Positions 1 through 64,000 of a stretch of DNA of 64,000 nucleotides are shown here, piece by piece. The translations under genes and the position numbers were made by a program. The notes under the pieces are model-generated. The model saw only the letters and a list, made by a program, of their open reading frames with translations. It was not told where the DNA came from and made no database searches. Source of the DNA: Spirochaetia bacterium (GTDB lineage Bacteria; Spirochaetota; Spirochaetia; DSM-2461); contig OY764216.1 in NCBI GenBank assembly GCA_963668315.1, forward strand, positions 5,120,001 through 5,184,000, read 5' to 3'. Each line of letters begins with the position of its first letter. Position 1 is the first letter of the stretch.

Positions 1-263
1 TCCCTCCAGCTCTTCTGGGATCCATCCCGTTCGTATTTTCTGACATCGATGGTAACAAGACCCTCTTCGTAGGCAAAGGAACGCACTTCATTCAGCCTTC
101 CATCCTTATAGAAGCGGGACTGAAGAGGACGCTGAAGACCATCGGAAAGGAGTTCCTCGGCCAGTTCCCCGTCACGGTAGAAGTTTTCCCAGTCCCCTTC
201 ATCCGTCTGGGATACCAGAGGAAAGAGTATCACGCAAAGGAAAAGAACCAGCCCCCTTCTCAT
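1..263 (-). CDS. Secreted hypothetical protein (partial, runs off the window start)
   Basis: Manual translation MRRGLVLFLCVILFPLVSQTDEGDWENFYRDGELAEE...; signal-peptide-like N-terminus; ATGA overlap with the ftsY stop; AAGGAG upstream. Confidence 0.7.
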   Translation of the reverse strand, partial: MRRGLVLFLCVILFPLVSQTDEGDWENFYRDGELAEELLSDGLQRPLQSRFYKDGRLNEVRSFAYEEGLVTIDVRKYERDGSQKSWR

Positions 264-1204
264 TCTCCTTCCAGATTGATAAGCTCGGAAAGATAGACTT
301 CCCTGTCAAAGGGGATCAGATCATCAAGGCCTTCTCCCCGTCCCAGGAAGAGAAAGGGAATCCCCAGACGGCGGCAGATGGAGACGAGGAGACCGCCCCG
401 GGCCGTGGAATCGTACTTTGTCATAACGATGGCGTCCACCCCGATGGCCTCGTGAAATACTTCGGCCTGCTGCATGCCGTTCTGCCCCGTGGTCGCATCG
501 ATGACCAGGATTTTCTTGTACACTCCGTCGCCGAGATTGTTCCGGATCACCTTATCAATCTTCTCCAGCTCAAGGACAAGATTCTTCTTATTGTGCATAC
601 GCCCCGCCGTATCGACCAGGATCAGTTTCTCCCCCTGGCTTTTGGCGGAGGCGATGGTATCATAAATCACGGCTCCCGGATCGGAACCTGGCTGCTGGGC
701 GACGACGCGGCAATCCACCCTCTCGCCCTGTATCTTGAGCTGATCGATAGCGCCGGCCCGGAAGGTATCCGCTGCGGCAAGGACAATGGGCCCGGTGCCC
801 TTTTTCTTGTAGTACCGGGCCATCTTGGCGATAGACGTCGTTTTACCCACCCCGTTGACACCGAGAATCAGAAAAAGGTTCAGCCTATCACTATCCGGCT
901 CGAATCTCTCTTCACGGACCGATTCGGCGATAAGACGACGCAGTTCCCCGATGATTTCCTCCTGGGTGGAGAGCTTGTTCTTCCGGACACTGGTACGGAG
1001 TTCATCGGAGATTTCCATGGTAACCGTTCCGCCCATGTCCGACTCGATGAGGAGATCTTCCAGATCTTCATAAAAAGCCTCTCCCGCACCGTCCTTCTTG
1101 AAAAGAGAGGCTATGCGCGACGCCAGATTCTTATTTTTCTTCGGTGAGGCCTGAACTTCCTCCCCGGCGGTTTGTTCCTGTTTTTTTTTCTTGCCGAATA
1201 TCAT
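260..1204 (-). CDS. ftsY: Signal recognition particle receptor FtsY
   Basis: GVNGVGKTT P-loop, DTFRAGA, DTAGR and TKYD..ARGG motifs; start 1204 or 1210. Confidence 0.96.
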   Translation of the reverse strand: MIFGKKKKQEQTAGEEVQASPKKNKNLASRIASLFKKDGAGEAFYEDLEDLLIESDMGGTVTMEISDELRTSVRKNKLSTQEEIIGELRRLIAESVREERFEPDSDRLNLFLILGVNGVGKTTSIAKMARYYKKKGTGPIVLAAADTFRAGAIDQLKIQGERVDCRVVAQQPGSDPGAVIYDTIASAKSQGEKLILVDTAGRMHNKKNLVLELEKIDKVIRNNLGDGVYKKILVIDATTGQNGMQQAEVFHEAIGVDAIVMTKYDSTARGGLLVSICRRLGIPFLFLGRGEGLDDLIPFDREVYLSELINLEGE

Positions 1205-1224
1205 ATACAATCCTTTGCTGTGAA

Positions 1225-2616
1225 CTATCTCTGTTCAATACTTTTTTCCGATGCTTTAATATACTTGACCAGACGGGTTATGGAAACCCCCAGAAGAGCT
1301 CCGCTCACAGCCATACTACCCCAGAAGACACCCGTGCTGTAGTAGGCTCTGTTATAGGCCTCATCATAGGTATCCATGTCTCCCGCGGCATAGGCGCTGT
1401 TGGCCCTCTGGACCTGATTTTCCCTGATGCCGTTCAGTATGAGCGGGGCGGCGACAGAGAGGGAGAACCATCCCAGAGTATTGTAGAACTTATCTTTGGC
1501 TATGAGCCGCTCTTCTTCCCAGTCCACTCCGCCGGCGGTCAGGGCGTAATGAACCTCATCCGGCGTATCCGGCCCCAGAGAAGCCGACAGGGAGTCATAC
1601 CCTTCCAGGGAGAGAATCATTTTCTCCGCCAGGAGGGGGCGGGGAAGAACCAGGGGCGTCTGCCCCCGGTAGACAGAACCGAGGAGGACATCGGCGCCGG
1701 CCGGTTCCGACAGGATGGACACAAGTTCCTCCTCCCCCGGTTCCAGGGCCACGGTTCTCACCATCCGGCTCCCGGGGACAAGGGTAATCTCTTCCCTGTA
1801 GCTTTTATGCCGGGGATACCGGACTTCCAGCAGAGCCGGACCGGGCATGAGGGTTTCCTCGTCCACGGCCCCCACGCCCAGGGAGACGCCGTTAAGAAAT
1901 ACCTGCGCCCGGGACGGATCGGCCGATACGCTCAGAGCGCTCCAGTCGCGGCCGAGAAGTGTCTTCTTGACGGCATCGGCCATCTCCCCCACCAGCCTCT
2001 CAATCTCATCGGTTTTACCGGCTCCCGACCAGAGAGGAAGAGGCTCCTCCCGGGCGGCACTGATTCCGGTCAGCTCAATGAGGATGAAATCGCCCGCATC
2101 GTCGATGGTGCCGGTGATGATAAAATCGGGTTCCTCCTCGCGAGCTTCCCCGGCGGAGGAAAACAGAATCCCCCCCTCTCCGGGAGCGAGATAGGAGATG
2201 GCCCGGGAAGAGGGCTCTTCGTTTCCGGCTGTATCGGCAGAATCATACTTTTTACGGAGGCTGTTAATTTCCTTAGTAAGGGATTCATACTTGATGGGAT
2301 CCTCGGAGAACAGAAGAGCATCCCTCTGTTCCAGAAGACTTTCCCACTGGGCCAGGAGCTTTTCCTGACTGGCGATAAAGGCGTTCCTGCTTTTATGGGC
2401 GATTTCCTCCTCACTCATAAAATGATCCGGATAGGAGGAAATCTCATGATAGAGCTGCAGGGGTATCTGGCGGTAGAGAAAATGATTTTCCCCGGCAAGA
2501 TCCCCCTCAAAAACAGTGAGGGCACATTTCCAGTCCGAGGTTTCACCCCAGAGAAGCGCTCCGAGCAGAAAGAGAAGGGAAAAAAGCCGAATCCTATTTT
2601 GCTCCACCGAACTCAA
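1225..2616 (-). CDS. PEGA-domain membrane/exported protein
   Basis: Signal peptide; two PEGA-like repeats (SADPSRAQVFLNG, SEPAGADVLLG..YRGQTP); C-terminal hydrophobic helices. Confidence 0.75.
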   Translation of the reverse strand: MSSVEQNRIRLFSLLFLLGALLWGETSDWKCALTVFEGDLAGENHFLYRQIPLQLYHEISSYPDHFMSEEEIAHKSRNAFIASQEKLLAQWESLLEQRDALLFSEDPIKYESLTKEINSLRKKYDSADTAGNEEPSSRAISYLAPGEGGILFSSAGEAREEEPDFIITGTIDDAGDFILIELTGISAAREEPLPLWSGAGKTDEIERLVGEMADAVKKTLLGRDWSALSVSADPSRAQVFLNGVSLGVGAVDEETLMPGPALLEVRYPRHKSYREEITLVPGSRMVRTVALEPGEEELVSILSEPAGADVLLGSVYRGQTPLVLPRPLLAEKMILSLEGYDSLSASLGPDTPDEVHYALTAGGVDWEEERLIAKDKFYNTLGWFSLSVAAPLILNGIRENQVQRANSAYAAGDMDTYDEAYNRAYYSTGVFWGSMAVSGALLGVSITRLVKYIKASEKSIEQR

Positions 2617-2975
2617 CCTCGGGCTAAAGCCTTCTTCACAGCCGAAAGGAGCCGGGTTTTCTGGAAGGGTTTAACCACGAAGTCACTGGCTCCCAGCTGA
2701 ATGGCTTTGATGATTCTCTCCTGGTCTCCCAGGGAGGAGCACATGACGACCAGGGAGTCGGGATGGCGCTTTTTCAGCTCCTTCAGACAGCTCAGACCGT
2801 CCATACGGGGCATGGCGATATCCAGCAGAACAAGATCGGGTCTTTTTTCCTCGTACTTAACCAGGCAGTCCTGTCCGTCCGAGGCCTCTCCGGCGATGCT
2901 GTAACCGCCGGCTACGAGAATATCTCTGATGATGGATCTCATAAATGAGAGGTCGTCGACCACTAAAATATTCAT
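2613..2975 (-). CDS. cheY: CheY-like single-domain response regulator
   Basis: MNILVVDD...LLDIAMPRMDG...VVKPF; ATGA overlap with the prfB stop fixes the start at 2975. Confidence 0.88.
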   Translation of the reverse strand: MNILVVDDLSFMRSIIRDILVAGGYSIAGEASDGQDCLVKYEEKRPDLVLLDIAMPRMDGLSCLKELKKRHPDSLVVMCSSLGDQERIIKAIQLGASDFVVKPFQKTRLLSAVKKALARG

Positions 2976-4076
2976 TCCCTGTTCTGAGAGCTGTATCTCA
3001 AATACTCCTCTATGAATTGATCGATATCCCCGTCCATAACGGCCTGAATATTGCCCGTTTCCGCACGGGTGCGCAGGTCCTTGACCATGGTATAGGGATG
3101 AAAAACGTAAGAGCGGATCTGTGACCCCCATCCTATGTCCTTTTTTTCGGCGGCGTTCTTGGCCTGTTCTTCCTGCTGTTTCTGCCGGTAGTACTCGTAC
3201 AGACGCGACCGGAGGATTTTAAAGGCGGTGTCCTTGTTTTTGGTCTGACTTCTCTCGTTCTGACACTGTACAACCAGTCCCGATTCGAGGTGGGTCAGCC
3301 GGACGGCACTGTCCGTTTTATTAACATGCTGACCGCCCGCTCCGGAAGAACGGTACGTATCGATCCTGACATCTTCCGGCTTGATATCCACTTCGATGGA
3401 ATCGTCGATAACGGGGGAAACGTAAACCGAAGCGAAGGAAGTATGCCGCCGGGCATTGGAGTCGAAGGGCGAAATCCGTACGAGACGGTGAATTCCCCCC
3501 TCTCCCTTCAAAAGACCGTGCGCATAGTCGCCATTGATCTGTACAGAGACGGACTTGATGCCTCCCTCGGCTTCCAGAATATCCAGAAGGGTCATCTTGA
3601 ATCCCTTTCTTTCCACCCAGCGGCTGTACATACGGTAAAGCATGGACGCCCAGTCGCAGGCCTCGGTGCCCCCCGCGCCGGAGTGAATCGTCACGAAGGC
3701 ATTCAGACCATCGGTCTCCTCGGAGAGGAGCTCCAGGGTATTCAGGTTCTCAAAGGTCTGTTCCAGAGAATCCATAGAACCGGAGATCTCTCCTTCCAGA
3801 GACTCATCTCCTTCCTCTTTAGCCAGATCGAGAAGTTCGATACAGTCACCCAGATCGGAGACAAGTTTCTCCCAGGGCTCATAGCGTCCCTTGATTCTCT
3901 TCAGTTCGGAAAGGATTTTCTCGGCCTGATCTCTGTCATTCCAGAAATCCGGATCGGCGGAGATATTCTCAAGTTCGGCGGCTTTGTTTTTCAGCTTATC
4001 CGAGTCAAAGACGCCTCCATGCGTCGAGGATGTCCTTTTCTATCTTCTTAATACGGGGGTTCAAGTCATTGAGCAC
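2972..4076 (-). CDS. prfB: Peptide chain release factor 2, with programmed +1 frameshift
   Basis: SPF and GGQ motifs; GTG start at 4076 after TAAGGAG; 23 codons then GGAGG-CGT-CTT-TGA-C at 4018-4004, continuing in +1 frame (DSDKLKNKAAELE...DFWND). Confidence 0.97.
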
Positions 4077-4353
4077 TGTTTTTCTCCTTAAGTATCATGC
4101 GCCGCCACCGATTCTCCGACAGGGAAGAAATGACCAGCCTGTCGTCAATGGGATACTGATAAAACCTGATGGCGTCATAAAAATCGGTAGCCCGGTCAAG
4201 ATCGAGCTTCAACCGGGCCAGCTGTTTCTCATTCATATTGTACGATTCAAAACAATTACCCTGCACCTGTTTAAAGCCATAACGCAGCAGTAAATTGGAC
4301 GTTACACGGCTGGAATCCTCTCCGCCGGCGTCAATTATCACGGAAACAAACAT
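4066..4353 (-). CDS. cas2: Orphan Cas2/VapD-like protein
   Basis: 95 aa; MFVSVIID (Asp8), RYGFKQVQGNCFE and DAIRFY parallel the Cas2 pattern (YD...YG.RVQ.SVFE...DS.R.Y); no cas1 or array in the window. Confidence 0.65.
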   Translation of the reverse strand: MFVSVIIDAGGEDSSRVTSNLLLRYGFKQVQGNCFESYNMNEKQLARLKLDLDRATDFYDAIRFYQYPIDDRLVISSLSENRWRRMILKEKNSAQ

Positions 4354-4359
4354 GGAACA

Positions 4360-4388
4360 ACTCTAGGGTGGAATCCCCTTCCTGTCAA
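4360..4388 (-). promoter_or_regulatory. sigma70 promoter TTGACA-N17-TAGAGT, predicted leaderless start at the cas2-like ATG
   Basis: Consensus -35; 17-bp spacer; ATG 6 nt after the -10; no SD. Confidence 0.65.
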
Positions 4389-4395
4389 GAGGCTT

Positions 4396-4737
4396 CTACT
4401 CCATAACCGAACAGACGTCGGCGTCTTCGGAAAACTCTTTAAAAGATTCACGTACAAAAAGATAGAGATCATCTACCCGAGAGAGGTCCCCTTCCTTGAT
4501 TGTCGTCTCCAGCTCAAAGGAGGCGGCGAACAGCTTCTCGGCACTCACCGCTCCGGCGGAGCCCTTGATCTTATGTGCCAGTTCGGCGGCAGCCTCAGGC
4601 TCCTCCTTAAGGGTTTCTTCCAGCCTGTCCAGCATGAGGGGAACGTCTTCCAGGGTAAAGCCGACAAGTTCCTTTAAAAGGGACATATCGTTCATCGTAT
4701 GCTTCATCGCCTTTTCTTTGTTAAAAACCTCTTCCAT
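4396..4737 (-). CDS. Hpt (histidine phosphotransfer) domain protein
   Basis: AHKIKGSAGAVSA motif; AAGGAG RBS. Confidence 0.9.
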   Translation of the reverse strand: MEEVFNKEKAMKHTMNDMSLLKELVGFTLEDVPLMLDRLEETLKEEPEAAAELAHKIKGSAGAVSAEKLFAASFELETTIKEGDLSRVDDLYLFVRESFKEFSEDADVCSVME

Positions 4738-4747
4738 ACTGATCTCC

Positions 4748-6544
4748 TTAATCCTTGCTTTTCTTCAGGGCATCCTGAAACTCGGTCCAGGCATTATTCT
4801 GCTCCCGGTTGGTATAATGGGGCTCCTTGCTCTTGGGCGGGCGGCTTCGGCGGTTCACAGTCCGGCTTTGACTTCTCGAAGCGGGCGACGGGCGGTAGCT
4901 TTCCATGGGATCGTCCGACGCTTTCAGAGTCTTGCCCGTATAAACATCACCGCCCGTTCTTTTCACGGCGGAACCCTCCCCTCCCCGGGGGGCCGAGTCG
5001 GGAAGACGGCTGAAAGATTCCAGATAACTGTCATACCGGCCGAACAGACGGAGGATAACTTTCCTGAACAGGGGGAGACGGCCGTAGGACTGGAGAAAGA
5101 GGGGCTGAAGGTAAAGATCCAGCATTTTATCCAGCCTGATGAAGCGGATGGTGGAATTTTCCTCGAAGTATTTATTCAAAAGGAGGCGCACCTGCTCTGC
5201 CGTGGGGGTACTTGACCGCCTCTTAACCCAGTGAAGCATAGCCTCTGACATGATTTTAGGCTTATCAAGCATAAGATGAAGCACGGGATACATCTCTTTA
5301 ATCTGATCTCTTATGCTCTGGACAAAGGATTCCGTCGTGGCAAAGACATGGCCTCCTCCTCCCCTCCGGGAAACCAGGACGTCTTCCATGAGAGAGAGGT
5401 AATATTTTTTGAGCTCAACCGAAGCCTCTTTCAGATACATCCGGAAGGAGAGATAGATATGATCGCGGTGCATATAGCCGACCCCGAGATTCACGATAAT
5501 CGGCAGGGACGTCTTGTTTTTCATCATGACGCACTGATCGTAAAAGGTGTTCTTGAAGTCGGGCCATTTTTTTATGCCGTTCTCCAGGTATTCATTCAGC
5601 TCCTGCTGGGTCAGGTATTTTTTCGGCCTCATCTCTATGGACTGACAGACTGCCACCAGCTCGTCCTTCTGGGACTGCTTGTCCAGACGGATTCTCTCCG
5701 CCTCGTCAAGACCGTTCCGGGTGTACGAATAAATAAGGGAAACGGCGGGATAGTAGTCGTCGGGAATATGGCGTCTTTTGTCGGAGACCAGATCCCGGTT
5801 TTCCATAAGGCAGCGGCTGAGTTTATTCCAGAAATTGTGATCCCGGTTCTTCATGTCCCTCTGGATTTCACTCTCCATAAACCCCATGGTCTTGGAAAGG
5901 AAAGTGAGAAGCTGGGGACTTTTCACCACGGTCTTTATCTTATCCCGAGCCAGCCGGATGACATGGGGAATAGTGGCCGGAGTGGCATAGATCGGATCGT
6001 ATCCGTCGCACTTGATAAGAAGAATCCTGACCGCATCCTGGCTTTCAAGGGCCATGGTCTCACTTATGTCGGTCAGCCCCAGGGTTTCCACATATTTCCC
6101 GGGCAGGACCATATCCTGCCTTTCCAGAAATTTGGGAGTAACGAAGAGCCGGTCCTCCGAATGGAGGGAATAGACATACTCATTCTCTATATAATAATAG
6201 AAAAAGCGGATGGAGTCCCTTTCGCATAAAACGATCTGCTTATTAACGATATTTCCCTGGGAAGACGCCACTCCCAGAATTCCGCAGCGGGCATTGAAAA
6301 GCTTCTGCATGAGCTGACTCAGATGGCTCTGGATAAAGGAAAACTGATTCTTCCCCAGTTCTATGAAGCGGTTATAGTCTATCTCCGGTTCCCAGATTTC
6401 GCAGAGCTTATGAAAAATAGCTCTCTGCTCCTGATTAAAATTGCCCAGCTGGGATAGAAATTCCTCTTTCTGAATCTGATCGAATTTAAAAAATTCAGGC
6501 ATGGGGGGCTGCGATCGAAGCTGATATTCCTGAACCTCTGCCAT
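4748..6544 (-). CDS. Hypothetical protein (~598 aa, basic C-terminal tail)
   Basis: Long ORF; ATG 6544 preceded by GGAGCAGGA; no recognised motif. Confidence 0.75.
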   Translation of the reverse strand: MAEVQEYQLRSQPPMPEFFKFDQIQKEEFLSQLGNFNQEQRAIFHKLCEIWEPEIDYNRFIELGKNQFSFIQSHLSQLMQKLFNARCGILGVASSQGNIVNKQIVLCERDSIRFFYYYIENEYVYSLHSEDRLFVTPKFLERQDMVLPGKYVETLGLTDISETMALESQDAVRILLIKCDGYDPIYATPATIPHVIRLARDKIKTVVKSPQLLTFLSKTMGFMESEIQRDMKNRDHNFWNKLSRCLMENRDLVSDKRRHIPDDYYPAVSLIYSYTRNGLDEAERIRLDKQSQKDELVAVCQSIEMRPKKYLTQQELNEYLENGIKKWPDFKNTFYDQCVMMKNKTSLPIIVNLGVGYMHRDHIYLSFRMYLKEASVELKKYYLSLMEDVLVSRRGGGGHVFATTESFVQSIRDQIKEMYPVLHLMLDKPKIMSEAMLHWVKRRSSTPTAEQVRLLLNKYFEENSTIRFIRLDKMLDLYLQPLFLQSYGRLPLFRKVILRLFGRYDSYLESFSRLPDSAPRGGEGSAVKRTGGDVYTGKTLKASDDPMESYRPSPASRSQSRTVNRRSRPPKSKEPHYTNREQNNAWTEFQDALKKSKD

Positions 6545-6546
6545 AA

Positions 6547-6702
6547 TCAGTCCTGCTCCTTCTTCTCTTGGCGGTTCTCTCCGGGGGAGTTCTGCTTTTC
6601 CTGTTTCTTCTTCTGCCAGTAGGGGATGATGCCGAACAGGACTGCCCTTAGAAGAAGCATGATTCCCACAAAAAGCATGAGTGATATGATGGCGCTGCCC
6701 AT
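6547..6702 (-). CDS. Small single-pass membrane protein (51 aa), absent from the ORF track
   Basis: AGGAG RBS; MGSAIISLMLFVGIMLLLRAVLFGIIPYWQKKKQEKQNSPGENRQEKKEQD; own promoter TTGATC-N17-TATACT at 6779-6751. Confidence 0.65.
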   Translation of the reverse strand: MGSAIISLMLFVGIMLLLRAVLFGIIPYWQKKKQEKQNSPGENRQEKKEQD

Positions 6703-6820
6703 TTAAGACTCCTGTCAAGAATCGGTATGAATAAACACACCTCTGCTTACAGTATATTTCTAATTAGTCCTGTGATCAATATATTTTCTCCAATCCCCGG
6801 GAGATGGAAGAAAAAAGGAC

Positions 6821-6917
6821 AAAAAAAAAAGAGCCTCTGCCCATCGGCCCGCCGTTGCTCCTTATTTCACATTCTGGAATAAACGTATGGCGCAGACCGA
6901 TGCTGTTGCTCTTTTCA
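6821..6917 (-). ncRNA. Candidate ~97-nt rod-shaped non-coding RNA, family unknown
   Basis: TTGTAT-N17-TACATT promoter at 6952-6924; nested stems AAAAGAGC/GCUCUUUU and CAUCGGUCUGC/GCGGGCCGAUG; U10 tail. Confidence 0.5.
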
Positions 6918-7009
6918 CTAAGTAATGTAGTCCAACTATTAAGATAATACAAGTTTTTTTTATTTTTTTCCCGCCGATTTAATCGTAAATTAACAGGCAC
7001 GTCCGGATT

Positions 7010-7723
7010 TTACCGATTCTTTACAGAATATGTGATGTCAGAAACAGCCCCGTCCTCCCGAATCATGATTTCCCGGATCCGCGAAAGGACCGGATCATAA
7101 AACCTGTGCCGTCCCGCAGGCAGCCGCGGAGGAATCCCCATTCCCAGAAACGTGTCATCTGAAATCCACTCATCCTCCCCTTCTGCCACCAGGGCAAAAA
7201 GAGGAGAAACCCTGATACGGTAGAGAGCCATCTCGCCCTGCCCAATGTACCGGACCAATCCGTCCAGGTCCAAAAACCAGGGGGATTCTGTCTCTTCCCG
7301 GGTGAACTCCCGGAAAAAACGGGAGACATTAAACAGTCTCAGATCGCCCCCTTCCAGATAGACCCTCCGCAGAACAGCCCCCGCCGGCCCGGACTCAAAG
7401 GACAGATAACCGCTGTCCCCGGATAATCCGTCCAGATAGAGAGCGGCCGGCTTGAGGGAGAATCCGGCCGGTCCCCGGGGCGTTGCCAAGACAATTAGCT
7501 CCTCTTCCCGTCCGGATTTCAGAGTGAATTCACGGCGGTCCTCCTGAACGGAGAAATCGGTGAGACCGTTCTGGAAAGAAAGAACTTCCACATCCCAGCT
7601 TTCGATAAAATCATACTCCCCGGAAAGAGCGGGAAGAACAACCGTATACTCCCTTTCGGCCGGGAAAAAAGTGCACCCCATAAAGAGCACGGACAGAATC
7701 CCCGGAATAAATCCTTTATGCAT
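7010..7723 (-). CDS. Hypothetical lipoprotein
   Basis: Lipobox-like LFMGC after a hydrophobic stretch. Confidence 0.65.
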   Translation of the reverse strand: MHKGFIPGILSVLFMGCTFFPAEREYTVVLPALSGEYDFIESWDVEVLSFQNGLTDFSVQEDRREFTLKSGREEELIVLATPRGPAGFSLKPAALYLDGLSGDSGYLSFESGPAGAVLRRVYLEGGDLRLFNVSRFFREFTREETESPWFLDLDGLVRYIGQGEMALYRIRVSPLFALVAEGEDEWISDDTFLGMGIPPRLPAGRHRFYDPVLSRIREIMIREDGAVSDITYSVKNR

Positions 7724-7750
7724 ACCCCCTGGGGGGGGGCAAATTATTCC

Positions 7751-8284
7751 CTATAACCCGTTTTTCAGGTTTTCCTTGTAAATATTGCGAATTTCCTTAA
7801 GAATATCCCTGTTCTCCCGGCTGCGGAAATCGGGATAGGTCCATTCCAGAGGTTCGAAGTCCTTCTTTCTGAAAAGGAGGGTGGTCTCCCCGTAGATACC
7901 GTCGGACAGAGGAATCCGGTGGGCATTGTCCTTGGTTGTGGCCAGGACAAAACGGCTCAGGGCCATGACGCCCGGATCCAGGTTCACCATACGGCGCCCC
8001 TCATCCAGGGCGTATTTTTTCTCCATCCGGTTGGTCTCTCTCTTTATCGCGGACAGGGCGGAAGGATCGACCAGCCTCTCGAAGGAGTAGAACCAGCGGA
8101 ATATGGGCGTTCCCATTTCCCCGTCGTAATAGTTCGTATAATCAAAGGCGAGAGGGCCTGCTTTATAATCAAAAGGGCCCCATTTTTCCTTCAGTTCCGA
8201 TTCGAGAGACTCCCGCAGATCTTCCCGGGAGATTAATAAGCCTATGACGAGCTTCTCTTCTGTAAAAAGTGATTCTTTCCCCAC
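7751..8284 (-). CDS. DUF4416 family protein
   Basis: F.YT.YY..EMG, R.VNLDPG, LATTKDNAHRI and WTYPDF motifs; GTG start after GGAGAGG. Confidence 0.85.
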   Translation of the reverse strand: MGKESLFTEEKLVIGLLISREDLRESLESELKEKWGPFDYKAGPLAFDYTNYYDGEMGTPIFRWFYSFERLVDPSALSAIKRETNRMEKKYALDEGRRMVNLDPGVMALSRFVLATTKDNAHRIPLSDGIYGETTLLFRKKDFEPLEWTYPDFRSRENRDILKEIRNIYKENLKNGL

Positions 8285-8352
8285 AATTCCTCTCCATAAA
8301 GACGGCAAAACTATTGCATAAACCGGTCCATTCGTTCGATACTAATACTATT

Positions 8353-9768
8353 ATGGAAGAAAATAGGGATTTTGTACAAGAACTGGAAGAGGGATTAAAG
8401 GCAAAGAGAGTGGAACTGGAAAGCTCCATTTTACCGAGCCTGAAAGAAGATCTCCGTAGCTTTGGAAACACCTTCCATATGATGTATACCTACCTCGTCC
8501 AGAAGGGTTTTCTGAAAGAGGATCATTACAACTACGAGCAAACCTCGTCCCTGGAGCCCCCTTCCTCCGATCCTATAGCCGATGCAGAAATGGTTTCGGA
8601 ACTGAGCTACCGTCTCTCAAGTTACGACAGCACAATGGATTATCTGAACAACGTCTATGATGTGGATATAGATAAACTGAATCTGGGCGGCATAAAAAAA
8701 GTCCTTTCCGTCGTGGATTATATCAAATGGAACAGCCTCGGCAGCAACACGACCCATTCCATAACACGGGCACTTTCTCTGATAATGGACAAGATTATCA
8801 CCAATTCCAATGACCCGGTCAGTTCCGAAGTACGCTTCAACGCCATCTCCACGCAGATAACCAATTACAAGAACATCAAGGAAAAGCTGAAGGAGATAAG
8901 CCTCTACCAGAGGGAAGCCTATAAATTCCGGATCCGGTCGGTGATCCTGCCCAGCGTCAATCCGACCTCGGAGATGGTGGCAAAGGATCTGAAGGGCCTT
9001 TTGATGTCCATAAAGCTTGAAATCGGCTCACAGCTTCCCGGCTCTCCCTTCTACCGGGAGCTTATTGAAGAGATACTGGATGAGGACTTCGGCTTCGACG
9101 GGGAAAGGAAAAGAGCCGACCTTCTGAAAAGACTGAATGTACAGGGCAAGAAGGACAGCCAGAAGAAAAAGAAGAAAGAGCCCGAAAGGAAAGTGGACAA
9201 GCAGACCCTTCTCAAGATTATTCCCGATCTGTCCAAATCGGCCGATCAGCTGGGATCGGCTCTGGCCAAACTGGAAAACAACAGGGAAATCACCTCATCA
9301 AAAAAGAAAGGTCTGGCGGAAATTCTGCGCCGTTTCTTCAATAGAAGGGAAGAGGATGTCTACTACGATGTGAAGACCACCGACCCTGTCAGCGGACAGT
9401 CCCGCAAGGTAAGAATCAACTTCACCACCCTTTCCGATAAAATCCGCAAGAAAACCCAGCTGCTCAGAAATATCGGAAATATCAACTCCCAGCAGTACGA
9501 AAAGCTGGCCCAGTATTCCGAAGAGATGCTCAAGGAATTCATCGATAACAATCTTATGGAAATACGCTCGTTCCACCGGCAGATGGTCGGGCTGGACGAA
9601 ATGTTCAAAAAAGAGGATGAACCCACTGTCAAGGCACGCATCAGGGGTATCCGCGTCGAGACGGACACTCTCAAAAGGCTCTATATGGAGTGCAACAAGA
9701 GCCTTAAGGAGTACATGTCCATCAAGGAAGAGATGGCCCAGCTGAAAGCACTGGGCATCAACAATTAA
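8353..9768 (+). CDS. Hypothetical helical/coiled-coil protein
   Basis: Long ORF with genome-typical codon usage; ATG 8353. Confidence 0.75.
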   Translation: MEENRDFVQELEEGLKAKRVELESSILPSLKEDLRSFGNTFHMMYTYLVQKGFLKEDHYNYEQTSSLEPPSSDPIADAEMVSELSYRLSSYDSTMDYLNNVYDVDIDKLNLGGIKKVLSVVDYIKWNSLGSNTTHSITRALSLIMDKIITNSNDPVSSEVRFNAISTQITNYKNIKEKLKEISLYQREAYKFRIRSVILPSVNPTSEMVAKDLKGLLMSIKLEIGSQLPGSPFYRELIEEILDEDFGFDGERKRADLLKRLNVQGKKDSQKKKKKEPERKVDKQTLLKIIPDLSKSADQLGSALAKLENNREITSSKKKGLAEILRRFFNRREEDVYYDVKTTDPVSGQSRKVRINFTTLSDKIRKKTQLLRNIGNINSQQYEKLAQYSEEMLKEFIDNNLMEIRSFHRQMVGLDEMFKKEDEPTVKARIRGIRVETDTLKRLYMECNKSLKEYMSIKEEMAQLKALGINN

Positions 9769-11660
9769 ACCCGGTAGAGCCCTAGAATCCGGAATCCCTT
9801 TACCGCGTCCCTTACATCTTCGGCTGCCTTGATAAAAGCCTCCTTGTCCTGGGGAACGTCAAAATCCACATAGAAGGAGTAACTCCAGGGTTTGCCGTGT
9901 ATCGGCCGGGATTCGATCCGCGTCATGTTCAGATGATGGCGGGCGAACAGAGCCAGACATTTGGAGAGGGACCCGGTTTCATCGGAGACCTCGAACATGA
10001 CGGTAGCCTTGTTCGGTTTGGTAACCTTAACGTTCTCGGCCCTTCCGATCACGGCGAACCGTGTATAGTTGTTCGGATTGGTTTCAATCCCGTCCCTGAT
10101 AATTTCCATATCCCAGACCCGCGCCGCTTCGTCGCTGGCTATGGCAGCCCTGTGGAGAGCGTCCTTTTCTGCGGCCAGATCGGCCACGGCTCCGGAGGTA
10201 TCGTAGGCGGGAATCGGCGCCAGCTTATGCTCCCTGATAAAACGCTCGCACTGGGCCAGGGCCTGCGGATGGGAACGGACTTCTGTGATATCCTCCAGCT
10301 TCACGCCCTTATGGGCAATGAGATTGTGTCTTATGCGGATTTTAATCTCGCCCACAATGCTGATATCGGGATTCAGATTCAAAAGATCATAGTTTTCCAG
10401 AATAGAACCGGCCAGAGAGTTCTCCACGGGGATCATACCCCAGTCGGCTTTGCCCTTGAGAACCGAGTCGAAGACCTCTTCGAAGGAGCCGCAGGGAAGG
10501 GATTCCGCTTTATCCTCGGGAAAATAGTGCTTCAAAGCCTTCTCGCTGTAGGCACCGGGGGCTCCCTGAAAAGCGACCCGGCAGCTGTCTCCCGAGAAAC
10601 TGACCTTTTCATCCACCGCGGCGGAAAGATTATGATTTTCGGGCAGACGGGCCACTTCCTTCCCCACCACGGGGGCGAGGGCTTCCACATCGTGTACAAG
10701 CTTGGCGAACTGTTCGGGATAGAGAGACTGGGCCCCGTCGGAAACGGCCTGGTCCGGATCGGGATGCACCTCGACTATCAGACCGTTCGCTCCGGCGGCG
10801 ACGCCTGCCAGGGCCATGGGAAGAACTTTATTCCTGATACCCGTTCCGTGGGAAGGATCCACGATGACCGGCAGATGGCTGAGTTTGCGGACAATGGGGA
10901 TGGCGGAGATATCCAGGGTATTCCTGGTATAGGTCTCGAAGGTGCGTATGCCCCTTTCACAGAGAATGACCTTGTCCGTACCGGAGGAGAGCAGATATTC
11001 CGCCGCCATGAGCCACTCGTTTATCGTGGCGGACAGTCCCCGCTTGAGTATGACGGGCATACCCATGGAGCCGACGGTCTTCAGAAGCTCGAAATTCTGC
11101 ATATTCCGTGCGCCTATCTGATAAACGTCGATATAATCGGCCATGCCTTCCACATCCCCGGTAGCCACGACTTCGGTGACGACGGGCATGCCTGTTGCTT
11201 CGCCCGCTTCCTTGAGGAGCTTCAATCCTTCAAAGCCCAGTCCCTGGAAGGAGTAAGGCGATGTACGCGGTTTGAAGGCACCGCCCCTGAGCATGACGCC
11301 TCCCGCGTCCTTGACCGCCCGGGCCGCGGTCATGATCTGTTCCCGCGATTCCACGGCGCAGGGACCGCCGATAATGACGATGCGCGATCCCCCCACGGTA
11401 ACAGGCCCTACGGAAAAGACCGTATCCTCCCTGTGAAGTTCCCGGGAAGCCAGCTTATATGGCTTGGAAATGGGAATAACACGGGCAACACCCGGCAGAA
11501 GTTCAATGTGTCTCTGATCGATAGAGACCTGTCCCACAGCACCCAGAATAGTCTCCTTCTCGCCCACGATTTCGCGGACCTGAAGACCTCTTCCACTGAG
11601 GAAATCCTTTATATAGGTTTTTTCCTTTTCCGATACACCTGTTTCCAATACGATAATCAT
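9765..11660 (-). CDS. aroF: Bifunctional DAHP synthase (class I-beta) / prephenate dehydratase
   Basis: [27 protein letters not shown]-terminal [25 protein letters not shown] and ESRP ACT domain. Confidence 0.93.
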
Positions 11661-11798
11661 GGCAGATATGATAAGCCAAAAAGAGGGATTGGGGAACCAT
11701 TTCCCTCTCGGGGACAGGAACTTTTATCTCTTTTTTTTTACGGGATTTTCTATTTCGGAACATGTGAAATTGCAAATAATTCAACTATATTTGCAAAC

Positions 11799-11844
11799 TA
11801 CATTCTTGTAGTCTATTGACCATAAAACTACAAAAATGTACAGT
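11799..11844 (+). promoter_or_regulatory. Tandem TACA-N4-TGTA sites overlapping the sigma70 promoter (TTGACC-N17-TACAGT) of the NifA-like gene
   Basis: TACATTCTTGTA at 11799 and TACAAAAATGTA at 11829, 30 bp apart. Confidence 0.65.
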
Positions 11845-11852
11845 AAACCACT

Positions 11853-13439
11853 ATGGATATCAGCTCCCAGCACTATAGAAGAAAAATTCAGGAATTGACT
11901 CTTCTTTTTGAAATAAGCCAACTTCTCGATGGTAATCCCGACATAAAAACGGTCATAAAACCCCTTCTGGAGTCCATGGCCGAAAATATGGGGATGCACA
12001 GGGGAACAATAACCCTGATGAACAGGGCTACCCAGGAAATAAGCATCCAGGCCGCCTACGGACTGACCGATGCGGAGATGAGCAAGGGAACTTACCATAT
12101 CGGAGAGGGCATAACGGGACGGGTCGTAGCGACGGGAGAACCGGTCGTCGTCCCCAATGTATCAAAGGATCCCTCCTTTCTCAACAGGACGGGGACCAGG
12201 GAAATGGGCAGTCAGAAGGACATCTCATTCATCTGCGTTCCCATCAAAATCGGGAAGGAGACGGCGGGAACCCTGAGCGTGGACCGTCTGTTTGCCGATA
12301 ACATCAGCCTGGATGAGGATGTGAGACTTTTAAGCATTGTCGCGTCGATGATCTCCCAGGCCCTGAAACTCCGGCAGCAGCTGGAAGAGGAGAAGGCGGC
12401 ACTTGTCGCAGAGAAGGAGCAGCTTCAGAAACAGCTTCAGGAACGGTTCCAGCCCTCCAATATCATCGGCAATTCCCAGGCCATGCAGGAAGTCTACGAT
12501 CTGATCGGACAGGTTTCCCGCAGCGAGGCCACCGTACTTATCCGCGGACAGAGCGGTACGGGAAAAGAGCTGGTGGCCCACGCCATCCATTACAACAGCT
12601 TTCGCGCGGACAAGCCCTTCATCAAAGTAAACTGCGCCGCCCTTCCCGAAAGTATTATAGAGAGTGAACTCTTCGGCCATGAGAAAGGAGCCTTTACCGG
12701 AGCTCTCGCCTCCCGGAAGGGACGTTTTGAACTGGCCGACGGCGGTACGATCTTTCTGGACGAGATCGGGGAACTGACCCCCATGACCCAGGTAAAGCTT
12801 CTCAGAGTTCTTCAGGAGAGGGAAATCGAGCGGGTCGGCGGAGTGGAGACCATCAAAGTCAACGTACGGGTCGTAGCGGCGACCAACCGCTCGCTGGAAG
12901 AGGAAATTCAGAAGGGCACTTTTCGGGAGGACCTATTCTACCGGCTCAATGTTTTCCCCATCCATATCCCCGCGCTGAAAGACAGAAAAAGCGATATCAT
13001 GCAGCTGGCAGATCACTTCGTGGAGAAGTATTCCGAAAAAAACCACAAAAATGTAAAGAGAATATCCAGCCCGGCCATAGACCTTCTCATGAGCTACCAT
13101 TGGCCCGGCAACGTAAGAGAACTGGAAAACTGCATCGAACGAGCCGTTCTCGTTACAAGCGATCAGGTCATTCACAGCTACCATCTCCCCCCCAGTCTCC
13201 AGTCGGCCGAATCGACGGGAACCCGGAGCGCTTCGACCCTGCAGGAAGCTCTGGACCAGCTGGAGGAAGAGATGATAAGAGAAGCCCTCAAATCGGCCAG
13301 AGGCAACAGAGCCAAAGCCGCCAGGGAGCTGGGACTGACAGAGAGAATCATGGGGCTGCGTGTGGATAAGTTCCAGATTGATTGTAACCTGTATAAGACA
13401 AAAATGTCGGGAACTAACGACGACAATACAGAAATGTAG
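11853..13439 (+). CDS. NifA-like sigma54 enhancer-binding activator (GAF-AAA+-HTH)
   Basis: N-terminal [43 protein letters not shown]; Fis-type HTH. Confidence 0.93.
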
Positions 13440-13462
13440 CTTTTCCAGCATTCATTTTATAC

Positions 13463-13501
13463 AAGGCGGGCTTTCCGGAATGAGGAAAGCCCGCCTTTTT
13501 T
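13463..13501 (+). terminator. Intrinsic terminator
   Basis: AAGGCGGGCTTTCC/GGAAAGCCCGCCTT stem followed by a T tract. Confidence 0.85.
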
Positions 13502-13674
13502 ATCCCCTTTCGTTCTTTTTACGAAAAAGAAGATTCTACCTGATTGAACAATTAACTATTTTGTTACAATAAAAAGAATAAATCCCGATAAAAAAGTTCA
13601 CTCTCCCCTCTTCCCCTCTCCCTTCCCCTTCTATTAATGGCAGAGGACTTTGGAATACGGGGAATGGTAATAGT

Positions 13675-13690
13675 TGGCACACCCTTTGCT
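13675..13690 (+). promoter_or_regulatory. sigma54 -24/-12 promoter of amtB-glnK
   Basis: TGGCAC-ACCCT-TTGCT. Confidence 0.85.
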
Positions 13691-13814
13691 ATATATTTGG
13701 CATAGCTCCCGGAAGCTTGTGTTCGGTTCCACTGAACAGACAGAAGGGGGATAGGAGAGTTGCCCGAAAGGGTCGTTTTTAAAAAAAGAGAAACATTTTA
13801 TAGGAGAATGCAAA

Positions 13815-15140
13815 ATGAAAAAGCGTTTACTTCTGATTGCCGTACTCGCCGTACTGCTTTCACCTGCGATGATCTTCGCAGAGGACGTGGTGGATCCCTC
13901 AGCGGCTTCAGCACTTGATGCTATCTGGCTGATTATCTGTGGTGGTCTGGTCTTCTTTATGCAGGCTGGATTTGCCATGGTGGAAACCGGTCTTACCAGA
14001 GCCAAGAATGCGGGAAACATCATCATGAAGAACCTGATGGACTTTTCCGTAGGCGCCCTTCTTTACTGGGCCATCGGCTGGTCCCTCATGTACGGTCCCG
14101 ACGGAAATGGATTTATTGCTTCGGGAGATTTTTTCCTGGCCAGCGGCGATTATCTCAGCTGGTTTTTCCAGGTAGTTTTTGCCGCCACCGCTGCGACCAT
14201 CGTTTCCGGCGCCATGGCAGAAAGAACCAAGTTCACCTCCTATCTGATATACAGTGTTTTCATTTCCGCCCTGATCTATCCCATTTCCGGTCACTGGATA
14301 TGGGGCGGCGGCTGGCTCGGTTCCAAAGGTTTCCATGACTTTGCCGGTTCTACCGTCGTTCATTCCGTTGGTGGATGGGCCGCTATGATGGGTGCCATTA
14401 TCCTCGGACCCCGTATGGGTAAATATGTCAAGAAGGACGGCAAAGTAACCGTTAAGGCTATCCTGGGCCACAACCTGCCCCTGGCTGCCCTTGGTGTATT
14501 CATCCTCTGGTTCGGCTGGTATGGATTCAATGCCGGTTCTACCCTGGGCGCTTCCTACGACGGCGCTGCTCTGGATATGGCCAAAGTAGCCGTAACCACG
14601 ACGCTTGCCGCTTCCCTCGGTGCCGTATTCGCCATGTTCACCAGCTGGGTTCTGGGCAAAAAGCCCGATGTATCCATGTCCCTTAACGGCGCCCTGGCCG
14701 GTCTTGTCGGTATCACCGCTCCCTGTTGGGTTGTTTCACCCGGTGCCGCCATTATCATCGGTGCCGTTGCCGGTATCCTGGTTGTACTGAGCGTTGAGTT
14801 TTTTGATAAGGTCCTTCATATCGACGATCCGGTCGGTGCTATTTCCGTACACGGCGTCTGCGGTGTCTGGGGAACCCTGTCCGTCGGTCTCTTCGGCGAC
14901 CTTGACATGATTTCTTCCCTGACCGGCGTAACATTGACGAGAGGCGGCCAGATCGGCGTACAGCTCCTCGGTATCGTATCCGTTTTCTTCTGGGTTGCCA
15001 TCACGGCCGGTATCCTCTTCCTCGTTGTAAAGAAGACCGTCGGTCTGAGAGTCGGTGAAGTTGAAGAGCTCCGCGGTCTTGATATTGATGAGCATGGAAC
15101 TGAGTCCTACTCCGGATTCCAGATCTTCCAGAACATGTAA
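13815..15140 (+). CDS. amtB: Ammonium transporter
   Basis: FMQAGF, DFAGSTVVH, WFGWYGFNAGS and DDPVGAISVHG motifs. Confidence 0.97.
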   Translation: MKKRLLLIAVLAVLLSPAMIFAEDVVDPSAASALDAIWLIICGGLVFFMQAGFAMVETGLTRAKNAGNIIMKNLMDFSVGALLYWAIGWSLMYGPDGNGFIASGDFFLASGDYLSWFFQVVFAATAATIVSGAMAERTKFTSYLIYSVFISALIYPISGHWIWGGGWLGSKGFHDFAGSTVVHSVGGWAAMMGAIILGPRMGKYVKKDGKVTVKAILGHNLPLAALGVFILWFGWYGFNAGSTLGASYDGAALDMAKVAVTTTLAASLGAVFAMFTSWVLGKKPDVSMSLNGALAGLVGITAPCWVVSPGAAIIIGAVAGILVVLSVEFFDKVLHIDDPVGAISVHGVCGVWGTLSVGLFGDLDMISSLTGVTLTRGGQIGVQLLGIVSVFFWVAITAGILFLVVKKTVGLRVGEVEELRGLDIDEHGTESYSGFQIFQNM

Positions 15141-15154
15141 GGAGAGAGAACAAG

Positions 15155-15496
15155 ATGAAATTGATAGTAGCATACATTCAGCCTGATAAGCTCAATGCCG
15201 TTAAGCAGGAGCTTTACAAGGAAGAAGTTTACAAGATGTCCGTAACCAACGCTATGGGATGCGGCCAGCAGATGGGTTACACCGAAACCTACCGTGGTGT
15301 AGAAGTGGAAGTTAACCTTCTGAAGAAGATCCGCATGGAGATCGCCGTTAATGCCGCTTTCGTGGACAAAACTGTTGATGCCATCATTCGGGGCGCCCGC
15401 TCCGGTGAAATCGGAGATGGAAAGATTTTTATTCTTCCCATTGAAGAGTGCATCAGAATCAGAAGCGGAGAGAAAGGCGAAGGCGCCATCGGTTAA
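15155..15496 (+). CDS. glnK: PII nitrogen regulatory protein
   Basis: G.GQQ.G..ETYRG; GEIGDGKIF; adjacent to amt. Confidence 0.93.
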   Translation: MKLIVAYIQPDKLNAVKQELYKEEVYKMSVTNAMGCGQQMGYTETYRGVEVEVNLLKKIRMEIAVNAAFVDKTVDAIIRGARSGEIGDGKIFILPIEECIRIRSGEKGEGAIG

Positions 15497-15566
15497 TCCG
15501 ATTCTTTCCCAATTATACGGGGCGGCCCGGCCGCCCCGGCTTTCCCAAAACCAAAACCAAACCAGA

Positions 15567-15590
15567 AGACTCCGCGAGGGGTCTTTTTTT
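15567..15590 (+). terminator. Intrinsic terminator after glnK
   Basis: AAGACTCC-GCGA-GGGGTCTT followed by a T tract; a second GC hairpin at ~15519-15537. Confidence 0.75.
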
Positions 15591-15651
15591 ATAAAGGAAT
15601 AGAGTTTTTCATAAGAAAGCACTAGAATAGTAAACAGAAGGAGCTCATTTC

Positions 15652-17772
15652 ATGAAAAGAATCTCCCTTTTCCTGCTAATTATGTTAAATTCCATTATAC
15701 TCGTCGGACAGACTATATCCAGCGGATTGACTGTGTCACCGCAGTTTGTTATTCCTCTCGGAGCGGAAAGGAAAAATTACCTGATAGGTTCCGGATTGAA
15801 GATGGAATATCTTACTTCCTTGCCTTCAGTAGAAATGCTTGCCGCCGGATTAGAGGCTGATTACCTTCTCAATCCGCTTAATCTCGATCAACCCTATTTT
15901 TCTACTGATACGAACCTGAGCCTTATCAATTTCGCTTTGAATCTAAAGGGCGCGCTCCCCCTGGGAGATCAGCTTATCCTATGGACTGGAATCGGAGGGG
16001 GGGGCACCTACGCTATGCTCAGGGGCGATAAAGAGGGAAACGCCCTAGGGTACAACTGGAAAGCGGGGATGGGTATGACCTTCCAATTCAGTAACAGAAC
16101 CAGCTTTCTCCTTGATGCATCCTACCTTTCCCAGGTAGATCTTTACAACGGCCTCTCACTGAGCCTGGGTTTCTCAAGCCGATTAGGAGGCAGCGGTTCA
16201 TCTGTCATTCCCCGGGAAAGTTATTACCCGACCCATCCAGGAAATATTCAGGATGGAGGGCTCATAGAGTTTCTCGATGTACAGATGGAGAAAATTTTCC
16301 CCGTTCTGTATAAGCATTACCTTACCCACCCGATTGGCAAGGCAATAATCAGAAATAAAGGTAAAATACCCCTTGATGATATAGATATTTTCTTCTCCAC
16401 CGAGCGCTATATGGATAATCCCATCTTAAGCGCCCATATTGAAAGCTTGTTACCGGGGGAAACGCGTGATGTGAATATTACAGCCCTGTTCAACGAAGAG
16501 ATTCTAAGCATCACCGAAGGAGCCAAGCTTGCGGCAAACCTGAAAGCCGAATACACAGCAAGCGGCTCAAAGACTTTTGATGAAGACAGACTGACCGTTG
16601 AAACATGGCACAGGAACGCCATGACCTGGGATGATGACCGGAAGATAGCTGCATTTGTCACCCCCCGGGACGAAGAGATTCAAAAGCTTGCCAGAAATAC
16701 TGCCTCCGATATACGGAATACGGGCCTCATGACCTTCAGCCATGATTTCCAGCTGGCCATAGCCCTGCTTGAACTGATGGATGCCATAGGATGCACCTAT
16801 GTCATCGATCCTCAGTCGTCCTATGAGGATTTTTCAGAAAACGCATTTGAAGTGGATTCTATACAATTTCCCAGGCAGACACTTCAATTCCGGGCGGGGG
16901 ATTGTGATGATCTCTCCTCGGCGTATAACGCCCTTCTGGAAGCTGTGTCCATTCCAACCGCCTTTATAACCGTGCCGGGTCACATATTCTCCGCCTTCAA
17001 ACTCAATCAAACCATGGAAGAAGCGCGGCATATGTTCAGCAGTACGGATAACTTTATAATGATACAGGATGATGAGAACCCCGATGATCCGAGGAACGGG
17101 ATCTGGGTACCCGTGGAAACGACAGCCCTATCGCGGGGATTTGTTAATGCCTGGGAACTGGGAGCGCGCCAGTGGAAAAGCGGCCAAGGAGAACTGATTG
17201 CCGTTGCCGATGCCTGGAAGACCTACGAACCTGTAGCCTTCGGAGTTTCCCACACCGAACTGCCCCTACCCGAAAACGACGATGTGGACTACCTCTTTAC
17301 AAGGGAGCTCGATAAGTTTGTCGGGCGGGAGCTTTCCTACCGCGAGCGCCCCTTCCTAGCCCGTCTGCAGAAGTCTCCCGGAGACGTGAGAATACTCAAT
17401 TCACTGGGTGTTCTTTATGCTCGTTACGATAGATGGGACAGGGCGGAAGAACTTTTTCTGCAGGCCATGCCGGAAGAGATGGCCATGATAAATATGGGGA
17501 ACCTGAAATACCTCTCAGGCCGATACGCAGAGGCGGAAGAGTACTACCGCCGTGTGTTAGAAGCAGAGCCGGAGCAGCCTCGGGCTCTCCTGGGGATAAT
17601 ACAGACAGCCCAGGCGCTGGAAAAGGACGAAATGGCCGACGAGTACGAAAGAAAGCTGAGGGAAATCGCCCCCGAACTGGCCGAACGGTATACTTCATCA
17701 ACAGAAAAAGAGGGAGCAAACAAAGCTTCGTCTGTCCTGACGAATAATAATCTGATCATTTGGGAGGAATAA
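15652..17772 (+). CDS. Exported multidomain protein: OM beta-barrel-like N-terminus, transglutaminase-like core, TPR repeats
   Basis: Signal peptide; amphipathic beta-strands; GDCDD...PGHIF...WVPVETT; LNSLGVLY and NMGNLKY TPRs. Confidence 0.7.
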   Translation: MKRISLFLLIMLNSIILVGQTISSGLTVSPQFVIPLGAERKNYLIGSGLKMEYLTSLPSVEMLAAGLEADYLLNPLNLDQPYFSTDTNLSLINFALNLKGALPLGDQLILWTGIGGGGTYAMLRGDKEGNALGYNWKAGMGMTFQFSNRTSFLLDASYLSQVDLYNGLSLSLGFSSRLGGSGSSVIPRESYYPTHPGNIQDGGLIEFLDVQMEKIFPVLYKHYLTHPIGKAIIRNKGKIPLDDIDIFFSTERYMDNPILSAHIESLLPGETRDVNITALFNEEILSITEGAKLAANLKAEYTASGSKTFDEDRLTVETWHRNAMTWDDDRKIAAFVTPRDEEIQKLARNTASDIRNTGLMTFSHDFQLAIALLELMDAIGCTYVIDPQSSYEDFSENAFEVDSIQFPRQTLQFRAGDCDDLSSAYNALLEAVSIPTAFITVPGHIFSAFKLNQTMEEARHMFSSTDNFIMIQDDENPDDPRNGIWVPVETTALSRGFVNAWELGARQWKSGQGELIAVADAWKTYEPVAFGVSHTELPLPENDDVDYLFTRELDKFVGRELSYRERPFLARLQKSPGDVRILNSLGVLYARYDRWDRAEELFLQAMPEEMAMINMGNLKYLSGRYAEAEEYYRRVLEAEPEQPRALLGIIQTAQALEKDEMADEYERKLREIAPELAERYTSSTEKEGANKASSVLTNNNLIIWEE

Positions 17773-17774
17773 CA

Positions 17775-20330
17775 ATGAATGCAAAAAAATACCTTACGAT
17801 GTTTCTGCTTCCTTTATTGTTCTTATTTTCCTGCGACAATATGAGTCTGGAAGATCTCAAGGACAAGATCGAAGATACTGTCGAAGAAAGCCAGGAACCG
17901 GAAACAGCTGAAACATTGTATGGGGAGATTTCTCTGAGCTACCATGACGGAACGGAAGATGTTACGATTTATCAGGGCTCTTCGAAGAGTCCCTTTGCCA
18001 ATACGCCTCTTAACCAGACCGAACAGGTAATCTTTACCATAACCAATATCGGCAAGGGAATTCTTAATTTAGGCTCGGTACCGATTGAGCTCTCTGAGAA
18101 TGATGATGACTGCTATGAAATCAGCGCCGACCCGGTTACGACCATACTGGCAGAAGGAGAAAGTACCAATTTCACCCTCAGTTTTACGAACAAGAGCAAC
18201 GAAGGGCAGTCTGTCACGGTGACCCTTTACAGTAACGATCCCGACGAGGAGGCTCTCCAGTTTCAAATAAGCGATAATGCTCTCCCCGCTTTAAGCCTCT
18301 CCATAGAGGGGACAGCAATACAGAACGGCGCCTCCACAGAGGCCTTCGAAGGGCTGCTGAGTTCTAAGGAAAGAACCATAACCATAACTCTTCGAAACTC
18401 GGGCAGTGCCGATTTGAACTTCCCTACCGATCCAGTAACATTTACCGGTACTGACAGTGACCTCTTTGCGTTAAGCTCCGCCCCCCCTTCTCAAGTACTG
18501 GCCCCTGAAGAGGAAACCACCCTTGAGATTATGCTCTCCCCTATGGGAAAAACAGGAGATTTGACAGCAGAGGCGAACTTTTACACCGAGGGTGTTTCCC
18601 TACCGCTTTTTACCCTTTTGTGTCCCTGCTATTCCACGGAGTTTACTCTAAGCCCCTTTTCCGGCGAGATTACCGACACGGAGACCGTCCTGGATTGGAA
18701 CGATATCGAAAGAGCCGATCGCTACCAGTTGCAAATTGCCACTGATACCTCTTTCGTAAGCGGATATATCGTCCTTGACGACACCCTGGAACAATCAGAC
18801 ACAATCATACCCGAACTTCCTAATAACAGCTCATTATTCTGGCGCGTCCGCTGGAGCGGAAATGATTACGGCTGGAGCGACTGGACGACGGCCGCAGAAA
18901 TCACGACGAATTTCGATTATTACGTGACCTACCACAACACCGACGCTGCCAGCGGCACAGTCCCCGTGGACAGCTCGGCCTACAAAGCAGGAACTTCCGC
19001 AACAATTCTGGGGAATCCCGGAAATCTGACAAGAGAAGGATTCGCACTGCGGGGCTGGATGGATGCCGAAGGGCGCGAGTTTTCGGAAGGGACGGCCGTC
19101 ACCATTGATAGCCATTTGGATCTCTATCCCATATGGAAACAGCAAATTACCATCAGTTTCTATGGAAACGGAGCGACTTCGGGTGATACGGCGGATATTA
19201 CCGGATATGAAGGAGACAAGATCAGCCTGCCCGCTTGCGGTTATTCAAAGATAGATACGAATCCCTATTATACGACGGTTTATATTTGCATCGGATGGAC
19301 ATTGGACCTTTCCCAGGTGGCCTATCAGGAAGGAGAAGAGTTTGTTCTGGGATCTTCCGATATTGCACTGTTTCCCCTCTGGATGAGCCTGATTCAGGAA
19401 ACGAGTGACGGCCAGTACATGATAGCCGAAGATGAAAAAAACACCTTAAAGATCACTGCATACAACCCCTATCTCTCTAGTCCAGAAACATTGAATATTC
19501 CTTCCGAATTCAGCGGGCATCCCGTTACTTCCCTGGAAGGTGATTTTAGCTTATCCAACAGCACGACCACCATCATAATCCCGGATAGTGTAAAAAGAGT
19601 AGGAGAAATGAACCTACAGACATCGGAACTTATAACTATCGACTTTGGAGATACGGAAGATCTGGCTGATGAAGCTTTTAAAAACAGCACCCAGCTCGAA
19701 TACATAACGGGAAATATCGATCATATCGGAACATCCGCCTTTGAAGGATGTACGTCCCTTAACGGTTCCGGCGGAATCTATCTCAATGTGGAAACAGTGG
19801 GGGACCGTGCTTTTTACGGATGCACATCTCTGGAAGATATGGAATTAACCGGACATACCGATTCAATCGGCACACGGGCCTTTGAGGGATGCACTTCGCT
19901 GAGCGGGATTTTCTTCTGGAATGGCGTGGGAACCATCGGAGACTATGCATTTTTCAGTACAGAGAATCTGAGTTATGTCTGTTTTCACAACTCCATGGAT
20001 TATGATTTCAGTACCCACAATTTCTGGGGGACCTGGCCTGCGGAGAACTGCACGTCTATTGGAACAGGTGCCTTTGGGGATAACTTCTCCCTCGCGTACA
20101 TTACCCTACCCGAGTCCATAGAGTATATAGGGGATAGCGCCTTTGCAAACTATGACTTGAGAGCCAGATTCCTGGGTTCCACCCTGCCGGAAATTGAAGG
20201 TTCCCCTTTTACCTACCTCCCCGATTATCCCTATGAACAGCTACGGATAGAGGTTCCTTCGATGGAAAGCTATTTATATGCCGAAGATAGCGACTGGATG
20301 CAGTATAGCCGATTTATCTATACCTACTGA
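17775..20330 (+). CDS. Surface lipoprotein with Ig-like domains, InlB B-repeats and BspA-type leucine-rich repeats
   Basis: Lipobox LFSC; FTITNIG..SNDPDE Ig domains; VTYHN..GW and FYGNGATSG repeats; IG..AF.GC.SL repeats. Confidence 0.85.
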   Translation: MNAKKYLTMFLLPLLFLFSCDNMSLEDLKDKIEDTVEESQEPETAETLYGEISLSYHDGTEDVTIYQGSSKSPFANTPLNQTEQVIFTITNIGKGILNLGSVPIELSENDDDCYEISADPVTTILAEGESTNFTLSFTNKSNEGQSVTVTLYSNDPDEEALQFQISDNALPALSLSIEGTAIQNGASTEAFEGLLSSKERTITITLRNSGSADLNFPTDPVTFTGTDSDLFALSSAPPSQVLAPEEETTLEIMLSPMGKTGDLTAEANFYTEGVSLPLFTLLCPCYSTEFTLSPFSGEITDTETVLDWNDIERADRYQLQIATDTSFVSGYIVLDDTLEQSDTIIPELPNNSSLFWRVRWSGNDYGWSDWTTAAEITTNFDYYVTYHNTDAASGTVPVDSSAYKAGTSATILGNPGNLTREGFALRGWMDAEGREFSEGTAVTIDSHLDLYPIWKQQITISFYGNGATSGDTADITGYEGDKISLPACGYSKIDTNPYYTTVYICIGWTLDLSQVAYQEGEEFVLGSSDIALFPLWMSLIQETSDGQYMIAEDEKNTLKITAYNPYLSSPETLNIPSEFSGHPVTSLEGDFSLSNSTTTIIIPDSVKRVGEMNLQTSELITIDFGDTEDLADEAFKNSTQLEYITGNIDHIGTSAFEGCTSLNGSGGIYLNVETVGDRAFYGCTSLEDMELTGHTDSIGTRAFEGCTSLSGIFFWNGVGTIGDYAFFSTENLSYVCFHNSMDYDFSTHNFWGTWPAENCTSIGTGAFGDNFSLAYITLPESIEYIGDSAFANYDLRARFLGSTLPEIEGSPFTYLPDYPYEQLRIEVPSMESYLYAEDSDWMQYSRFIYTY

Positions 20331-20424
20331 AAAAAATCCATTTGCATTCCCCCCTCCCCTCTCTTACAGTTATAGAAGGGAGAGGAAAGGGAGAATCGGC
20401 CTGACAGCCGAGATTCAAGAAAGG

Positions 20425-21507
20425 ATGACAAAAAAAGAAGGTAAAAAAACAGACCGGGATTCTCCGGGGAAAGATATACGCCATACTCTGTTCCGTATGT
20501 CCCTGCTGGGGATTTGTCTCCTGAGCCTTGTGATTCTGGTCTCCTACATCATCACCCTGCGGCCTCTGATCAATACTCTCACCATGATTACGATCATATT
20601 CATCTGTCTCTTTTTTTACCGTTTCTCCCGAAACCAGAACAGGTACGGATTTGCCCGTATAGGGCTTTTCGTTCTGTTTACCTTCCTCTATGTTCCTTTC
20701 GGCTTTTTTACTTCCCCCGGCTCAATCAGCTCCATGCCCTATTACATACTGTTCATCATTTTCATGGAGACCCTTCTGGCGGTGAACCGTTGGGAATACG
20801 CGTTCCCCCTTTCGGTCATGGGCCTTCATATTTTACTGCTCCATATGGAACTGCGTATGCCCGACCGGTTTATTCCCTTTGATTCGGAAAGCCACCGCAT
20901 TCTGGATCTTTCCATAAATTATACGATTGTGGCGATTTTCATGATGGGAATAACCGTCTTTGTCATGGACAGATATAACCGCCACAGCAAGATGCTCCGC
21001 AGCCTGAGCATAACGGACAAGCTCACCGGACTTTACAACCGGCTCTATCTTGAAGAGGAGGGAGTCAAGGAGCTGCACCGCTGCGAGCGTACCGGGGAAA
21101 ACCTCTCTCTTATGTTTCTGGATTTGAATAACTTTAAAAGGATCAACGATCATCTGGGCCATCAGGAGGGCGACCGGGTTCTTCAGGAAGTTTCCCGGAT
21201 TATTAAAGAGAATACCCGGGACTACGACCTTGCCGCCCGTATCGGCGGGGATGAGTTCGTCATACTTCTCCCCTCCACCACGGGAGAGATGGCGGACAAG
21301 CAGATCCGGAGGCTGGATGATGCTTTCCGAGATTATTCCCGCCGCTATGAGGATATGGAGTTCTCCGTCAGTTTCGGTATAGCCGAAAGCCGGGACAGCA
21401 TGACCTTTTATGAACTCATGAACCTGGCGGACAAACGTCTCTACCGGCATAAGGCCAGGGTGAAGAAAGAAGGGGAAGGGACGCTTTTCGGAACGGGAGA
21501 GGAGTAA
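20425..21507 (+). CDS. Membrane-bound diguanylate cyclase
   Basis: About six TM segments; TDKLTGLYNR, DLNNFKRIND, R..D I-site, RIGGDEF. Confidence 0.92.
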   Translation: MTKKEGKKTDRDSPGKDIRHTLFRMSLLGICLLSLVILVSYIITLRPLINTLTMITIIFICLFFYRFSRNQNRYGFARIGLFVLFTFLYVPFGFFTSPGSISSMPYYILFIIFMETLLAVNRWEYAFPLSVMGLHILLLHMELRMPDRFIPFDSESHRILDLSINYTIVAIFMMGITVFVMDRYNRHSKMLRSLSITDKLTGLYNRLYLEEEGVKELHRCERTGENLSLMFLDLNNFKRINDHLGHQEGDRVLQEVSRIIKENTRDYDLAARIGGDEFVILLPSTTGEMADKQIRRLDDAFRDYSRRYEDMEFSVSFGIAESRDSMTFYELMNLADKRLYRHKARVKKEGEGTLFGTGEE

Positions 21508-21582
21508 GGGATATACACAACCGGGGATTAGGAGTAGTATTAAATAAAGGGTTTTTACCTTTTTTACCTTTCAGTATTTTAT

Positions 21583-21625
21583 TACATTTTTGTACTTCGC
21601 CTTGCTTTATTTCTACAATAGCGTA
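21583..21625. promoter_or_regulatory. Tandem enhancer sites upstream of the glnA sigma54 promoter
   Basis: TACATTTTTGTA at 21583 and TACAATAGCGTA at 21614, 31 bp apart. Confidence 0.65.
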
Positions 21626-21756
21626 GGTTTTTTTCAGATAAGCCGGAGAGGGGGAAGGGGGAAATGAGCCCTGCCGGCCCGGTGAAGGGGACGAAACCGG
21701 ACCAGACGGCAGGAAGAGCGAATTGGAACCGGGGGGGAGGCTTCCCCCGCTTTATT

Positions 21757-21772
21757 TGGCACATTTTTTGCA
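21757..21772 (+). promoter_or_regulatory. sigma54 -24/-12 promoter of glnA
   Basis: TGGCAC-ATTTT-TTGCA. Confidence 0.88.
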
Positions 21773-21834
21773 TCTTTTTTTCCATGTCCCTCCGGGGATC
21801 TAATGGAAAATAATACAATATTAGGAGAACGTAT

Positions 21835-23952
21835 ATGTCGATTGATTTCGCTGTCACTCCCGTTGAAGAGATCTACGGAGAGAATTGTTTTAATGACGCC
21901 ACGATGAAGGCCAGACTTCCCAAGAATATTTACAAGGGACTCAAGACCGTTCAGGCAGGTGAGGCCGAACTGACTCTGGAAATTGCCGAAGTCGTAGCCA
22001 GCGCCATGAAAGACTGGGCCATTGAAAAGGGTGCCACCCACTATACCCACTGGTTCCACCCCCTTACCGGTCTGACCGCCGAAAAACACGATTCCTTCAT
22101 CGCTCCCTCCGCCGACGGCACGGTTATCATGGAATTCAGCGGCAAGGAACTGACCCAGGGCGAGCCCGATGCGTCCTCCTTCCCCAACGGCGGCCTGAGA
22201 GCCACCTTCGAAGCCAGAGGTTATACGGCGTGGGACGTTAACAGCCCCGCTTTCCTGAAACAGGATGCCTCCGGTCTGACTCTGTGTATCCCCACCGGTT
22301 TCGTTTCCTACACCGGCGAAGCTCTTGATAAAAAGGTTCCCCTCCTGAGATCCATGGACGCCCTCAACAAGCAGGCCATGAGAATCCTCAAGGTTCTGGG
22401 CAACACCACCAGTTCCAAGGTAACTTCCTCCGTAGGTCCCGAGCAGGAGTACTTCCTGGTAGACAAGGATCTGTACGAGCAGAGATCGGACCTCAAGCTC
22501 ACCGGACGCTGTCTCTTCGGAACCATGTCCGCCAAGGGCCAGGAAATGGATGACCACTACTTCGGCGCCATCAAGGAAAGAGTAGCCGATTACATGAGAG
22601 AGCTGAACTACGAACTGTGGAGACTGGGCATTTCCGCCAAGACTCAGCACAACGAAGTAGCTCCCAACCAGTTCGAGCTGGCTCCTATTTACTCCAGCTC
22701 CAACGTGGCTTCCGACTCCAACCAGCTGGTTATGGAGATGATGAAGAAAGTGGCCGACAGACACGACCTGGTCTGCCTGCTCCACGAAAAACCCTTTGCC
22801 GGCGTTAACGGCAACGGTAAGCACAACAACTGGTCCATGGCCACCGATGACGGCATCAACCTGCTGAATCCCGGTGATACCCCCCAGGACAACGCCCAGT
22901 TCATGGTATTCCTGAGCGCCATCATCAAGGCTGTAGACGTTTACGCCCCCATCCTCAAGATGTCCGCTTCCAGCGCTTCCAACGACCACCGCCTGGGTGC
23001 CAATGAAGCTCCCCCGGCCATCATCTCCATCTTCCTCGGCAGCCAGCTGAAGGAGATCATGGACTGCATCGCCGCCGGTAAGCCCGTTCCCGCCCTCGAC
23101 GGCGCCAAGATCGAGCTCGGCGCTTCCCACCTGCCCAAGCTGCCCAAGGACAACACGGACAGAAACAGAACGTCTCCCTTTGCCTTTACCGGTAACCGGT
23201 TCGAGTTCAGAATGGTAGGTTCCAGCCAGTCCCTGGCCGGTCCCAACGTGGTAATCAACACTTCCGTTGCCGAAGTTCTCTGCGAGTTCGCCGACAGACT
23301 GGAAAAGGCTTCCGATGTGAACGCCGAAATCCAGAAGATTGTCAAGGAAACCTATAAGGCCCATGACAGAATCGTCTTCAACGGCAACGGCTACTCCGAA
23401 GACTGGGTTGTCGAAGCTGAGAAGAGAGGCCTTCCCAACCTGAAGAACACCGTTGAGTCCGTTCCCCAGATCATCAGCGATCTGAGCATCAACCTTTTCG
23501 AGAAGCACAAGGTATTCACCAAGGCAGAGCTCGAATCCCGCTACGAAGTCTACCTGGAAGACTACTGCATGAGACTGAACATCGAAGCAGGCGTCGCCAC
23601 CGAGATGGCCGAAAGACTGATCTACCCCGCCGTTAGCTCCTACACCAGCGAGCTGGCCACCAGCGTGGCAGACCAGAAGGCTCTTGGACTTAAGGTTCCC
23701 GCACAGGAAGCCCAGGTCAAGGCTCTGAGCGAAGGTATGGAGTGCCTCCTGGGCGCCGTAGCCGAGCTTAAGGCAGCCAACGCCGCCGCTCTGGCCGTTG
23801 AAGGCGACAGCCTGAAAGCCGCTACCAGCTTCCTCGAAGGGGTTATCCCCGCCATGAACAAGGTTCGCGAGTGCGCCGACGGTCTGGAAAAGATCACCGA
23901 CAAGATGAGCTGGCCCTTCCCCTCTTACGAGGATCTGCTCTTCACCATGTAG
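21835..23952 (+). CDS. glnA: Glutamine synthetase type III
   Basis: HYTHWFHPLT, EPDASSFP.GG.R.TFEARGY, HEKPFAGVNG.GKHNNWS, DRNRTSPFAFTGNRFEFR. Confidence 0.96.
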   Translation: MSIDFAVTPVEEIYGENCFNDATMKARLPKNIYKGLKTVQAGEAELTLEIAEVVASAMKDWAIEKGATHYTHWFHPLTGLTAEKHDSFIAPSADGTVIMEFSGKELTQGEPDASSFPNGGLRATFEARGYTAWDVNSPAFLKQDASGLTLCIPTGFVSYTGEALDKKVPLLRSMDALNKQAMRILKVLGNTTSSKVTSSVGPEQEYFLVDKDLYEQRSDLKLTGRCLFGTMSAKGQEMDDHYFGAIKERVADYMRELNYELWRLGISAKTQHNEVAPNQFELAPIYSSSNVASDSNQLVMEMMKKVADRHDLVCLLHEKPFAGVNGNGKHNNWSMATDDGINLLNPGDTPQDNAQFMVFLSAIIKAVDVYAPILKMSASSASNDHRLGANEAPPAIISIFLGSQLKEIMDCIAAGKPVPALDGAKIELGASHLPKLPKDNTDRNRTSPFAFTGNRFEFRMVGSSQSLAGPNVVINTSVAEVLCEFADRLEKASDVNAEIQKIVKETYKAHDRIVFNGNGYSEDWVVEAEKRGLPNLKNTVESVPQIISDLSINLFEKHKVFTKAELESRYEVYLEDYCMRLNIEAGVATEMAERLIYPAVSSYTSELATSVADQKALGLKVPAQEAQVKALSEGMECLLGAVAELKAANAAALAVEGDSLKAATSFLEGVIPAMNKVRECADGLEKITDKMSWPFPSYEDLLFTM

Positions 23953-23960
23953 TTTTAAAA

Positions 23961-24070
23961 CGGCATCTCGTATCGGATGCGTCGTTGGGGGAAGAACCTG
24001 AGTCCTCATGTACTATTGTACACTCCGGGCTCAGAACCTTTCCCCGCCTAGCCTGCGACACGATCTGCTC
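23961..24070. repeat. REP-like nested palindromic element
   Basis: GGGGGAAG/CTTTCCCC, CTGAGTCC/GGGCTCAG and TGTAC-TATT-GTACA nested inverted repeats; single copy in the window. Confidence 0.45.
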
Positions 24071-24077
24071 GTTTACA

Positions 24078-24110
24078 AAGCCGCGTCCCTTCGGGTTCGC
24101 GGTTTTTTTT
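24078..24110 (+). terminator. Intrinsic terminator after glnA
   Basis: GCCGCG..CCC-TTCG-GG..CGCGGT followed by T8. Confidence 0.75.
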
Positions 24111-24150
24111 ATCTGCGCCCATCTGTTTTCATCGGCGCTATCCGCGTACT

Positions 24151-26238
24151 TTAGACGATGAATTTGCCGATCTGTTCGTCCATGGCCTTGATATTGTCGT
24201 TGGTTGAGCCCGCAAGGGAGGAAACGCTGGCCGCCGCCTGGTTTATCTGCTCGGCTCCGGCGGCCATCTCGTCCATGCTTCCCTGAATAACCAGGGAGGA
24301 TTCGGTAAGGTTGTCCATGGCCTGGGCGGCTTTCTCCGTCACCGACCTCATGCCGGTGGCTTTATCGTTAACCTGATGTCCTATACTGTTCATCCTCTCC
24401 AGGGCGCTGAGAACCTGCCGGGAGCCTTCGCTCTGCTCCTGCATGGCCTGATCCACCTGCCGGACGATTCCCTCCATCTCCTCTATTCCGGTGGAGACCC
24501 GGACAAAGGCGGCCTGGGAGGTTCTTGAAACATCCACCACTTCCTGAATCGTCTCTTTGATTCGGGCCAGTTCGCTGCCGATCTTATGGGACTGTTCCGA
24601 TGCATTCTCGGCCAGTTTGCGTATCTCATCGGCAACAACGGAGAATCCCCTTCCCGCCTCTCCCGCATGGGCCGCTTCGATCGCGGCGTTCATGGCCAGC
24701 AGGTTCGTCTGGGAGGCGATTCCCGATATCACTTCGTTGGCTTCCAGAAGAAGTTCCGACTGGGAAGCGATTTCCTGGATCCGATGATCCATCACAGCCT
24801 GTTTTTCCCGGCTCTCCACCATGGAACCGCTCAATTCACGGGAACTGGCGGCCATTCGGGAGACGGAGTGACCCACTTCCTGAATATTGGCTATCATCTC
24901 CTCTATGACGGAGGAAGCCTCGCTGCTGCTGTCGACCTGTTCGTCTATAAGGCGGCTGAGGCCGTTTATTTCACCGGTAACGGTCAGGGTGGAACGGGCC
25001 GCTTCTCCTGTGCTTTTCGCCAGGTTTTCGGCCTGATGCTTGACTCCCTCTATATTGGACATGATCTGATTCACCGCGCTGGCCGTTTCCTGCGCCGTGG
25101 CGGAAAGTTCGTTGCCCATATCCTCCAGCGATGTCTGGGAACCGCGCAAAGCGGTAATGATGGAGGCGAGTTTGATAAGGAACTGGTTGAACGCCTGGGA
25201 AAGCTGTTCCATCTCGTCCTTCCGGTTCAGTTCGAGCCGTTTGGTCAGGTCCGCCTCTCCCAGGGCGATATCCTCCATGGCGCTGTTTAGCTGTATGATC
25301 GGTTTCGTCAGGGCGTTTCCGAGGATGAAGGCCAAAAGAAGGCCGAAGATCTCAACGATGACCGTTATGAGGGTAAAGCTCGCCCCGAGCTCATTCACCG
25401 AAGCGAAGACGTCCGCCCTGTCTGCTGTGATGGCGGCGCTCCAGGTCGTTCCCTTGATAGGAGCAAAGGCTACGATTTTGTAAATCCTATTATACACATA
25501 GTCACCGGTACCCTTCTCGCCCCTGATCATCCGTGCTCCAATCTCGCCCAGAGCCGCCAAATCGGGGCTTTCCTTGCCCATGTCAATGACGTTGAGTTTG
25601 TCCACGACATTCTGGTAGGTTGTATGGGCAATGACCGTTCCCTCCCGGTTCAGAACATACTTCGCTTCGGCCTTACCGTAGCTCAATGTATCGAGGGTTT
25701 CTCCGAGAAATCCGGCGTTTTTCTGACCGACAAGAGCCCCGCTCAGACGGCCGTCCTGAAAAACCGGAACAGCCACCAGTATCGTAAAGAGATTCTCCTC
25801 TCCCTCCACATTGCTGAAAACAGGATCGGAAATCACCGGTTTTTCCGTGCGGAAAAGCTCCTGCAGATACTCTCTTTCCGAAAGATCGGCGGTTCTTCCC
25901 CCCGCCAGGTGCAGAATTCCCTGTCTGTCCACCGGGCTGATGGAGTTAAAACCCGATCTCTGCGCTTCCCTTTCCAGGATTTCGTAATATCCGGAGCCTT
26001 CATAATCAATGGTCAGATATTCCGCAATGGAGGCCATCAGGGACAACTCCTTGTCCACCCAGGCAGAATAGCTGTGGGCCAGTTGATCGGCATAGGCCGT
26101 TAAGGTCTCCCTTGTCCCCTCTTCAATTTTTCCACCGGCCTGCATCCGTCCGACAATGCTTATGATAGAACTCGTTACCAGTACAGTCAGAGCAATAACA
26201 AGCATCTGTTTAAATTTTAAAGATTGTATCTTCCTCAT
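24151..26238 (-). CDS. Methyl-accepting chemotaxis protein (dCache sensor, HAMP)
   Basis: Two TM segments; [38 protein letters not shown]. Confidence 0.96.
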
Positions 26239-26391
26239 TTCGTTTTCAGACTCCTTGGTGATAGCTGCTCACTTTAAGTCTACGTTCCCGAAATTATATT
26301 GCAAGATTTATCCCTCTTTTCTTGACTTTTCCCGGAATAATTGGCATGTTTTATATACTAGTATTTTAGTAGTATTTAAAGGACAGGCGAT

Positions 26392-26694
26392 ATGATAGAG
26401 GAAAAACAGGTTATCGAAGCTCTGCGCCAGGTACTGGACCCGGAATTGATGATCAATATTATCGATCTGGGACTGGTCTATGACATACGGATTGGAAAAG
26501 ATATCATTGAAGTGGACTATACCCTGACCTATCCGGGCTGTCCCCTGGCGCCGGAGATAGAGAGAAATATAATAAAAACCCTCAAAGGGGAATTCGGGGT
26601 GGAGAAGATAAGAACTTTTACCGTGTGGTCCCCTCCCTGGAATCCGGTGAGGATGACGGAGGAAGCCCGCTTTGCCATGGGTTATCCGGTCTGA
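26392..26694 (+). CDS. Metal-sulfur cluster assembly factor (DUF59/SufT-like)
   Basis: V.DPEL.INIIDLGLVY; TLTYPGCP; VWSPPW. Confidence 0.9.
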   Translation: MIEEKQVIEALRQVLDPELMINIIDLGLVYDIRIGKDIIEVDYTLTYPGCPLAPEIERNIIKTLKGEFGVEKIRTFTVWSPPWNPVRMTEEARFAMGYPV

Positions 26695-26725
26695 TATTTT
26701 TTATATTTATTATTAGGAGTTACTA

Positions 26726-27508
26726 ATGTTTTTAGAAATACATAATTTAAAGGCTTCCGTAGAGGGAAAGCCCATTCTGAAAGGGGTTAATCTTACCATC
26801 TCCCCGGGGGAAGTTCATGCCGTAATGGGTCCGAACGGTTCGGGAAAATCCACCCTGGCCAATGTACTGATGGGAAATCCGGAATATGAAGTTACAGGAG
26901 GTTCGGTAAAATGGGGCTCCGAGGATCTTCTCTCTCTCAAGCCCCATGAAAGGGCCCTGGCCGGTCTGTTCCTCTCCTACCAGTATCCCGTGGAGATCCC
27001 CGGGCTCACGGTGGGAAAGTTTCTCAAGAGGGCGGCGGAAATCCGCTTGAAGGAAAAGGATTCGCTGAATGTCAGCCATTATCTCAAGGAGATACGGGAA
27101 AATATGGATTTTCTGGAGATGGACAGGCAGTTTATCAACCGCTATCTGAACGAGGGGTTCTCGGGGGGCGAAAAAAAGAGAATGGAGATACTCCAGATGC
27201 TTCTTCTGAAGCCGGAGCTGGCCATCCTGGATGAAACCGACTCGGGATTGGATATAGATGCCCTCAGGGTCGTGGCCAAAGGGGTGAACCACCTGAAGAG
27301 TCCCGAACGGAGCAGTATCATCATCACCCACTACCAGAGAATACTGGATTACGTCAAACCCGACCGGGTCCATGTACTTTACGACGGCCGGATCGTCGAA
27401 TCGGGCGGCCCGGAACTGGTCAGTGAACTGGAGAAGAAGGGCTATCAGTGGATCAAGGATCAGAACCCCAAGGAGGCGAACCGTGAGCAGTCTGTCACCG
27501 CCAATTAA
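26726..27508 (+). CDS. sufC: Fe-S cluster assembly ATPase SufC
   Basis: [40 protein letters not shown]. Confidence 0.97.
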
Positions 27509-28886
27509 AAAAGAAGAGTACCGCCACGGGTACCATTTTCCCGACAACTCCCTTTTCAAAACGAGAAAGGGGCTTGACGAGGAGATAATCAGAGCTATCT
27601 CATCCCAGAAGGGCGAACCGGAATGGATGCTGGATTTCAGGCTGAAAGCTTTCTCCGTCTTCAAGAAGAAGGCCATGCCCAACTGGGGCGCCGATCTGAG
27701 CCGTATCAATTTTGATGAAATTTACTACTACGCCAAACCCACGGAAGAGCAGAAACGCACCTGGGAGGAAGTCCCGGATGATATCAAGGAGACTTTCGAC
27801 CGGATAGGCATACCCGAGGCGGAGAAGAAGTTCCTGGCCGGAGTGGGGGCCCAGTACGACTCGGAAGTCGTCTATCACAACCTTAAGGAAGAATTGGAAA
27901 AGCAGGGCGTGGTGTTCTGCTCCCCCGAAGAAGCTGTCAGGGATTACCCCGATCTGGTGAAGAAATACTTCGGGACGGTGATTCCCTACCGGGACAACAA
28001 GTTCGCCGCCCTGAACTCGGCGGTCTGGTCGGGGGGCAGTTTCGTCTATGTTCCTCCCGGAGTGCATGTGGATATTCCCCTGCAGGCGTACTTTCGGATC
28101 AACTCGGAAAATTTCGGTCAGTTTGAAAGGACTCTGATCATCGCGGACAAGGACAGTTTCGTTCACTATGTGGAGGGCTGTACCGCCCCGGTTTACACTA
28201 CCGACTCCCTTCACTCGGCGGTGGTGGAGATAATCGCCCTGGAAAATGCCCGGGTCAGGTACTCCACCATACAGAACTGGTCCGGCGACGTCTACAATCT
28301 GGTGACCAAGAGAGGAATAGCCTACCGGAATGCCACGATTGAGTGGGTGGACGGGAACCTGGGCTCCAAAAGGACCATGAAATATCCCTCCGTCTTTCTG
28401 AAAGAGGAGGGAGCCCACGGAGAAATTCTTTCCATAGCCTTCGCCGGAGAGGGGCAGGAGCAGGACACGGGGGGAAAGGTCTTTCATTTGGCCGATAACA
28501 CCAGCTCTGTCATTACCAGCAAATCGATAAGCAAAGACGGGGGAATCAGCAGTTACCGGGGAATGATCAAAGTTCATCCGGGGAGAAAAAATATCCGCTC
28601 CCGTGTGGTCTGCGACGCCCTTCTTCTGGATGAAAAATCGACGAGCAACACTTACCCCTATATGGAAATAGCCAGCGAGGACGTCACCATGGAGCATGAA
28701 GCCTCCGTTTCCAAGATAAGCGATGACCAGCTCTTTTATCTGCAGAGCCGGGGTTTCAGCGAAGAAGAGGCGGCGGCCATGATCGTTAACGGCTTTCTTG
28801 ACCCCCTTGTCAAGGAACTGCCCATGGAGTACGCCGTGGAATTGAACCGTCTGATAGAACTTCAGATGGAAGGGAGTGTGGGATGA
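27483..28886 (+). CDS. sufB: Fe-S cluster assembly protein SufB
   Basis: [33 protein letters not shown]...MEGSVG; GTG start after AAGGAGG. Confidence 0.97.
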
Positions 28887-30085
28887 TGAACGATAAATAC
28901 GAAGGATTTCCTCTCTGGTACAGAGAGCTGCAGCATAGGGCGGAAGAAAAACAGAAAGAGATGGACTGGCCCGACGGGCGGGAGGAAGCCTGGAGAAGAA
29001 CGGAGCTGAAGAGGCTGGAACTGGAAGAACTTTATCTGACCCCGCCGGCTTCCCCTTCTCTTGAAAGGAAAAGCCCCATGAATCTGCAGAGCCCCTCTCC
29101 GGAGAGCCGTCATCTGAGCCTATCCTATCTGATGGATGCGGTCAGGGGTGATTACCCCGGGGTGCGGGAGCTTTACGAAGCCCAGTTCGCCGCTGGGGAC
29201 AACCGGTTTATATTCAGGCTCCTGTCCGAACCGCCCCGGGGATTTTACCTCTATCTTCCCCGGAACTATGCGGCGGAGAACCTGATCTTCCTGGAAGATA
29301 ACCTGATGGGAACGGAGAATGAGAGTTTCACCATGAATCTGATAGTTCTGGAAGAGGGGGCCCGCACGGATGTCTGGGAAAGGATAGGCACATCGGAAAT
29401 TTCGCCCCTTCATAACCGGGCGACTCTTATTCTTCTTAACAAGGGGTCCAAACTGAACTACTACCGGACGCAGACCCTTATGAGCGAAAGCTCTCTGGTG
29501 GACTTTTCCCGGGCTCTGCTCAAGGGGGGATCGGAACTGAAGTTCAGCCAGGCCGAAAAGGATATCTACTTTAACAAAAGTCATATAACGGCCGATCTGC
29601 AGGAGCCCCGTTCCCGCGCTGAACTGAGGGGCATCTACCATGTGGGCGGCAGGCGGTTCAACGAGATTTTCACCGAACAGATCCACCGGGCGCCCTATTG
29701 TGAAAGCCGCTCCTTCTACCGGGGCGTTCTGGAAGACCAGGCCCGGACCGTTTATAACGGTATGATACGGGTTCTTCCCGAAGCGGTTAAAACAGACGCC
29801 TATCTGACGAACAATAACCTCCTTCTGAACGACGGCTGCCGGGCCGACTCCATCCCGGGTCTGAAAATCGCCACCAACGATGTGAAGTGCAGCCATGGTT
29901 CCACCACGGGAAAGGTAGATCCCCGACAGCTTTTCTACCTTGAGTCGAGAGGTTTCAGCAGCGAAGAAGCCCGGACGATTCTTACCAGGGCGTTCCTGGA
30001 AGAGGTCCTGGGCGAAATGCCCGTTCTGGTGAGGGAGGAGCTGGAGAACCGCTGGGACTGGGCAAAGGAGGATGTCTATGTATAA
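28883..30085 (+). CDS. sufD: Fe-S cluster assembly protein SufD
   Basis: EAWRRT; P.L.I...[17 protein letters not shown]. Confidence 0.92.
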
Positions 30086-31283
30086 GGACAGTTTCCCCCT
30101 CCTGGCGGACAGCCCTCTTGTTTACCTCGATTCGGCGGCTACGACTCAGAAGCCGGCACAGGTGATAGAGAGGCTGGACCGGTTCTACCGGGAGGAGAAC
30201 GCCAATGTCCACCGGGCCCTTTATCCCCTGGGGGACAGGGCCACCCGCGTCTACGAAGAGAGCCGCGGAAGGGTGCGTGATTTCCTGAACGCCTCGTCGT
30301 CCAGGGAGATCATCTTCACGTCGGGCACGACCGGAGCTCTGAATCTTCTTGCCTTTTCCTTTACGGAAAACCTAAAAGCCGGCGATCATATACTGCTGAC
30401 GGAGATGGAACATCACAGCAACCTCGTTCCCTGGCAGATGGCGGCTAAACGGCGCTCCCTGGTTCTGGATTTCATTCCCCTCGGCGGGGATGGCCGGCTG
30501 GATCTGTCGGAGATGAAAAAGAACTGGCATGGGAATACGAAACTGGTGAGCCTGACCCATCTCTCCAACCTTCTCGGCACGGTGAATCCTCTGGAAGAGA
30601 TCATTGAGTTTGCCCATGGCAGAGGTGTCCCCGTGGCGGTGGATGCCGCCCAGAGCGCCGCCAGGATCCCCCTGGATGTCAGGGAGCTGGACTGCGACTT
30701 CCTGGCCTTTTCCGGACACAAGACCTACGGGCCTACGGGAGTGGGTGTCCTGTACGGCAAGGAGCATCAGCTGGAAAGACTGGTTCCCTGGCAGGGAGGG
30801 GGCAGCATGATCTCCTCGGTAAGCCTGGAGGAAACGACCTGGGCCGAACTTCCCGCCCGCCTGGAAGCGGGTACGCCCCCCATCGCCGGTGCGGCGGGCC
30901 TGGCGGCCGCGGTGGACTGGATGGAATCCATAGGAAGGGACCGCACCCTGGCCCATGAAAAGGAACTGACCCGTTATGCTCTGGAAAGGCTTTCGTCTTT
31001 GGAAGGAATTGAGCTGTACGGGTCGGGAGGGGAGGATCAGCTGGGCGTGATCTCCTTTAACATCAAGGGGCTCCATGCCCATGATACGGTTCAGTTTCTC
31101 TCGGCGGAGAATCTGGCGTTGAGAGCCGGCCATCACTGCGCCCAGCCGCTGATCAAAAAACTATCCGTTCCCTCCACGGTGAGGGCAAGTTTCGCCGTAT
31201 ATAACGAGAAGGAAGATGCTGACCGGCTGGTTTCGGTACTAAGGGAGACAAGACGGTTTTTTAACGCGAGAGGGGTACTCTGA
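30072..31283 (+). CDS. sufS: Cysteine desulfurase SufS
   Basis: YLDSAATTQKP, FSGHKTYGPTG, RAGHHCAQP. Confidence 0.96.
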   Translation: MSMYKDSFPLLADSPLVYLDSAATTQKPAQVIERLDRFYREENANVHRALYPLGDRATRVYEESRGRVRDFLNASSSREIIFTSGTTGALNLLAFSFTENLKAGDHILLTEMEHHSNLVPWQMAAKRRSLVLDFIPLGGDGRLDLSEMKKNWHGNTKLVSLTHLSNLLGTVNPLEEIIEFAHGRGVPVAVDAAQSAARIPLDVRELDCDFLAFSGHKTYGPTGVGVLYGKEHQLERLVPWQGGGSMISSVSLEETTWAELPARLEAGTPPIAGAAGLAAAVDWMESIGRDRTLAHEKELTRYALERLSSLEGIELYGSGGEDQLGVISFNIKGLHAHDTVQFLSAENLALRAGHHCAQPLIKKLSVPSTVRASFAVYNEKEDADRLVSVLRETRRFFNARGVL

Positions 31284-31708
31284 TGTTTGACGATTTATAC
31301 CAGGAAATAATATTGGATCACTACAAAAATCCCCGGAATACAAAGAACCTTGAAGACAGGCATATCCCATTTCTGGAAAATCCCGTCTGCGGCGATTCGG
31401 TGAGGGTGGCCGTGGACTGGAGGGAGAACGACAGGATTGAAAGGGTCTGGTTCGAAGGACATGGCTGCGCCATAAGCACGGCATCGGCCTCTATGATGAC
31501 GGAACTCCTCAGGGACAGGACGAGGGAGGAAGCGGGGGAGATATGCCGGAGCTTCACGGCCATCATGCGCGGACAGGACGGAACGGACCTCGCCGACTGG
31601 GGCGATATAGAAGCCCTTCAGGGAGTGAAGGATTACCCGGCCAGAATCAAGTGCGCCACCCTTCCCTGGCACAGTCTGGAAAGGGCTCTCGAAAGGGAAA
31701 CTCCCTAA
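31283..31708 (+). CDS. sufU: SUF system NifU-family protein SufU
   Basis: LYQEIILDHYKNPRN, NPVCGD, GCAIS, RIKCATLPW. Confidence 0.95.
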   Translation: MFDDLYQEIILDHYKNPRNTKNLEDRHIPFLENPVCGDSVRVAVDWRENDRIERVWFEGHGCAISTASASMMTELLRDRTREEAGEICRSFTAIMRGQDGTDLADWGDIEALQGVKDYPARIKCATLPWHSLERALERETP

Positions 31709-32259
31709 AGGCTCGCTTTCTGCTCCTCCACCCAGAGCCTGATTTCCCCGTAGGATCTCTCCCTTATGCGGTCAAGGATTCTCAAAGAAAGGGACATGCC
31801 GCATTTGCCGAAGACTTTGCCATCCCAGAGCTCACGGAGCCAGGATTCGTTCAGGACTCCGTCGGCGGTGACGAATACAACGGCTTCTTTTTCCCCGAGC
31901 AGGGGCACCCACTCTTTTTCCAGAAAGTCCTCCCCTTCCCAGCGGTAAGCCGTCTCAGTGGCCAGTGTCCGGTCAATCCAGCCTTTAAGGACAGCGGGAG
32001 GCATTCCCCACCAGTCCGGATAAAACAGAAGGAGCCTATCGGCCTTCACTAAGTTTTTCTGATGCTCAAGGACAAGGGAATCGGTTGTTCCGCCCCGGGA
32101 GATCTCCTCAAGGGGCATAAGGGGGGGAAAAGGTTCTGAATAAAGATCGGAAAGGGCAACCCCATGGCCCCGGCTTTTCAAATATTCCGCCATTTCATCG
32201 AAAAATCCTGAAAGAAAACTTTGAGAATCGGGATGGGCCAGAACGAGGAAATCCTTCAT
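31705..32259 (-). CDS. NAD(P)H-dependent oxidoreductase (flavodoxin-like fold)
   Basis: AHP...SF; DLY; YPDWWGMPPAVLKGWIDR. Confidence 0.88.
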   Translation of the reverse strand: MKDFLVLAHPDSQSFLSGFFDEMAEYLKSRGHGVALSDLYSEPFPPLMPLEEISRGGTTDSLVLEHQKNLVKADRLLLFYPDWWGMPPAVLKGWIDRTLATETAYRWEGEDFLEKEWVPLLGEKEAVVFVTADGVLNESWLRELWDGKVFGKCGMSLSLRILDRIRERSYGEIRLWVEEQKASL

Positions 32260-32295
32260 TTTAAAATAATAACAAATAGCAGGGAGAGGGACAAG

Positions 32296-32330
32296 AAAAA
32301 AGAGCTGTCCCCGTGCCTAGGGACAGCTCC
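32296..32330 (-). terminator. Intrinsic terminator on the minus strand
   Basis: GAGCTGTCCC/GGGACAGCTC 10-bp stem followed by T6 on the minus strand. Confidence 0.75.
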
Positions 32331-32507
32331 AAAAATATCTGGGAGAAATTTATGATGTTATCTTTATCTTTGCTGTTGACCGAAGTTTATCACGTTTCCC
32401 GTGGGAATGCCATCAGTAATGTGTTTCACGAAATCAACTAATAGTTGAAAGGACGGATCTGTCCATTTGCCGGAATATGCCCTATAATTGTACAAGGACA
32501 GGTCCCT

Positions 32508-33389
32508 ATGAACGTAAGAGCCCTTCAATGTTTTATTAAAGTCTACGAAAACAAAAGTATCTCGGCAGCGGCCAAGGAAATATACATTTCCCCCCAGGGG
32601 CTCAGCAAAATCATCAAGCAGCTTGAGTACGACCTGGGGGCAGACCTTTTTGTCCGGGAGCCCCAGGGCATGATAGCCACCGAAGCGGGAGAACTGCTTT
32701 ACGCCCGGGCGCGCCATATCATCTACCTTATGGATGATATAAAAAAGGAGATTAGCATCATCAACGGAAGCCGGGGAGCGCTGAATGTCGTCGTGACATA
32801 CTCCACCGTTACGGAATTTCCCCTGAACGAGCTTTTCGGTTTCACCCGGCTGTACCCCAACATCCAGATCCAGCTTAAGGAATACCCCGAGGAGTATCCC
32901 ATGGAAAGTCTCTTCGAGGAGGAAGCCGATGTGGGTATCATCATGGAACACGAAGGAATTGACAACACCCATTATGATTTACTGAGAAAAGGAGAACTGG
33001 TTCTTTATGTTCACAAGGATCATCCGCTGGCTGAAAAGAAGAAAGTCGGTTTGAAGGACCTGGAAGGAACAAAGCTTGTCATTAAATCCATGGAACCGGG
33101 AAAAGAGCACCCCCTTGTTGAGAAACTGAGAGAAAAGGGAATCAAACCGTTGCTGAAACACGAAAGCGGCAATGTCACGTCCCTGAAAAAACTCTGCCAA
33201 AACGACGGCTTTGTCGCCGTACTGGAAAGTTTCCTGAGCGATGCTTTTTCCATGGAATATTTTGTCAGACTGAATTTTTCCGAGAAGATACCCCAGAATG
33301 TGTATCTGGTGACCCGATCGCGGGAGGTACAGAGCAAATCGGTATCCCTCTTCCGGGATTATGTAAAAAAACTGGCTAAGGACAAATAA
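32508..33389 (+). CDS. LysR family transcriptional regulator
   Basis: N-terminal HTH F..V.E.KSISAAA..IYISPQGLSK.IK.LE..LG..LF.R. Confidence 0.93.
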   Translation: MNVRALQCFIKVYENKSISAAAKEIYISPQGLSKIIKQLEYDLGADLFVREPQGMIATEAGELLYARARHIIYLMDDIKKEISIINGSRGALNVVVTYSTVTEFPLNELFGFTRLYPNIQIQLKEYPEEYPMESLFEEEADVGIIMEHEGIDNTHYDLLRKGELVLYVHKDHPLAEKKKVGLKDLEGTKLVIKSMEPGKEHPLVEKLREKGIKPLLKHESGNVTSLKKLCQNDGFVAVLESFLSDAFSMEYFVRLNFSEKIPQNVYLVTRSREVQSKSVSLFRDYVKKLAKDK

Positions 33390-33396
33390 GATAAAA

Positions 33397-35811
33397 ATGA
33401 GAGATATGAAATACCGAGACCTGATATCCCAATTAACTCTGGAAGAGAAGGCTTCCCTGATGTCAGGAAAAGATTTCTGGCAGACAAAGAATATAGATAG
33501 ACTGTCGATCCCTTCCCTTTTTCTCGCCGACGGCCCCCATGGGGTGAGAAAGCAGGCCGTGGAAGCGGACCATATCGGACTTAACGAAGGAATTCCCGCC
33601 ACATGTTTTCCCACGGCAGCCACCGTGGCCAACAGCTGGAATGAGGAGCTGGGCGAGCGGGTCGGAGGCTATCTTGGGGAGGAGGCCGTTTCCCAGAAAG
33701 TCAATATTCTCCTGGGGCCGGGAGTCAATATGAAACGGAATCCCCTCTGCGGGCGGAACTTTGAATATTTCTCCGAAGACCCCTATCTGGCGGGAAAGAT
33801 GGCCGCCGCCTTTGTCAGGGGAATTCAGTCCCACGGCATCTCCGCCTGCGTCAAACACTTCTGCGCGAAAAATCAGGAAGAGCGCAGCATGTCCATCGAT
33901 ACGGTTATCGATGAGAGGACTCTCAGGGAGATCTATCTGACCGCCTTTGAAATAGCCGTCAAGGAAGGGGATGCCAGAACCCTCATGTCATCGTATAACC
34001 GGCTCAACGGAACCTATACGAATGAAAACACCCACATCATGAAGGATATCCTTCGGGAGGAGTGGGGCTACGACGGCTGTGTTGTCACCGACTGGGGCGG
34101 AAGCAATGACAGGATTCGCGGCCTGGAAGCGGGCAATGAACTGGAGATGCCCGCCACCGCCGGAGAAACGGACCGTGAGATAGTCAAAGCTGTAAGAGAG
34201 GGCCGGCTCGACGAGAAAATCCTCGATGAAAACGTGAATCGCCTTCTCAACCTGATTTTCACGACGGAAGAAGCCTTTACTCCCTACAACGCTCCCATCA
34301 GCGTAGAAAAACATCACCGCCTGACCCAGAAGATCGCCGAGGAATCGATTGTGCTTCTTCGGAATGAGGACAAAATACTTCCCCTGAAATATGGAAGGAA
34401 AGTGGCGGTGATCGGCGAATTTGCCCGGAACGCCCGTTACCAGGGAGCCGGCTCCTCCATTGTGAATCCGACCATACTGGACAACACCCTGGACTGCTTC
34501 GATGAATCGGGCATTACCAGCATAGGGTATGAACCGGGATTCCGCCGTTACGGGCAGAAGAGCGCCTCTCTGATACGCAAGGCCTGCGACCTGGCGAAAA
34601 AAGCCGATGCGGTACTCCTCTATCTCGGCCTGGATGAAGATTCGGAAGCCCAGGGACTGGACAGGAACTCCATGGCCCTGCCCTCCAACCAGATAGATCT
34701 GCTGAACGCCCTCTACCCGGTGAACAAGAATATTGTGGTCGTTCTCTCCTGCGGTTCCGCCGTGGAAATGCCCTGGGTGAACAAAACAAAGGCCATTCTC
34801 CATGCGTACCTGGGAGGGCAGGCCGGAGCCAGGGCGATTCTGAGGGTGATATCGGGAGATGTCAATCCTTCGGGAAAACTGGCGGAAACCTATCCCCTGC
34901 GCTACGAAGATACCCCGTCGGCCCCCTATTTTCCCGGAAAAGAGGTCAGCGTGGAATACCGGGAAGGCCCTTATATAGGCTACCGCTATTTCGATACGGC
35001 CGATGTCCCCGTCCTCTATCCCTTCGGATTCGGTCTGAGCTACACAACCTTTGAATATGGTGACCTGGACATAGACGAAACGGGGGTATCCTTCTCCCTG
35101 ACGAACCGGGGAGATATGCAGGGGACGGAAATATCCCAGCTTTATGTCAGCTGTCCTTCCAAAGAGATTTTCCGGCCCCGGAAGGAGCTGAAAGGTTTTA
35201 AGAAAGTCTTCATAAATCCGGGGGAGAAGAAAATCATCAGGATCCCCTTTGATGACAAAACATTCCGTTATTTCAATATCAGGACGAGCGCCTGGGAAGT
35301 GGAGGAAGGGGACTACCGGATTCTCATAGGCTCCTCCAGTGCGGACATCCGACTTTCCGGGACAATCCGCAGGGAGGGAACCGGAGCCCCCCTCCCCTAT
35401 GACCGGGACGAACTGCCCTCCTATTATTCGGGAAAAATCAAGGAAGTCGGAACGGAAGAATTCGAGAAACTCCTGGGGCGGAAGGTTCCCGATCCCCTCT
35501 GGGACAGGAAAAAGCCCCTCGGCTATAACGACGCCATTGCCCAATGCGCGTATGCCCGGGGGAATTTCGCCCGTATCGCCTTTAAGCTGATCCGCCTGTC
35601 CCACTGGGTCCTCAGAAAAACGGGGAAAAGAAGAGCGGCCAATATGCTCATGATGTCCGTTTTCAACATGCCCTTCCGGGGAATCGCCCGTATGACGGGA
35701 GGACTGGTGAACATGCCCATGCTCGACGGGATACTGATGATCGTTAACGGCCATTTTTTCAAGGGGCTGGCAAAACTCCTCAGGGAGAGGAAGAGGAAAT
35801 CCCCGGGCTGA
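33397..35811 (+). CDS. GH3 beta-glucosidase-like protein
   Basis: DGPHG, GRNFEYFSEDP, KHF, VTDWGG nucleophile, FGFGLSYTTF, FN3-like domain. Confidence 0.92.
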   Translation: MRDMKYRDLISQLTLEEKASLMSGKDFWQTKNIDRLSIPSLFLADGPHGVRKQAVEADHIGLNEGIPATCFPTAATVANSWNEELGERVGGYLGEEAVSQKVNILLGPGVNMKRNPLCGRNFEYFSEDPYLAGKMAAAFVRGIQSHGISACVKHFCAKNQEERSMSIDTVIDERTLREIYLTAFEIAVKEGDARTLMSSYNRLNGTYTNENTHIMKDILREEWGYDGCVVTDWGGSNDRIRGLEAGNELEMPATAGETDREIVKAVREGRLDEKILDENVNRLLNLIFTTEEAFTPYNAPISVEKHHRLTQKIAEESIVLLRNEDKILPLKYGRKVAVIGEFARNARYQGAGSSIVNPTILDNTLDCFDESGITSIGYEPGFRRYGQKSASLIRKACDLAKKADAVLLYLGLDEDSEAQGLDRNSMALPSNQIDLLNALYPVNKNIVVVLSCGSAVEMPWVNKTKAILHAYLGGQAGARAILRVISGDVNPSGKLAETYPLRYEDTPSAPYFPGKEVSVEYREGPYIGYRYFDTADVPVLYPFGFGLSYTTFEYGDLDIDETGVSFSLTNRGDMQGTEISQLYVSCPSKEIFRPRKELKGFKKVFINPGEKKIIRIPFDDKTFRYFNIRTSAWEVEEGDYRILIGSSSADIRLSGTIRREGTGAPLPYDRDELPSYYSGKIKEVGTEEFEKLLGRKVPDPLWDRKKPLGYNDAIAQCAYARGNFARIAFKLIRLSHWVLRKTGKRRAANMLMMSVFNMPFRGIARMTGGLVNMPMLDGILMIVNGHFFKGLAKLLRERKRKSPG

Positions 35812-35891
35812 TAAGATAACCAAGATCTACCATCTTTTTCACAAGATAACCATTCCTCCGGAATTCCCTTTTCATGGTATAGTGGTATGTT

Positions 35892-38561
35892 ATGAAAAAT
35901 TATCGGAAGAGTCACGACCTTTCCCTGTCGCCCTGGGGACCCTATTCAAAAAGATATGTCGGTATTTCCCATATACCGTCTCTGCCGGAAGGAAAAAGAT
36001 TTGATCTAAGCGTCTTTCCCTCCCTTTACCGCCGGGGGATCACCCCTCCCAATGTCATGTGGGAATCGGGCTACCATCCCTGGGACTGCTCCGCCGACCT
36101 GCGCCGCTATACCCACCGCCACGAGCTGCTGTGGAAGGATGAAATATATACGGATATCACCTTCTCCCTCCAGAGCGAATCGCAGGTCCGCTACTCCTGC
36201 CGTACGGTAAATAATACCGATGTGAGGCAGGCTCTGGTTTTCCACCATATGACATCCCTCTACTTTCCTCCCCTGGAAACCTACTCGCCCGTACCGGTAA
36301 AAGCCGTTGCTCCCCCGGTGGGAGAGGGACTCTATTTTGTGGCCGGACTGGATTATGAAGAGCTGAATTTCCGGGAGGATTCCCCCCTGCGGACCCTCTC
36401 TCCCGACGGCACTCTCTGGGGAGAGACGGGGGACCACGGCTTTACCGGCGGCAGAGGCCTGGGCGGCGGATTCGGGGAAGCCCCTTCCGACCGGGCCCGT
36501 TACGCCATTCCCGAAGGATGGGACGGAAAGGGGCCGGTCTTCCTGCGCTGCCGGAACCTCTCGCGGAAACCCTCCGCCCTGATCCTGGCGGGAGGCCTGG
36601 AAGGACGCGCCGCCCTATCCCCCGATGAAGCATGGGTTATCCTGACTTCCGATTTCACCAGAAGCGGGGAATCCACTTTCTCGCTGGCAACCGAAGGAAA
36701 GGGAGCCGTCGATGTGGACGGCATCGTCTTCTGCCCCGCCGGCTTCCAGGGTACCCCTGTCTTCTCTCCTGTCAGTCTGAATCCCAGGCCCGAAGTAAAA
36801 AGCGGTCCCCGGGATAACAGCCTGATTCTCCAGTATGAGGACCTGCCCCTTACTTACGGGCTCAGTTGGGATATACCCGGAGTCGTCCGTCACTGGGCCT
36901 GCGACGAACCGGACAATATTATGAGACACAATGTCCATGAGCATAACCACCGGGAATTCCAGGGACCGGGGGAGGGACACTTTACCGAAGTCTTCACCCG
37001 TCCCGTCTTCCTGGACGGCTCCTCCGATCTCGTCAACCAGGGGATGGTCTGCTGCGGAACGGAAGAGCAGGTAAGGGAAATGCTCGGCAAGGAGGATACA
37101 TCACCTGTCTCCTGGACGGGATTCACTCCCGAAGAGAGACCCTTCACGCAGGACAATCCCTATACATTCAGCCTCAACAGGCTGGCGGCCACCGCCCTTC
37201 TGAACGTGGTATACCCCGTACGCATCCAGGGAGAGTGGTCACGCCATCATACTCCCGGCCGCTGGTGGGACTGCCTCTATACCTGGGATTCGGGCTTCAT
37301 AGGCCTGGGCTTCACCGCCCTGGATCTCAAGCGGGCCGAAGAGACGCTGAATGCCTACCTGACCGAACCGGGAAATCCCCATGCCGCCTTCATTCATCAC
37401 GGCAGTCCGGTACCCACCCAGTTCTTTCTCTACCAGGAGATATTCAACCGCTCCCAGTCAAAGGAGTTTCTGGGGAAGTATTACGATTCCCTCCTCCAAT
37501 ATCACCGCTTCATGGCCGGCCGTCTGGGCAGCTCCTCCACAGCATCCCTTAAATCGGGACTGCTCAAAACCTGGGACTACTTCTATAACTCCGGCGGCTG
37601 GGACGATTACTGTCCCCAGGTCCACGTGAGAAAAAACGGCCTGGAAGCCACCATCGCCCCGGCGATTACCACGGCCGTTGCCGTCAGAACGGCACTGATC
37701 CTCAAAGGGGCCGCCCTGCTGCTCGGAAAGGACACGGAAGAGCTGGACAGGGATATCGCACACCTCTCCGGCGCACTTCAGCAGCACTCCTGGGATGGGG
37801 AATCGGGTTATTTCTCCTATGTCGTCCATGATGAAGAGGGGAAGGCCCGCCATATGCTGACCTATGGAGAGAAAATCAACTTTGATATGGGCTTCGACGG
37901 AGCTTACCCCCTTAATGCGGGAATATGCACGGAGGAGCAGGAAGAGCGGCTGCTGGCAAGACTGTTCTCCCCGGACCATCTCTGGACCGATACGGGGCTG
38001 ACCGCCATCGACCAGTCGGCTCCCTACTTCAGGGACGACGGATACTGGAACGGCGCCGTCTGGATGTCCCACCAGTGGATCTTCTGGAAAACCATGCTGG
38101 ACATGGGCCGGAGCGAAGAGGCCTGGAGAATTGCCTTCACCGCCCTGGAACTCTGGAAAAGGGAGACCGAGGACACCTATCTCTGCTTTGAGCACTTTGT
38201 CACCTCCACAGGACGGGGAGCCGGATGGCACCACTTCGGAGGTCTCTCCTCCCCTGTCATGAACTGGTATTCCGCCTATTTTGTCCCGGGAACCCTCTCC
38301 GCCGGTCATGACAGCTGGATTACGGAACGGCAGGTATCGCAGGACAGCACCAGGATCGATTTCACCCTGGTCTCCGCCGGCTGCACCGATAAGACGCGCA
38401 CCGTACTGGCCGTGCTCGCCCCGGAAGTGCGATCGGTCAGAGTCAGCCTCGGGGACGGGACGCTCCTTGAGAGCAACCTGAGAAAGGGGGGAGCCGTGGA
38501 AGTTACCCTTCCCCCCGGACAGAATGGGTCCTATGCGATCACAGTGGAAGGTAAAATATGA
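35892..38561 (+). CDS. (alpha/alpha)6 glycoside hydrolase, GH63/MGH1/trehalase-like
   Basis: LYTWDSGF, SGGWDD, YWNGAVW and FEHF motifs. Confidence 0.75.
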   Translation: MKNYRKSHDLSLSPWGPYSKRYVGISHIPSLPEGKRFDLSVFPSLYRRGITPPNVMWESGYHPWDCSADLRRYTHRHELLWKDEIYTDITFSLQSESQVRYSCRTVNNTDVRQALVFHHMTSLYFPPLETYSPVPVKAVAPPVGEGLYFVAGLDYEELNFREDSPLRTLSPDGTLWGETGDHGFTGGRGLGGGFGEAPSDRARYAIPEGWDGKGPVFLRCRNLSRKPSALILAGGLEGRAALSPDEAWVILTSDFTRSGESTFSLATEGKGAVDVDGIVFCPAGFQGTPVFSPVSLNPRPEVKSGPRDNSLILQYEDLPLTYGLSWDIPGVVRHWACDEPDNIMRHNVHEHNHREFQGPGEGHFTEVFTRPVFLDGSSDLVNQGMVCCGTEEQVREMLGKEDTSPVSWTGFTPEERPFTQDNPYTFSLNRLAATALLNVVYPVRIQGEWSRHHTPGRWWDCLYTWDSGFIGLGFTALDLKRAEETLNAYLTEPGNPHAAFIHHGSPVPTQFFLYQEIFNRSQSKEFLGKYYDSLLQYHRFMAGRLGSSSTASLKSGLLKTWDYFYNSGGWDDYCPQVHVRKNGLEATIAPAITTAVAVRTALILKGAALLLGKDTEELDRDIAHLSGALQQHSWDGESGYFSYVVHDEEGKARHMLTYGEKINFDMGFDGAYPLNAGICTEEQEERLLARLFSPDHLWTDTGLTAIDQSAPYFRDDGYWNGAVWMSHQWIFWKTMLDMGRSEEAWRIAFTALELWKRETEDTYLCFEHFVTSTGRGAGWHHFGGLSSPVMNWYSAYFVPGTLSAGHDSWITERQVSQDSTRIDFTLVSAGCTDKTRTVLAVLAPEVRSVRVSLGDGTLLESNLRKGGAVEVTLPPGQNGSYAITVEGKI

Positions 38562-40279
38562 AACTGGATATAGAGATGCTCCTGGAGAAGGAGCGGCCCC
38601 TTCTCAGGGAGTGGGAAGATTTTCTTGATCAGATTCCCCCAGAAGAGGAGATGAACCGGGGGCTCTCCTTCAGTCACCGTTTTCTTCTCCACGGGGCGGA
38701 GTGTTCGATCTGCTCCTATCTCACGGCAAAATCCGGAGACAGGATAAAAGCCGAACTGGAAAGGGCCGAGAAAGCCGCCCGGATTCTCACCGGAACCCTT
38801 ACTGAGGAGGGGATGAGCAACAGTTTCAACCTGGCGTCCCCTCCGGATACGGCCTTCGCCACGGAAAGGGCCGGAGCCCTGCTGGTTCTTCTAAGGAAAA
38901 AAGCGCGCCCTGAGTTCACAGAGCTATCGTCCCGCCTTGAGGAGTATCTGGAAAGGACCTGCGACGGACTGGTTACGGGCGGCATTCATACCCCCAATCA
39001 CCGCTGGGTCGTGTCTTCCGCCCTCTCCTTCGGTTATCACCTTTTGGGAAAGCAGAGCTATAAAGACCGGGCTGAAGCCTGGATCAGCGAAGGCATCGAT
39101 ATTGATGAGGACGGGCAGTTCTCCGAACGGAGCACCTCCATCTACTCCCCCGTCACGGTAAACTGCCTTCTCAATATGGCCGAATACCTGAAAAAGCCGG
39201 AGCTTCTGGAACCGGTCCGCCGTCATCTTGATCTGACCCTCTGGTTCCTCAAGCCCGACGGAAACCTCGTGACGACCCCCTCACGCAGGCAGGATCTCTT
39301 CTCCCCGGGAAGTTCGGAAAACTACTACCTTCCCTACCTTATCATGGCGGTAAAAGATCAGAACGGAGCCTATGGGGCGGCCGCCCGGTTTATCGCCGAA
39401 ACGGACCATCTTCCCAGAAGGGGTCTGACGGAAATCCTCTCGGGCTGTATTGAGGGGGAGCTGCCCGATCCGACCCTGTCTCTTCCCCTTGAAGGCGCCC
39501 GCTTTATCGCCGGTTCCCGATTCTACCGTTCCCTGAAAGAAAACCGGTTCCTGACCCTTTTCGGAGGCTGCGACAACGGGCTGTCCCTGAAGCACGCTTC
39601 CGGTCTGTCGGGCAACCCCTCCTTTCTCTCTTTCCAGTCGGGCAGCGGCATCCTGGAATCGGTGCGCATCGCTCCCTGTTTCTTCGGGACCGGATATTTC
39701 CGGCCGGACGGTATGGAACGGGAAGGAGATTCATGGATACTGGAACAGCACCTCTCGGTACCCTATTTCGATACGCTGAAGAAGGATGATATCAGAGCGG
39801 ACGGGGACTATTCCCTCACCTCCTCGGGGCGCTACTGGAGTAAGCTGGACTTTCCCAGACGGGACAGGGTCAATGTGCAGAATCTGAAGACCCGGGCCGT
39901 CATCAAAGAAGGGAACGGCGGAGTGGAGCTTTCCGTCTCCGTCAGCGGATGCCCCAGTGTGCCGGTGGCCCTGGAATTCGCCTTCCCCGCAGAGGGGGAA
40001 CTGACGGGGGACTGGCTTGAGAGCGGGGACAGCCCCTCCTTTTTCGAATTTCCCGATCAGCCCAGACCGAAAAACATGAAAATACTGCGCCGGGGAGATG
40101 CCCTTTATACCTGCGGGGAAGGGAAAATACGGATCAGCGGGGGTAAGAGTGAGCACGACTGGCTGCCCATACAGCAAAGCGGTGATTACACCTCCCTGGA
40201 CGGAGAAGCGCGAAAGAAGCAATTCGTCTATGTAACGCTTTATTCGCCCTTTGAAATTACCCTGGAGATCGGGGACTGA
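38558..40279 (+). CDS. Hypothetical protein, possible heparinase/lyase-like toroid fold
   Basis: GGIHTPNHRW, DGQFSERS..Y; ATGA-coupled to the GH gene. Confidence 0.6.
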   Translation: MKLDIEMLLEKERPLLREWEDFLDQIPPEEEMNRGLSFSHRFLLHGAECSICSYLTAKSGDRIKAELERAEKAARILTGTLTEEGMSNSFNLASPPDTAFATERAGALLVLLRKKARPEFTELSSRLEEYLERTCDGLVTGGIHTPNHRWVVSSALSFGYHLLGKQSYKDRAEAWISEGIDIDEDGQFSERSTSIYSPVTVNCLLNMAEYLKKPELLEPVRRHLDLTLWFLKPDGNLVTTPSRRQDLFSPGSSENYYLPYLIMAVKDQNGAYGAAARFIAETDHLPRRGLTEILSGCIEGELPDPTLSLPLEGARFIAGSRFYRSLKENRFLTLFGGCDNGLSLKHASGLSGNPSFLSFQSGSGILESVRIAPCFFGTGYFRPDGMEREGDSWILEQHLSVPYFDTLKKDDIRADGDYSLTSSGRYWSKLDFPRRDRVNVQNLKTRAVIKEGNGGVELSVSVSGCPSVPVALEFAFPAEGELTGDWLESGDSPSFFEFPDQPRPKNMKILRRGDALYTCGEGKIRISGGKSEHDWLPIQQSGDYTSLDGEARKKQFVYVTLYSPFEITLEIGD

Positions 40280-40289
40280 CGGGAACTCC

Positions 40290-41273
40290 CTACGCCGTGG
40301 CCCGGATATGATCTCCCAGGGGAAGGGAGAGAACAATACCAATCCCCTTGCCATGGCGGTTTTCCGCCGTCAGACGGCCGCCCAGCCTTTCAGACAGGTA
40401 ACGGCTGGTATCCAGATCACCGAGTATATCGTAATCGTCATGGCTGACTTCCGGGTGGTACACAGAGAATAGGAATCTCCTGTGCCCTTCATCCAGGCGG
40501 CATTCAACCTTGATTTCTCCCCCGGCGGTCCTGCTTTCCGCATCCACAAGGAGGCGGGAGAGGATCTGCTTGACCAGAAATCCGTCGGTAAAAAGAGCGT
40601 AATCACTGGGACATCGGATGCGTGTGATCAGTTTGACATCCCGGGGCATGTAGGATTCGTGGGACCTGTGAATCTCGTCCATCAGGGGAAGGATGGGGGT
40701 CGTGGAGGGATGGACGGTCAGCTCGGGGACGGGGAAGACCGAATAGTCGATATCGCCGTCCCTGTCTCCCGACGCATCTCCCCCACCGAGCTTTGTCCTT
40801 GTCAGCTCGTCCAGATAGCGGGCCTTATCGGCAATTACGGCGAGATCTTCTTCCAGTATCGTTTTAAAACGCAAGAGGAAGGTCTCCCGCTTGCTGTCCC
40901 ATTCGAAAGGCCCCCTCCCTCCCAGGAAGAGCAGCCCGAAGGGACTGCTGCCGTGATCCACGGAAAAACCGCAGCAATGGGTAATCCCCGTCTGCCTGAA
41001 AAAACGCCCGACCTTCTCATCGACCGCTTCAAGATCCACCAGCTGATAGAAGGGATCCCTCCGGCTCAGGGCAGAAAGATCCTCCGAGGAGGGACGTCCC
41101 CTGTGGCGGATACCAATGGGCAGTACCAGCTCACCCTTAGTGTTTGTGGCGAAGATTTCCCAGGACTCGGGCAGGAAGCGTATGAAGGCTCCGTAGGGGG
41201 CATTAACCTCCTCTGCCAGAAGATCCAGCGATGTCCGCCATTTCATTTTTAAATCATTTAAATATCTTTCCAT
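40290..41273 (-). CDS. GAF-like plus degenerate HATPase_c protein
   Basis: PFGLL GAF-like end; QILSRLLVDA and LGGRLTAEN..GKG remnants of kinase boxes. Confidence 0.6.
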   Translation of the reverse strand: MERYLNDLKMKWRTSLDLLAEEVNAPYGAFIRFLPESWEIFATNTKGELVLPIGIRHRGRPSSEDLSALSRRDPFYQLVDLEAVDEKVGRFFRQTGITHCCGFSVDHGSSPFGLLFLGGRGPFEWDSKRETFLLRFKTILEEDLAVIADKARYLDELTRTKLGGGDASGDRDGDIDYSVFPVPELTVHPSTTPILPLMDEIHRSHESYMPRDVKLITRIRCPSDYALFTDGFLVKQILSRLLVDAESRTAGGEIKVECRLDEGHRRFLFSVYHPEVSHDDYDILGDLDTSRYLSERLGGRLTAENRHGKGIGIVLSLPLGDHIRATA

Positions 41274-41523
41274 TAAATCACCTGAATGCCCAAAACCTGG
41301 GAGGTCAAAACACCGGAACTATTAGAATTTTCGCTCATTATCCCGGTGATTTCAATAGGAAGACCGTGAAATTCACAAAGCCGCCACAGAGGGCATTTAA
41401 GCTCCCCCATTCCCCTGACGCCCCTCCGCCTTCCAGGGCCCGTCCTCCCGGCTCTGCCTCCCGGAAAGGCGACCTTGACAGAGAAGGGAAAAATATGGAG
41501 TAATATAGGGTAATATATATGAG

Positions 41524-42210
41524 GTGTTCACTTTGAATAAATCACGATTTTTACTCCCCCTGCTGCTTTTCGCCCCTCTTCTTCTCTCGGCTCAGGAGAC
41601 GGCGGAAAATTACTTTGACCGTTTGTCGGAAAACTATGGAACGGTAAGGGATTATCAGGGTGAGATTATCATAACCAGGGACGATACGGTCCAGACGGCT
41701 GATATCTTCTACAAAAGCCCCAATCTGCTCCGTCTCGATTTCACCGACAGCGCCAGCCGGGGAATCGTGATGAACTCGGACGGCGAGAAGCTTCTTCTCC
41801 ACATACCCGAGCACAGCGTTACCTTTACCCAGACCTTAAGGCAGCACAGCAGCACGGCCCTGGCCAATATGGCCAGTTCGCAGGGACTGCATCTTCTCCA
41901 GCAGAACTACAAGATCGGCTACAAAACCGGTCCCGCCCCGGAGCCTCTGGAAGCGGACTCGGAAGAAGTGGTCACCAAACTGCGCCTTGAGTGGCTCTCT
42001 TCCACCGAAGGTTTCCGCGAACTGGAAATTGCCGTCGGCGAGAACCTCCTTATCCGCAGGATCACAGCCGTCACGACTAAATACGAAACGATTCAGTTTG
42101 ATTTTCTCAATCTGCTGATCAACGAAGACATACCGGATACGCGGTTTTACTACGAATCGCCTCCCGTAGGCAATGATATTGAAAACTTTCTATTTGAACC
42201 GGAAGAGTAA
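41524..42210 (+). CDS. lolA: Outer membrane lipoprotein carrier LolA family
   Basis: Signal peptide; YKSPNLLRLDF; SDG; F....P tail; the start may be TTG 41533. Confidence 0.82.
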   Translation: MFTLNKSRFLLPLLLFAPLLLSAQETAENYFDRLSENYGTVRDYQGEIIITRDDTVQTADIFYKSPNLLRLDFTDSASRGIVMNSDGEKLLLHIPEHSVTFTQTLRQHSSTALANMASSQGLHLLQQNYKIGYKTGPAPEPLEADSEEVVTKLRLEWLSSTEGFRELEIAVGENLLIRRITAVTTKYETIQFDFLNLLINEDIPDTRFYYESPPVGNDIENFLFEPEE

Positions 42211-42212
42211 AC

Positions 42213-43331
42213 ATGCAAGCATTAGGTGAACTATTAAGAACGACAAGGGAAGAACGGGGTTACACACTGGACCAGGTTGTCCATGAAACAAATATTTCCC
42301 GTTCCTATATCGAGGATCTGGAAGGGGAAAGATTTGAAAATTTCCCCGCCGAAGCCTATCTCATCGGCTTTCTCAGAACCTATGCTGATTATCTGGGTCT
42401 GGATCCGGATAAGACCATAGCCCTTTACAGGAACCACAAACTCAAGGAAGAGCCCTCTCCCATCGAAGCGCTCGTGGGAAAAAAGAAACAGAAGATATCC
42501 CCCCTCTTTTTTATTATCGGGGGAGTTATCATCGTTCTGGCCGTGGCGGGTGGTTTGCTCGGCCCTTCCATCGCGGATAGTCTGAGCGAAAAGTCCGCCG
42601 CCAGGGAAGAAGCCCGCAAAGAGAAGGATGTAAGAACCTCCAAAGAGTGGAAGGTCGAAGGTGAACTGACCGAATTCCATGCCCTTGACGGAGACACCAT
42701 TCTTTTCAGCCGGGGTGATAAAACCGTCCGCTATGTCGTCACCGATATGGAAAACGGTCTGAATCTGAAGATCAGCGACGATCCCGAGCATCCGGGGTTC
42801 TTTTTCAGCCTGGGCAAAGAGGTGTTCTTCTCCCTCTTCAAGGATTCACCGGATTACCGGATCTATCTCAAGGATTACGGCTTTTCCCAGGGCGGAGGCG
42901 TTCTGGTTGTTCAGGAGCTGGCACAGGCCGAGATAGACAGAGAAGAAGATGACGTTGTCCTGGACACGGCTCTTATGGAAAATCCCGCCCCTTCAGGGGA
43001 GCAGTCGCGCACGGTGGACCCCGTGGTCATATACACCGTTCCCAGCGGGGAGCGTTTTACCCTGGACATCCGGTTCCGCGGGTACTGTCTGCTCCGTTAC
43101 AAAAGGGATTTCGATGAACCGATCGAGAAGTACTACAAAGACGGCGATACCCTGAGGGTGGAAGTCAACAGCCGCATGGAATTATGGCTGTCCAACGCCG
43201 GTGCCGTTTACGGAAAGATAAACGGAGTAGAACTCGATTTTGGCGATGCCGGCGAAGTTTCGGCAAAAAGGATACAATGGGCGAAAAATGAGTCAGGACA
43301 ATACGAACTCCTCCTTCTCCACGTCTACTAG
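42213..43331 (+). CDS. rodZ: RodZ-like HTH membrane protein
   Basis: LGELLR..RE..G, Y..GFLRTYA.YLGLD; one TM segment; C-terminal SNAGAV..ING (DUF4115-like). Confidence 0.8.
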   Translation: MQALGELLRTTREERGYTLDQVVHETNISRSYIEDLEGERFENFPAEAYLIGFLRTYADYLGLDPDKTIALYRNHKLKEEPSPIEALVGKKKQKISPLFFIIGGVIIVLAVAGGLLGPSIADSLSEKSAAREEARKEKDVRTSKEWKVEGELTEFHALDGDTILFSRGDKTVRYVVTDMENGLNLKISDDPEHPGFFFSLGKEVFFSLFKDSPDYRIYLKDYGFSQGGGVLVVQELAQAEIDREEDDVVLDTALMENPAPSGEQSRTVDPVVIYTVPSGERFTLDIRFRGYCLLRYKRDFDEPIEKYYKDGDTLRVEVNSRMELWLSNAGAVYGKINGVELDFGDAGEVSAKRIQWAKNESGQYELLLLHVY

Positions 43332-44652
43332 AAGTTTTTACATAGAGAACCTGGGCTGCTCCAAGAACCAGGTGGATGCGGAAATCATGGCATCCGCCCT
43401 GATGGACAGGGGCTGGCAGTTTTTCCGCCACGAACCGGAAAAAGCCTCCTATATTATTATCAATACCTGCGGCTTCATCGAGAGCGCCAAAGAAGAGGCT
43501 GTGAATACCATTCTCAGAGCCCTTCAGGAGTATCCCGATAAGAAAATCATCGCCGCCGGATGCATGGCCCAGCGCTACGGAAAGGAACTGTGTGAACAGA
43601 TACCCGAACTCACCGCCGTTTTCGGGAATAAGATTCCCGAGCGGGTGGCCGATTTTCTCGAGGACATTCCCGGAGACAGACTGTTAAAGCCTAAGGGCAC
43701 CAGCTCCTTTCCCCTGAGGAAAGAACTTTTCTCCTTCAAGGGATCGGCCTATGTGAAGATAGCCGAAGGCTGCAACAACAACTGCCGCTTCTGCGCCATC
43801 CCCCTTATCCGGGGTCCCGTGGTCAGCCGTCCCGCCGAGGACATTCTCAAGGAATTGAAGGATCTTTTGAATCGGGGCATCTTCGAACTGAACCTCGTGA
43901 CTCAGGATCTGGCGAACTGGGGACAGGAATGGGGACGTAACCTCAGCGATCTTCTGGCCGAAATAACAAAACTGGAAGGGGATTTCTGGATTCGCCTTCT
44001 CTATATCCATCCCGATCACTTCCCCATGGATATTCTGCCCATCATGCAGAAGGATCCCCGGATCATTCCCTACTTTGATATTCCCTTCCAGCATGCATCG
44101 GAAAAGGTACTCAGGGGAATGGGACGATTAGGCAGCGGAGAAACCTATCTTGAATTGATCAGGACCCTTCGCCGGGAACTGCCCGACTGCGTTATCCGCT
44201 CCACCTTCATGACCGGTTTTCCCGGAGAGGACAAAGCCGCCTTTGAAGAGCTTCTGGATTTTCAGGAAAAGGCCGAGCTGGACTGGGTGGGTGTATTTTC
44301 CTTCTCCCCCGAAGAGGACACCCCCGCCTACAGGGATAGCCAGTCCTTCCTGGCGAAGAGAACGATCGCCCGGGGAGAGAAAAGGAAGCAGATTGTCGAG
44401 GAGCATCAGGTCGGTCTGACCGAGAAGCGCCTGGAGAAATGGATAGGCCGGGAGACTCTCCTTCTGGTGGAGGAAGAGATCCCCGAAGAGGACCTCTATC
44501 TGTGCCGAAGCTACGGTCAGGCGCCGGAAATTGACGGGCTGACCGTTCTTCACGGGGAAGATCTCAAAACGGGGGATCAGATAAAGGCCCGTATCATCAA
44601 AGCGAATGGCTTTGACCTGGAGGCAGTCAGGCTGGAAGAAGGAGATCTCTGA
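43288..44652 (+). CDS. rimO: Ribosomal protein S12 methylthiotransferase RimO
   Basis: LGCSKNQVD, NTCGFIESAKEE, KIAEGCNNNCRFCAIP, APEIDG TRAM domain. Confidence 0.95.
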   Translation: MSQDNTNSSFSTSTRSFYIENLGCSKNQVDAEIMASALMDRGWQFFRHEPEKASYIIINTCGFIESAKEEAVNTILRALQEYPDKKIIAAGCMAQRYGKELCEQIPELTAVFGNKIPERVADFLEDIPGDRLLKPKGTSSFPLRKELFSFKGSAYVKIAEGCNNNCRFCAIPLIRGPVVSRPAEDILKELKDLLNRGIFELNLVTQDLANWGQEWGRNLSDLLAEITKLEGDFWIRLLYIHPDHFPMDILPIMQKDPRIIPYFDIPFQHASEKVLRGMGRLGSGETYLELIRTLRRELPDCVIRSTFMTGFPGEDKAAFEELLDFQEKAELDWVGVFSFSPEEDTPAYRDSQSFLAKRTIARGEKRKQIVEEHQVGLTEKRLEKWIGRETLLLVEEEIPEEDLYLCRSYGQAPEIDGLTVLHGEDLKTGDQIKARIIKANGFDLEAVRLEEGDL

Positions 44653-46817
44653 TGCATCCCCTTCTGCAGAAACAGCTGGATCTGCTCAATGAGCCGCAGA
44701 AGGAATCGGTTCTTCACGGAAAGGATCCCCTGCTGATACTGGCCGGTGCCGGTTCGGGTAAAACGCGGGTCATTACCACCCGCATCGCCTACCTCATCGG
44801 TTCCCAGCAGGTTCATCCCGCGTCCATTCTGGCCGTGACGTTCACCAACAAGGCAGCGGCGGAGATGAAGGAGCGGGTGGAGAATATGGCCCCCGGCTCC
44901 TCCCGGGTGATGATCAAGACCTTTCACTCCTTCGGAGCCTGGCTGCTTAGACTGAATGCGGAGCGCTGCGGCCTCAAACCCAGCTTTGTGATTTATGATG
45001 ACAAGGATTCGGTGGAACTCCTCCGCACGATCTATCCCGACCAGCCCCGTAATGAACTCAAAGTATACGCCAACCTCATATCCCGGGCGAAAGACGAGTG
45101 CCTCACCCCTTCGGATAACCTGAAGAGCATAAGCAGCGATCCCCGCTTTCCTGAATATTACGAAAAATACGAAGAGAAGATCCGCCGGGTGGGCAATGCC
45201 GATTTCGGTGACCTGATAGCCATGCCTGTCCATCTGCTCAGAGGCAATGAAGAGATCCGGCTCAGGCTGCGGCAACGTTTTCAAGCCATTCTGGTCGATG
45301 AATACCAGGACACCAACCGGGCCCAGGATCTCCTCCTTGAGCAGCTTGTGGGACCTGAAAACCGGCTCTGCGTGGTGGGGGACGACGATCAGTCCATCTA
45401 CCGGTTCAGGGGAGCCCGGGTAGAGAATATTCTGAGCTTCGAGAAGCGCTTTCCCCAGACCAAGGTTATCCGCCTGGAGGAGAACTACCGCTCCACCGGC
45501 CATATCCTGGCCGCCGCCTCGGCCGTGGTGGACAACAACCAGGGCCGGCTGGGAAAAACACTGTGGACCAGAAAGGGCGACGGAGAGAAACCACGGGTTC
45601 TCTACTTTTCCGACCAGAAGGAAGAAACCCGTTACGTGGTCGATCTTCTGCGGGACAAACGCTACGAAGAGACGGCCATCCTCTACAGGACTAACGCCCA
45701 GTCGAAAAACTTTGAAGACACCTTCCGCAAGAACAATATACCCTACCGTCTGGTAGGAAACCTGAGTTTCTACGAGCGGGAAGAGGTCAAGGATGCCCTG
45801 GCTTTCCTGAGCCTTCTTCTCAATAACGCCGACGAAGTGGCCATGAGGCGGATCATCAATAAACCCGCCCGGGGAGTGGGTGCCGGAGCCCTTGAGAAAA
45901 TTGATCCTTTTCTGGAAGAAACGGACGATGTTCTGGAAGCGGTCAGACTCTCCCTCCCCTATCAGAGGGGCAAGGCGAAAACCAGTTTGGAGAAGTTTGC
46001 CGCCTCCTATCAGAAACCGATCTGGGACAGCGAACAGGACTCCCTGGCCTACTATATCCGCACCTTCCTCGACCGCTTTGAGCTGATGGAACACTACCGC
46101 ACCCGTGACCGGGCGGAAGGGACCACAAGGGAAGACAATATCCATGAGCTTATCAACAGCGCCTCGGAGTACCGAGGTACCCCGGAAGAGCTGATACGCT
46201 TTATGGAAGAACAGGGCCTGAATCCCCCCTCCCACGAAGAAACGGAGCATGTCAGGGGGGTTACTCTGATTACGATGCACAACACCAAGGGTCTGGAATT
46301 CGAAAGGGTGATCATATCCGGAATGGAAGAGGGGCTCTTTCCGAGGGGCGGCAGCGACGTCTACGAGAACGAAGAGGATACGGAGGAGGAGAGGCGGCTG
46401 TTCTACGTCGCCGTGACCCGGGCCATGAAGGAACTCTATATGACCAGCTGCCGGTACCGCCCCCGCTACGGAAGGATGGAAGAGAGCTGGCCTTCCCGCT
46501 TTATCAACGAACTTCCCGCGGATCACATAATAGAAGAAGCTCCCTACGACAACTTCGGCACCTTTGAACAGGCCAAAGAACCCTGGGACGAGAGCCAGGA
46601 ACAGAACGTAAAGGGAGTGTCGAAAGAACTGAGCGGATTCCGCCAGGGCACACGGGTCTACCACGACGATTACGGAACGGGTGTCGTATTCAACGTCATC
46701 AACAACGGGGGACATGTCGTTATCAACGTACAGTTCGAATCGGGAAAAACCGCCGTTCTGATGCCGGAGTTCTGCTCCCACAAACTGGAGAAGCTTGCCG
46801 ATGACGAATGGCAATAA
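44652..46817 (+). CDS. pcrA: ATP-dependent DNA helicase PcrA/UvrD
   Basis: AGAGSGKT, VDEYQDTN, LEENYRST, KGLEF, EERRLFYVAVTRA. Confidence 0.95.
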   Translation: MHPLLQKQLDLLNEPQKESVLHGKDPLLILAGAGSGKTRVITTRIAYLIGSQQVHPASILAVTFTNKAAAEMKERVENMAPGSSRVMIKTFHSFGAWLLRLNAERCGLKPSFVIYDDKDSVELLRTIYPDQPRNELKVYANLISRAKDECLTPSDNLKSISSDPRFPEYYEKYEEKIRRVGNADFGDLIAMPVHLLRGNEEIRLRLRQRFQAILVDEYQDTNRAQDLLLEQLVGPENRLCVVGDDDQSIYRFRGARVENILSFEKRFPQTKVIRLEENYRSTGHILAAASAVVDNNQGRLGKTLWTRKGDGEKPRVLYFSDQKEETRYVVDLLRDKRYEETAILYRTNAQSKNFEDTFRKNNIPYRLVGNLSFYEREEVKDALAFLSLLLNNADEVAMRRIINKPARGVGAGALEKIDPFLEETDDVLEAVRLSLPYQRGKAKTSLEKFAASYQKPIWDSEQDSLAYYIRTFLDRFELMEHYRTRDRAEGTTREDNIHELINSASEYRGTPEELIRFMEEQGLNPPSHEETEHVRGVTLITMHNTKGLEFERVIISGMEEGLFPRGGSDVYENEEDTEEERRLFYVAVTRAMKELYMTSCRYRPRYGRMEESWPSRFINELPADHIIEEAPYDNFGTFEQAKEPWDESQEQNVKGVSKELSGFRQGTRVYHDDYGTGVVFNVINNGGHVVINVQFESGKTAVLMPEFCSHKLEKLADDEWQ

Positions 46818-47541
46818 CATACCTGCTTCCCTGCCGCCCATCAAGCGCTGCCGGGATTATCACCTTTACGATTATGCGGGAAACCGCTATCTTGATCTTT
46901 ACCTGGATGGGGGCAGAGCCCTGATGGGCCATAAACCGGGGAAGACCATGCTTCCCTTGAAGAACAGCCTGGAGAAGGGCATCTGGGCCCCTTACCCCTC
47001 GGTTTACGAAGCCCGCCTGGAAAAACTGATTGCCCGGCTGTTCCCCGCCTATCCCAACAGAGCGTTTTTCGCCAACCGGGAACGGATGGAGATAAGTCTG
47101 GGTAAGGAAATTCTCGGAAGGACTGCGGAATGGCTTCCCCTGACGGAACAGGAAGCCCCCTATCTTATCGTCAGGCCGCTTATTCCCGGCATTGACCAGA
47201 CGCATATTGTTCTGGCCGCCGAGCCTCTTCCCCGGGGAGATACGCTTTCTCCGGTTCTTCTGGAAGGGATAATACGAAATTTTCACGATTTTGAGCAGTT
47301 CAGGGAAAAACTGGACACATCCCTCTGGACCCTTTTTGACCGTATGCCCGACTGGAAGAGAAACGGTCCCACTCTGGAGTACCGGGGACAGGCCGATTAT
47401 TCCCTTCTTGTGGAAAGAGCCCTTCAGTCTAAAGTCCTGCTTCCCGCCCGAAAGGAGCAGCCCGTCTTTCTTCCCTCAATCCTTTCGGCCCATGAAATAA
47501 AACTTCTCTCTGAACTATTTTCCCCGACAGAAGGAGACTGA
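46801..47541 (+). CDS. Hypothetical protein, truncated class-III aminotransferase-like
   Basis: R.RDYHLYD..GNRYLDL...GG.A.MGH resembles the HemL/ArgD N-terminus; no PLP-lysine motif seen. Confidence 0.65.
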   Translation: MTNGNNIPASLPPIKRCRDYHLYDYAGNRYLDLYLDGGRALMGHKPGKTMLPLKNSLEKGIWAPYPSVYEARLEKLIARLFPAYPNRAFFANRERMEISLGKEILGRTAEWLPLTEQEAPYLIVRPLIPGIDQTHIVLAAEPLPRGDTLSPVLLEGIIRNFHDFEQFREKLDTSLWTLFDRMPDWKRNGPTLEYRGQADYSLLVERALQSKVLLPARKEQPVFLPSILSAHEIKLLSELFSPTEGD

Positions 47542-47543
47542 CC

Positions 47544-47843
47544 ATGACTACCGGAACCCTCGTTTTCATCGCCCTGAAACTTTTATTCGGATTCCTCATA
47601 GCCTTCCTGGCGATTCTTGCCTGGGCCAGAACGAGGGACGGGGCGTGGATCTTCCTTATCGCGGGAACCCTTGTCCGCTATGTAGAGCTCATCTACTCCA
47701 TCCTTTCCGACCTGGAAGTTCTGAACCCCGAATGGGGGTATGTAAATGGCTTTCCCCTGCTCTCGGTGACCCTGACCATTCTTCCCCTGGCTTTCATGGC
47801 CGTCGGATTCTCCCTTTTTCTCCTGCACAAGCGTAAATTCTGA
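47544..47843 (+). CDS. Small membrane protein (3 TM segments)
   Basis: GGAG RBS; hydrophobic segments. Confidence 0.75.
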   Translation: MTTGTLVFIALKLLFGFLIAFLAILAWARTRDGAWIFLIAGTLVRYVELIYSILSDLEVLNPEWGYVNGFPLLSVTLTILPLAFMAVGFSLFLLHKRKF

Positions 47844-47875
47844 AATAAAAGAAAAAGCGCACTATAATTCATCCC

Positions 47876-48829
47876 ATGAAAAGAGTACTGTCTTTTTTTT
47901 GCGGATGCCTTCTCCTTTCCTGCCAGACGGCGCCTCCCCCCGGGGAGGATAATACCGATTACAGACAGGAAATGCGCCGTCTGGTGATCGATCTCTCCGC
48001 GTATGCCCGCCTTCGTGATTCCGACTTTATCCTGATTCCGCAGAACGGTCAGGAGCTGATTTCGGGAGCCGCCCGGGATTATATGGAGAGCATAGACGGA
48101 ACAGGGAGGGAAGATCTGAATTTCGGCTATACCGGAGATAACCGAAGGACACCGGAGAAAGAGAACGAATCTATGCTTGCCCTGTGCCGGATGTTTGCCT
48201 CCCGGGGAAAAACCGTACTTGTTATCGATTACTGCCGGGATGAAAGCAAAGCCGATATGGCCTTCGCGGCCAATGAGCGGGAGGGGTTCCTCAGTTTTGC
48301 CGCTCCGGACAGAAATCTTAGGCAGATCCCCCCCTACCCTGAGACACCCCGCCATACCGGAGGGCAGAATATTACCAGCCTGGGAGAGGGGCGCAATTTT
48401 CTTTATCTGATCAATGACGATGACTACCGGGACAGAGAGGACCTGCTCCGGGATCTCCGGAAAACCGATTATGATATACTGATCATTGACCTCTGTTTCC
48501 AGGAGAGTTTCTGGACTGCCTCCTAAATTGAATCGCTTAAAGGGAAAAGCAACGGGGGAAGCCGGCTTGTTCTGGCTTACATGAGCATAGGGGAAGCGGA
48601 GGATTACCGCTGGTACTGGCGGGATGAATGGAAAAAGGACAGCCCCTCCTGGCTGGAGGAGGAAAATCCGTCCTGGAGAGGAAATTTCAAAGTCCGTTAC
48701 TGGGAGGCCGATTGGAGGGCGATTCTCTTCGGGTCGTCCGATTCCTATCTGGACCATATCCTCGCCTCCTCATTCGACGGCGCCTATCTGGATATTATTG
48801 ACGGGTTCGAATACTTTGAAAACCGCTAA
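47876..48829 (+). pseudogene. Endo-alpha-1,4-polygalactosaminidase-like (GH114/MJ1477-like) lipoprotein broken by an in-frame TAA
   Basis: IPQNG..EDL and AYMSIGEAEDYRWYW...FDGAYLD; TAA at 48524-48526 with the frame continuing IESLKGKSNGGSRLVLAYMS. Confidence 0.85.
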
Positions 48830-48832
48830 ACC

Positions 48833-49960
48833 CTACCCCCTTCTCTGCCGGGCCGCCTGGGCGGCTTTTATCTGCTCCGAGGCTTCCTTTGATATCTTCA
48901 TGAACTCAGGAATGGCATGGGCGAAGAACTTTTTATAGCCCCCGCAGAGATGGCTGAGCGAGCCCTTGTTCCGGGGAAAGTTTTCCCTGTGCTTCTGGCA
49001 GTCGCCCAGGCAGTAATTAAACCACTCGCAGTCGGGACAGGCGGGATTCAGAAGCATTTTGCGTAATCCGAAATCGGCATATTTTGGGGAATCGAGAAAA
49101 CTCTGCCAGGTCGCCGTTCTGATGTTCCCCAGTTTAAGTTCAGGCCTTACAAAGAAGTCGCAGGGATAAACGCTCCCGTCATGCTCAACCACAAAATACT
49201 GGCAGCAGTTCCCGTCCATATGGCAGACGTTGGAACGCCCGGTCAGCATCCGGTTTACGATGGAGTCAAAATAGCGGATCGAAACGCTGTGAATATCATC
49301 GGGATACCAGGAATCGAACAGCTCTATGAGAAAATCACCCCACTCTTCCCCGTCAACGCACCAGCTTTGACCGAATTCCACACAGGGTATGTACTGCTGG
49401 AACCTGAAGCCCTGCTCCTTGAAGAAACGGTATATCGCCCCGGCGTGCTTCACCGAATGGCTGTTGACCAGGGTGAGGATATTATATTCCACGCCATGCC
49501 TTTCCAGTATCTCGATGCCTTTCATGACACGGCTGTGAGTTCCCTTGCCGCCGGCGTCCTTCCTATACTTATCGTGGATGAAATCCGGTCCGTCCAGACT
49601 TATCCCCACAAGAAATTTGTATTCCGCCAGAAGTTCGGCGAATTCATCATTTATCAGGATCCCGTTAGTCTGGATGGCATTGGAAACCGTGGCTCCCCGG
49701 GGAGCATACTTCTTCTCCAGCTCCACGACCTTACGGTAGAAATCAACCCCCATGATGGTCGGTTCCCCTCCCTGGAATGCCAGGGAATAGGCGGGCTGAG
49801 CCGTCTTCATATACCCCTTGATCAATTTTTCCAGAATCGCCTCGGTCATACGGGGCTGATTCTTCTGCATTTTCAGATGTTCAAGATAAAAACAGTAATC
49901 ACAGCGTATATTGCAATCGGCTCCCGCCGGTTTGATTAAAAGGCTAAAAGGCTTGTTCAT
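48833..49960 (-). CDS. Anaerobic sulfatase maturase (radical SAM/SPASM)
   Basis: IKPAGADCNIRCDYCFY, QGGEPT, QTNG, SLDG; SPASM cysteines. Confidence 0.9.
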   Translation of the reverse strand: MNKPFSLLIKPAGADCNIRCDYCFYLEHLKMQKNQPRMTEAILEKLIKGYMKTAQPAYSLAFQGGEPTIMGVDFYRKVVELEKKYAPRGATVSNAIQTNGILINDEFAELLAEYKFLVGISLDGPDFIHDKYRKDAGGKGTHSRVMKGIEILERHGVEYNILTLVNSHSVKHAGAIYRFFKEQGFRFQQYIPCVEFGQSWCVDGEEWGDFLIELFDSWYPDDIHSVSIRYFDSIVNRMLTGRSNVCHMDGNCCQYFVVEHDGSVYPCDFFVRPELKLGNIRTATWQSFLDSPKYADFGLRKMLLNPACPDCEWFNYCLGDCQKHRENFPRNKGSLSHLCGGYKKFFAHAIPEFMKISKEASEQIKAAQAARQRRG

Positions 49961-50021
49961 GGGCACCATTCTACCCTTTTTCCCTTGCTCAAACAAGCTT
50001 AGTATAGTACAAAGAAGCGAT

Positions 50022-50405
50022 ATGAAAATTATGAAATTACTGCTTTTAACCCTATGCATCTCTCTGGTTTCCCTTCTCTCCGGCTGCCGGAAAGAACCGG
50101 GGATCCCCCTGGCATACTTCTATCTGGAAGTCTGTCCGGGCTGTGAAAGCTATATTAAGGCTGAAGCGTTGAGCAACACAGTCGCCGAACTGGTTAAATC
50201 GGGCAGATATGAGGGGCGAAGCTGGAACATGGGTCACTCTTCCGAGGATTCCGGCGCCATCCTTATGAACATGATAGAAGAGAGAAATCTTCCCGATATA
50301 TCCTACGCCCTTCCCCTTCTGTTCGTCGGCGACGATTACTACGTGGGATATGAAGATATAGAATCCACCCTCTCCCGTCTACAGGAAGATCTTACAAAAG
50401 AATAA
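50022..50405 (+). CDS. Thioredoxin/glutaredoxin-like lipoprotein
   Basis: Lipobox LSGC; CPGC; LPLLFVGD..YVG cis-Pro region. Confidence 0.7.
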   Translation: MKIMKLLLLTLCISLVSLLSGCRKEPGIPLAYFYLEVCPGCESYIKAEALSNTVAELVKSGRYEGRSWNMGHSSEDSGAILMNMIEERNLPDISYALPLLFVGDDYYVGYEDIESTLSRLQEDLTKE

Positions 50406-51813
50406 CCAGCACTCCGGCCGCCAGGAAAAACAGAGCCGTGAGAATTTTTACCGTTCCCAGTCTTTCCCTGAACCAGTCACCCAGCTTCTCCGAAGTGAGA
50501 CCGCGGTAGGCCAGCAGAAAAACCACGGCCAGGGGCAGTATGAACGCGAGGTTATAGAGAAGAAGCAGAAGGATGCCGTTCCCTTCTCCCTTTCTGATCA
50601 TGAGATAGAGGGTGGGCAGGTAGATCTGCCCCGTACAGCCCAGTTCATAAATGGTCACGAAAAATCCCATGCCGCACGCCCCCAATACGGGTAGAGCCGA
50701 TCTCACGCCCCCTCGGACAGACCGGTGGACAGCCTTCTTCATCCGGGGGGAAAGTTGCAGAGTCATATCGGAAGTATTTCCCTTTCTTACCCGGGACCAG
50801 TCCCTCAGGCTCAAAAGGCCGAGGAAAAGAAGCACCGAAGCACCGCCCCACTTCAAAAAGGCGGAAATCCAGGGATAGCCCATGGATTTCTTCAGAAACA
50901 GAAAGGCCCCGGCTCCCACCGCCGTGTAGGTGATGAAAACGGTCAGTGTAAAGGATAAACCGACCGCCAGAATCTCCCGCCGGTCCCTTTTTCTGAGTCC
51001 CAGATAGGCCAGCAGAAAAATGAGAGTACTGAAGGCGCAGGGATTGATTCCATCAAGCAGACCGGCGCCTCCTACGAGAACCCATAGGGGGGCGGCCACG
51101 GCGGCAGTGGAGACCTGCTCGGTGCCCGGCTGATATTCTCCCTTCAGAACCGCCTCTAGGGAGTCGCGTATCTGACTGTCACCGGCCAGGATAAAATCAC
51201 CCGTATCGAGTATGGGAAGGGCGTCGGTCTGAATCCCCGCCTGGTCGAGCCGCTCCCGGAGTCTTGCCATTCCCTCTTCTTCGTAGATGTTCACCCTTTC
51301 CAGCCCGATAGAAAGGCCGGTTTCCTCTTCAAACCGGGGAATTTCCCTCTCCAGAAACTCCCGGCAGTCCCGGCAGGAGGGGGAAAAATAGTAAACAAAC
51401 CGGCGGTCATGGTCTTCACCGTCGGGTTCTATCTGGCCGGCCAGGAAATCCCGGGGGGAATATATCATGAAACGCTCCTGAGCCGTCCCCCCCCGGGGCA
51501 GTATGACCACGGGAAAGATTCTTTCTCCCTCCGGGGGGATATCTCCCTTCCAGAAAAAGGCGGCCCGTCTTGTTTCGTTACCCCCGAGAGTCAGAACGGC
51601 CGGTTCGGCACTCATCTCGGGACGGGACAGGATAAAGCGGAGGGTGATCTCTTTGCCGGACAGATTCTCGATTTCCACGCTGATTCCTTCGGTAAAAAAA
51701 GGGGAATTCTCCTCATCGGCCAGTTCCCATTTATCGGGGATGAACCGGATATCCTGCCCTGCCAGGCAGAAAAGAGAAAAGAGAAAAATCAGCGGAAGAG
51801 AGAGACGTTTCAT
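50392..51813 (-). CDS. Thioredoxin-fold plus CcdA/DsbD-type membrane protein
   Basis: FSPSCRDC; GLLDGINPCAF and ELGCTGQIY. Confidence 0.82.
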   Translation of the reverse strand: MKRLSLPLIFLFSLFCLAGQDIRFIPDKWELADEENSPFFTEGISVEIENLSGKEITLRFILSRPEMSAEPAVLTLGGNETRRAAFFWKGDIPPEGERIFPVVILPRGGTAQERFMIYSPRDFLAGQIEPDGEDHDRRFVYYFSPSCRDCREFLEREIPRFEEETGLSIGLERVNIYEEEGMARLRERLDQAGIQTDALPILDTGDFILAGDSQIRDSLEAVLKGEYQPGTEQVSTAAVAAPLWVLVGGAGLLDGINPCAFSTLIFLLAYLGLRKRDRREILAVGLSFTLTVFITYTAVGAGAFLFLKKSMGYPWISAFLKWGGASVLLFLGLLSLRDWSRVRKGNTSDMTLQLSPRMKKAVHRSVRGGVRSALPVLGACGMGFFVTIYELGCTGQIYLPTLYLMIRKGEGNGILLLLLYNLAFILPLAVVFLLAYRGLTSEKLGDWFRERLGTVKILTALFFLAAGVLVILL

Positions 51814-51901
51814 CGGAGACAGTATATCAGGGAAGAATCTCCTTGGCCAGAAAGGTGAAAAAAAAATGAAACCCCTTGACAGTTTTTTGTATTCGATATA
51901 A

Positions 51902-51920
51902 ATTTGTAATCGTTACAAAT
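51902..51920. promoter_or_regulatory. PerR/Fur-like operator upstream of rbr-perR
   Basis: ATTTGTAA-TCG-TTACAAAT palindrome overlapping the -10 of a TTGACA (51876) promoter. Confidence 0.7.
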
Positions 51921-51957
51921 AATCACGATAAAAAATTATTCCAAGGAGAAACAAATT

Positions 51958-52503
51958 ATGAAATGGGTATGCTCTGTATGCGGTTATGTCTACGAAGGTC
52001 CTGAACCTCCCGAAAAATGTCCCCAGTGCGGTGCGGACAAAAGCAAGTTCACCAAATCGGAAGGAATCGACGGTATTGTATGGGCCGACGCTCATAAGAT
52101 CGGCGTAGCTCAGGGTCTTGATGAAGAAGTAGTCAAAGGCTTACAGGAAAATTTCATGGGCGAATGTACCGAAGTCGGTATGTACCTCGCTATGAGCAGA
52201 CAGGCTGACAGGGAAGGATATCCCGAAGTCGCCGAAGCTTACAAAAGAATCGCCTTCGAGGAAGCCGATCACGCATCCCGTTTTGCAGAACTTCTCGGTG
52301 AGGTTGTCTTTGCCGATACAAAGAAAAACCTTGAACTGCGCGTAGAAGCCGAAAAGGGAGCGACCGAAGGCAAACTGGCCATCGCGAAAAGAGCCAAAGA
52401 ACTCGGTTACGATGCCATACATGACACGGTTCATGAAATGTGCAAAGACGAAGCCAGACACGGTTCAGCCTTCCTGGGACTTCTGAAAAGATACTTCGCC
52501 TAA
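51958..52503 (+). CDS. rbr: Reverse rubrerythrin / NADH peroxidase
   Basis: N-terminal [29 protein letters not shown]. Confidence 0.93.
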
Positions 52504-52561
52504 TTAAGCGAACGGAGGCAAGGGGGAGTTTTCCTTTAAGGGGACTCCCCCGAATCTGCTT

Positions 52562-52984
52562 ATGACAGAAGAAAAAAACCTTCTAGAAAAATCCGGCATA
52601 AGGCCGACACAGCAAAGACTGGCTGTTTACCACTATTTGCGAACTCACAAAAATCATCCCACCGTGGAAACGATTTACTCACAATTGCATCCCCAGATGC
52701 CCACTCTTTCCAAAACAACCCTCTATAACACTCTGAAACTCCTTTCTCAGAATCATCTCGCCCTCTCCCTGACAATCGACGGAGACGAAGTGCGCTTTGA
52801 CGGAGATACAAGGGACCACGGCCACTGCAAATGCCGTCTGTGCGGAGAAGTATTCGATTTCCCCCTTCGCGGAGGAGAAGCCGGCATACTGCCCGTCGGA
52901 TTCACCGCTGAAAATACCCATGTGTATGTCTGGGGAATTTGCGACGGCTGCAGGAAGAATCAGGACAGCTCCGCCAAATCGTGA
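52562..52984 (+). CDS. perR: Fur-family regulator, PerR-like
   Basis: T.QR, HPT, TLYNTL, H.H..C..CG, G.C..C. Confidence 0.82.
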   Translation: MTEEKNLLEKSGIRPTQQRLAVYHYLRTHKNHPTVETIYSQLHPQMPTLSKTTLYNTLKLLSQNHLALSLTIDGDEVRFDGDTRDHGHCKCRLCGEVFDFPLRGGEAGILPVGFTAENTHVYVWGICDGCRKNQDSSAKS

Positions 52985-53035
52985 TATACTCAGGCAAGGC
53001 AGCTCCGGCTGTCATTCCCCCTGAGGAGACCGGAT

Positions 53036-53521
53036 TTGATCGGATCGGCAGAAGCAAAAGAACTCATAAAATCGATTTTAAATGACGACAGAAGATACGC
53101 CCATTCCCTGGAAGTGGCGTCTAAAATGGCATCTTTGGCCCGGTATTGGAAGGAATCGGAAGAGCTCTGGTATCTGACGGGCCTTCTCCATGACATTGAT
53201 TTGCCGGAGACCATCGACTGCCTGGAAAAACACGGCCTTCTGGCCGCGGAAAAACTGCAGGGGCTCTTACCGGAAGAGGGAATCCGGGCAATTATGGCCC
53301 ATGACTTCCGAACGGAGCCGGTACCGGATACAATACTGGCCCGCTCCCTTGTCTTTGCCGATATGCTGGAAATCATGGAACATACCGCCGGGAAAGAATC
53401 CGTCCAGCTCTGCCGTGAAAGAGGAGCCTGGGAGAGTCTCCTTCAGACCTTCCCGGGCAAGGATTTCCACATCGGGACAATCAGGGATTATTACGAAAAA
53501 CACAGAGCCGTTCCCGTCTGA
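53036..53521 (+). CDS. HD domain protein
   Basis: HSLEVA, GLLHDID, AI.AH, D. Confidence 0.85.
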   Translation: MIGSAEAKELIKSILNDDRRYAHSLEVASKMASLARYWKESEELWYLTGLLHDIDLPETIDCLEKHGLLAAEKLQGLLPEEGIRAIMAHDFRTEPVPDTILARSLVFADMLEIMEHTAGKESVQLCRERGAWESLLQTFPGKDFHIGTIRDYYEKHRAVPV

Positions 53522-53618
53522 GGATAATATTCGTGACCTTTCGTGAAACCTATGGCCGAATTGGTTGAATCATGGTAAAATGCCTTAAAAAAATGAGAGC
53601 AAATAAGGGGTATTCACT

Positions 53619-54422
53619 ATGATCGGCTTTATAGGTACGGGAAACATGGGTTCGGCTATGATCGGCGGTATTATCAAGAGCGGGCTCCGCCCCGCCTCGG
53701 AAATTCTTGTCAGCGACGCGTCCACAGAGGCTTTGCAGAAGGTAAAAGACGCTTTTCCCGGCATTGGCACCACCACCGATAATAAGGAAGTCGTCAGCAA
53801 GGCGGACATTTTTGTTCTTTCCGTCAAACCCCATATATACGAGCCGGTTCTCAAGGAAACGGCCGATTCCATTCCCGAGGGAACACTCATCGTCACCATC
53901 GCGGCGGGAGTTACCCTGGACAGGATGACTCAATGGCTTGGCAAGGGACGGAAGATCGTTCGCACCATGCCCAATACCCCGGCCCTGGTGGGCGAAGGAA
54001 TGACGGCGCTCTGCCCCAATGCCAACGTCACAGAGGATGAACTGAACAAAGTAAAGGAGATCTTCTCCTCCTTCGGAAAATGTGAAATTCTGCCCGAAAG
54101 CCAGATAAACGGCTTTACATCCCTCTGCGGCTCCAGCCCCGCCTGGGTATTCATGCTCATTGAAGCCATGGCGGACGGAGCGGTTCTCGAAGGGATTCCC
54201 CGGGCAAAAGCCTACCCCATGGCAGCCCAGGCCGTTCTGGGTTCGGCCAAAATGGTACTGGATACGGGCCGACATCCGGGAGACCTCAAGGATATGGTCT
54301 GCTCTCCCGGCGGTACGACCATAGAAGCTGTTTCCGAACTGGAGAGCCATGGTTTCCGTTCCGCCCTTATCGAAGCCGTCAGAGTGTGCACGAATAAGGC
54401 CGACTTCCTGGCAGGGGACTGA
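53619..54422 (+). CDS. proC: Pyrroline-5-carboxylate reductase
   Basis: IGFIGTGNMG, R.MPNTP, GSSPA, VCSPGGTT. Confidence 0.96.
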   Translation: MIGFIGTGNMGSAMIGGIIKSGLRPASEILVSDASTEALQKVKDAFPGIGTTTDNKEVVSKADIFVLSVKPHIYEPVLKETADSIPEGTLIVTIAAGVTLDRMTQWLGKGRKIVRTMPNTPALVGEGMTALCPNANVTEDELNKVKEIFSSFGKCEILPESQINGFTSLCGSSPAWVFMLIEAMADGAVLEGIPRAKAYPMAAQAVLGSAKMVLDTGRHPGDLKDMVCSPGGTTIEAVSELESHGFRSALIEAVRVCTNKADFLAGD

Positions 54423-54423
54423 G

Positions 54424-56694
54424 ATGAAGCATCGAGACAGCCGTAAAATCGACCTCATCTGCAGCATAGCGGAACTTTCCAGTCTGTTTCATGGCGAGAA
54501 GGGAACGAAGCGTTTTCTCATAAAAGTTGTGAAAACCGTATCCCGCCACATGAAATCGGATGTCTGTTCCATCTATCTCTATGAGGAAGCCCGAAAACAG
54601 CTCAACCTTGTCGCCACGGAAGGATTGAACCGGGAATTGACAGACCACCTTGCCCTCAAACTGGGCGAAGGTCTCGTCGGTACGGCTATGAAAGAGATGC
54701 GCACCATCCTCGAAGCGGACGGAACCCTCCATCCCCGCTTCAAGAAAATAGACAACAGCTTCGAAGAGAATTTCAAAGCCTTTCTTGCCGTTCCCATCAC
54801 GAGGGGGCTGAACCGTATCGGGGTTCTTGTGCTCCAGCACAGCCACAAGGGGTATTTTGACAGCACCGATGCCCGTGCCCTGGAAGCTATCGCGGGTCAG
54901 CTGGCCGCTACCCTGGAAAATGCCCGGCTTCTGATGGATATTTCGCGCAAGGAAAAGCAGAATATCATTTTGAAAGAGACGGAGAGCCGTTTTTTCAAGG
55001 GTAAAAAAGTTGTGGAAGGCGTCGCTCTGGGGCAGATCTGCTATATGGATGACAGCCATAAAGCCGGCTCCCTTTCCGAGGAGGATCAGAAATTCTACAG
55101 AGACGGCCCCGAAGCCTTTGAAGAAGCCCTCAAGACAGCCGAACAGCAGCTCCTGACCCTGCAGGAACGGATGGATGAAGAGCTTTCCGACATCGCGTCC
55201 ATGATCTTCTCGGCCCACCTCCTTATGCTTCAGGACGAAGCATTCTCCGGGCAGATGGCCAAGCAGATAGAAGAGGGAACCCCGGCCTGCCTCGCCGTGG
55301 AGAGCGTTGTGAACAGCTATGTGGAAATCTTCTCGTCCAGCGACAACAGCCGGCTCCAGGAGAAAGTACAGGACGTAAGAGACCTGGGACACAGACTTCT
55401 CAGAAATCTCTCCCTCCGGGAACAGCCCGCGGGCAACTACCGGAACCAGATAATCATAGCCGGAGAACTCCTCCCCTCGGAACTGTTAAAACTGACGGCC
55501 CAGAAGGCGGAAGGCATCGTACTCATGGGAGGCGGGGCCTCGGCCCATATTTCCATACTGGCGAAATCTCTCGGCGTTCCCCTCATCTATATGGAAGACG
55601 AGGACGTTCTCAAACTTCCCGAAAACACCGAGACTATTCTTGACGCCAATCAGGGCAACCTGATCGTCCTGCCCGATGATGAGACGAAAGACCATTATGA
55701 GAAGGTTTCCCAGACAGCCCGTGAGATAAAAAAACTGGGAGAAACGGTAAAAGAACAGACCCATACGGCCGACGGAGAAAGAGTCTATCTTCGCGCCGCC
55801 GTCAATCTGCTCAACGACGTAAAAGCCGCCCGGGAGCTGAAAGCGGAGGGAGTGGGCCTTTACAGAAGTGAATTCCCCTTTCTTATCCGGAGTGATTTTC
55901 CTTCGGAAGAGGAACAGTACCGGGTCTATAAGCAGGTATTCGAAGGGATGGAAGGCAATCCGGTAACCCTGCGGACCCTGGACGTGGGGGGCGACAAGAT
56001 CCTCTCCTATATGCCGGAAAACCAGGGGGACAATCCCTTTCTGGGCCTCAGAGCCATCCGTTTTTTACTGCAGAACAAGAAGGTGTTCGTCGGGCAGCTG
56101 AAAGCCATGCTGCGGGCCGGCGAAGGCCACGACCTGCGCATCATGTTTCCCCTGATCTCTTCGGTGGACGACTACAGAGCCGCCGTGCGAATGGTAAAGA
56201 AGAGCATGGAGTTCCTGGACAGGGACGGCATGACATATAACAGGAATCCCAAGCTGGGCATCATGGTGGAGCTGCCCTCGGCGGTTATGCTGATCGACCA
56301 GCTGACGGCCGAATCGGATTTTCTCTCCATCGGCACCAATGACCTGGTTCAGTACCTCTTAGGAGTGGACAGGACAAACTCCAGCGTCGCCTCATTCTAT
56401 CAGGGCGAACATCCGGCGGTTCTGAAAGCCATTAAGACGATTGTGGAAGGGGCGGTTAAAAATAACTGCACCTATTCTGTCTGCGGGAACCTGACCAACG
56501 ATAAAAACCTCATCTATTTCTTTCTGGGGGTAGGAATCAAATCCTTCAGTATCGAACCGCACCGTATTCCCGTACTTCAGGAGTTCATCGCCAAGGTTGA
56601 CCTGAAAAAGGCCGAGAGGGATTGTGAAAAGATCCTCAGCCTCTCCACGGTGGAAGAGGTGAAGGATTATATGGCCGGGGCGATACCCGACTAG
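54424..56694 (+). CDS. ptsP: GAF-containing phosphoenolpyruvate-protein phosphotransferase (EI-Ntr)
   Basis: N-terminal GAF; SAHISILA phospho-His; GLYRSEF; SIGTNDL.QY. Confidence 0.93.
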   Translation: MKHRDSRKIDLICSIAELSSLFHGEKGTKRFLIKVVKTVSRHMKSDVCSIYLYEEARKQLNLVATEGLNRELTDHLALKLGEGLVGTAMKEMRTILEADGTLHPRFKKIDNSFEENFKAFLAVPITRGLNRIGVLVLQHSHKGYFDSTDARALEAIAGQLAATLENARLLMDISRKEKQNIILKETESRFFKGKKVVEGVALGQICYMDDSHKAGSLSEEDQKFYRDGPEAFEEALKTAEQQLLTLQERMDEELSDIASMIFSAHLLMLQDEAFSGQMAKQIEEGTPACLAVESVVNSYVEIFSSSDNSRLQEKVQDVRDLGHRLLRNLSLREQPAGNYRNQIIIAGELLPSELLKLTAQKAEGIVLMGGGASAHISILAKSLGVPLIYMEDEDVLKLPENTETILDANQGNLIVLPDDETKDHYEKVSQTAREIKKLGETVKEQTHTADGERVYLRAAVNLLNDVKAARELKAEGVGLYRSEFPFLIRSDFPSEEEQYRVYKQVFEGMEGNPVTLRTLDVGGDKILSYMPENQGDNPFLGLRAIRFLLQNKKVFVGQLKAMLRAGEGHDLRIMFPLISSVDDYRAAVRMVKKSMEFLDRDGMTYNRNPKLGIMVELPSAVMLIDQLTAESDFLSIGTNDLVQYLLGVDRTNSSVASFYQGEHPAVLKAIKTIVEGAVKNNCTYSVCGNLTNDKNLIYFFLGVGIKSFSIEPHRIPVLQEFIAKVDLKKAERDCEKILSLSTVEEVKDYMAGAIPD

Positions 56695-57185
56695 AATACG
56701 TACCGGACGCCCAGGCTGACCGGTATGCCCCAGGGATTGTCGCTGTCCCCCAGATTGATGGCCAGTCCCGATTCCAGATAGAGATTCAGACTGAAATCGA
56801 AGGTATACTCCATTCGGGCTTTGCCCCCCAGGCTGAGAACCGTATCATGGGGTCCGAGCGCCACATTGACGAAGGGCCCGACGGTAACGGGAAAGATTTC
56901 TGTCCCTATTTCCACATCGATGAGGGAGAACATGGCGCTTCCGCCGAGACAGAAGGCGTTGTAGTTCAGAGATCCGAGAAAAAGATCAGCTTCCAGACTC
57001 CGGGATACCTGCCATCCCCCTACCAGACCGAATTCGGGATAGCCGAGGGAAACACCCAGCTTGAGTTTATCCTTTCCCGCCTCGTTGAGATCCAGGACTT
57101 TCACATCCTTCTCTTCACTCTGCGCAAATAACGAAGCTCCAGCTAAAATCAGCAACACTGCCATTATGGTAAAATGTCTTTTCAT
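56691..57185 (-). CDS. Putative small outer-membrane beta-barrel protein
   Basis: Signal peptide; alternating beta-strands; C-terminal LGVRYVF. Confidence 0.65.
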   Translation of the reverse strand: MKRHFTIMAVLLILAGASLFAQSEEKDVKVLDLNEAGKDKLKLGVSLGYPEFGLVGGWQVSRSLEADLFLGSLNYNAFCLGGSAMFSLIDVEIGTEIFPVTVGPFVNVALGPHDTVLSLGGKARMEYTFDFSLNLYLESGLAINLGDSDNPWGIPVSLGVRYVF

Positions 57186-57228
57186 GGATTAACTCTACTT
57201 CTCTTTTTCGTAAATTGCAACTGTCTTT

Positions 57229-58515
57229 TTAAAGCTGTTTCAGGTAATCCGTGCGGGTAACGATCCCCACAACTTTTCCGTCGGAGACGACCGGAACATG
57301 GCCGACATTATAATCGAGGAACAGCCTTTCCAGATCGCGCAGGCTTGTTTCGGGATTTGCCGTATAGAGCTTATGGGTCATATAGCCCCTGACGGATGCC
57401 TTCATCTGCCCGGAGACGCGGGCCTTGCTGATATCCCTCAGGGTGATAAATCCCACCAGCTGCCCTTCGCTGTCGACGACGGGAACGCCCGTATGATCTA
57501 TCTCCTCCAAAAACAGGGAAGACTCCAGAACGGAGTAACTGTCGGGGATAACCATGACATCCCGCGTCATGATGTCCGCCACACTGTGGGCCGGAACAAG
57601 GATTTCCTTCAAATGGAGCCGCAGAGTATTAACGAAATCAAACTCCACCAGCTCCTTGAGCGTTGCGGACGCCGCCCCGGAATGGCCGCCGCCTCCCCAG
57701 TTCTTCATGATCTCCGCCATATCGATGGCATCATGCTGACTCCTTCCTATGATCAAAGTCCGGTTCCTCTTTTCCATGGAGAAAACGGCGAACATGGCAT
57801 CGGCATTCTCCACTTCGAAGACCTTCTGCACCACCTCGGAAAGGCCGCCGACCTGATCCTCCAGATGAATATGGCAGAAGAGCATGGAATAGCCGTGTAT
57901 GTTCCTGAAACTGATACTGTTGAGAACCTGGTGGAAAATATCAATCTGGACATCCTGATGCCAGACCTTGAGGAACTGCTTCACCATCTTGATGCTGGCT
58001 CCCTGGTTCATCAGCCAGCGGGCGGCTTCGAAATCACGGGAGGTGACATTTTCATGGGTGAAACTGCCCGTATCGGAGAAAATCCCCGTCAGGGCGATGG
58101 TCGCGGCATCATGGGGAACGGAGATATCCCGTTTCATGAGCTCTTCGGCCACAAGGGTCGTATTGGAGCCGTAGGGGGCCTCGTGAAGAACGGCTCCGGG
58201 TATGTCGCACTCGTTGCCGATATGGTGATCAAACACCTCGACATCGGCATTGAAAGGCTTTATATAATCCATGTATTCCCGGATTTTTCCCACATTGCGC
58301 GTGTCGAAAACCACCATTTTCTCCACGTCCTCCCCTTTCAGCTCCCGGGAGGGCATAAAGCCCAGATGATCATTATAAAGGGAGTACAGCCCCTTGGCCA
58401 TGGGATGGATCAGACGGCTTTTCACCGGTATATACCGGGGATACAGATAGCGCGCCAGAGCGAGCGAACCGAAACAGTCCAGATCCATATTGGCATGACC
58501 CACCAGAATTTTCAC
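57229..58515 (-). CDS. DHH/DHHA1 phosphoesterase with a CBS pair
   Basis: H...D.DC, FDHH, DTGSF, GGGGH..AAS, two CBS domains; GTGA overlap with mazG. Confidence 0.85.
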   Translation of the reverse strand: MKILVGHANMDLDCFGSLALARYLYPRYIPVKSRLIHPMAKGLYSLYNDHLGFMPSRELKGEDVEKMVVFDTRNVGKIREYMDYIKPFNADVEVFDHHIGNECDIPGAVLHEAPYGSNTTLVAEELMKRDISVPHDAATIALTGIFSDTGSFTHENVTSRDFEAARWLMNQGASIKMVKQFLKVWHQDVQIDIFHQVLNSISFRNIHGYSMLFCHIHLEDQVGGLSEVVQKVFEVENADAMFAVFSMEKRNRTLIIGRSQHDAIDMAEIMKNWGGGGHSGAASATLKELVEFDFVNTLRLHLKEILVPAHSVADIMTRDVMVIPDSYSVLESSLFLEEIDHTGVPVVDSEGQLVGFITLRDISKARVSGQMKASVRGYMTHKLYTANPETSLRDLERLFLDYNVGHVPVVSDGKVVGIVTRTDYLKQL

Positions 58516-59294
58516 CGGCAGGATTCCTTCTCTTTGGCCTTGTCCCAAAGGGCATCGAGCTCTTCCAGAGTACAGCTGTGCATATCTCGTCCCTCTTTCC
58601 GGGCGGTTCTCTCCACCTCCCGGAAACGCCTTTCGAATTTTGAAGTGGCCATGCGCAGGGAGTCCTCCGCGTCAAAGTCCATCTTACGGGAAAGATTTAC
58701 CAGGGAGAAAAGGATATCACCGAATTCCTCCATGGCCGCCTGCCGGTCATTCTTATCAATTTCCCGGGAGAACTCTTCTATCTCCTCATGTATCTTCTGG
58801 ATGGGTCCTTCCGTATCGGGCCAGTCAAAACCGACGCGGGCGGCTTTTTTCTGGATTTTGGAAGCCCTGTACAGACCGGGGAGACTCAGGGGGATGCCGT
58901 CCAGAATCGATTCAAGGTCTTTTTTATCCTTTTCCTCTTTCTTGATAGCTTCCCAGTTCTTAAGGACCTCACCCGTACCGCTGACTTCGGCATCGCCGAA
59001 GACATGGGGATGGCGGCGGATCATCTTGGCGGAAAGATGGTCAATGACATCCTCTATGGTAAAGGTCCCCTTCTCCTTTCCAATCTGGGCGTGAAGAAGT
59101 ACCTGAAGCAGAAGATCGCCCAGTTCATCGGCAATTCTCTCCGGATTCCCGCCGTCCACAGCTTCGGCCACCTCATGGGCTTCCTCTATGGCATAGGGCT
59201 TGAGAGACTCATGGGTCTGCTCCCGGTCCCAGGGACACCCCTCGGGAGAACGCAGTCTGGCGATTATATCTAAGAGCTCATTGAATTTATCCAT
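58512..59294 (-). CDS. mazG: Nucleoside triphosphate pyrophosphohydrolase MazG
   Basis: LRSPEGCPWDREQT, ELGDLLLQV, RRHPHVF, GFDW. Confidence 0.96.
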   Translation of the reverse strand: MDKFNELLDIIARLRSPEGCPWDREQTHESLKPYAIEEAHEVAEAVDGGNPERIADELGDLLLQVLLHAQIGKEKGTFTIEDVIDHLSAKMIRRHPHVFGDAEVSGTGEVLKNWEAIKKEEKDKKDLESILDGIPLSLPGLYRASKIQKKAARVGFDWPDTEGPIQKIHEEIEEFSREIDKNDRQAAMEEFGDILFSLVNLSRKMDFDAEDSLRMATSKFERRFREVERTARKEGRDMHSCTLEELDALWDKAKEKESCR

Positions 59295-59299
59295 ATGTA

Positions 59300-60244
59300 T
59301 TATATATCATACTCATCCATGAGATGATAGACCTTATCAAGGGAACAGGCCAAACCTTTTCTTCTGAAGAGCTCTATGGTTTCATCGGTGATCTGCCGCC
59401 CTTCGTCAACCCGTCCCTGGGCGAAGAGGAATTTGATGTATCCCAGGGGAATATCCTCGGTAAAATAGGTATCCCCGTTATTCTCGTAGGCTAATCTGTA
59501 ATATTCATCGGCTTTGGCGGTATCCCCTTTTCTTTCATAAACCATGGCATAGTTGTAATGAAGGGGAGGATACATGTATTCGATATGCTTATCGCGGGTA
59601 TAGGAGAGGGCGGAATCCAGAAAATCCACCGCCTTTTCATACTGTCCCAGGAGAATGTAGAGATAAGCGAGATTGTCCATGATTTTCAGAGCGGGAAAGG
59701 GGTTTTTCTCCGGGTTGATTATGGCGAAAGCCTCGAGCAGAAGGGATTCTCCCTTCCGGTATTCCCCGTTTTTCAGGTGGTAGCCGGACAGATTGTTGAG
59801 CATCTGGCAGATAAAATCGTCATCCCTCAGACGCCGGGCCAGCTCGAGGGACTTCTCGAAATACTCAATCGCCAGATCGTCATCCCCTGTAAAATGGTAA
59901 TAGAGGCCGTGGGCATGATAAAAGTACATATGGTCCCGGGAATTAATATACCTGGTCCAGTCGATCTGGGAGGCCTTTTCCAGATAGGACTTCCCCAGAG
60001 GGTAGTAGGAATTCATGAGATAGTAGAAGGCCAGATGTATATAGAGTGAAAAAAGGCCCTTCTCATAATTCTCCTGTCGACAGAGGGGCAGCGTTTTCTT
60101 GATCCAATGCTCCACATCCTCGGAGAGAGTGGAGCGTACATCAACGATAAAAACTATAATCCGGTCTATTTTTTCCCGGTTATCCTGCAATCTGTCCAGT
60201 TCATTAATCAGTTTCCGTTCATGAGACAGATAATATTCATCCAT
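59300..60244 (-). CDS. Tetratricopeptide repeat protein
   Basis: AIEYFEKSLE, NLAYLY...GQYEKA repeats. Confidence 0.82.
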   Translation of the reverse strand: MDEYYLSHERKLINELDRLQDNREKIDRIIVFIVDVRSTLSEDVEHWIKKTLPLCRQENYEKGLFSLYIHLAFYYLMNSYYPLGKSYLEKASQIDWTRYINSRDHMYFYHAHGLYYHFTGDDDLAIEYFEKSLELARRLRDDDFICQMLNNLSGYHLKNGEYRKGESLLLEAFAIINPEKNPFPALKIMDNLAYLYILLGQYEKAVDFLDSALSYTRDKHIEYMYPPLHYNYAMVYERKGDTAKADEYYRLAYENNGDTYFTEDIPLGYIKFLFAQGRVDEGRQITDETIELFRRKGLACSLDKVYHLMDEYDI

Positions 60245-60272
60245 AAGAAATAATATAGTCCTAAAAGGTTTA

Positions 60273-61517
60273 CTAATCCATCTGATCTGTCATTTTTTTG
60301 GGAAGTTCTTTGGAAGGCGCGGCTCCCAGCTCACGGAGCTCTTCGGCTCTCCGAATAAGGTTCCCCCTTCCCCGGACGAGTTTGCTGCCCGCCTCTTCAC
60401 TGGCTTTCCTGGCCATATCCAGAGCCCTGTCCACTTTTTCCAGATCGGCGGTGAAGCTCACAAACTTATCATAAAGCTGGCCCGCCTTCCGGGCTATCTC
60501 ACGGGCATTGCGGTTCTGCGCTTCAAACCGCCAGCTGCTCTCAACCGTTTTCAGCGTGGCAAACAGAGTGGTGGGGCTGACGATGACGATTCTCTTTTCA
60601 AAAGCCTCGGTAAAAAGGGAGTTGTCCCCCTGAATCGCCAGGGAAAAAGCCCCCTCTATGGGAATGAACATAAGGACCAGATCGATGGTGCTGACTCCGG
60701 GGAGACGGCTGTAGTCCTTTCCCTCCAGCTCCCGGACATGGGAGCGGACCGACTGCACATGGGCTTTTATGGCCTCGTCCCTCTCAAAATCGCTGAGAGC
60801 ATTAACCGCCGTGTCGTAGGCATTAAGGGATACTTTGGCGTCGATGATAATGTCCCTGCCGCCGGGCAGATGGACGATACCGTCCGGGCGGAAGCGGCGT
60901 CCTTCGTCGTCGTCAAAACTCCGCTGCGTTTCGAACTGCTCCCCCCTTCGCAGGCCGGACCGTTCCAGCACCGACTCCATAACCATCTCACCCCAGGCTC
61001 CCTGCGTCTGAGACTGACCTTTCAAGGCCCTTGTAAGGTTCTGCGCTTCCTCGCCTACCTGCTGATTGAGACGGGTGAGCTGTTCGATCTGCGTTCTGAG
61101 ACGGGAGGAATCCTCCACGTTGCGGGTGTAGGTCTTCTCCACCTGCTTCTGGAAATTCTCGATACGGGTATTGAACGGCTGGAGGAGAGCATTGAGTTTT
61201 TCGCTGTTGAGCGTGGTGAAGGAGCGGCTCTTCTCCTCGAATATCCGATTGGCCGCCACTTCAAACTGGCGCGTCATATCCTCCCTTGAGGTTTTTATAA
61301 AGGCTTCCCGTTCCTCCCGGGACCGGACTTCCACGGCCAGCCGGATATCAAGGGAAGCCTTCTCTTTCTCAAGAGCCGCCACCCGGGCTTCCAGGGAGGC
61401 ATTGCTCTCTTCAAGCTCCGCTTTCCGCCGCTCGACCCGCCGTTTTCCCGCGCCCGCGGCCAGAGCGCCCAGAGCAGCTCCGGCCAAAAGGAAGATAAAG
61501 GGTAAGATATTGTCCAT
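60273..61517 (-). CDS. rmuC: DNA recombination protein RmuC
   Basis: QGAWGE, RPD, IDAK, LMFIP.E, SPTTL. Confidence 0.94.
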   Translation of the reverse strand: MDNILPFIFLLAGAALGALAAGAGKRRVERRKAELEESNASLEARVAALEKEKASLDIRLAVEVRSREEREAFIKTSREDMTRQFEVAANRIFEEKSRSFTTLNSEKLNALLQPFNTRIENFQKQVEKTYTRNVEDSSRLRTQIEQLTRLNQQVGEEAQNLTRALKGQSQTQGAWGEMVMESVLERSGLRRGEQFETQRSFDDDEGRRFRPDGIVHLPGGRDIIIDAKVSLNAYDTAVNALSDFERDEAIKAHVQSVRSHVRELEGKDYSRLPGVSTIDLVLMFIPIEGAFSLAIQGDNSLFTEAFEKRIVIVSPTTLFATLKTVESSWRFEAQNRNAREIARKAGQLYDKFVSFTADLEKVDRALDMARKASEEAGSKLVRGRGNLIRRAEELRELGAAPSKELPKKMTDQMD

Positions 61518-61526
61518 AGGGGACTA

Positions 61527-62171
61527 TTATAGTTCCACCACCTCGTTGATTTCAAGCACGTAGGGTTTTATGGTTTCCTCCATCTCTTCGACCGTGATAT
61601 CCCTCGCTTTAATGACGATGAGCTCCTTGGTCATATCATCTCCCCTGGTGCTGCAGAAAGCCAGAATGTCTGCGCCCTTTTCATAGAGGGCACGGGAAAG
61701 ATTGGCCAATTCCCCCTTTTCCTGAGGACAGACGGCCGTGGCTCTGATGCCCTTCTGATGGGCTGAGAAAATCTCCAGGAAAACACTCAGCAGATCCGAC
61801 TCTGTAATAATGCCCACAAGCAGATTGCCCTCGAGAACACAGACTCCGCTCACGTCCTTCTCCTGGATGATCCGTGCCGCGTCTTCCACATGCATATCCG
61901 CCGTGACTGTCAGGGGGTCCTTTTCCATGACATCGGCGACTTTCATCTTGGCGAACAGAGTATGAATCTCAAATACATCAAGGGTCGTACAGTTGGAAGG
62001 AGAAGCGTAAAGAACATCTTTCTCGGTTATAACGCCCGCCAGCCTTCCCTTGCCGTCAACCACGGGGACGATGTCCACTTTTTCCCTTTTGATCAGATCC
62101 CGGGCGTCGGCCAGAGGCGTATCCGGAGTTACGGTATAAGGGTTCTTTGTCATTCTGTTTTTTACTAACAT
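61527..62171 (-). CDS. CBS plus ACT domain protein (AcuB-like)
   Basis: Two CBS domains (GIITESD); C-terminal ACT-like domain; GGAGG RBS. Confidence 0.85.
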   Translation of the reverse strand: MLVKNRMTKNPYTVTPDTPLADARDLIKREKVDIVPVVDGKGRLAGVITEKDVLYASPSNCTTLDVFEIHTLFAKMKVADVMEKDPLTVTADMHVEDAARIIQEKDVSGVCVLEGNLLVGIITESDLLSVFLEIFSAHQKGIRATAVCPQEKGELANLSRALYEKGADILAFCSTRGDDMTKELIVIKARDITVEEMEETIKPYVLEINEVVEL

Positions 62172-62243
62172 GATTTCCTCCCTGCATTAATAAACGGGCG
62201 TAGCCCTACATTAAATATAATACCGGAAAGAGATGGGCGCAAC

Positions 62244-62867
62244 TTAATTTCTTATAAGGATATCCGCTCCGTCATGAACACCCCAGAGCCACTGCTCCCT
62301 GTCGGCAATAAGGGAGGCGGAAAGAAGAGCTTCGTTGTAGGTTATCAGATCTATCCAGGGTTCGAAAACATTTTCGGCGCGGTGGATGCGTATGACCCAG
62401 TTCGATTCGTAACGGGATTTCACAGGTTCCAGCCACTCGGGCCACTCCTCATAGTAACCCTCAATTTCACGATAGAGGTCACTCCCCGGCTTTTCCAGAG
62501 TGAATGTAATGTCTACGCCGCCGGCCCGGTAGCGGTACCGCCCGTCCCGGATGGTCACGTCAGGGGAATAGGCTCCGCCGTCGAGACGTTTTTTCTTGGA
62601 ATCGGAAAAAACAAGGGGTGTCAGAAACCCCTCATCACCGCCGCCTTCGAGCAGCCCCTTCTCTACGGGGAGGGTACGGTAGAGGCCGAACCTGTCAAGG
62701 CGGACGCTCCGTACGACACTGCGGGAAACGGATCGGCCGTATGCCGAATCGGAAGCATCGTCATAGACGGAAACAAAGGGACCATCCAGGGCCGCGAGAT
62801 AGGCACAGGGCCATAGGAGAGCAAATACCAGGACCATTCCCGCCCGGCGATGGGGTAATCTGATCAT
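62244..62867 (-). CDS. Hypothetical exported protein
   Basis: AAGGAG RBS; signal peptide. Confidence 0.6.
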   Translation of the reverse strand: MIRLPHRRAGMVLVFALLWPCAYLAALDGPFVSVYDDASDSAYGRSVSRSVVRSVRLDRFGLYRTLPVEKGLLEGGGDEGFLTPLVFSDSKKKRLDGGAYSPDVTIRDGRYRYRAGGVDITFTLEKPGSDLYREIEGYYEEWPEWLEPVKSRYESNWVIRIHRAENVFEPWIDLITYNEALLSASLIADREQWLWGVHDGADILIRN

Positions 62868-62993
62868 AACCGGCTCCTTCCCGGCGGCTTCCGTAAAAGC
62901 CGTCTATCGTTCCGCTATGAATATTATAGCACGACCGGAGTGAATCCGACCGGCGAAAGAAGCGGATAATGCTTCAAATCACCGCCCAAAAAG

Positions 62994-63602
62994 CTAAAGG
63001 ACGGACAACCCGGAAACAACCAGTTCGAATATGGCTCTGTAATCTCCCCCGAAGGGAAGAACCGTATCCCCCCCATCCAGACGGTCCGCCAGCTTATCCC
63101 GGAAGGAAATCAGCTCAAGGACTTTCTGACCGTAAATTTCATGGGAACGTTTATCCCCGATCCAGACAGGTACGCCCGCCTCTATGAGGATCAGGATCAT
63201 CTCGATTATCTGGAAGAGCGAATCCTCTCCGTATCCTTCCAGCTTTACGGCGGAGACCCCTTTTTCCCTTGCTTCATCCATCCCGGAAAATTCTTCTCCG
63301 GGAAGAAATTCATCCGCCATGACAAGGGCGCCGACCCCCAGGAAGGTGGGAAAGGAGATAAACTCCACTTTCTCGTCTTCGGCCAGCAGCTCCGGCCGGG
63401 CAGCCACGGTCCAGGAACCGTCCTCTTCCTGAATATTGATAAGATGATTTATATAATCGCGGAAGTCATCGAGAGAGAATTCCTCGTCCGGCAGGTTTCC
63501 CAGACGGAACTGGCGCACCACGTTTCTCATGGATTCAACGGCGCCGCTCATCTTTTCATAATCGTTTTCCTTAGATTTAATAACTGTTTTCCTTAAATTC
63601 AT
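62994..63602 (-). CDS. Hypothetical protein
   Basis: GGAGG RBS; one QxxDGSW motif. Confidence 0.65.
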   Translation of the reverse strand: MNLRKTVIKSKENDYEKMSGAVESMRNVVRQFRLGNLPDEEFSLDDFRDYINHLINIQEEDGSWTVAARPELLAEDEKVEFISFPTFLGVGALVMADEFLPGEEFSGMDEAREKGVSAVKLEGYGEDSLFQIIEMILILIEAGVPVWIGDKRSHEIYGQKVLELISFRDKLADRLDGGDTVLPFGGDYRAIFELVVSGLSVL

Positions 63603-63702
63603 GAGAATCCTCCGATCATAGCCTCACTAAACGGTTATTCATGTTATCGGAATGGCCCTGTTTTGTCATCAAGGAAAAAGAGGATTTTGGAAAAAAGAAC
63701 AT

Positions 63703-64000
63703 CTACCGCCAGCGGGCTTCCAGGAGCTCATAAAACTTTCTGTCCCCGCCGGCCAGAGAGAGATACCCGCGGCTCTCCGCCCCCTCCCCTATGAGGCGGT
63801 CTATGATGGTATAGTAATTTTCCCCGCCGGTCATAAGATACCCCATCATGGCATAGTAAACGACACCCCGGTCCTCTCCGTCCAGGGCGGTCGCCCGAGC
63901 TCCCCCTTCCAGTAGATTCCGGACGGAAAGCCAATCGCCCAGGAAAGCGGCATACATCAGTGCGGTTCTCCCCTCTCCGTCCCTCCGCGTCACGGTACAG
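63703..64000 (-). CDS. Ankyrin repeat protein (partial, 5' end outside the window)
   Basis: D.EGRTALMYAA..G...VR.LLE.GA. Confidence 0.75.
   Translation of the reverse strand, partial: CTVTRRDGEGRTALMYAAFLGDWLSVRNLLEGGARATALDGEDRGVVYYAMMGYLMTGGENYYTIIDRLIGEGAESRGYLSLAGGDRKFYELLEARWR

Follow-up and report, generated by a model that had tools for sequence, protein, structure and literature searches.

A CRISPR-independent Cas2-fold protein family of spirochaetes encoded, in one class, directly in front of prfB

The analysed window, a 64-kb stretch (64,000 nucleotides) of spirochaete DNA, contains a short gene with a match to Cas2 that is located directly upstream of prfB and is called here the orphan gene. 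Its conservation has been studied in 75 related loci of the same class (the best 30 of a search with a 27-sequence profile plus 45 from a second search, encoding 73 distinct proteins), 30 of them with flanks of only 1.5 kb. The features of the locus, all on the minus strand, are the following:

260..1210, minus strand: ftsY-like gene for an SRP receptor GTPase (PF00448 and PF02881)
1225..2616, minus strand: PEGA-domain exported protein (PF08308)
2613..2972, minus strand: stand-alone receiver domain, cheY-like (PF00072)
2972..4076, minus strand: prfB, peptide chain release factor 2, in two frames (TIGR00020, 443.6 bits, cut-off 370)
4004..4019, minus strand: +1 frameshift site of prfB, CTT TGA C (4010-4004), with an internal SD-like GGAGG (from the sequence)
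4074..4089, minus strand: Shine-Dalgarno AAGGAG (4089-4084) and GTG start (4076-4074) of prfB, within the 3' end of the orphan gene (from the sequence)
4066..4353, minus strand: orphan Cas2-fold gene, 95 aa (ORF list and PF09827 match)
4360..4365, minus strand: -10 box TAGAGT, 6 nt 5' of the orphan ATG (predicted leaderless start at 4353)
4383..4388, minus strand: -35 box TTGACA of the predicted operon promoter (from the sequence; kept in 68 of 75 loci)
4396..4737, minus strand: Hpt-domain gene, upstream of the orphan gene (neighbour in 10 of 75 loci)

The order prfB-cheY-PEGA-ftsY behind the orphan gene, described in an earlier sequence-only reading of this DNA, was as stated according to the domain matches, and the Cas2-like residue spacing of the 95-residue ORF was also confirmed, with a hydrophobic strand followed by Asp8 and the motifs YGFKQVQGNCFE and DAIRFY. 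The frameshift site of prfB is located 22 codons after the GTG start, and its CTT TGA C heptamer is the same in nearly all related loci. The programmed frameshift mechanism of RF2 is well established; ORF callers give just a 267-aa part of prfB in the window, and in several genomes that do not carry the orphan gene (L078, L079, L082, L087, L097) CTT TGA is followed by A or G, not C. The upstream Hpt gene adjoins the orphan in only 10 of the 75 loci and does not belong to the conserved unit. Beyond it on the minus strand, positions 4748-6718 encode a protein of about 600-650 aa without Pfam or NCBIfam match that is conserved upstream in 12 of the 75 loci, and positions 9765-11660 a 631-aa protein resembling, by eye, a DAHP synthase fused to a prephenate dehydratase. 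Rfam gave no matches across positions 1-9000 of the window.

The two promoter boxes are separated by a 17-nt spacer. A single site of the TTGACA/TAGAGT type is near chance in the window (2 found vs 1.2 expected); among the related loci, TTGAC occurs 34-38 nt 5' of the orphan start in 68 of 75, versus 49 of 5253 background positions (0.9%), the -10 consensus after the 17-nt spacer is TAnnnT with the ATG usually 6 nt further on, and an SD-like word precedes the start in just 2 of the 75. The promoter of its own that had been claimed for the gene is thus conserved, as a sigma-70 promoter of leaderless type, and a leaderless start is predicted from the sequence. Genome-wide, 67 strict sites of the form TTGAC-spacer-TAnnnT-5 to 8 nt-ATG were found before ORFs of at least 60 aa, 64 of them without SD-like word, preceding genes that resemble, by eye, secA, clpB, murA and many regulators; leaderless initiation may be widespread in this organism. 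As also described before, the 3' end of the orphan ORF overlaps the ribosome-binding site and start of prfB, by 11 nt in its last codons, an overlap that is lineage-specific (12 of 75 loci, with a short gap in most others and two loci not scored). A terminator-like site inside the ORF (4208-4189) was within chance (3 found vs 2.3 expected), and a hidden constraint at the RNA level was discarded, synonymous variation being 0.36-0.51 per block, like that of prfB. Judged by its substitutions, selection on the orphan gene targets the protein and not the RNA.

The relationship with Cas2 has been analyzed by profile and structural searches. The window protein scored 28.6 bits with the Pfam Cas2 model PF09827 (cut-off 23.8), which matches 51 of 80 family members at E<=0.1, and missed the equivalog cut-off of TIGR01573 (15.4 bits vs 24.5), with Cas2 as the best PADLOC models. 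Searched against solved structures, family profiles brought up Cas2 proteins with E values between 1e-4 and 5e-3 and did not retrieve VapD. An AlphaFold (AF2) model built from 80 sequences (pLDDT 93.6, predicted order b1-a1-b2-b3-a2-b4-b5-b6) had Cas2 proteins as its top Foldseek matches at 25-30% identity, the best being 4qr0 (TM 0.62/0.70, 28% identity), with VapD at rank 27. A wide structural search (VIA) placed Cas2 at all ranks from 1 to 13 (Z 7.9-10.7), above PaaX (Z 7.5), VapD (Z 6.5) and BPSL1038 (Z 5.7). Neighbours in the ESM Atlas form three clusters, with Spirochaetota as the commonest phylum and Cas2 as the automatic name; a viral fold search gave uncharacterised proteins only (best E 7e-4). 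A predicted ferredoxin fold of Cas2 type and homology to Cas2 are supported by these results; of the Cas2/VapD-like fold proposed from the sequence, the Cas2 part stood and the likeness to VapD proved weaker. Members are labelled 'CRISPR-associated protein Cas2' or 'hypothetical' in public databases.

Neither cas1 nor a CRISPR array was found within the 64-kb window, as had been noted. The sole cas1 match of the genome is located about 270 kb away, at C1:4.853-4.859 Mb, together with a canonical cas2 and a 61-repeat CRISPR-like array, in the gene order cas4-cas1-cas2 of a locus that looks like type I-C. With its only cas1 match and its one long array at that distance, the gene under study is an orphan by position in a CRISPR-bearing genome, of which it is the second Cas2 homologue, unrelated to the cas2 of the cas locus. 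That locus also contains a 132-aa ORF, Bro-N-type-like by eye, between a cas7-like gene and cas4 (L001:443-841), and the spirochaete CRISPR loci L127, L130, L131 and L133 each have two different cas2 genes in tandem that fall on two separate tree branches. Searches with Cas1 and Cas4 of this genome found neither gene beside the orphan in the 75 genome loci, in 80 metagenome loci (the best of 258 matches) or in 12 loci of a second class, in flanks of 1.5-5 kb, some shorter, whose genes were identified as others. Matches to cas1 are present in 39 of 55 carriers and in 10 of 20 non-carriers, all four combinations occurring (kin are not independent); three of the 16 carriers without cas1 match are single-contig genomes, one of them searched minus 16 kb. 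In five tested cas1-free carriers (three of them single-contig), which keep the orphan promoter and gene start intact, no cas3 above the cut-off, cas9 or RAMP genes were found. No relatives were matched in plasmids, phages or viral contigs. The CRISPR independence that had been suggested is borne out by loci and genomes alike, and homologues are not restricted to the vicinity of cas1.

A search of 401 genomes of the phylum with the 27-sequence profile matched 57, of which 56 were kept; G076 was dropped because of a weak match (E 3e-4) with internal stops. The 12 weaker matches belong to another class (that of G017) and form a sister subfamily in the tree. Within the window's class, an 80-sequence profile matched 129 of 301 genomes, always in single copy, and carriage goes by families, some entirely positive (7/7, 9/9, 6/6) and others entirely negative (0/32, 0/31). 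Tails of at least 15 aa were found in 21 of 236 members, most of them basic and often Ala/Pro-rich; those of 24-66 aa rich in Ala, Pro, Lys and Arg (P0030, P0036, P0161, P0162, L186, L189, L239) resemble histone-H1-like tails. A long-form search, a weak one, yielded no fusion partners and two proteins with unstructured extensions only; P0059, P0064, P0078 and P0084, in which a family fragment is joined to unrelated sequence, looked like assembly chimeras and were set aside.

In a tree of 98 columns, 73 members were separated from 32 CRISPR Cas2 proteins of the same spirochaete class as a clade with a stem of length 2.14 (support 100/100; 100/99 with the second class added). The tree is unrooted and does not give the direction of descent; the family may derive from a CRISPR Cas2 or be sister to it. 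The median dN/dS was 0.038 over 62 usable close pairs, versus 0.029 for RF2 over 67 (saturated pairs dropped, pairs not independent). Across 68 loci, orphan and RF2 distances are correlated (rho 0.68, permutation p 0.001), a pattern that vertical descent would produce, and the nearest neighbour agrees between both in 48 of these loci. By these sequence comparisons the family is vertically inherited, single-copy and under strong purifying selection.

Residue counts were made on 226 distinct full-length members. Conserved in the orphan protein are Asp8, Glu36, Lys49, Asp60, Arg63, Gln66, Pro68, Trp83 and the basic hairpin 81-85. Position 8 is acidic in 224 members (Asp in 210, Glu in 14), and other kept residues are G26 (223), Q31 (198), an aromatic residue at 35 (225), E36 (225), K49 (225), D57 (223), D60 (226) and R63 (224); 20 of 32 canonical Cas2 proteins have Lys49 too. 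Tyr7 (0/226) and Ser33 (12/226) have been lost, position 29 is K, Q or R and not an invariant Arg, and Arg at 14 is found in 22 of 226 members vs 29 of 32 canonical Cas2 proteins. The RRLRK patch of helix 1 is lost (median net charge 0 vs +4, median basic residues of the helix 2 vs 5 in canonical Cas2), and the canonical YD and SVF motifs and C-terminal tail are absent. Gained residues are F2 (224), Q66 (225), P68 (223) and W83 (226), with K/R at positions 82, 84 and 85 in 222, 221 and 225 members, and residues 79-89 contain a median of 5 basic residues vs 1 in canonical Cas2. The family ends before the last strand of E. coli Cas2, which is the Cas1-binding one.

The VIA alignment pairs residues 1-92 of the model with residues 2-85 of E. 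coli Cas2, and from the end of this range the basic-Trp hairpin falls roughly, in an approximate register, at Arg77/Arg78, which contact DNA in E. coli Cas2 (PMC8390960, available text). According to the available text of PMC9510766, the DNase activity of Leptospira Cas2C (LinCas2C) requires Tyr7, Asp8, Arg33 and Phe39, SSO1404 depends for its activity on Tyr9, Asp10, Arg17, Arg19, Arg31 and Phe37, and Asp8, Asp64 and Arg67 line the dimer interface of Leptospira Cas2C; in a Cas1-Cas2 model of type II-A, the protospacer is bound by basic residues of helix 1 (PMC11021501, available text). From the pattern of kept and lost residues it follows that the dimer set is preserved, that the surface used in adaptation has disappeared and that half of the nuclease set remains. 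Asp8 may be retained for the dimer interface, and its replacement by Glu in 14 members would be compatible with catalysis and with a structural function alike. The invariant residues could for the most part belong to the core or the dimer, and the basic-Trp hairpin could equally bind protein or membrane.

The explanation preferred here, held tentatively and given somewhat less than an even chance, is that the orphan protein, a CRISPR-independent spirochaete offshoot of Cas2, forms homodimers that bind nucleic acid in a housekeeping role and probably serve as a modest nuclease on cellular RNA, the choice of RNA rather than DNA as substrate being a guess from the context. As in Cas2, the contact between two subunits would run through b4/b5, so that both Asp8 residues come to lie close to each other and to Asp60 and Arg63. 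The K/R-K/R-W-K/R-R/K hairpin would replace the positive charge lost from helix 1 and grip nucleic acid through stacking and charge, and the Asp8 pair would weakly cut the bound molecule. In the window's class, the protein would be translated from a leaderless 5' end, under a promoter common with prfB.

The same residues may be read as those of a catalytically dead scaffold or regulator, a dimeric platform binding nucleic acid, protein or a ligand, for which PaaX offers a parallel. The loss of Tyr7, the helix-1 arginines and Ser33 points to such a role, as do the rank of PaaX as next structural match after Cas2 (Z 7.5), the mapping of the new invariant residues to a2 and to the hairpins of b4-b6 and not near the catalytic strand, the tolerance of Glu at position 8, a residue of the dimer interface in a homologue (PMC9510766, available text), and the structural part that Cas2 plays in adaptation as described in the available text of PMC8616872. 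Nevertheless, an acid at position 8 and an aromatic residue at 35 have been kept almost throughout the family, divergent and even truncated Cas2-fold proteins keep nuclease activity in vitro according to the available texts of PMC9510766 and PMC10491678, and the loci and searches examined showed neither a conserved partner gene nor a fusion; a dead scaffold is considered rather unlikely.

The position of the gene bears on a second alternative. In the window's class, prfB is directly downstream of the orphan in all 75 genome loci and in 75 of the best 80 of 258 metagenome matches, the other five lying at a contig edge; eight additional class loci showed prfB in seven and an early end in one. 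Among the 75 loci, ftsY was seen in 40 and cheY in 37. In 44 of 73 loci the gene upstream is conserved and divergent and codes for an exported protein; elsewhere it is Hpt (10) or another gene. Where it is divergent, the orphan promoter must head the operon. The divergent protein has 300-530 aa, with a gene of about 670 aa beyond it (e.g. L063, L065), and the two genes seem to mark the ancestral neighbourhood of the orphan. These data support a long-standing fixation of the gene as the first of the prfB operon within the class.

The sister subfamily was found in 14 of 20 genomes of the second class (0/5 in genus g34), with proteins of the same length as in the window's class and no indels. Neither prfB nor ftsY nor cas1 was found near the gene in its 12 loci (L137-L148), so that the prfB position is a trait of one class; starts are mostly led by SD-like words, and the neighbours vary (sugar enzymes, TPR, GGDEF and OmpA proteins), none occurring in more than four loci. 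Within the window's class the orphan was not found in 172 of the 301 genomes searched, and it is therefore dispensable. No profile-visible remnant was detected upstream of prfB in the 24 non-carriers with sequence there (25 examined), and non-carriers retain prfB and, mostly, its frameshift site. In the loss genomes L084 and L086 a TTGACA promoter is located about 50-70 nt directly before prfB, an arrangement that suggests a clean deletion of the orphan behind a retained promoter. Four genomes of genus g152 (L158-L161) have lost three genes together, namely the orphan, the Hpt gene and the cheY-like one, so that the long upstream gene (about 600-650 aa, at 4748-6718 in the window) adjoins prfB, and two other members with loci read retain all three; a co-loss with motility or chemotaxis was discarded, as it concerns one genus only and cheY is also absent beside many carriers.

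The constant neighbourhood within the class, the promoter shared with prfB, with the divergent upstream gene in 44 of 73 loci, and a selection as strong as that on RF2 would be explained if the protein were linked to translation and, through binding to the ribosome, to RF2 or to the prfB mRNA, tuned termination, frameshifting or rescue. This is judged improbable, however, in view of a sister subfamily with SD-led starts and without prfB in 12 of 12 loci, of non-carriers that keep prfB and mostly its frameshift site, of the same promoter simply preceding prfB in L084 and L086, of the lack of extra synonymous conservation within the orphan ORF, and of the abundance of leaderless-type sites (67) in the genome. 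Comparably small chances are given to a Cas2 that left immunity early in the history of spirochaetes and was exapted into a ribosome or mRNA factor, with its leaderless start, in Spirochaetia, on the transcript of the frameshift-controlled RF2 and with the hairpin and the Asp8 pair cutting or shielding stalled or aberrant mRNA; if true, core translation control would have recruited a Cas protein, and the family, the tree being unrooted, would possibly be a living example of a housekeeping Cas2 from before CRISPR. With the preferred reading of a CRISPR-independent housekeeping nuclease, the position before prfB would reflect housekeeping co-expression and not an obligatory partnership with RF2. 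Co-expression with translation termination and SRP genes, as originally claimed, thus stands for the window's class through the shared promoter and fails for the sister subfamily, which lacks prfB and ftsY, and as a family-wide trait the prfB link does not hold there (0/12) nor in the 24 of 24 non-carriers in which the gene is missing before prfB. The earlier interpretation is partly supported: its link to translation is weaker than proposed, and its core of a CRISPR-independent Cas2 fold holds. The suggested role as an RNase or quality-control factor, a possibility only, is weakened by the loss of several positions (Tyr7, Arg at 14) on which nuclease activity depends in other Cas2 proteins.

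The protein might also influence CRISPR adaptation in trans, whether as a reserve Cas2, as a dominant-negative brake or as a decoy for anti-CRISPR proteins that target Cas2, but this is very unlikely. Such an action would agree with the presence of cas1 in 39 of the 55 carriers, the window's genome included, with the near invariance of the helix-2 Lys49 and with a known anti-CRISPR that binds and acetylates helix 2 of Cas2 (PMC11021501, available text), but 16 carriers have no cas1 match and half of the 20 non-carriers have the gene, the protospacer-binding charges of helix 1 and the canonical C-terminal tail are gone, and Lys49 is common in canonical Cas2 too. A VapD-like toxin or dormancy nuclease, with which the fold (Z 6.5), the aspartate and the dispensability of the gene would agree, is the most improbable reading, against which stand the lack of a conserved small antitoxin gene adjoining the orphan in either class among the ORFs of at least 85 aa examined, its vertical, single-copy inheritance, its consensus promoter, from which a housekeeping operon starts, the lack of plasmid or phage matches and a model without the split helices of VapD.

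Spacer acquisition does not require the intrinsic nuclease activity of Cas2, and what this activity serves for is an old question. The family represents a Cas2 lineage that is under purifying selection of RF2 level, without Cas1, in two spirochaete classes, and the natural losses in close relatives are controls that allow a clean test of the Cas2 fold alone; for one member (P0106) the source gives the name Treponema denticola, an oral species that can be handled genetically. The label 'CRISPR-associated protein Cas2' would wrongly imply CRISPR components in genomes without cas1 match. In the full-text literature, supplements aside and with subscription journals largely uncovered, no published description of the family or of its link to prfB was found; the family seems undescribed, CRISPR-free Cas2-fold proteins as such being already known (VapD, BPSL1038).

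When compared with the Cas2 proteins of CRISPR systems (PF09827, TIGR01573; S. pyogenes 4qr0, B. halodurans 4es1, Thermus 1zpw, E. coli 4qdl), the orphan family has in common the ferredoxin fold, Asp8, YG, Gln31, Glu36 and Asp60/Arg63, with 25-30% identity to 4qr0, 4es1 and 1zpw and a b4-b5-b6 arrangement as in E. coli Cas2. Unlike them, it is vertical and single-copy, forms a separate clade with a long stem, and was beside cas1 or cas4 in none of 167 loci (75 + 80 + 12); the basic helix 1, YD, SVF and the canonical C-terminal tail are missing, and an invariant QxP and the basic-Trp hairpin are new. The orphan thus fails the features of an adaptation Cas2 in context, equivalog score, helix-1 charges and the set of YD, RVQ and SVF motifs. 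PaaX (PF20803; 8a39; Z 7.5) also has a Cas2-like domain outside CRISPR, with a weak Pfam match in 2 of 80 orphan members. This middle domain of PaaX serves as a small dimeric platform; orphan proteins, unlike PaaX, are stand-alone (about 90 aa, members about 89-135 aa), with no fused DNA-binding domain.

The VapD toxins (H. influenzae 6zi0/6zi1, C. jejuni 9kan) likewise combine a Cas2-like fold and an aspartate with independence from CRISPR, and the homology of Cas2 and VapD is described in the available text of PMC3150331. Structural matches to VapD are weaker (Z 6.4-6.5, 9-15% identity), both helices of VapD are split in two (PMC9510766, available text) whereas they are predicted as continuous in the orphan model (H12-24, H42-55), and the orphan, unlike VapD, is not mobile, with no conserved antitoxin gene beside it in either class among the ORFs of at least 85 aa examined. 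The Cas2/VapD nuclease sub-family of BPSL1038 (7vxr) also shows a Cas2-like fold and an equivalent Asp, in BPSL1038's case in a genome without CRISPR, and BPSL1038 is presented in the available text of PMC10491678, where no mention of spirochaetes or Treponema is found, as a CRISPR-free Cas2-fold nuclease. In contrast, the structural match is weak (Z 5.7) and the BPSL1038 motif D(X20)SST occurs in register in 0 of 226 orphan members.

Earlier solo Cas2 homologues belong to mobile elements, beside resolvases or relaxases (PMC3506569, available text). The type II-B Cas2 of Legionella pneumophila and the Leptospira Cas2C without array resemble the orphan family in that a role beyond spacer acquisition has been proposed for them, the non-immune roles of such locus-bound proteins being treated in the available texts of PMC8616872 and PMC9510766; these are canonical genes of CRISPR-cas subtypes, whereas the orphan family has departed from the cas locus and become divergent in sequence. 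Its vertical inheritance, its chromosomal location and a constraint equal to that on a release factor are unusual among CRISPR-free Cas2 folds.
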